Shown here: positions 1 through 5,708 of the stretch, piece by piece
How positions within the stretch are numbered: position 1 is the first letter of the stretch
How the letters are laid out: every line of letters starts with the position of its first letter
Origin: a virus
Virus record (IMG/VR): IMGVR_UViG_3300045988_004566
DNA length: 5,708 nucleotides
Direction: 5' to 3' (one strand)
Notes under the pieces: generated by a model
Told to the model about the DNA's origin: nothing
Databases searched by the model: none
Seen by the model: the letters and a program-made list of their open reading frames with translations, nothing else
Made by a program: the position numbers and the translations under genes

Positions 1-85
1 ACCTATGGGGCATGGGTCAAATAGAGATAGCACAAGCAGTGCCAGAAACATATAGATATGTTGCAGGATACGTAACAAAAAAAAT
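1..85. repeat. Wrap-around copy of 5624-5708 (terminal redundancy of a circular contig)
   Basis: Base-by-base identity with the last 85 nt of the window. The rep reading frame is continuous across the junction. Confidence 0.95.
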
Positions 86-443
86 GTATGAGATAAACGG
101 AGAAAAAGCAAATGCATATTACAATATGGGTCAACAAAAACCATTCGCTTGCATGTCGCTTAAACCGGGGTTAGGCGAGACTTACTATCAGAAACACAAA
201 GCCGAAATATGGAAAATGGGATATATACAATGCACGAACGGGAAAAGGGCACAAATTCCGCGATATTACGAAAAAATGATGGAAGCTGAAAACCCACAAA
301 GATTGTGGAGAATTAAGCAAAACAGACAAGCAGCAGCCATAGCAGAAAACCGGCTAAAGTACGAAAACGCAGACTTTGCAGAACAGTGCAAAACAAAAGA
401 AAGAGTCATCAAGAAACAGATGAAAAAGAAAGGGACACTTTAA
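1..443 (+). CDS. VP4: Replication initiation protein VP4, C-terminal part (codons phased from base 3; stop TAA 441-443). The full protein is 339 aa on the circle
   Basis: This is the same frame as 5047-5708 after subtracting 5623. It contains RCR motif 3 with two tyrosines, RYVAGYVTKK (Tyr codons 57-59 and 69-71), comparable to YVAKYVNK of phiX174 protein A. The track ORF 12-443 only starts at an internal Met. Confidence 0.93.
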   Translation, partial: LWGMGQIEIAQAVPETYRYVAGYVTKKMYEINGEKANAYYNMGQQKPFACMSLKPGLGETYYQKHKAEIWKMGYIQCTNGKRAQIPRYYEKMMEAENPQRLWRIKQNRQAAAIAENRLKYENADFAEQCKTKERVIKKQMKKKGTL

Positions 444-456
444 CAGTGTCATGGTG

Positions 457-499
457 TCACCTAGCCTAGTACCTATCAAGTAAGGACTAGGCTAGGTGA
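457..499 (+). other. Long hairpin just downstream of the rep stop
   Basis: A perfect 14-bp stem pairs 457-470 (TCACCTAGCCTAGT) with 486-499 (ACTAGGCTAGGTGA). After a bulged A471 it extends by 3 bp (472-474 with 483-485), leaving an 8-nt loop. No T-run follows. Confidence 0.8.
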
Positions 500-551
500 T
501 CGTCTAAAGGCTCCATGTATCAGACTATTCAGTCTATCAAATAATCCAATT

Positions 552-598
552 CACACGTGCGCACACGCGCGATAGCGCGCACGCGCGCACGCGCGATA
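552..598. repeat. Alternating purine-pyrimidine (CG/CA) tract forming an imperfect palindrome, with an internal direct repeat
   Basis: Strict R/Y alternation runs over 552-571 and again over 575-595. The 11-nt direct repeat CACGCGCGATA occurs at 564-574 and 588-598, extending to 16 nt with one mismatch (559-574 vs 583-598). The fold-back is centred on ATAG (572-575), with stems 567-571/576-580 and 556-562/585-591. Confidence 0.85.
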
Positions 599-633
599 TA
601 ATATTAACTTGTTGTAGGAGTAGTAGTAAGCAA

Positions 634-808
634 TGTGGAAAAGTTGAAAAGTACTAAAATTTAACACTAAAGCGTAAATAAAAAGCAAAAAACACTGTTG
701 AAAGTTTTGTTGAAAACTTGTTGAATTGTTGAAAGTCCGTCAAAATAACGAAAATCATTGTGCAACATTTTGTGGAAAACCTGTTGAAAGTGTTGAAAGT
801 GTTGAAAA
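634..808 (+). repeat. Iteron-like array: ten same-orientation copies of TGTTGAAAR in three clusters
   Basis: Copies start at 634 (TGTGGAAAA), 642 (AGTTGAAAA), 696, 708, 719 (TGTTGAATT), 727, 771 (TGTGGAAAA), 782, 791 and 800. Bases 782-808 are three head-to-tail 9-mers. The spacers are A-rich. Confidence 0.85.
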
Positions 809-899
809 CGCGCACAGCGCTAACAAGGAATGGATTAGCCGAGCTCCGCATACGCTACGCACGGCAGGGCGCTAAAGCGCCATTCAAACCAAAAAACAA

Positions 900-928
900 T
901 TGACGCGCGACAAAATATATGGTACAAT
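900..928 (+). promoter_or_regulatory. Sigma70-type promoter: -35 TTGACG (900-905), 17-nt spacer, extended -10 TGgTACAAT (920-928); A-rich UP-like tract upstream (885-899)
   Basis: Read directly from the sequence. The hexamers are near consensus, the spacing is optimal and a TG extension is present. It sits 25 nt upstream of the peptidase start, at the end of the long non-coding block. Expected transcription start is about 934-937. Confidence 0.7.
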
Positions 929-953
929 CCACAATAGAAAGCGAGGGAGCAAA

Positions 954-1343
954 ATGATAAAAAGCTATTTCATGGCCAGAGACGCAAACGAAAAAGTAGG
1001 ACAGCACTTTAAAGTAAAAGAATTTGCATGTAAAGACGGCTCACAAGTAGTATTCATAGACGAGCACCTAGTATCAATCTTAGACATTCTCAGAAACAAA
1101 ATCGGAAAACCAGTTATCATAACCAGCGGATACAGAACACCGGAGTGGAACAAAAAATGCGGAGGGGCAAAGTATAGCTACCACATGTGCGGCATGGCAG
1201 CAGACATCCGAGTAAATAAAATGAGCGCAAAAGAAATTGCCAACGAACTGAATGCAATCGTACCGGATGAATGCGGCATTATCGTATACAATAGTTGGGT
1301 ACATTTCGATGTACGAACCAGCAAATACAGAAAGGAGGTATAA
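954..1343 (+). CDS. Zinc D,D-/L,D-peptidase of the M15 (LAS, Peptidase_M15_3/VanY-like) type; putative peptidoglycan hydrolase, 129 aa
   Basis: The motif string matches the M15 family: FKVKEFACKDG...GKPVIITSGYRTPEWNKKCGGAKYSYHMCGMAADI...IIVYNSWVHFDVR. It shows SGYR, N..GG, S.H..G.AAD and VHxD elements. Putative zinc ligands are His 1182-1184, Asp 1203-1205 and His 1302-1304. SD GAGGGAG (943-949) precedes the ATG at 954. The track start at 900 (TTG) is the -35 box of the promoter. Confidence 0.85.
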   Translation: MIKSYFMARDANEKVGQHFKVKEFACKDGSQVVFIDEHLVSILDILRNKIGKPVIITSGYRTPEWNKKCGGAKYSYHMCGMAADIRVNKMSAKEIANELNAIVPDECGIIVYNSWVHFDVRTSKYRKEV

Positions 1344-1344
1344 A

Positions 1345-1467
1345 ATGGCACTGATTTCTATCAAAGACGTCAAACAGGCAATCCGAATCATGATGGATAT
1401 TCTGGAAAAGCTTGACGAAATCTATCACGCACTGCATGATACAATCAACGAAAAAGGAAAGGAGTAA
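1345..1467 (+). CDS. Hypothetical small protein, 40 aa (MALISIKDVKQAIRIMMDILEKLDEIYHALHDTINEKGKE)
   Basis: SD AAGGAGGT (1332-1339) lies 5 nt upstream of the ATG at 1345, which starts 2 nt after the peptidase stop. The protein is predicted helical with no hydrophobic segment, and I recognise no family. The track ORF 1252-1467 begins inside the peptidase gene and is too long. Confidence 0.55.
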   Translation: MALISIKDVKQAIRIMMDILEKLDEIYHALHDTINEKGKE

Positions 1468-1474
1468 GCCATTA

Positions 1475-1699
1475 ATGCGCAAAACATGGAACGTAAGAGA
1501 CCAGCCCAAAGAAGCACTGGAAATTCTGCTCGAACGAAAGTACAAAGAAATTGATAACAATTACAAGTTGCTTAAAAAAGTAACAAACATCGAAGACGCT
1601 AATAAACTGGTAAATGAAACTTTTCTAATGAAAAGCCTTGCAAACGACATCGAATTAGAACTAATGCGAAGGGAGTATAACAATGGCACAGCATCGTAA
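1475..1699 (+). CDS. Hypothetical protein, 74 aa, charged and probably coiled-coil
   Basis: The ATG at 1475 follows AGGAG (1460-1464) by 10 nt. The sequence is MRKTWNVRDQPKEALEILLERKYKEIDNNYKLLKK... I recognise no family. The track start at 1412 would overlap the previous ORF and has no SD. Confidence 0.55.
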   Translation: MRKTWNVRDQPKEALEILLERKYKEIDNNYKLLKKVTNIEDANKLVNETFLMKSLANDIELELMRREYNNGTAS

Positions 1700-1805
1700 G
1701 ACCATGAACGGCGCAAAAGACCGCCGTATGTTCAACGTAACCGCACGAAAGACAAAAACTATCAACCTTAGCCAGAAACCCATGCGCGGCGGCATCCGGC
1801 TGTAA
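1683..1805 (+). CDS. Small arginine/lysine-rich DNA-binding (packaging) protein, J / gokushovirus ORF8-like, 40 aa
   Basis: Hand translation gives MAQHRKTMNGAKDRRMFNVTARKTKTINLSQKPMRGGIRL, then TAA at 1803-1805. SD GGGAG (1671-1675) lies 7 nt upstream. The protein is strongly basic, and its C-terminal MRGGIRL matches the RGGIR(L/F) ending I recall for gokushovirus ORF8-type proteins. It is absent from the ORF track because it is too short. Confidence 0.7.
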   Translation: MAQHRKTMNGAKDRRMFNVTARKTKTINLSQKPMRGGIRL

Positions 1806-1822
1806 GAGAAAGGAAAACAACA

Positions 1823-2062
1823 ATGAAACACAATTATTATGGCATTTGGGATAGCGTAGCAAAATGCTATGCATGGGTAGGCGAAAGCAAAAACGATGCA
1901 ACGTTTGCACGGATGTGCAACGTAATGGCAAAAGACGAAAAGACTTTTATCGGCCAGAGTCCGCAGGACTACACCGGCTTTAAGCTGGCAGTGTTCGAAG
2001 ATGAGCTTGGCGCGTTCACAAACGATACCGAAAAGGTTTGGGAGGGCAAGCCGAATGAATAA
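1823..2062 (+). CDS. VP5-like small non-structural protein, 79 aa
   Basis: It sits immediately upstream of VP3, where gokushoviruses carry VP5. The pattern YYGIWDSVAKCY...NDATFARM...SPQDYTGFKLAVFEDELGAF resembles the Y.(V/I)YD.KA..F..PF...N...A.R.F...PEDY.L..LG.(Y/F)DDE.G.F pattern of that family, recalled from memory. A weak SD AAGGA lies at 1810-1814. Confidence 0.65.
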   Translation: MKHNYYGIWDSVAKCYAWVGESKNDATFARMCNVMAKDEKTFIGQSPQDYTGFKLAVFEDELGAFTNDTEKVWEGKPNE

Positions 2063-2465
2063 ACGATATGAAGAAGGGCGAGAGCCCTTCTTTTCAGAAT
2101 CAGGAGAAAAATTCCGAAAGCAATACATCTGGACAAAAGACGAGAAAGGGCAGGAAAAACTGCAAGAAACAGCACCAATTGACATCCAGCAAGAAATTGA
2201 GTCGTATTCAGATGAATGCGATATTAAAAACATTGTCCGAAAAGCTAGTTTCGATCCGCAGTTTCTGGAAAGTCTGTCACAGGGAGCACTAAACGGAACA
2301 GAAGTGGATATCACCGAATTCCCGCAGAACATTCACGAGTATCACAGGATGATAGCAACCGCACAAGCAAACGCAATGAAGCTTGAAGAACTGCAAAAAA
2401 TGGCAGCAGAAAAAGCAAAAGCAGAACCTAAAGCAGAACCTGAAGCGAAGGAGGAAGAAAAGTGA
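2055..2465 (+). CDS. VP3: Internal scaffolding protein VP3, 136 aa
   Basis: GGAGG (2041-2045) lies 9 nt upstream of the ATG at 2055, which overlaps the upstream stop (ATGAATAA). The conserved SDECDIKNIVRK block matches the (K/S)DECDINNI(M/V) block of Chlamydia-phage-type scaffold proteins. The C-terminus is acidic and lysine-rich. The stop overlaps the VP1 start (GTGA). Confidence 0.85.
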   Translation: MNKRYEEGREPFFSESGEKFRKQYIWTKDEKGQEKLQETAPIDIQQEIESYSDECDIKNIVRKASFDPQFLESLSQGALNGTEVDITEFPQNIHEYHRMIATAQANAMKLEELQKMAAEKAKAEPKAEPEAKEEEK

Positions 2466-4141
2466 ATCGAAACAATGAACGACACTTCAACCAAATTCCA
2501 GAAATGAAGGCAAGTCGAACACGGTTCAACCGAGACCAGACAATCCTCACAACATTTGACTCCGGAAAACTAATTCCGTTTTACGTAGATGAAGTATTAC
2601 CGGGCGACACCTTCAACGTAAACACATCAGCAATCATCCGGATGACCACACCGAAGTATCCGGTAATGGATGATGCATTCATTGATTTCTACTATTTCTA
2701 CTGTCCTAACCGTATTTTGTGGGAAAACTTCAAATACTTCATGGGCGAAGAAGAAAGCACGCCATGGATGCCATCGAAAGAATACAAAGTGCCAAAAATC
2801 AAAATTCAAGGAACAGATGAAGACCCAAAACCAGCAGAAAGAACAATCCTGGACTACATGGGAGTGCCCACAAAAATAAAGAAAGCATTCGAAATCAATG
2901 CACTACCAATTCGAGCATACGTAATGATCTGGAATGAATTTTTCAGAGATGAAAACGTAGACAATCAAGCAGCATGGAGAAAAAACGACAGTGATGTAGA
3001 ATACCAAGCAAGTGAAACTACAATAGATAGTCTGCTGAAACTCGCAGAAAACGGCGGATACTGCTTACCGGTAAACAAATTCCACGACTACTTTACCAGT
3101 TGTTTGCCGTATCCTCAGAGAGGGCCAGAAGTGACACTGCCGTTAAATGGTAACGCGCCAGTTGGAATGTATAAAAACACAGATCTAACAACGTTTGGAA
3201 CGGTAGGAGGACACACCACAATCTACTTAAACCAAGAGCTAAGCGGAAGCGCACTTGCGCCAAATATCGGCAACAGCCAAAACCCAAACTACAAAGGATA
3301 TTCGCAAGTAACAGGCAGCTCAGACCCGGGAAAGCAAGTGAACGACACGGCCTACTTAGGTGCAGACCTTAGCAAAATAACCGCAACAACTATCAACGAC
3401 TTGCGAAAAGCCGTAGCAGTACAGCAGTACTATGAAGCACTTGCAAGAGGCGGCAGCAGATACCGTGAACAGGTGCAAGCACTGTGGAACGTCACAATCA
3501 GCGACAAAACGGTACAGATTCCTGAATATTTGGGTGGTGGACGCTATCACGTCAACATGAATCAAATTGTCCAGACCAGCGGGCAGCAGAACAACACAGA
3601 TACACCCATCGGCGAAACTGGCGCAATGTCAGTGACACCGGTAAATGAAAGTTCCTTCACCAAATCTTTCGAAGAACACGGTTTCGTCATTGGCGTATGT
3701 TGTGTGCGACACAATCATAGTTACCAGCAAGGCCTGGAACGTTTCTGGAGTCGAAGCGACAAGCTGGACTACTATGTACCTCAGTTCGCAAACTTAGGAG
3801 AGCAGCCTGTAAAAAAGAAAGAAATCATGCTCACCGGCGAAGCAACAGATGAAGAAACGTTTGGTTATCAGGAAGCATGGGCTGACTACCGAATGAAGCC
3901 AAACCGGGTATCTGGTCTCATGAGAAGCAACGCAACAGGTACACTGGACTTCTGGCACTACGCGGACAACTACAGCACCGTACCGACATTAAGTCAGGAA
4001 TGGATGGCAGAAGGAAAAGCAGAAATTGCGAGAACGCTCATCGTACAGAATGAGCCGCAGTTCTTCGGTGCAATCCGAGTAGCGAACAAAACGACAAGAC
4101 GTATGCCGTTGTACAGCGTACCGGGCTTGTACAAACTGTAA
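2462..4141 (+). CDS. VP1: Major capsid protein VP1 (Microviridae F-protein family), 559 aa, GTG start
   Basis: Several hallmark motifs are present: N-terminal RHFNQIP...SRTRFNRDQ..LTTFDSGKLIPFYVDEVLPGDTF, plus TINDLRKAVAVQQYYEALARGGSRYREQ, IPEYLGGG and FGYQEAWADYR. AAGGAGG (2448-2454) lies 7 nt upstream of the GTG at 2462. The first in-frame ATG (2504) would delete the conserved N-terminus. Confidence 0.97.
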   Translation: MNRNNERHFNQIPEMKASRTRFNRDQTILTTFDSGKLIPFYVDEVLPGDTFNVNTSAIIRMTTPKYPVMDDAFIDFYYFYCPNRILWENFKYFMGEEESTPWMPSKEYKVPKIKIQGTDEDPKPAERTILDYMGVPTKIKKAFEINALPIRAYVMIWNEFFRDENVDNQAAWRKNDSDVEYQASETTIDSLLKLAENGGYCLPVNKFHDYFTSCLPYPQRGPEVTLPLNGNAPVGMYKNTDLTTFGTVGGHTTIYLNQELSGSALAPNIGNSQNPNYKGYSQVTGSSDPGKQVNDTAYLGADLSKITATTINDLRKAVAVQQYYEALARGGSRYREQVQALWNVTISDKTVQIPEYLGGGRYHVNMNQIVQTSGQQNNTDTPIGETGAMSVTPVNESSFTKSFEEHGFVIGVCCVRHNHSYQQGLERFWSRSDKLDYYVPQFANLGEQPVKKKEIMLTGEATDEETFGYQEAWADYRMKPNRVSGLMRSNATGTLDFWHYADNYSTVPTLSQEWMAEGKAEIARTLIVQNEPQFFGAIRVANKTTRRMPLYSVPGLYKL

Positions 4142-4151
4142 GAAAGGAGGA

Positions 4152-4178
4152 AGCCCGGAGAAATCCGGGCTATTTTTT
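4152..4178 (+). terminator. Intrinsic (rho-independent) terminator between VP1 and VP2
   Basis: A perfect 8-bp stem, AGCCCGGA (4152-4159) pairing with TCCGGGCT (4164-4171), closes a GAAA loop. It is followed by A then TTTTTT (4173-4178). Confidence 0.8.
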
Positions 4179-4180
4179 AA

Positions 4181-5050
4181 ATGGCAGCATTATCAGGATT
4201 ATTAACAGCGCTCAACGTAGCCGGAAACATTGCAAGCACAGTTGGAACATTTGCAAACGCTGGTAAACAAATCGCCGGCGCATTCGGCGGATGGGGTCAA
4301 GAAGGCGGAAGCCAAAGCCAAGGCGGAAGCCAAAGCCAAGGCGGCGGACATTCAGAGAGCGGAAGCCAAGCCGGAACAAACATTCAACAGGTAAACGACT
4401 GGCTTAAACAGGCATACGCATACCAAGGGCAAGAAGCCGCCATGCAAGGTAAATACAACAGTCAAAGTATGCTTAAACAGATGGGTTACAACACCTTACA
4501 AGCAATCATGCAAGGCGTATACAACCACATTGAGAACAATGTAGCCATGAACTACAACAGTGCAGAAGCACTAGCAAACCGTGAATGGCAAGAGCACATG
4601 AGCAATACAAGCTATCAACGTGCCGTTGAGGACATGAAAAAAGCAGGGCTCAATCCAATCTTAGCATTCGCAAATGGTGGCGCAAGCACACCGGGTGGAA
4701 GCGCGGGAACAATCAGCGGTGCGAGTATGGGACTGGCGAGCAGCAGCGCACTAGGAGTGAGCAGAAGCGGTGGATTTGTACCAAATGCATACTCAAGTTC
4801 AAGTTGGAGTCAAAGCGATTGGTATAATGCAGCACAAAGCTGGCAGCAAATGCTTAGCGAAACACATATGACACCGTACGGACTGCAAAAGGCACTTACG
4901 GAAGTCGGAGACAACACAAAAGAAGCCATCACAAAGGCAACTGATAAGATGGGAAAAGGAAAAAGCACAGAACAAAGCAGAAGTATGAAACCGCAGGACA
5001 AAACAGGGTCATACGGAGAAAAAAGAAAGCCGGGTGATTATCTTAGATGA
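4181..5050 (+). CDS. VP2: Minor capsid / DNA pilot protein VP2, 289 aa
   Basis: It follows VP1 as in gokushoviruses. The N-terminus is hydrophobic and Gly/Ala-rich, followed by a Gly/Ser/Gln low-complexity tract. The conserved block NTSYQRAVEDMKKAGLNPILAF (about 4601-4681) matches the (S/T)..QR...D(L/M)K.AGLNP.L signature of VP2 proteins. Confidence 0.9.
   Translation: MAALSGLLTALNVAGNIASTVGTFANAGKQIAGAFGGWGQEGGSQSQGGSQSQGGGHSESGSQAGTNIQQVNDWLKQAYAYQGQEAAMQGKYNSQSMLKQMGYNTLQAIMQGVYNHIENNVAMNYNSAEALANREWQEHMSNTSYQRAVEDMKKAGLNPILAFANGGASTPGGSAGTISGASMGLASSSALGVSRSGGFVPNAYSSSSWSQSDWYNAAQSWQQMLSETHMTPYGLQKALTEVGDNTKEAITKATDKMGKGKSTEQSRSMKPQDKTGSYGEKRKPGDYLR
4304..4344 (+). repeat. Tandem 18-nt repeat inside VP2 (GGCGGAAGCCAAAGCCAA, 2.3 copies) encoding GGSQSQ GGSQSQ GG
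   Basis: There are exact copies at 4304-4321 and 4322-4339, followed by a partial GGCGG at 4340-4344. Confidence 0.9.
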
Positions 5051-5708
5051 GTTGTTACAAGCCATTAATAAGGCTGTACAACCCGGAAAATAAAGACATA
5101 AGCGGGCGAGTGTATTCACTTACCCGCTTTTCTGAAATAAGCGGGAAACAGCTCAAGTATGAAGATTTGATGTACAGAAAAGACATCATGTTGATACCGT
5201 GCGGCCAGTGCATCGGATGCAGAATCAGACAAAGAGAGGACTGGACAACACGGATAGAATTAGAAGCGCGAGACTACCCAAGAGAAGAAGTTTGGTTTAT
5301 CACACTTACCTATGATGATGATCACGTACCGGGCATGATAGTAAACACAGGCGAAATCATGCGAAAAGTACAATACGTCTGGAAACCGGGAGAGAAACGC
5401 CCTGAAAGCGTCCAAACATTACTGTATACTGACGTTCAAAAGTTCTTAAAACGTCTTAGAAAGGCTTATAGGGGCAAATTACGCTATTTTGTAGCTGGAG
5501 AATACGGCGAACAGACAGCCAGACCGCATTATCATATGATACTATATGGATGGCAACCAACAGACCTAGAACACCTATACAAAATACAACATAACGGATA
5601 CTACACAAGTAAATGGCTAACAGACCTATGGGGCATGGGTCAAATAGAGATAGCACAAGCAGTGCCAGAAACATATAGATATGTTGCAGGATACGTAACA
5701 AAAAAAAT
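5047..5708 (+). CDS. VP4: Replication initiation protein VP4 (HUH rolling-circle endonuclease), N-terminal 220 codons; open at the window end and continues at base 3
   Basis: The ATG at 5047 overlaps the VP2 stop (ATGA, 5047-5050). My hand translation is MSCYKPLIRLYNPENK...PCGQCIGCRIRQREDW...VWFITLTYDD...ARPHYHMILYGW...KWLTDLWGMGQIE, with no stop through 5708. RCR motif 1 is FITLTY (5296-5313) and the HUH motif is HYH (5527-5535). The M-x-C-x-x-P-L N-terminus and the CxxCxxC element are typical of gokushovirus VP4. The ORF track missed it because it has no in-window stop. Confidence 0.93.
   Translation, partial: MSCYKPLIRLYNPENKDISGRVYSLTRFSEISGKQLKYEDLMYRKDIMLIPCGQCIGCRIRQREDWTTRIELEARDYPREEVWFITLTYDDDHVPGMIVNTGEIMRKVQYVWKPGEKRPESVQTLLYTDVQKFLKRLRKAYRGKLRYFVAGEYGEQTARPHYHMILYGWQPTDLEHLYKIQHNGYYTSKWLTDLWGMGQIEIAQAVPETYRYVAGYVTKK
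5100..5133 (+). promoter_or_regulatory. Terminator-like hairpin inside the 5' end of rep
   Basis: AAGCGGG (5100-5106) pairs with CCCGCTT (5123-5129). An inner 4-bp stem pairs 5109-5112 with 5117-5120 around a TATT loop. The hairpin runs into TTTTCT. The 3' arm can instead pair with a second AAGCGGG at 5139-5145. Confidence 0.5.
5624..5708. repeat. Wrap-around copy of 1-85
   Basis: Identical to bases 1-85. Confidence 0.95.

Follow-up and report, generated by a model that had tools for sequence, protein, structure and literature searches.

What is the nature of a strictly alternating, GC-rich tract that lies in the only large non-coding block of a gokushovirus genome, and does it belong to one DNA strand or to both? 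The window analysed here is the whole of IMG/VR record IMGVR_UViG_3300045988_004566, 5708 bases that include an 85-nt assembly overlap and represent a complete circular gokushovirus genome of 5623 nt, with all its genes on the + strand (Table 1). The non-coding block spans 444-953. VP4 is a member of the phiX174 A / gokushovirus VP4 Rep family (Pfam PF23343), not one of the CRESS Reps. The nearest public records are gokushoviruses from the human, pig and monkey gut, of which the best (KT264791) is 83.7% identical genome-wide and 93% identical in the intergenic block. The comparison set comprised 15 GenBank relatives, 80 IMG/VR loci collected through the C-terminus of VP4, and further whole contigs; a VP4 search of distant relatives enlarged the sample by only seven loci.

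Table 1. Features of the window. Positions are numbered from the first base of the 5708-base stretch; + is the coding strand.
Feature	Position	Strand	Remarks
VP4 Rep	5047 across junction to 443	+	
Ori-like hairpin, ...TTACTTGATAGG...CTAGGTGACAC read on complementary strand	453-499	-	Probable VP4 nick element
GC hairpin, arm	553-571	-	3' arm on complementary strand; (CR)n on coding strand
GC hairpin, loop	572-575	-	ATAG on +, CTAT on complementary strand; AT-rich, sequence not conserved
GC hairpin, second arm	576-594	-	Consensus GCGCGCACGCGCGCACGCGCG
AT-rich patch (ATATAATATTAACTTG)	596-611		Belongs to neighbouring module, not to hairpin
Conserved motif TTAACTTGTTGTAG, then TAG-type triplets TAG GAG TAG TAG TAA (616-630)	605-631	+	
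DnaA-box-like repeat array (TGTGGAAAA at 634-642, then TGTTGAAAR repeats)	634-808	+	
Right-hand boundary of invertible module, ACGCGCACAGCGC	808-820		Directly after module in both orientations
M15 peptidase	954-1343	+	
VP5	1823-2062	+	
VP3 scaffold	2001-2465	+	
VP1 capsid	2462-4141	+	
VP2	4181-5050	+	

The tract consists of two runs of strict pyrimidine/purine alternation, 20 nt at 552-571 (CACACGTGCGCACACGCGCG) and 21 nt at 575-595, separated by ATA and together 77% G+C; the break between them, at 572-575, reads ATA(G). A preliminary description of the locus had located both runs correctly, although its quotation of the first omitted the initial CA. The direct repeat CACGCGCGATA (564-574 and 588-598), the palindromes CACGTG (554-559) and GTGCGCAC (557-564) and the ATAG break were also all where it had put them. 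Elsewhere in the genome the longest alternating runs are 12 and 10 nt. The longest run in 2000 first-order Markov genomes averaged 13.2 nt, and reached at least 20 nt in 19 of them. Given that such single runs are so rare, and that the 20- and 21-nt runs are adjacent here, the pair is not a product of chance. Both runs exceed the 12 bp or so of uninterrupted, mainly CG alternation by which Z-DNA-prone sequences are recognized compositionally.

Several simple identities for the tract were considered and set aside. The dif consensus of XerCD sites is unmatched even with up to three mismatches, neither strand carries an intrinsic terminator or a sigma-70 promoter at the tract, and there is no Rfam match to suggest a known RNA family. 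A decoy for restriction enzymes, or avoidance of their sites, is not indicated either, GCGC being present at 1.07 times its expected frequency and CGCG being only mildly depleted (0.64). Protein coding by the minus-strand ORF of 45 amino acids at 551-688 is implausible; the tract and its flanks vary in length among relatives. Nor is a tandem direct repeat (two copies of CACGCGCGATA, three arms in L078) the best primary description, since the T/A positions are mirrored rather than in register.

The 552-595 region makes up both arms of a single GC-rich hairpin with a stem of about 20 bp, and its mismatch-free pairing occurs only on the strand complementary to the genes. On that strand 553-571 and 576-594 form 19 unbroken pairs (-21.4 kcal/mol). 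The + strand of the window gives a broken structure with stems of 7 and 5 bp and a 4-nt loop (-16.3 kcal/mol). This is the fold-back that had been described earlier; its stems exist, but it is no better than dinucleotide shuffles of the same sequence (z = -0.62), and the good fold is the complementary one.

The same conclusion follows from comparison of the relatives. Anchoring of the arms on the linker gave 36 unique tracts (20 nt, linker, 21 nt) with 720 stem cells. In mirror register on the coding strand nearly every T faces an A, and the A nucleotides commonly face C, giving 125 A·C against 4 T·G cells. The complementary strand pairs better because these A·C mismatches become G·T wobbles there, so that 99.4% of the cells are paired on the complementary strand compared with 82.6% on the coding strand. 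Six stem pairs have changed on both sides (28 cells), a level matched by none of 500 shuffles. When the register is shifted by two nucleotides, which preserves the alternation, the pairing is 87-93% and both-side changes are found at 0-2 pairs. Thus compensatory and wobble changes maintain pairing on the complementary strand, as in a conserved hairpin.

Folding energies lead to the same strand. Among 60 unique tracts the complementary strand is the more stable in 58, with uninterrupted stems of 19-23 bp and T-rich loops of 3-4 nt. The mean energies for the complementary and coding strands are -25.1 and -19.9 kcal/mol with DNA parameters, and -39.5 and -30.1 kcal/mol with RNA parameters. Compared with shuffles that preserve both alternation and composition, the complementary-strand folds have a mean z of -1.12, with 16 of the 60 below -2. 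The corresponding mean for the coding strand is -0.03, which rules out selection for a hairpin on the + strand.

Could the choice of register have created this asymmetry? We repeated the count with a strand-neutral register, picked by Watson-Crick pairs alone, in loci oriented by VP1 or VP4. The coding strands of 85 unique tracts then contain 1386 Watson-Crick, 326 A·C, 17 G·T and 8 other oppositions, cells that are not phylogenetically independent; A·C exceeds G·T in all 23 sequence clusters. At mirror positions T faces A in 90% of cases, while A faces T in only 32%. Selection on the + strand would tolerate T·G over A·C; the opposite is observed, and this counts against a + strand hairpin. 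The A-rich, T-poor composition of the coding strand (A 0.51, G 0.18, C 0.17, T 0.13 at 4-fold sites) must account for part of the asymmetry, yet these frequencies predict an A·C:G·T ratio of only about 3.7:1. A hand tally of the single-member clusters alone yields some 77 A·C and 3 G·T, for which the binomial P of 9e-6 is overstated because cells are treated as independent. The VP1-VP2 terminator hairpin, taken as a coding-strand control, has too few non-Watson-Crick pairs to calibrate the wobble asymmetry, and with identity of at least 93% in only 2 of 3570 VP1 pairs, divergence among the relatives precludes a polarised mutation spectrum.

How widely is the hairpin kept? The preliminary description had named conservation in related genomes as a check, and here its expectation held. 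Of the 64 close relatives that are informative, the window included, 59 carry a full tract and one carries half of it; L039, L077, L095 and the aberrant contig L043 have none. It is also found in distant gut gokushoviruses, with stems of 14-30 bp in MG945388, MG945867, KT264801 and KT264784, and is missing from KX513876, MT121961, MG945135 and KT264799. Apart from L043 all these genomes without the tract look complete, so that it is not essential. In a 16-way alignment every sequence has the tract composition, with invariant C positions and purines that are G or A; linkers among the relatives are AA, ATA, TA, GTA, TAA and AAA, and one relative (L078) has three arms. The exact 21-mer of the second arm occurs in 62 IMG/VR contigs, mostly of microvirus size (4-6 kb). 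The tract was absent from the VP1-oriented gokushoviruses examined outside the clade, including Chp2, SpV4 and phiMH2K. Its polarity relative to the genes is the same in all genomes that carry it. The GC hairpin is thus conserved across a clade of gut gokushoviruses with fixed polarity relative to the genes. Other GC hairpin bundles, with G7/C7 runs, occupy the same region in some relatives.

Immediately beyond the hairpin lies a second conserved entity. The columns of 605-631 are invariant or nearly so in the 16-way alignment, and a strongly conserved A.CTTGTTGTAG..GTAGTA.TA is found at 607-628, downstream of the tract. The intergenic hairpin loop of phiMH2K contains the same 10-mer, ACTTGTTGTA, and at the aligned position of TGTGGAAAA some relatives have a perfect DnaA box, TGTGGATAA. 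A published rule for finding the basal unwinding system of bacterial origins seeks a DnaA box, a spacer of at most 16 bp and at least three NAN triplets (PMC8287927; also PMC6669920). The complementary strand of the window reads TTTTCCACA-TTGC-TTA CTA CTA CTC CTA-CAACAAG-TTAATATTATAT, that is, a box, a 4-nt spacer, five NAN triplets and an AT-rich stretch. As judged from its sequence the layout thus appears to conform to the oriC rule, with box, spacer, triplets and AT-rich stretch in a single orientation. The right-hand boundary ACGCGCACAGCGC and the tract have ACGCGCAC in common.

Are the hairpin and this module parts of one element? The whole module, together with the AT-rich patch, is inverted with respect to the genes in L011, L027, L032, L053, L073, L085, L094, L039, MG945388, MG945867 and KT264801, and in KT264784, KX513876 and MT121961 it occupies another intergenic region. 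Every tract, however the module is turned or placed, retains its polarity and its place near the VP4-adjacent hairpin. When the module is inverted the patch travels with the TAG triplets and the boxes to the far side, and it is the box end that adjoins the tract, with the patch over 200 nt away; in KT264784 the separation is about 195 nt. Inserts also intervene, so that the spacing between the tract and CTTGTTGTAG ranges from 8 to 63 nt and exceeds 20 nt in 23 of 54 relatives. The GC hairpin is therefore a unit separate from the AT-rich patch and the DnaA-box-like module, and the patch is not the fixed partner of the tract that it had been taken to be. The inverted modules are alike, even in their right-hand junction, a pattern that suggests a single ancient inversion, later spread by recombination, rather than inversions that recurred. 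L081 and L094 have a tract in common and modules in opposite orientation.

The AT-rich patch had been proposed to hold a nick site for the Rep, next to the folded tract. The two motifs on which this proposal drew, TAATATTAA at 599-607 and ACTTG at 608-612, are where they had been placed. The first is an 8/9 match to the nonanucleotide TAATATTAC beside a GC-rich inverted repeat, and so recalls the stem-loop of geminiviruses and circoviruses (TAATATT/AC, the slash marking the nick), but it lies 3' of the hairpin and not in its loop. It is also at chance level. Allowing one mismatch at most, the genome contains two hits (one site, read on both strands) where 1.41 are expected, and 80 of 200 shuffles do as well. 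No more than 19 of 59 relatives have TAATATTAA at a distance of 40 nt or less from the tract, and exact TAATATTAC, searched for with looser anchoring, was found near it in none. The suggested CS-6 element of ssoA origins fares similarly, TAGCG being present in the tracts of 23 of 59 relatives, and TAGCGT or TAGCGA in none. Of the suggested likeness to the phiX174 origin, the ACTTG core at 608-612 is conserved. The order CAACTTG/ATATTAATAAC is not found at 596-612, however; ATATTAA precedes ACTTG, only A.CTTGTTGTAG is conserved, and this reordered segment forms no hairpin.

A much closer match, to the ori-like element of other gokushoviruses, lies on the opposite strand, in a hairpin at 453-499. 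Here the complementary strand has the contiguous sequence TTACTTGATA (472-485) within the arrangement [stem]-TTACTTGATAGG-[stem]-CTAGGTGACAC, in which the stems covary and the loop, which contains the ACTTG core, is invariant; the hairpin includes the phiX174 nick core ACTTG/AT. It is homologous to a gokushovirus element of the form [stem]-TTACTTGAT-[stem]-TAGGTGACAC. TTACTTGAT followed by TAGGTGA(CAC/T) is found in the intergenic hairpin of Chp2, in SpV4 (AAACTTGATAAG...TAGGTGAT) and in 16 other IMG/VR gokushovirus contigs. The VP4 nick site is thus probably this TTACTTGAT...TAGGTGACAC-type hairpin, on the non-coding strand. Its orientation sets the clade apart: relative to the genes, it runs opposite to the element of Chp2, SpV4 and those 16 contigs. 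All 18 VP1-oriented sequences from outside the clade returned by a pattern scan have TTACTTGAT...TAGGTGACAC on the coding strand, whereas the element is on the non-coding strand in the window and in three relatives from the scan; in the other relatives examined the motif at this position is likewise on the complementary strand. Read on that strand the stem has about 27 G·T against 1 A·C among unique sequences, by our own tally. A full-text literature search for a mapped gokushovirus origin returned nothing relevant, and a search of the genome contigs with the hairpin for a host or prophage copy gave no match. What stands of the preliminary description, then, is a structure-forming, conserved tract in a replication-control region; its nick-site and + strand fold readings do not.

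What might the GC hairpin do? By analogy with plasmid and phage systems, we suggest that it may be a cis-acting signal for single-stranded DNA replication of the sso/ssi kind, on the non-coding strand, a reading that we believe and doubt in about equal measure. A hairpin of such stability would stay folded on SSB-coated DNA, and could be the place where host RNA polymerase, primase or a PriA-type primosome initiates the opposite strand or aids its synthesis. Both the non-coding strand and the direction of wobble bias are common to the GC hairpin and the ori-like one. Given the common folding strand of the GC hairpin and the TTACTTGAT-type hairpin, the simplest picture would be that the non-coding strand is displaced and perhaps packaged. 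Alternatively, it might be single-stranded only transiently, during replication of the duplex form. That would be so if virions carry the coding strand, the textbook rule for Microviridae. The alternation itself could be a by-product. A (CG)n hairpin would drift only by wobble-compatible transitions, passing on the folding strand from C·G through T·G to T·A without ever losing the pair. Since a transversion breaks the pair on both strands and wobble transitions keep it, strict alternation needs no separate explanation. Against a single-strand signal, the position of the tract relative to the ori-like hairpin varies, being upstream on the folding strand in the window and downstream in KT264784. 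A full-text search of the literature for the tract, Z-DNA or DnaA boxes in Microviridae found nothing relevant.

The resemblance to known single-strand origins is partial. Like ssoA, ssoU, ssoT, ssoW and ssi, the tract is a non-coding fold that is specific to strand and orientation and close to the probable nick site of the Rep; it can be dispensed with, behaves like a cassette, and is conserved more in structure than in sequence. Plasmid sso elements are dispensable and interchangeable, and the variable copy number and presence of the tract, with alternative GC bundles in its place, resemble that behaviour. Yet it is a simple 44-nt (CG/TG)n hairpin of about 20 bp rather than an imperfect palindrome of 130-200 nt, the TAGCG of those tracts that have it is on the poorly folding strand, and the hairpin folds on the strand opposite the genes. 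The n'/PriA site of phiX174, the primase origin of G4 and the minus-origin hairpins of M13 are likewise stable intergenic hairpins of small single-stranded DNA phages, plausibly resistant to SSB and near other replication signals. They are on the packaged strand, which is the coding strand, whereas the GC hairpin folds well on the non-coding strand and differs from them in its pure alternating CG/TG composition. Conserved hairpins of other small microviruses have also been proposed as possible sites of minus-strand initiation (PMC9865509).

Other readings of the tract start from the duplex. The preliminary description had invoked Z-DNA, and it is conceivable that Z-DNA or a cruciform in the double-stranded replicative form absorbs or signals negative supercoiling and modulates the opening of the adjacent DnaA-type module. 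Alternation over 20 + 21 bp at 77% G+C in a small supercoiled circle is the classic Z-prone composition of d(CG)n/d(CA)n tracts, the AT-rich central linker and most flanks would favour extrusion of a cruciform, and in the window the tract adjoins the AT patch of the module. Unlike such tracts, however, this one is bipartite, with a phase-breaking AT-rich centre, a mirror symmetry in which T is opposite A in 90% of cases, both-side compensatory changes and a strand asymmetry. The phase break and the two symmetry properties are neither required nor predicted by Z-DNA. In a duplex the types of one-arm change are equivalent, so that the 326:17 asymmetry would not be expected, and the same applies to a symmetric duplex-binding site. 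A partnership with the module is further weakened by the genomes in which the tract is some 200 nt away from the patch and by several that have the module without the tract. Supercoiling of the replicative form might physically permit Z-DNA, yet the alternation can be explained without it, and a duplex function of this kind seems to us unlikely. The idea that the GC fold presents the AT-rich motif (TAATATTAA / ATATTAACTTG) to VP4 as a plus-strand rolling-circle origin is far harder to sustain, and we consider it very improbable indeed. HUH enzymes do often cut beside hairpins, and the conserved ACTTG matches both CAACTTG/A of phiX174 and ten nucleotides of the phiMH2K hairpin loop. But TAATATTAA is at chance level and unconserved, inserts place up to 63 nt between the CTTGTTGTAG motif and the tract, the motif flips strand or shifts by hundreds of nucleotides while the tract stays, relatives differ in the loop sequence of the GC hairpin, and there is a much better homologue at 453-499.

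The tract might instead have no function for the phage, being a palindrome derived from a (CG)n microsatellite, or a selfish or recombinogenic GC cluster, that survives because its intergenic region tolerates it and is shaped by strand-biased mutation and hairpin-templated repair. Tracts have three arms, two or one, some genomes do without the tract, the G7/C7 bundles come and go in the same region, the tract can lie at mosaic junctions (as in L081 and L094, where the module orientations are opposite), and the coding strand is strongly biased to A. Against this, the tract is kept in 92% of close relatives, and in lineages that are about 70% identical genome-wide, within a genome of some 5.6 kb; pairing is preserved by both-side changes at six positions; and the asymmetry is above the compositional expectation. 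We therefore think a functionless tract improbable. The hairpin might alternatively function as RNA. A transcript of antisense polarity, serving as a primer or as a small antisense RNA, would accept G·U pairs in its stem, and such wobble tolerance is the classic signature of RNA structure. The complementary-sense fold is on average 9.4 kcal/mol more stable with RNA parameters, and primer RNAs copied from hairpin templates are known in phage G4. Yet no promoter-like site on the complementary strand leads into the tract, neither strand has a terminator-like tail, Rfam offers no match, and the flanks differ with lineage and module orientation so that no promoter position is conserved. An RNA form is thus quite unlikely.

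The strand bias of the GC hairpin raises a question that had not been asked, namely which strand this clade packages. It is possible, though we advance it only tentatively and think it rather doubtful, that these phages displace and package the strand complementary to the genes, with the GC hairpin as a complementary-strand origin on the virion DNA. Three lines of evidence are consistent with this. For the GC hairpin as for the ori-like one, the better fold is that of the non-coding strand; the TTACTTGAT...TAGGTGACAC element, on the coding strand in 18 of 18 sequences outside the clade, is on the non-coding strand here; and the 4-fold sites, A-rich and T-poor, are the mirror image of those of Chp2 (T 0.50) and SpV4 (T 0.65). 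The compositional line has counter-examples in phiMH2K and contig L340, which are A-rich despite an element on the coding strand. If true, this would be an exception to the textbook mRNA polarity of microvirus virion DNA, and strand-aware virome methods and gene calling on single-stranded DNA reads would be affected.

Even on a conservative reading, the wobble asymmetry is able to assign a DNA hairpin to one of the two strands, and an attractive but mistaken placing of the Rep nick is set aside. Gokushoviruses are among the most abundant single-stranded DNA phages of the mammalian gut, yet their replication signals are unmapped. The GC hairpin provides a concrete, conserved and strand-specific candidate for such a signal, flanked by a phiX174-like nick hairpin on one side and a DnaA-box module of host type on the other.

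The window corresponds to a circular genome of 5623 nt plus an assembly overlap, its ends being an exact terminal repeat of 85 nt (1–85 = 5624–5708). The ori-like hairpin that follows VP4 is homologous to a gokushovirus element of the form [stem]-TTACTTGAT-[stem]-TAGGTGACAC, within which the phiX174 nick core is present. This TTACTTGAT/TAGGTGACAC element lies on the coding strand in Chp2, SpV4 and 16 IMG/VR gokushovirus contigs, whereas in the clade of the window it is carried by the non-coding strand.

Features of the region downstream of VP4, in window coordinates
Feature	Position	Strand	Context
Ori-like hairpin	453–499	complementary	3′ of VP4
Module	596–808		flanked by the GC tract on one side and ACGCGCACAGCGC on the other

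The 10-mer ACTTGTTGTA within the conserved TTAACTTGTTGTAGG (605–620) also occurs in the loop of the intergenic hairpin of phiMH2K (L168, 3310–3330), and TTAACTTGTTGTAGG is in addition similar to the general ori loop TTACTTGATGTAAC. On the strength of these similarities the segment may be a second Rep-type motif, instead of or alongside DnaA-trios.

The spacer that separates the ori-like hairpin from the GC tract, a conserved GC hairpin, contains additional bundles of G-run/C-run hairpins such as CCCCCCCTAATAGGGGGGG in some relatives, listed as L005 (MG945694), L159 (MG945867) and L160 (KT264801); these look like swappable structured cassettes. The 8781-nt contig L043 (IMGVR_UViG_3300045988_086966) continues beyond the ori-like hairpin and spacer into unrelated AT-rich sequence, where both the GC tract and the module are absent; the contig probably arose by chimeric assembly or represents a different recombinant.

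The four-fold degenerate sites of the window's coding regions are A-rich on the coding strand (A 0.51, G 0.18, C 0.17, T 0.13). Chp2 and SpV4 show the mirror-image composition, with T at 0.50 and 0.65 respectively; the sites of phiMH2K are A-rich too (0.47). GATC is strongly depleted in the same coding regions (4 sites where 14.4 would be expected, ratio 0.28), as is GGCC (ratio 0.51), which suggests host restriction or Dam-type pressure.

The module, comprising the AT patch, TAG triplets and DnaA-box-like array, varies in both position and orientation. The DnaA-box-like module is found in the VP2–VP4 intergenic region, not downstream of VP4, in L161 (KT264784), L162 (KX513876) and L163 (MT121961); among these only KT264784 keeps a GC tract, which lies upstream of the ori-like hairpin at a distance of 25 nt. 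A minority of relatives (L011, L027, L032, L039, L053, L073, L085, L094 and L158–L160) carry the entire module in reversed orientation with respect to the genes. The inverted copies have common junctions, which suggests that the module was inverted a single time and then spread by recombination.

Follow-up and report, generated by a model that had tools for sequence, protein, structure and literature searches.

Genome setting of the locus

The window, that is, the whole 5,708-nt stretch of viral DNA that was analysed, closes into a circle of 5623 nt through an 85-nt terminal redundancy at its ends. The genome is that of a circular gokushovirus, in which the + strand carries all the genes, and its nearest GenBank records are gokushoviruses from human, pig and monkey gut at ~83-85% identity. 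VP4 was recognised by its HUH motifs FITLTY, HYH and YVAGYVTKK. Between this gene and that of the endolysin lies the sole large non-coding block of the genome (444-953), which had been claimed in an earlier note on this DNA together with GC-rich flanks of the array; both were found as described, the flanks at 551-596 and ~808-820. The features of the locus are the following.

5047 to 443 across the junction, + strand: VP4, HUH rolling-circle initiator (phrog_942)
457-499, - strand: conserved hairpin, candidate VP4 rolling-circle origin, just after the VP4 stop codon and separate from the array
551-595, no strand assigned: GC-rich (CGCGCAC)n quasi-palindrome of alternating pyrimidine/purine, which bounds the AT-rich segment
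596-614, + strand: AT-rich unwinding-element-like segment ATATAATATTAACTTGTTG, with A/T at 16 of 19 bases (84%)
615-629, + strand: DnaA-trios TAG GAG TAG TAG TAA of the 3'-GAT-5' type, five consecutive NAN triplets in a single register
630-633, + strand: 4-nt spacer from the last trio to the first box, GCAA here and GGAG in most relatives
634-650, + strand: co-oriented tandem DnaA-box pair, TGTGGAAAA (634-642) and AGTTGAAAA (642-650), offset by 8 nt
696-735, + strand: second cluster, four DnaA-box-like 9-mers starting at 696, 708, 719 and 727
759-767, - strand: degenerate inverted box TTGTGCAACA (reverse complement TGTTGCACA), which precedes the third cluster
771-808, + strand: third cluster, four DnaA-box-like 9-mers starting at 771, 782, 791 and 800, the last three head to tail
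900-928, + strand: sigma-70-type promoter TTGACG-17-TGgTACAAT with an extended -10, which drives the gene block
954-1343, + strand: peptidase M15 endolysin
1345-1467: 40-aa ORF
3' of the endolysin, + strand: small ORFs, VP5, VP3, VP1 and VP2, in this order

The promoter at 900-928 is located inside the non-coding region of the array and outside the origin module, and equivalent promoters (TTGACA / TGnTATAAT) are carried by the relatives. VP5 matches a PHROG family annotated as 'DNA binding protein', and no PHROG family match was obtained for the products of the 40-aa and 74-aa ORFs.

The array of 9-mers

When up to one mismatch was allowed, TGTTGAAAR was detected at starts 634, 642, 696, 708, 727, 771, 782, 791 and 800, always on the + strand and with six of the nine copies exact, and a tenth copy with 2 mismatches (TGTTGAATT) was located at 719. 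Outside the array, the genome contains one single match at the same threshold (4381, - strand). The start-to-start distances within the clusters are 8; 12, 11 and 8; and 11, 9 and 9, and three perfect 9-mers placed head to tail were identified by TRF at 782-807. Ten co-oriented copies within 634-808, arranged in three clusters with 8-12 nt spacing and including three perfect head-to-tail repeats, were thus confirmed as first described, one of the ten being weaker than the rest. Copies 634 and 642 overlap by one base as a consequence of their 8-nt offset, and the pair reads TGTGGAAA|AGTTGAAAA.

Against the nine matches in a 175-nt span, none of 2000 dinucleotide-preserving shuffles of the genome reached more than 3. 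Shuffling of the 597-811 region alone, 20000 times, yielded a mean of 1.04 copies and a maximum of 6.

Sequence identity of the repeat

Base weights were pooled from the ten boxes of 128 genomes (~1270 instances), giving T.90 G.99 T.99 (T.82/G.17) G.96 A.99 (A.90/T.09) (A.88/T.11) N. Position 4 is exclusively T or G, the latter being the canonical DnaA-box base, and the A at position 7 varies to the canonical T only. The canonical DnaA box, TGTGGATAA, is the complement of TTATCCACA, and in 51 of the 128 relatives it is found in perfect form at box 708, which reads TGTTGAAAA in another 57. In the window, copies 634 and 771 read TGTGGAAAA, an exact fit to the relaxed consensus TGTGNAWAA that differs from TGTGGATAA at one position.

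Similar motifs have been described as DnaA boxes elsewhere. DoriC gives TTTTCAACA as a species-specific DnaA-box motif (Chlamydophila pneumoniae; Lawsonia), TT(T/A)TCAACA has been proposed as a DnaA-box motif in the Mollicutes literature, and the basal unwinding system (BUS) of E. faecalis, validated in vitro, has the T-variant proximal box TGTTGATTC. Judged against these motifs, the TGTTGAAAR 9-mer is a DnaA-box variant, a point not made in the earlier note, and host DnaA would presumably recognise it.

The region 5' of the boxes

According to work on B. subtilis incC and Clostridia oriC2 (Richardson 2016/2019; Pelliciari 2021, PMC8287927; Pelliciari 2023, PMC10721633), a BUS consists of a DnaA box that departs from TTATCCACA, or from the motif of the species, at no more than 2 positions, optionally followed by a second tandem box with up to 4 mismatches, and of a spacer of at most 16 bp beyond which lie at least three 3'-NAN-5' trios, with 3'-GAT-5' preferred near the box, and then an AT-rich region; the gap to the proximal box is typically ~4 bp, and that to the distal box 12-13 bp. 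The decisive context, which the earlier note had left out, was found just outside 634-808, where the trios (615-629) and the AT-rich segment (596-614) precede the array. From 5' to 3', the + strand reads ATATAATATTAACTTGTTG, TAG GAG TAG TAG TAA, GCAA and the box pair. The proximal box at 634-642 has 1 mismatch, and the second box at 642-650 has 3 and is offset by 8 nt. The five trios end 4 nt before the proximal box and 12 nt before the distal one; they lie on the strand that reads TGTGGATAA, on the 5' side of the boxes. In the relatives, the proximal box differs from the E. coli motif at 1-3 positions and from the DoriC variant TGTTGAAAA at 0-2. The element departs from the chromosomal examples in its location, between VP4 and the peptidase M15 gene of a 5623-nt phage circle and not beside dnaA/dnaN; therefore, it is considered to be of the BUS type, and not a chromosomal oriC.

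The AT-rich segment extends for 19 nt only before the GC-rich block, and about half of it is TAACTTGTTG (605-614), a near-invariant, phage-specific motif without chromosomal counterpart; bacterial oriCs have AT-rich DNA at the matching place, without TTGTTG. The GC-rich block at 551-595 is present in all the relatives with variable sequence, and its fold is stable, yet no better than that of shuffled sequence (z = -0.14). It may act as a clamp on unwinding. As single-stranded DNA, the 597-695 region is less structured than 200 of 200 shuffles (z = +2.04), which fits a site of DnaA-filament formation and unwinding that melts easily.

Conservation among relatives

Relatives were gathered with a 22-nt anchor derived from the array, which recovered at least 119 microvirus-sized IMG/VR contigs, and with a BUS pattern, which added 72 microvirus-sized contigs from other subclades; 128 distinct regions from relatives were aligned. 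The array is kept in 48 GenBank gokushoviruses and in at least 190 IMG/VR microvirus contigs, and in MT135268, KT264790, MG945136 and MG945381, among others, 597-892 is the only segment found by megablast.

Across the 128 regions, the 9-mers and 597-650 are at least 90% conserved, whereas the sequences of the spacers vary. The start-to-start spacings of the boxes are essentially invariant (8, 54, 12, 11, 8, 44/45, 11, 9, 9), the one length polymorphism being 44 nt in 53 relatives versus 45 nt in 73. The 8-nt offset of the box pair is found in 126 of the 128 relatives, the 4-nt trio-box spacer in 124, and TTGTTG followed by TAG nnn TAG TAG TAG in 125. The three box-proximal trios are near-invariant, almost always TAG TAG TAG, with TAA or CAG as the only alternatives, and of the 115 relatives that could be parsed, 112 show an uninterrupted run of 3 or 5 NAN trios, while TAG/TAA trios number 4 or 5 in 111. 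Other subclades have a variant third cluster (+137, +145, +157, +166), and the phage BUS comes in two subtypes, TGTTGAAA|TGTTGAATA versus WGTGGAAA|AGTTGAAAA. The sequence TTGTGCAAC at the inverted box is also conserved, but in a region that includes the search anchor with which relatives were gathered. In contrast, neither array nor module is present in the classical gokushoviruses Chp2, phiMH2K and SpV4, which encode both VP4 and VP5.

The comparison of relatives that the earlier note had proposed was run, and the 9-mer, its orientation and its phasing are all kept; as the array is conserved, the absence from relatives that would have spoken against it does not apply. The suggestion that selection maintains the array also holds, as positions and spacings are invariant in at least 190 genomes and the spacers are variable.

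Comparison with bacterial chromosomal origins

A search pattern, TAGTARNNNNTGTTGAWWWGTKGAWAA, was designed from the phage and from known BUS sequences. It matches at least 120 GTDB genomes, when ~1 match would be expected by chance in 596 Gb, and the matching loci have AT-rich DNA and longer trio runs upstream. Nearly all of these matches fall between dnaA and dnaN. Signature motifs of DnaA (GKTHL, RDHTTV) were located 150-1400 nt downstream on the opposite strand in 96 of the 120 listed loci, and most of the remaining listed loci, without DnaA motifs, end at the locus edge. Pfam searches revealed the order dnaA, BUS, dnaN, recF in one of these loci (L131), and dnaN plus recF beside the element in another (L226). 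Therefore, from the DnaA motifs and this gene order, the pattern marks chromosomal oriC. The search demonstrates that phage and bacteria share an architecture; it does not demonstrate common descent.

The exact pair of the phage, TGTTGAAAAGTTGAAAA, is also present in the oriC of L131 (uncultured Firmicutes), L226 (uncultured Clostridia) and L246 (Lachnospiraceae), and TGTTGAAATGTTGAAAA was found in several Oscillospiraceae and in one Ruminococcus MAG. In the oriC of L226, a Clostridia MAG, co-oriented TGTTGAAAR boxes are located at +10, +18, +73, +84, +93, +124, +133, +144 and +155, compared to +10, +18, +72, +84, +95, +103, +147, +158, +167 and +176 in the phage. A reverse box lies at +58 in L226, and the degenerate reverse box of the phage near +137; in L226 and in a further locus, L186, a forward cluster is preceded by a reverse box, as in the phage. 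By box positions, the layout of L226 is nearly superimposable on the phage array, and this likeness is not attributable to an assembly chimera, because the similarity is limited to the boxes.

The geometry is also that of origins from model bacteria. Boxes 7 and 6 of B. subtilis (TGTGGATT|TGTGGATAA) have the same 8-nt offset as the phage pair, and the whole arrangement …TAGTAG GGCC TGTGGATT TGTGGATAA (oligonucleotide oTR603; DRE sequence) is geometrically equal to that of the phage, as are the BUS of S. aureus, Listeria, E. faecalis and D. radiodurans. The trios of C. difficile read TAGTAGTAATAGTAGTAG. Spacers of 4 nt like that of the phage are found in chromosomal BUS, with GGCC in B. subtilis and GGGC in many Clostridia. 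Phage and bacterial elements have in common the box class, the co-oriented tandem pair with 8-nt offset and the 4-nt spacer. In both, a run of three or more TAG/TAA trios precedes the boxes on the strand that carries them, additional box clusters lie further upstream, and the DNA past the trios is rich in A and T, which in the phage makes up a short, putative unwinding segment. In contrast to the bacterial BUS, the phage element is carried by a 5.6-kb single-stranded DNA phage without flanking dnaA/dnaN, its ten boxes are all co-oriented and packed at 8-12 nt, its AT-rich part is restricted to 19 nt that include the phage-specific TAACTTGTTG and is bounded by a GC-rich alternating block, and the same genome also has a rolling-circle initiator and a candidate hairpin origin. 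At the level of sequence, this conserved BUS-type architecture is indistinguishable from the chromosomal oriC unwinding modules of Clostridia-like bacteria.

The hairpin origin candidate and strand polarity

The hairpin at 457-499 has, on the - strand, the loop TTACTTGATAGG and the 3' flank CTAGGTGACACC. Folded as single-stranded DNA it reaches -16.2 kcal/mol (z = -7.3), and compensatory changes were found in its stems across relatives. The combination of hairpin, ACTTGAT and TAGGTGAC(ACC) recurs in many other microviruses, including Chp2, and SpV4 has a related form.

The origins of phiX174 and G4 comprise a 30-nt origin within gene A (CAACTTG^ATATTAATAAC...), a PriA assembly site and, in G4, a primase site. 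The loop of the hairpin contains ACTTGATA, which agrees at 8 of 10 positions with the phiX174 origin decamer, CAACTTGATA; this phiX-like decamer, TTACTTGATA (8/10), is thus present here, although outside the array and on the non-coding strand. The array itself lacks the phiX174-type (+) origin sequence (CAACTTG^ATATTAATAAC...), the adjacent TAACTTGTTG matching 7/10, and phiX174 and G4 have no counterpart of the array. The initial view that the array does not resemble a phiX174-type origin is therefore sustained, since it contains no nick sequence and a better match is found in the hairpin on the - strand. The motif TAACTTGTTG (605-614) was also considered as a VP4 nick site, given that it has AACTTG in common with phiX, and this idea was dropped because the element conserved across gokushoviruses is the hairpin motif ACTTGAT...TAGGTGAC.

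In 11 microvirus genomes without BUS, Chp2 among them, the hairpin motif is on the coding strand, whereas 79 genomes of the BUS clade carry it on the non-coding strand and their trios on the coding strand. If the hairpin contains the VP4 nick site, its position on the non-coding strand would imply that the antisense strand is the one packaged in this clade. The BUS clade also has an extremely A-rich and T-poor coding strand, with 36.5% A, 18.3% T and an AT skew of +0.33 ± 0.03, compared to about -0.2 to +0.2 in the hairpin-bearing relatives without BUS; this skew alone is not decisive, because that of phiMH2K is +0.29. The inverted hairpin origin hints at antisense packaging in this clade, and makes the polarity of the packaged strand directly testable.

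A further-reaching proposal, which we regard as tentative and would not bet on at even odds, combines two origins and inverted polarity with the initiation machinery of Clostridia (DnaA, DnaD, DnaB, DnaI) starting the phage. If true, virions would pack the antisense strand, making these phages negative-sense microviruses, and the incoming strand would show the complement of the trios, a sequence of DnaD-recognition type. The replicative form would in turn bear a complete DnaA unwinding module of host type, and the phage would possibly be kept in a carrier state like that of an oriC plasmid. All this would concern an abundant clade of gut gokushoviruses and the Clostridia, a group in which microviruses are almost unknown.

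Interpretation of the array

The array is best explained, with a probability of around 75%, as supplying the DnaA boxes of an element, carried by the phage, that copies or mimics the BUS of the host oriC, and whose function would be the DnaA-dependent opening of the replicative form. We infer DnaA binding, unwinding, helicase loading and a biological role along the following lines, all of them on the double-stranded replicative form. Host DnaA-ATP would fill the ten co-oriented, helically phased boxes (634-808), and the pair at 634-650 would nucleate a DnaA oligomer that grows 5'-ward onto the TAG trios of the coding strand (615-629). The duplex would be stretched and opened into the AT-rich 596-614 segment, with the GC-rich 551-595 block limiting the opening. 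The complementary strand opened in this way, CTACTACTCCTAC, would offer TnnT repeats in a sequence of DnaD-recognition type, on account of which host helicase and primase could be loaded. The outcome would be a host-initiator-dependent opening and replication of the replicative form, beside the VP4 hairpin origin at 457-499. With less certainty, the opening would serve, as first choice, theta-type amplification or the plasmid-like maintenance of the replicative form, and as second choice it would aid the extrusion or nicking of the VP4 origin, ~120 nt away. No plasmid-like copy in an isolate was found in a PLSDB search.

Several points count against a BUS. The AT-rich segment, at 19 nt, is short and holds the phage-specific TAACTTGTTG, and the rolling-circle initiator is intact, so a second origin is not obviously needed. 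Most boxes are 2-3 mismatches off the E. coli consensus. In addition, DnaA is not needed for the replication of phiX174 and G4, the models of the family.

A multicopy replicative form with ten boxes per copy would take up much DnaA, and it is conceivable, though we consider it unlikely, that the array serves as a DnaA sink or regulator without origin function, titrating host DnaA in the style of datA or of the B. subtilis DnaA-box clusters. In variants of this explanation the array would block host initiation, couple the promoter at 900-928 to DnaA-ATP, or act as a tether to membrane-bound DnaA, as proposed for the T5 injection-stop region. With ten boxes in 175 nt the array belongs in the class of DnaA-box clusters (datA, DBC, T5 iss; at least three boxes less than 100 bp apart), it lies ~90 nt upstream of the main promoter, and the 8 precisely placed DnaA boxes of T5-like phages are thought to be unrelated to replication. 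However, a sink needs boxes only, and would leave over the trios, the 4-nt spacer, the orientation of the pair and the unstructured AT-rich segment, which are requirements of chromosomal unwinding.

The likeness to iteron-type origins or operators noted at the outset, with VP4, the 40-aa or 74-aa products or a host protein as candidate binders, was upheld in part. An origin-like set of protein-binding sites, with a host protein as candidate binder, is retained in the BUS explanation, whereas iterons or an operator for a phage protein (VP4, VP5, or the 40-aa or 74-aa product) now seem very improbable, even though the repeats are direct and phased, occupy the sole large non-coding region and coexist with a VP5 of the 'DNA binding protein' family. 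More than 100 bacteria without these phage proteins have the same 9-mer, with trios, spacer and pair, in the interval from dnaA to dnaN, and Chp2, phiMH2K and SpV4 have VP4 and VP5 without the array. Moreover, iteron-type origins are built of 17-22-bp iterons and an element-encoded Rep, whereas the unit here is of 9 nt and the sole initiator is VP4, an HUH rolling-circle protein and not an iteron-type Rep; the 40-aa (1345-1467) and 74-aa ORFs match no PHROG family.

An operator for another host factor, such as Spo0A, would link the phage to sporulation. The development of phi29 is tied to sporulation in this way, TGTTGAA and the 0A box TGTCGAA differ at a single base, and Clostridia are the likely hosts. 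Nevertheless, C makes up ~0% (it rounds to 0.00) of position 4 in the ~1270 box instances, where the only alternative to T is G, and the trios and the oriC look-alikes would stay unexplained. The 0A-box reading was rejected because of this lack of C at position 4, and we give operators of this kind barely any credence.

Least credible is a structured ssDNA or RNA element or a small gene (complementary-strand origin, non-coding RNA, or the 65-aa minus-strand ORF at 654-851), since, even if microviruses need a complementary-strand origin and small ORFs run across the region, its folding is close to or weaker than that of shuffles (z = -0.24 for 690-811, z = +2.04 for 597-695), its conservation is on the 9-mers and not on paired columns, and TGA/TAG stops in all three + frames, together with the 44/45-nt indel (53 vs 73 relatives) that would shift the frame, indicate that it is not coding. 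No matches to the region were obtained in Rfam (E-value up to 1) or in a tRNA scan. A DnaA-dependent ABC-primosome site, which needs a DnaA box in a hairpin, is also unlikely, given the lack of structure in the region. By eye only, GCGCGATATAATATTAAC was weighed as a possible dif site.

Precedents and implications

Full-text literature searches retrieved no paper joining Microviridae or gokushoviruses with DnaA or DnaA boxes and none placing DnaA-trios on a phage genome, in agreement with the earlier statement that no equivalent has been described in Microviridae. The element reads as a chromosomal-type BUS on a rolling-circle, single-stranded DNA phage. Its nearest precedent is found in T5-like phages (bioRxiv 10.1101/866236), whose injection-stop region is likewise non-coding and contains an array of ~8 DnaA boxes in precise arrangement, among them the TTATCAACA variant; this region is kept across relatives, and its likeness to oriC has been pointed out. 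The T5 boxes differ in forming inverted-repeat pairs 3 bp apart, without described DnaA-trios, and in their proposed role in DNA injection, not replication, in a dsDNA phage of Enterobacteria. In the plasmid and phage theta origins of P1 oriR, pSC101, F and RK2, which have DnaA boxes, host DnaA is recruited and helps to open an AT-rich region, in dependence on an element-encoded, iteron-binding Rep to which DnaA is auxiliary. In contrast, the phage element has no iterons and no such Rep, and shows the complete geometry of a chromosomal BUS.

phiX174 and G4 are the textbook examples of replicons independent of DnaA. With the BUS clade, there would be single-stranded DNA phages that recruit the master initiator of the host cell. 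Origin mimicry would also allow host prediction by sequence alone, and points in this case to Clostridia with oriC boxes of the TGTTGAAAR type; few hosts of gut gokushoviruses have been identified, and there is hardly any record of microviruses infecting Gram-positive bacteria (PMC9239249). An oriC-like origin would provide a concrete, testable explanation of how gokushovirus DNA could persist in the gut like a plasmid. The hundreds of natural variants of a compact, 215-nt BUS of fixed geometry make up a comparative dataset for research on replication origins.

In a separate observation, a contig of a large double-stranded DNA phage from the same metagenome (L311) was also found to carry the same T-variant BUS, so that origin mimicry may be more widespread.

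Strand polarity of the candidate origin hairpin

The candidate origin of VP4, the HUH rolling-circle initiator of the phage, was found immediately downstream of its own gene:

457-499, - strand: hairpin 3' of the VP4 stop; on the non-coding strand, loop TTACTTGATAGG, flank CTAGGTGACACC

Sequence comparison identified its motif as the conserved hairpin motif of gokushoviruses, identical at 8 of 10 positions to the phiX origin decamer. Within the clade (the gokushovirus relatives sharing the putative basal unwinding system, BUS), 79 genomes have the motif on the non-coding strand, and 11 other microviruses, one of them Chlamydia phage 2 (Chp2), have it on the coding strand. This orientation suggests that nicking and packaging in the clade act on the antisense strand.

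Base composition was compared across the window and loci L011-L342. In the clade, the coding strand showed an extreme excess of A (36.5%) and shortage of T (18.3%), with an AT skew of +0.33, compared to values of about -0.2 to +0.2 in hairpin-bearing microviruses without the BUS. This skew fits a T-rich complementary strand as the single-stranded one, but is not decisive for polarity because phiMH2K also reaches +0.29.

In Chp2 (locus L250), the intergenic region was organised as follows:

L250 2812-3009: intergenic region with two TGTGCAAAA copies, 12 nt apart

Both copies agree with TGTGNAWAA and are followed by a run of xxCAAAAA repeats. The same region holds a hairpin, CTAGCGTATAACAG-TCTACTTGAT-CTGTTATACGCTAG, followed by GTGA, and no DnaA-trios were detected in it.

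Segments flanking the trios and boxes

Two further elements lie on the 5' side of the DnaA-trios:

551-595: (CGCGCAC)n quasi-palindrome, two tracts of ~20 nt with strict pyrimidine/purine alternation
605-614: TAACTTGTTG, directly 5' of the trios

The TAACTTGTTG element was near-invariant across all relatives and was found neither in the bacterial oriCs nor in the BUS of dsDNA phage compared, and it is a phage-specific site within the presumed unwound zone. The tracts at 551-595 recur in all relatives, with differing sequence, and might be prone to Z-DNA, serve as a GC clamp or form a hairpin in single-stranded DNA; their fold was no more stable than that of shuffled sequence.

The spacers between the box clusters (651-695 and 736-757) were constant in length but not in sequence, with start-to-start distances across them of 54 and 44/45 nt. 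Spacer 1 contains subclade-specific dyads, such as ACGCTAAAGCGT in the window and GTACTTTTTCTTTACGTAGCTACGAAGAAAAAGTAC in pig relatives, and spacer 2 of some relatives contains TGCACAAA-N4-TTTGTGCA.

BUS-type sequences in large viral contigs

A BUS with T-variant boxes (T at position 4) was also present in a large dsDNA phage:

L311:2296-2470: T-variant BUS in IMGVR_UViG_3300045988_157119 (140.5 kb)

The order is TAG TAG TAG GTCG TGTTGAAA AGTTGAAAA, with several TTTTCAACA boxes coming next, and the contig encodes an RNA ligase and a topoisomerase II large subunit. This BUS is of the same T-variant type as that of the window, in an unrelated phage of the same metagenome. Around 17 further large viral contigs matched the BUS pattern. 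Alongside L311, locus L331 is a further candidate for this BUS type.

Expression signals and genome form

Three features lie outside the BUS:

within 900-953: extended -10 promoter, TTGACG-17-TGgTACAAT
4152-4171: GC-rich hairpin followed by a T-run, directly 3' of the VP1 stop
4302-4344: perfect 18-nt tandem repeat, 2.4 copies of AAGGCGGAAGCCAAAGCC, inside VP2

Most genes are preceded by strong AGGAGG-type ribosome-binding sites, and the lysin is a peptidase M15. The expression signals look like those of Firmicutes, not Bacteroidetes, in agreement with the Clostridia-like origin. The hairpin and T-run at 4152-4171 resemble an intrinsic terminator within the gene block.

Positions 1-85 are repeated at 5624-5708, and this terminal redundancy of 85 nt shows that the genome is a circle of 5623 nt, the junction of which lies within VP4. 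The tandem repeat at 4302-4344 codes for a GGSQSQ-type repeat.

Follow-up and report, generated by a model that had tools for sequence, protein, structure and literature searches.

A holin-less M15 peptidase gene conserved among gut gokushoviruses, and its probable role as an endolysin

Introduction

The locus at positions 900-1343 of IMG/VR virus record IMGVR_UViG_3300045988_004566 raises the question of what a predicted cell-wall peptidase does in a microvirus, and how it would reach the wall. The whole stretch of 5,708 nt that was analysed is referred to here as the window. An earlier note had offered three options for the product, namely an endolysin with an unrecognised export route, a virion-associated entry enzyme or a recently acquired moron. 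The first of these fits best. Our preferred reading, to which we give a probability of roughly 0.68, is that the peptidase is the holin-less endolysin (lysis enzyme) of a human- or animal-gut gokushovirus, most likely one infecting Clostridiales; the muralytic activity in vivo, the role in lysis and the host are all three inferred.

Gokushoviruses are among the most abundant human gut viruses, and microviruses made up 52 % of the mean relative abundance in an infant-gut study (PMC10159846). Gokushoviruses carry no other recognisable lysis-related gene than that of the peptidase, as the literature has recorded since 2012.

The virus and the features of the locus

The window has an 85-nt terminal redundancy, giving a circular genome of 5,623 nt in which the VP4 ORF spans the window junction. 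Pfam and PHROG searches identified VP1, VP2, VP3 (Chlamy_scaf), VP4, VP5 and a VP8-like basic protein. Every gene that could be recognised lies on the + strand, the composition of which is 37.6 % A and 18.5 % T. This gene set, carried on one strand of a circle within ~4.5-6 kb, is that of a gokushovirus, and on gene content the virus is classified as such (family Microviridae, subfamily Gokushovirinae), in keeping with its earlier identification as a microvirus. The human gut gokushovirus KX513868 is 83 % identical in DNA sequence over the whole genome. A search of the whole window against Rfam gave zero RNA family matches at E<=1. The features referred to below are as follows.

869-882, + strand: conserved GC hairpin GGCGCTAAAGCGCC, which ends the non-coding block just 5' of the promoter
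900-928, + strand: sigma-70-type promoter, TTGACG-17 nt-TACAAT with the TG of an extended -10 (consensus score 10/12)
943-949, + strand: Shine-Dalgarno sequence GAGGGAG of the peptidase gene, 4 nt 5' of ATG 954, read from the sequence
954-1343, + strand: peptidase gene, predicted 129-aa single-domain M15A / Peptidase_M15_3 zinc peptidase
1331-1339, + strand: Shine-Dalgarno sequence AAAGGAGGT for the gene that follows (o40), within the final codons of the peptidase gene
1345-1467, + strand: o40, 40-aa acidic amphipathic-helix protein (dN/dS 0.06, pI 5.5)
1475-1699, + strand: o74, 74-aa conserved small protein (dN/dS 0.17), with microvirus matches only
1683-1805, + strand: VP8/J-like 40-aa Arg/Lys-rich protein (phrog_10695, 2.9e-11; pI 12.0)
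1823-2062, + strand: VP5 (Pfam Phage_ORF5, PHROG)
2057-2465, + strand: VP3 scaffold (Pfam Chlamy_scaf, PHROG)
2462-4141, + strand: VP1 capsid (Pfam Phage_F, 2e-137; PHROG)
4152-4171, + strand: intrinsic terminator after VP1, an 8-bp stem with 6 GC pairs followed by ATTTTTT

The peptidase gene, its family and its predicted fold

The peptidase ORF starts at ATG 954 and stops with the TAA at 1341-1343, and its product is soluble and basic (14.7 kDa, pI 9.0). Because the N-terminal residues MIKSY are conserved across 40 homologues, ATG 954 was taken as the start; conservation does not support the upstream TTG 900. The C-terminal KYRK(G/E)V is near-invariant among the homologues.

Three sequence motifs were found, namely SGYR at residues 58-61, S75-Y-H77-M-C-G80-M-A82-A-D84, which corresponds to SxHxxGxAxD, and W115-V-H117-F118-D119, which is (W/F)xH plus an acidic residue. 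The predicted metal ligands are H77 (CAC, 1182-1184), D84 (GAC, 1203-1205) and H117 (CAT, 1302-1304). The M15/LAS signature, the ORF at 954-1343 and the ligand codons at 1182, 1203 and 1302 are thus all as the earlier note gave them. In an alignment of 41 sequences H77, D84, H117 and D119 are invariant, as is R61, which lies 16 residues N-terminal to H77.

A profile-HMM search, one of the checks that had been proposed, returned an M15 match: PF08291 (Peptidase_M15_3) aligns over profile positions 2-108 of 108 with E=5.3e-24 and 84.9 bits, against a cut-off of 23.2. As judged by this score the match is far beyond chance, and PF08291 also appears in the precomputed annotation of all 120 homologues listed. 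PF05951 matches as well (2e-06), and the PHROG 894 profile, annotated 'endolysin', gives E=4e-40. On these profile matches, the product is classified as a member of MEROPS M15A / Pfam PF08291, in clan MD, the LAS enzymes. The equivalog cut-off of 185 bits for the L,D-endopeptidase MepK (YcbK; NF053624) was not reached (41.1 bits), and by this measure the two are only distantly related. Neither VanX (PF01427) nor VanY (PF02557) is among the Pfam matches at E<=0.01, which are PF08291 and PF05951 only. This lowers the case for membership of the VanX/VanY/VanXY types (M15B/M15D), and a similar mode of action would still be compatible with it.

The AF2 model of the peptidase is of moderate confidence (pLDDT 76.5, pTM 0.74). 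When it was compared with the PDB using Foldseek, the top 50 matches all had the LAS fold, with TM ~0.5-0.56 and E=2e-3 to 3e-2, and included 1lbu, Hedgehog-N, VanXY, VanY, the endolysin LysECD7 (8q2g) and ChiX (5opz). The similarity to VanXY and VanY is weak (TM 0.37-0.46), and the PDB E-values as a whole are weak (2e-3 or worse) because the quality of the model is moderate. In BFVD, phage peptidases were recovered at TM 0.82-0.86 with E down to 8e-13; some of these matches are large (646-1,191 aa), and one such protein has a gp5 OB-fold domain. A LAS / Hedgehog-N / DD-peptidase fold is therefore predicted, which agrees with the M15/LAS call of the earlier note.

Distribution, selection and previous descriptions

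The insertion site was surveyed in related viruses, as had been suggested, and the peptidase gene was found in the same genomic slot, flanked by VP4 with the non-coding block on one side and by the small genes preceding VP5 on the other, in 82 of the 82 related loci examined. At least 581 microvirus loci in IMG/VR encode a relative. The 120 closest protein clusters are all >=78 % identical to the peptidase, the best metagenomic cluster being 96 % identical, and they come from contigs of ~0.5-6 kb, many of which are genome-sized (5-6 kb) and one of which is 29 kb. In 103 of these clusters the protein is free-standing and of 129-130 aa, and fusion to VP1 or VP2 was never seen in the 82 relatives. 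Pairwise dN/dS is ~0.12 at dS ~1.1, indicating strong purifying selection. The gene has long been part of a very large gokushovirus clade and is maintained under selection, and the proposal that it is a recently acquired moron is rejected on these figures.

Between lineages whose VP1 proteins share 41-49 % identity, the peptidase is 75-84 % identical, and on this comparison the gene has moved between gokushovirus lineages (see also Kirchberger 2022). Related gokushovirus lineages that lack the peptidase keep the core genes, VP4, o40, VP8, VP5, VP3, VP1 and VP2, and other small ORFs occupy the same slot. Among cellular organisms, the closest homologues come from Clostridia, and a search of 185,579 reference genomes found no close relative (>60 % identity) in integrated form.

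The gene has been described in the same place in related viruses since 2012. Roux et al. (2012) treated the peptidase of human-gut gokushoviruses as a horizontally acquired putative endolysin with affinity to Clostridiales/Faecalibacterium (PMC3394797). Kirchberger 2020, Kirchberger 2022 and Zheng 2024 repeat this account, and later papers treat it as a lysis gene. GenBank gokushovirus relatives with 83 % DNA identity are already annotated 'peptidase M15'. Given the sections that Roux et al. devoted to the gene and the papers that followed, the statement that such ORFs had been noted sporadically was an understatement. What is added here is modest, namely the lack of a TM-like ORF in ~80 relatives, the dN/dS estimate, and a promoter common to the operon.

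Promoter and operon

The conserved hairpin was found, as a regular expression, in 66 of 83 peptidase-bearing genomes, and the stretch 808-893 in which it lies is 86-91 % identical even to a lineage with VP1 just ~41-49 % identical. The promoter scan of the window was overall no better than chance (12 sites versus 8.1 +/- 2.6 in shuffles). It gave two matches scoring 10/12, and that at 900-928 is the only one with an extended -10. A TTGA[CA]N-16..18-TAnnnT sequence was found within 260 nt past the hairpin in 57 of the 66 hairpin-bearing relatives, compared with 1.3 % of shuffled windows, and the TG of the extended -10 is present in 40 of these 57.

The near-consensus promoter reported in the earlier note is thus real-looking and conserved. 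However, it had also been described as private to the peptidase gene, and this part does not stand. The + strand scan revealed no terminator between the peptidase gene and VP1, and the next ATG (1345) is only 1 nt past the peptidase stop codon. Among the 55 relatives in which the first ORF after the conserved promoter could be called, 25 have a different ORF of 50-77 aa first and the peptidase second. Several unrelated ORFs of this size fill the post-promoter slot, which is variable. The terminator at 4152-4171 is the only strong one on the + strand and the first downstream of the promoter. We conclude that the promoter at 900-928 likely drives the whole rightward operon, in the order peptidase - o40 - o74 - VP8 - VP5 - VP3 - VP1, of which the VP5, VP3 and VP1 ORFs, tightly packed or overlapping, form the remainder. 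Translational coupling of the peptidase gene and o40 is suggested by the o40 Shine-Dalgarno sequence embedded in the last peptidase codons.

Search for a membrane-crossing partner

The peptidase has neither a signal nor a TM segment, and its Kyte-Doolittle maximum over 19 residues, 1.03, falls in an internal helix. No N-terminal hydrophobic, signal or SAR segment was found in it or in 120 close homologues. Database entries of 133-200 aa were examined as possible longer forms with a signal peptide, and proved to be upstream-start calls with hydrophilic extensions.

All + strand ORFs of >=25 aa were then considered in every frame of the window and ~80 relatives. None has a 19-residue Kyte-Doolittle value >=1.5 except the VP2 N-terminus (1.3-1.56), the sole moderately hydrophobic phage product, though weakly hydrophobic partners could be missed by this measure, as the annotated FP_oengus holin scores just 1.43. 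The lack of a hydrophobic or signal segment in the peptidase, of a TM stretch in the 40-aa and 74-aa ORFs and of a holin had all been noticed before, and these observations now extend to the 120 homologues and, for the holin, to all + frames and the ~80 relatives. Of a canonical holin-endolysin system, the endolysin homologue is present and no membrane-crossing device was recognised in these ORFs. The same set of frames contains no TM ORF of the kind expected for a single-gene lysis protein of the phiX174 E type.

One overprinted ORF within VP1 (2670-2879) was examined as a phiX174-E-like candidate and rejected. Its N-terminus is weakly hydrophobic (Kyte-Doolittle 1.32) and its tail very basic, and in relatives the hydrophobic run is broken and the ORF is not conserved, varying from 4 to 84 aa and being mostly 26-27 aa. 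The many hydrophobic ORFs on the minus strand were also rejected as genes. They are a composition artefact, because the complementary strand is T-rich, and the recognised genes are all on the + strand.

Comparison with known systems

The M15_3 genes of human- and pig-gut gokushoviruses (KX513868, KX513876/77, KT264791, MG945233 and others) are the same gene in the same slot, with 62-81 % protein identity. There is no substantial difference, and the window adds one more member to this set.

Three single-domain M15A / Peptidase_M15_3 endolysins, LysPM1 (from Proteus phage Homer), ST79 and Spp64, have been characterised experimentally (PMC13461873). They and the window peptidase are all of ~116-130 aa with one Peptidase_M15_3 domain, and share SxHxxGxAxD, (W/F)xH, an acidic residue two places C-terminal to the final His, and a conserved Arg located, in LysPM1 as in the window peptidase, 16 residues before the first His. 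For all four the nearest solved structure is 1LBU. However, LysPM1, ST79 and Spp64 are from tailed dsDNA phages of Gram-negative hosts and belong to holin and spanin cassettes, whereas the window is a ~5.6-kb ssDNA genome with no membrane protein, and LysPM1 is experimentally active whereas the activity of the window peptidase is predicted.

Annotated endolysins of Faecalibacterium and Vibrio phages share 43-46 % identity with the window peptidase. Those of the Faecalibacterium prausnitzii phages FP_oengus and FP_Toutatis (43-44 % over the full length) are, like it, bare catalytic domains without a wall-binding domain (137-138 aa), and they infect a member of the order to which the hosts of gut gokushoviruses are predicted to belong. 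On these comparisons, the catalytic module is the same as in the single-domain endolysins of Faecalibacterium, Vibrio, Proteus and other tailed phages. The difference again concerns the neighbours. The FP_oengus and FP_Toutatis endolysin gene ends the tail module and adjoins an annotated holin and small proteins with Kyte-Doolittle values of 2.6, and the microvirus has none. More generally, tailed-phage homologues adjoin holins or TM proteins, and homologues in Clostridia prophages are flanked by small TM proteins. This contrast, between ~80 gokushoviruses without a TM-like ORF and tailed phages of the same host group with holin or TM neighbours, is not itself a discovery, and makes a clear and cheap experiment possible.

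The best sequence match among solved structures is the Streptomyces albus G zinc D-Ala-D-Ala carboxypeptidase 1LBU, the type enzyme of MEROPS M15A (E=1e-4 with the family profile). Its zinc ligands H154 and D161 pair with H77 and D84 in the alignment, and the LAS fold is common to both. However, 1LBU is a secreted protein of 213 aa with an extra N-terminal domain, is only ~25 % identical over 95 positions, and acts as a carboxypeptidase, not as a lytic endopeptidase.

Among microviruses, Gp7 of the Rhodobacter microvirus Ebor was the first verified peptidoglycan hydrolase of an ssDNA phage (zymogram, 2025; PMC11980548). Like the window peptidase it is a microvirus-encoded accessory wall hydrolase (~146 aa), and it is absent from smaller microviruses. 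However, it belongs to a different enzyme family, with no Pfam M15 match and nothing significant in a BLASTP comparison with the window peptidase, and was rejected as a functional precedent for that reason. Ebor also encodes Gp1, a predicted membrane protein of 45 aa, and the window genome has none such. Virion proteomics of Ebor recovered only VP1, VP2 and a basic protein in significant amounts, and Gp7 in trace (PMC11980548). The earlier remark that there is no functional work accordingly holds for microvirus M15 peptidases, for which no biochemical or genetic study was found within the literature searched, but not more widely, as LysPM1 and Ebor Gp7 have been characterised.

The lysis protein E of phiX174 is comparable in that lysis is achieved from a very small microvirus genome without a holin-endolysin pair. 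It differs in being an overprinted membrane protein (Kyte-Doolittle 2.8) that blocks precursor synthesis at MraY, and the window has no such ORF.

Role of the peptidase

According to the preferred reading, transcription of the peptidase gene would start from the promoter at 900-928, to which it is the nearest cistron in a long operon ending at the terminator at 4152. Being encoded together with the virion genes, the peptidase would therefore be made alongside the virion proteins and accumulate in the cytoplasm. Once past the cytoplasmic membrane, the enzyme would cut peptide stems or cross-links of the sacculus and free the progeny. Our working guess is that it is released by membrane damage late in infection, caused by VP2 or by host processes. 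Counted against an endolysin are the lack of an export device and the fact that cells are not lysed by an endolysin confined to the cytoplasm. As for the host, gut gokushoviruses have been predicted from CRISPR spacers to infect Clostridiales (PMC10159846), and the Clostridia origin of the closest cellular homologues, the strong Shine-Dalgarno sequence on every gene and the extended -10 promoters were counted toward such a host.

Lineages that share the core genes and lack the peptidase indicate that gokushoviruses can exit without it, and the peptidase may play an auxiliary part and not be what triggers lysis. A helper that speeds or completes wall breakdown after a separate primary gokushovirus lysis mechanism has acted would suit the retention of the same core genes in those lineages, with other small ORFs in the slot, as well as the variable post-promoter position with its several unrelated 50-77-aa ORFs and the movement of the gene between lineages with divergent VP1. 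We nevertheless regard this as rather unlikely: a candidate primary lysis gene was searched for and none was found, and strong purifying selection together with wide retention argue that the gene matters. It also overlaps the preferred reading, as the enzyme would still degrade the wall at exit, and differs in who acts first. By comparison, a functionless, recently acquired moron or an assembly chimera is refuted by the results and has only a minimal probability. The gene was clearly transferred horizontally from tailed phages or bacteria (Roux et al. 2012; PMC3394797) and sits in a variable region of the genome, but its dN/dS, its invariant catalytic residues, its conserved promoter and own Shine-Dalgarno site, and its recovery at the same position in hundreds of independent assemblies from many samples are not those of a passenger. 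An entry enzyme, of which a few packaged copies would open the wall locally during DNA delivery, is improbable. M15A domains do occur in large tail or virion proteins of tailed phages (the BFVD matches of 646-1,191 aa), but here the enzyme is a free-standing protein of 129 aa, no fusion to VP1 or VP2 occurs in the 82 relatives, infection proceeds in lineages that do not carry the gene, and a T=1 capsid has little spare volume. The finding of the unrelated Gp7 in purified Ebor virions can be read either way, as it was there in trace only (PMC11980548).

It is also conceivable, but unlikely, that no holin is needed because the peptidase remains cytoplasmic and breaks down the D-Ala-D-Ala terminus of cytoplasmic or lipid-linked wall precursors. 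UDP-MurNAc-pentapeptide or lipid II would be clipped in a VanXY-like manner, cross-linking would fail and the growing cell would burst, making the enzyme a counterpart of the inhibition exerted by phiX174 E, Qbeta A2 and phage M Lys. To our knowledge, lysis by every characterised small lytic phage (ssDNA or ssRNA) works through a block of precursor synthesis. There are M15 dipeptidases and pentapeptidases that act in the cytoplasm, and the M15 relatives VanX, VanXY and VanY cleave D-Ala-D-Ala ends. The lack of a holin, signal peptide or TM protein in the genome and ~80 relatives would be explained, the top PDB match by sequence, 1LBU, is itself a D-Ala-D-Ala carboxypeptidase, VanXY and VanY are among the structural matches, and the 1LBU Arg that binds the terminal carboxylate of the substrate (PMC13461873) corresponds to the invariant R61. 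However, the closest characterised or annotated relatives are endolysins that act on the sacculus and, in tailed phages, lie beside holins, and a switch to another substrate would not be expected by default between proteins that are 43-46 % identical. The lack of a VanX or VanY profile match and the low TM values for VanXY and VanY point the same way. That an abundant clade of gut gokushoviruses lyses Clostridiales in this manner, by a soluble M15A peptidase and without a clearly membrane-spanning protein, is accordingly given a small chance. A weaker variant would have the VP2 pilot protein double as the membrane lesion that releases the enzyme.

Small genes downstream of the peptidase

The o74 product has no TM segment and no Pfam or PHROG family match. 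The VP8-like gene is present in 82 of 82 relatives, and its product is probably a DNA-binding virion protein. Homologues of o40 were found in gokushoviruses only, and its product has no hydrophobic segment on the Kyte-Doolittle scale. It was considered as a dedicated export or lysis partner of the peptidase and rejected, being acidic, non-hydrophobic and confined to gokushoviruses, and being kept beside VP8 in a third, peptidase-less lineage. The o40 and peptidase genes do travel together in two lineages with VP1 just 41-49 % identical.

Genome organization

The window is a single circular gokushovirus genome with a terminal redundancy of 85 nt and a unit length of 5,623 nt. The closest megablast match was Human gut gokushovirus KX513868 (83 % identity over 94 % of the genome). 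The recognisable genes all lie on the + strand.

Features of the circular genome
5047 across the junction to 443, +, VP4 replication initiator
444-953, non-coding block, 510 nt
954-1343, +, peptidase ORF, 129 aa
1345-1467, +, o40, ORF of 40 aa
1475-1699, +, o74, ORF of 74 aa
1683-1805, +, VP8-like ORF, 40 aa, Arg/Lys-rich
1823-2062, +, VP5
2057-2465, +, VP3
2462-4141, +, VP1
4181-5050, +, VP2

Family, active site and predicted fold of the peptidase

The sequence statements made in the earlier note all hold, including the M15/LAS signature. Pfam PF08291 (Peptidase_M15_3) matches the product end to end (E=5.3e-24, 84.9 bits against a gathering score of 23.2), PF05951 matches more weakly, and PHROG 894, which is annotated as endolysin, matches at 4e-40. 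All motif residues are present (S75xH77xxG80xA82xD84, W115xH117, D119 and R61), with His77, Asp84 and His117 encoded by the codons at 1182, 1203 and 1302, and H77, D84, H117 and D119 are invariant in an alignment of 41 sequences. Exactly the same motif set has been described for the single-domain Peptidase_M15_3 endolysin LysPM1, which is Zn-dependent and active in experiments. Together with two M15A endolysins reported earlier from tailed phages, LysPM1 provides functional precedents for this enzyme family (PMC13461873).

The only solved structure retrieved by sequence was the Streptomyces albus zinc DD-peptidase 1LBU (E-value 0.0019 with the single sequence and 1e-4 with a profile), with H77 and D84 aligned onto its residues 154 and 161. 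For the AlphaFold2 model (pLDDT 76.5, pTM 0.74), the PDB matches listed were LAS-fold proteins only, namely 1lbu, Hedgehog N-domains, VanXY, the endolysin LysECD7 and ChiX, at TM ~0.5-0.56 and with weak E-values. A BFVD search with the model found phage peptidases at TM 0.82-0.86 (E down to 8e-13). Both the profile search and the structure prediction, suggested previously as checks, bear out the family assignment.

Distribution of the gene and probable host

According to the earlier note, peptidase-like ORFs have been noted sporadically in metagenomic microviruses. In fact, the gene is already known and annotated in gut gokushoviruses, and the window adds a further member to a very large group described in the literature. 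Roux et al. 2012 found M15_3 peptidase genes in 11 human-associated Microviridae, five of them gut gokushoviruses, demonstrated their horizontal acquisition, proposed an endolysin role, and recorded an affinity to Faecalibacterium and Clostridiales homologues adjoining holins (PMC3394797). Kirchberger et al. 2022 classed the peptidases among lysis-associated accessory genes and described a 700-nt peptidase segment recombined between distant microviruses, and Zheng et al. 2024 reported that cultured marine microviruses also carry M15 peptidases. In GenBank, the entries for close relatives label the gene 'peptidase M15' or 'similar to peptidase'. A protein search gave 1,392 matches; the best 120 clusters were all at least 78 % identical to the peptidase, mostly 129-130 aa, and came from contigs of ~0.5-6 kb (many genome-sized at 5-6 kb, one of 29 kb). 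An IMG/VR scan confirmed the peptidase in at least 581 loci.

As the earlier note supposed, a literature search turned up no functional work on M15 peptidases of microviruses. Digestion of peptidoglycan has been shown for Gp7 of the microvirus Ebor, only traces of which were found in virions (PMC11980548). Gp7, however, falls outside the M15 family and, unlike the window, Ebor encodes a predicted membrane protein.

The best match to a 'cellular genome' (54 % identity) was L083, a microvirus-sized contig of 4,935 nt (JBAYAG010000045.1) binned in a Paceibacterota MAG, which is probably a misplaced microvirus rather than the source of a bacterial gene. The nearest cellular homologues are 39-46 % identical and found mainly in Clostridia MAGs. 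In the window, a strong Shine-Dalgarno site precedes every gene and the promoter is of the extended -10 class, in keeping with what is generally known of Firmicutes expression signals. These two lines are consistent with each other and with the Clostridiales hosts predicted from CRISPR spacers for gut gokushoviruses (PMC10159846).

Genomic slot, selection and lineages

A survey of the insertion site, as previously proposed, placed the peptidase gene in the same slot in 82/82 related loci, 3' of VP4 and the non-coding block and 5' of the small pre-VP5 genes. Pairwise Nei-Gojobori estimates gave a median dN of 0.15, dS of 1.10 and dN/dS of 0.12, comparable to VP5 (0.08) and VP8 (0.09). These values mark a gene that is old and under constraint in this group of viruses, which excludes the recently acquired moron that had been offered as one option.

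The peptidase is common to two lineages at 75-84 % identity. VP1 is ~65-95 % (mostly 73-90 %) identical to that of the window in the first lineage, and in the second VP1, VP4 and VP2 are ~41-49 %, 38 % and 28 % identical. DNA homology between the two is almost wholly limited to the peptidase, o40 and parts of the non-coding block, the exceptions being 4103-4193, at the end of VP1 and the terminator, and a few short parts of VP1, a pattern that fits the recombination reported in Kirchberger 2022. In a third lineage, o40, VP8, VP5 and the core genes are present but the peptidase is not, and other small ORFs occupy the slot.

Promoter and operon

A conserved hairpin at 869-882, GGCGCTAAAGCGCC, precedes a promoter-like site at 900-928 (TTGACG-17-TACAAT, extended -10 TG). 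The hairpin was found in 66/83 peptidase-bearing genomes, and in 57 of these 66 the pattern TTGA[CA]N-16..18-TAnnnT occurs no more than 260 nt after it, compared to 1.3 % of shuffled windows; the site is thus very likely a real promoter. The extended -10 TG is present in 40 of the 57. However, the promoter does not appear to be private to the peptidase, contrary to the earlier claim. In 30 genomes the peptidase is the leading ORF 3' of it, and in 25 genomes that position is taken by another ORF, of 50-77 aa; the first terminator in the window is at 4152-4171, 3' of VP1. The genes lie close together or overlap; the ATG that follows is 1 nt past the peptidase stop codon, and the ribosome-binding site of that next gene, AAAGGAGGT, sits within the last codons of the peptidase. 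The simplest reading of this arrangement is that one operon promoter serves the peptidase through VP1.

The promoter-peptidase interval is a variable accessory slot, with at least 5 unrelated families of 50-77-aa ORFs across genomes (L001, L007, L008, L013, L021, L025, L041, L049 and other relatives). Examples of their starts are MKHxYELR..., MNEKSYKHAV..., MKxxYEYTxNKKVKFYRS..., MTxKSYRxEMTNTKTGKK... and MEYSNEYFNRNGWNAS...

Search for an export partner

All + strand ORFs of at least 25 aa, in every frame, were screened using the 19-residue Kyte-Doolittle mean. None in the window exceeds 1.32, though the filter is crude and a weakly hydrophobic partner could escape it, as the annotated holin of the Faecalibacterium phage FP_oengus reaches only 1.43; phiX174 E scores 2.8. 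Among ~80 relatives, values of 1.5 or more were confined to two chimeric long contigs, a few short unconserved ORFs (27-49 aa, 1.5-2.2, in L007, L009, L020 and L039) and the VP2 N-terminus, and the peptidase-less lineage gave the same picture. The reported lack of a holin therefore extends to this wider set. The + strand of the whole window shows a strong skew in base composition (A 37.6 %, T 18.5 %), so almost no + strand frame is able to encode a hydrophobic segment and the complementary strand is rich in spurious 'transmembrane' ORFs, a trap for naive holin searches.

The peptidase has no N-terminal hydrophobic segment, no signal-like N-terminus was seen among 120 homologues (the best 120 of 1,392), and neither o40 nor o74 includes a hydrophobic segment, all in agreement with the earlier reading. 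The homologues in FP_oengus and FP_Toutatis, also a Faecalibacterium phage, are likewise bare catalytic domains (137-138 aa, 43-44 % identical) but, unlike that of the window, adjoin an annotated holin and small proteins with values of ~2.6. In a Vibrio phage the homologue is followed by two 'TMhelix' proteins, and small TM neighbours lie beside most homologues in Clostridia prophages.

Judged by its very strong purifying selection (dN/dS 0.06), o40 is a real gene, though unannotated in most GenBank relatives. It was rejected as a dedicated peptidase partner, as its product is acidic (an amphipathic helix) and not hydrophobic, and it is known from gokushoviruses only, in three lineages with or without the peptidase. 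It adjoins the VP8-like gene in the peptidase-less and second peptidase lineages, and o74 lies between them in the window's lineage. With a dN/dS of 0.17 and conservation within that lineage, o74 is also, on this evidence, a real gene. It is restricted to microviruses, has no TM segment and no family match in Pfam, PHROGs or NCBIfam, and its 3' end overlaps the VP8-like gene start by 17 nt.

ORF 2670-2879 (69 aa), overprinted on VP1, combines an N-terminus of weak hydrophobicity with a very basic tail, a superficial likeness to phiX174 E. It is not conserved (4-84 aa in relatives, usually truncated to 26-27 aa), was rejected as an E-like gene, and is probably not a gene.

The VP2 N-terminus scores 1.3-1.56 across genomes, within the range of the FP_oengus holin, and at 4181-4290 (1.30) it is the sole moderately hydrophobic segment encoded in the window. 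A short tandem Gly/Ser/Gln repeat (GGSQSQGGSQSQGG) is found within VP2 at window positions 4295-4345.

Role of the peptidase

We favour, with a probability of roughly two in three, a soluble M15A peptidoglycan peptidase acting as an endolysin, which would be produced from the operon promoter along with the virion proteins and would reach the wall independently of a holin, along a route for which the genome shows no obvious gene. Its family, intact active site, selection and the operon structure are shown; its activity, its part in lysis and the host are inferred. The existence of peptidase-less sister lineages would also suit a helper behind another, primary lysis mechanism, which we consider unlikely. 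Slightly less likely again is attack on D-Ala-D-Ala-bearing precursors in the cytoplasm, in the manner of VanXY; this is consistent with the failure to find a membrane protein, but the close homology to endolysins argues against it. A virion entry enzyme is improbable, and a junk moron is effectively refuted. Holin-free release is the residual point of interest, now documented across ~80 genomes.

Elements of the non-coding block

A 19-bp near-perfect inverted repeat (457-499) directly 3' of the VP4 stop codon folds as single-stranded DNA at -16.2 kcal/mol (z = -5.7 relative to shuffles). It is not a classical terminator, because no T-run follows it. At 551-598, an alternating purine-pyrimidine GC-rich tract, (GCGCGCAC)n, with 16-nt direct repeats and a Z-DNA-like composition, folds no better than shuffles (z = -0.8).

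The segment at 601-798 is dense in GTTGAAA(A/G)N repeats, has no Rfam match, and is shared at ~75-86 % DNA identity by otherwise unrelated gokushoviruses (L068 3614-3809, L005 788-984 and MT135268). It is reversed relative to the genes in the second peptidase lineage and MT135268, and the lineage without the peptidase also shows this repeat type. Possible roles of the segment are as an origin, a regulatory element or a protein-binding array.

The GC-rich stretch at 808-893, which ends in the hairpin, folds as single-stranded DNA no better than shuffled sequence (z = -1.15). Its DNA identity is 86-91 % even between lineages with VP1 only ~41-49 % identical, and this conservation, far above that of any coding region, suggests a cis-acting element, e.g. 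a replication origin, packaging signal or terminator.
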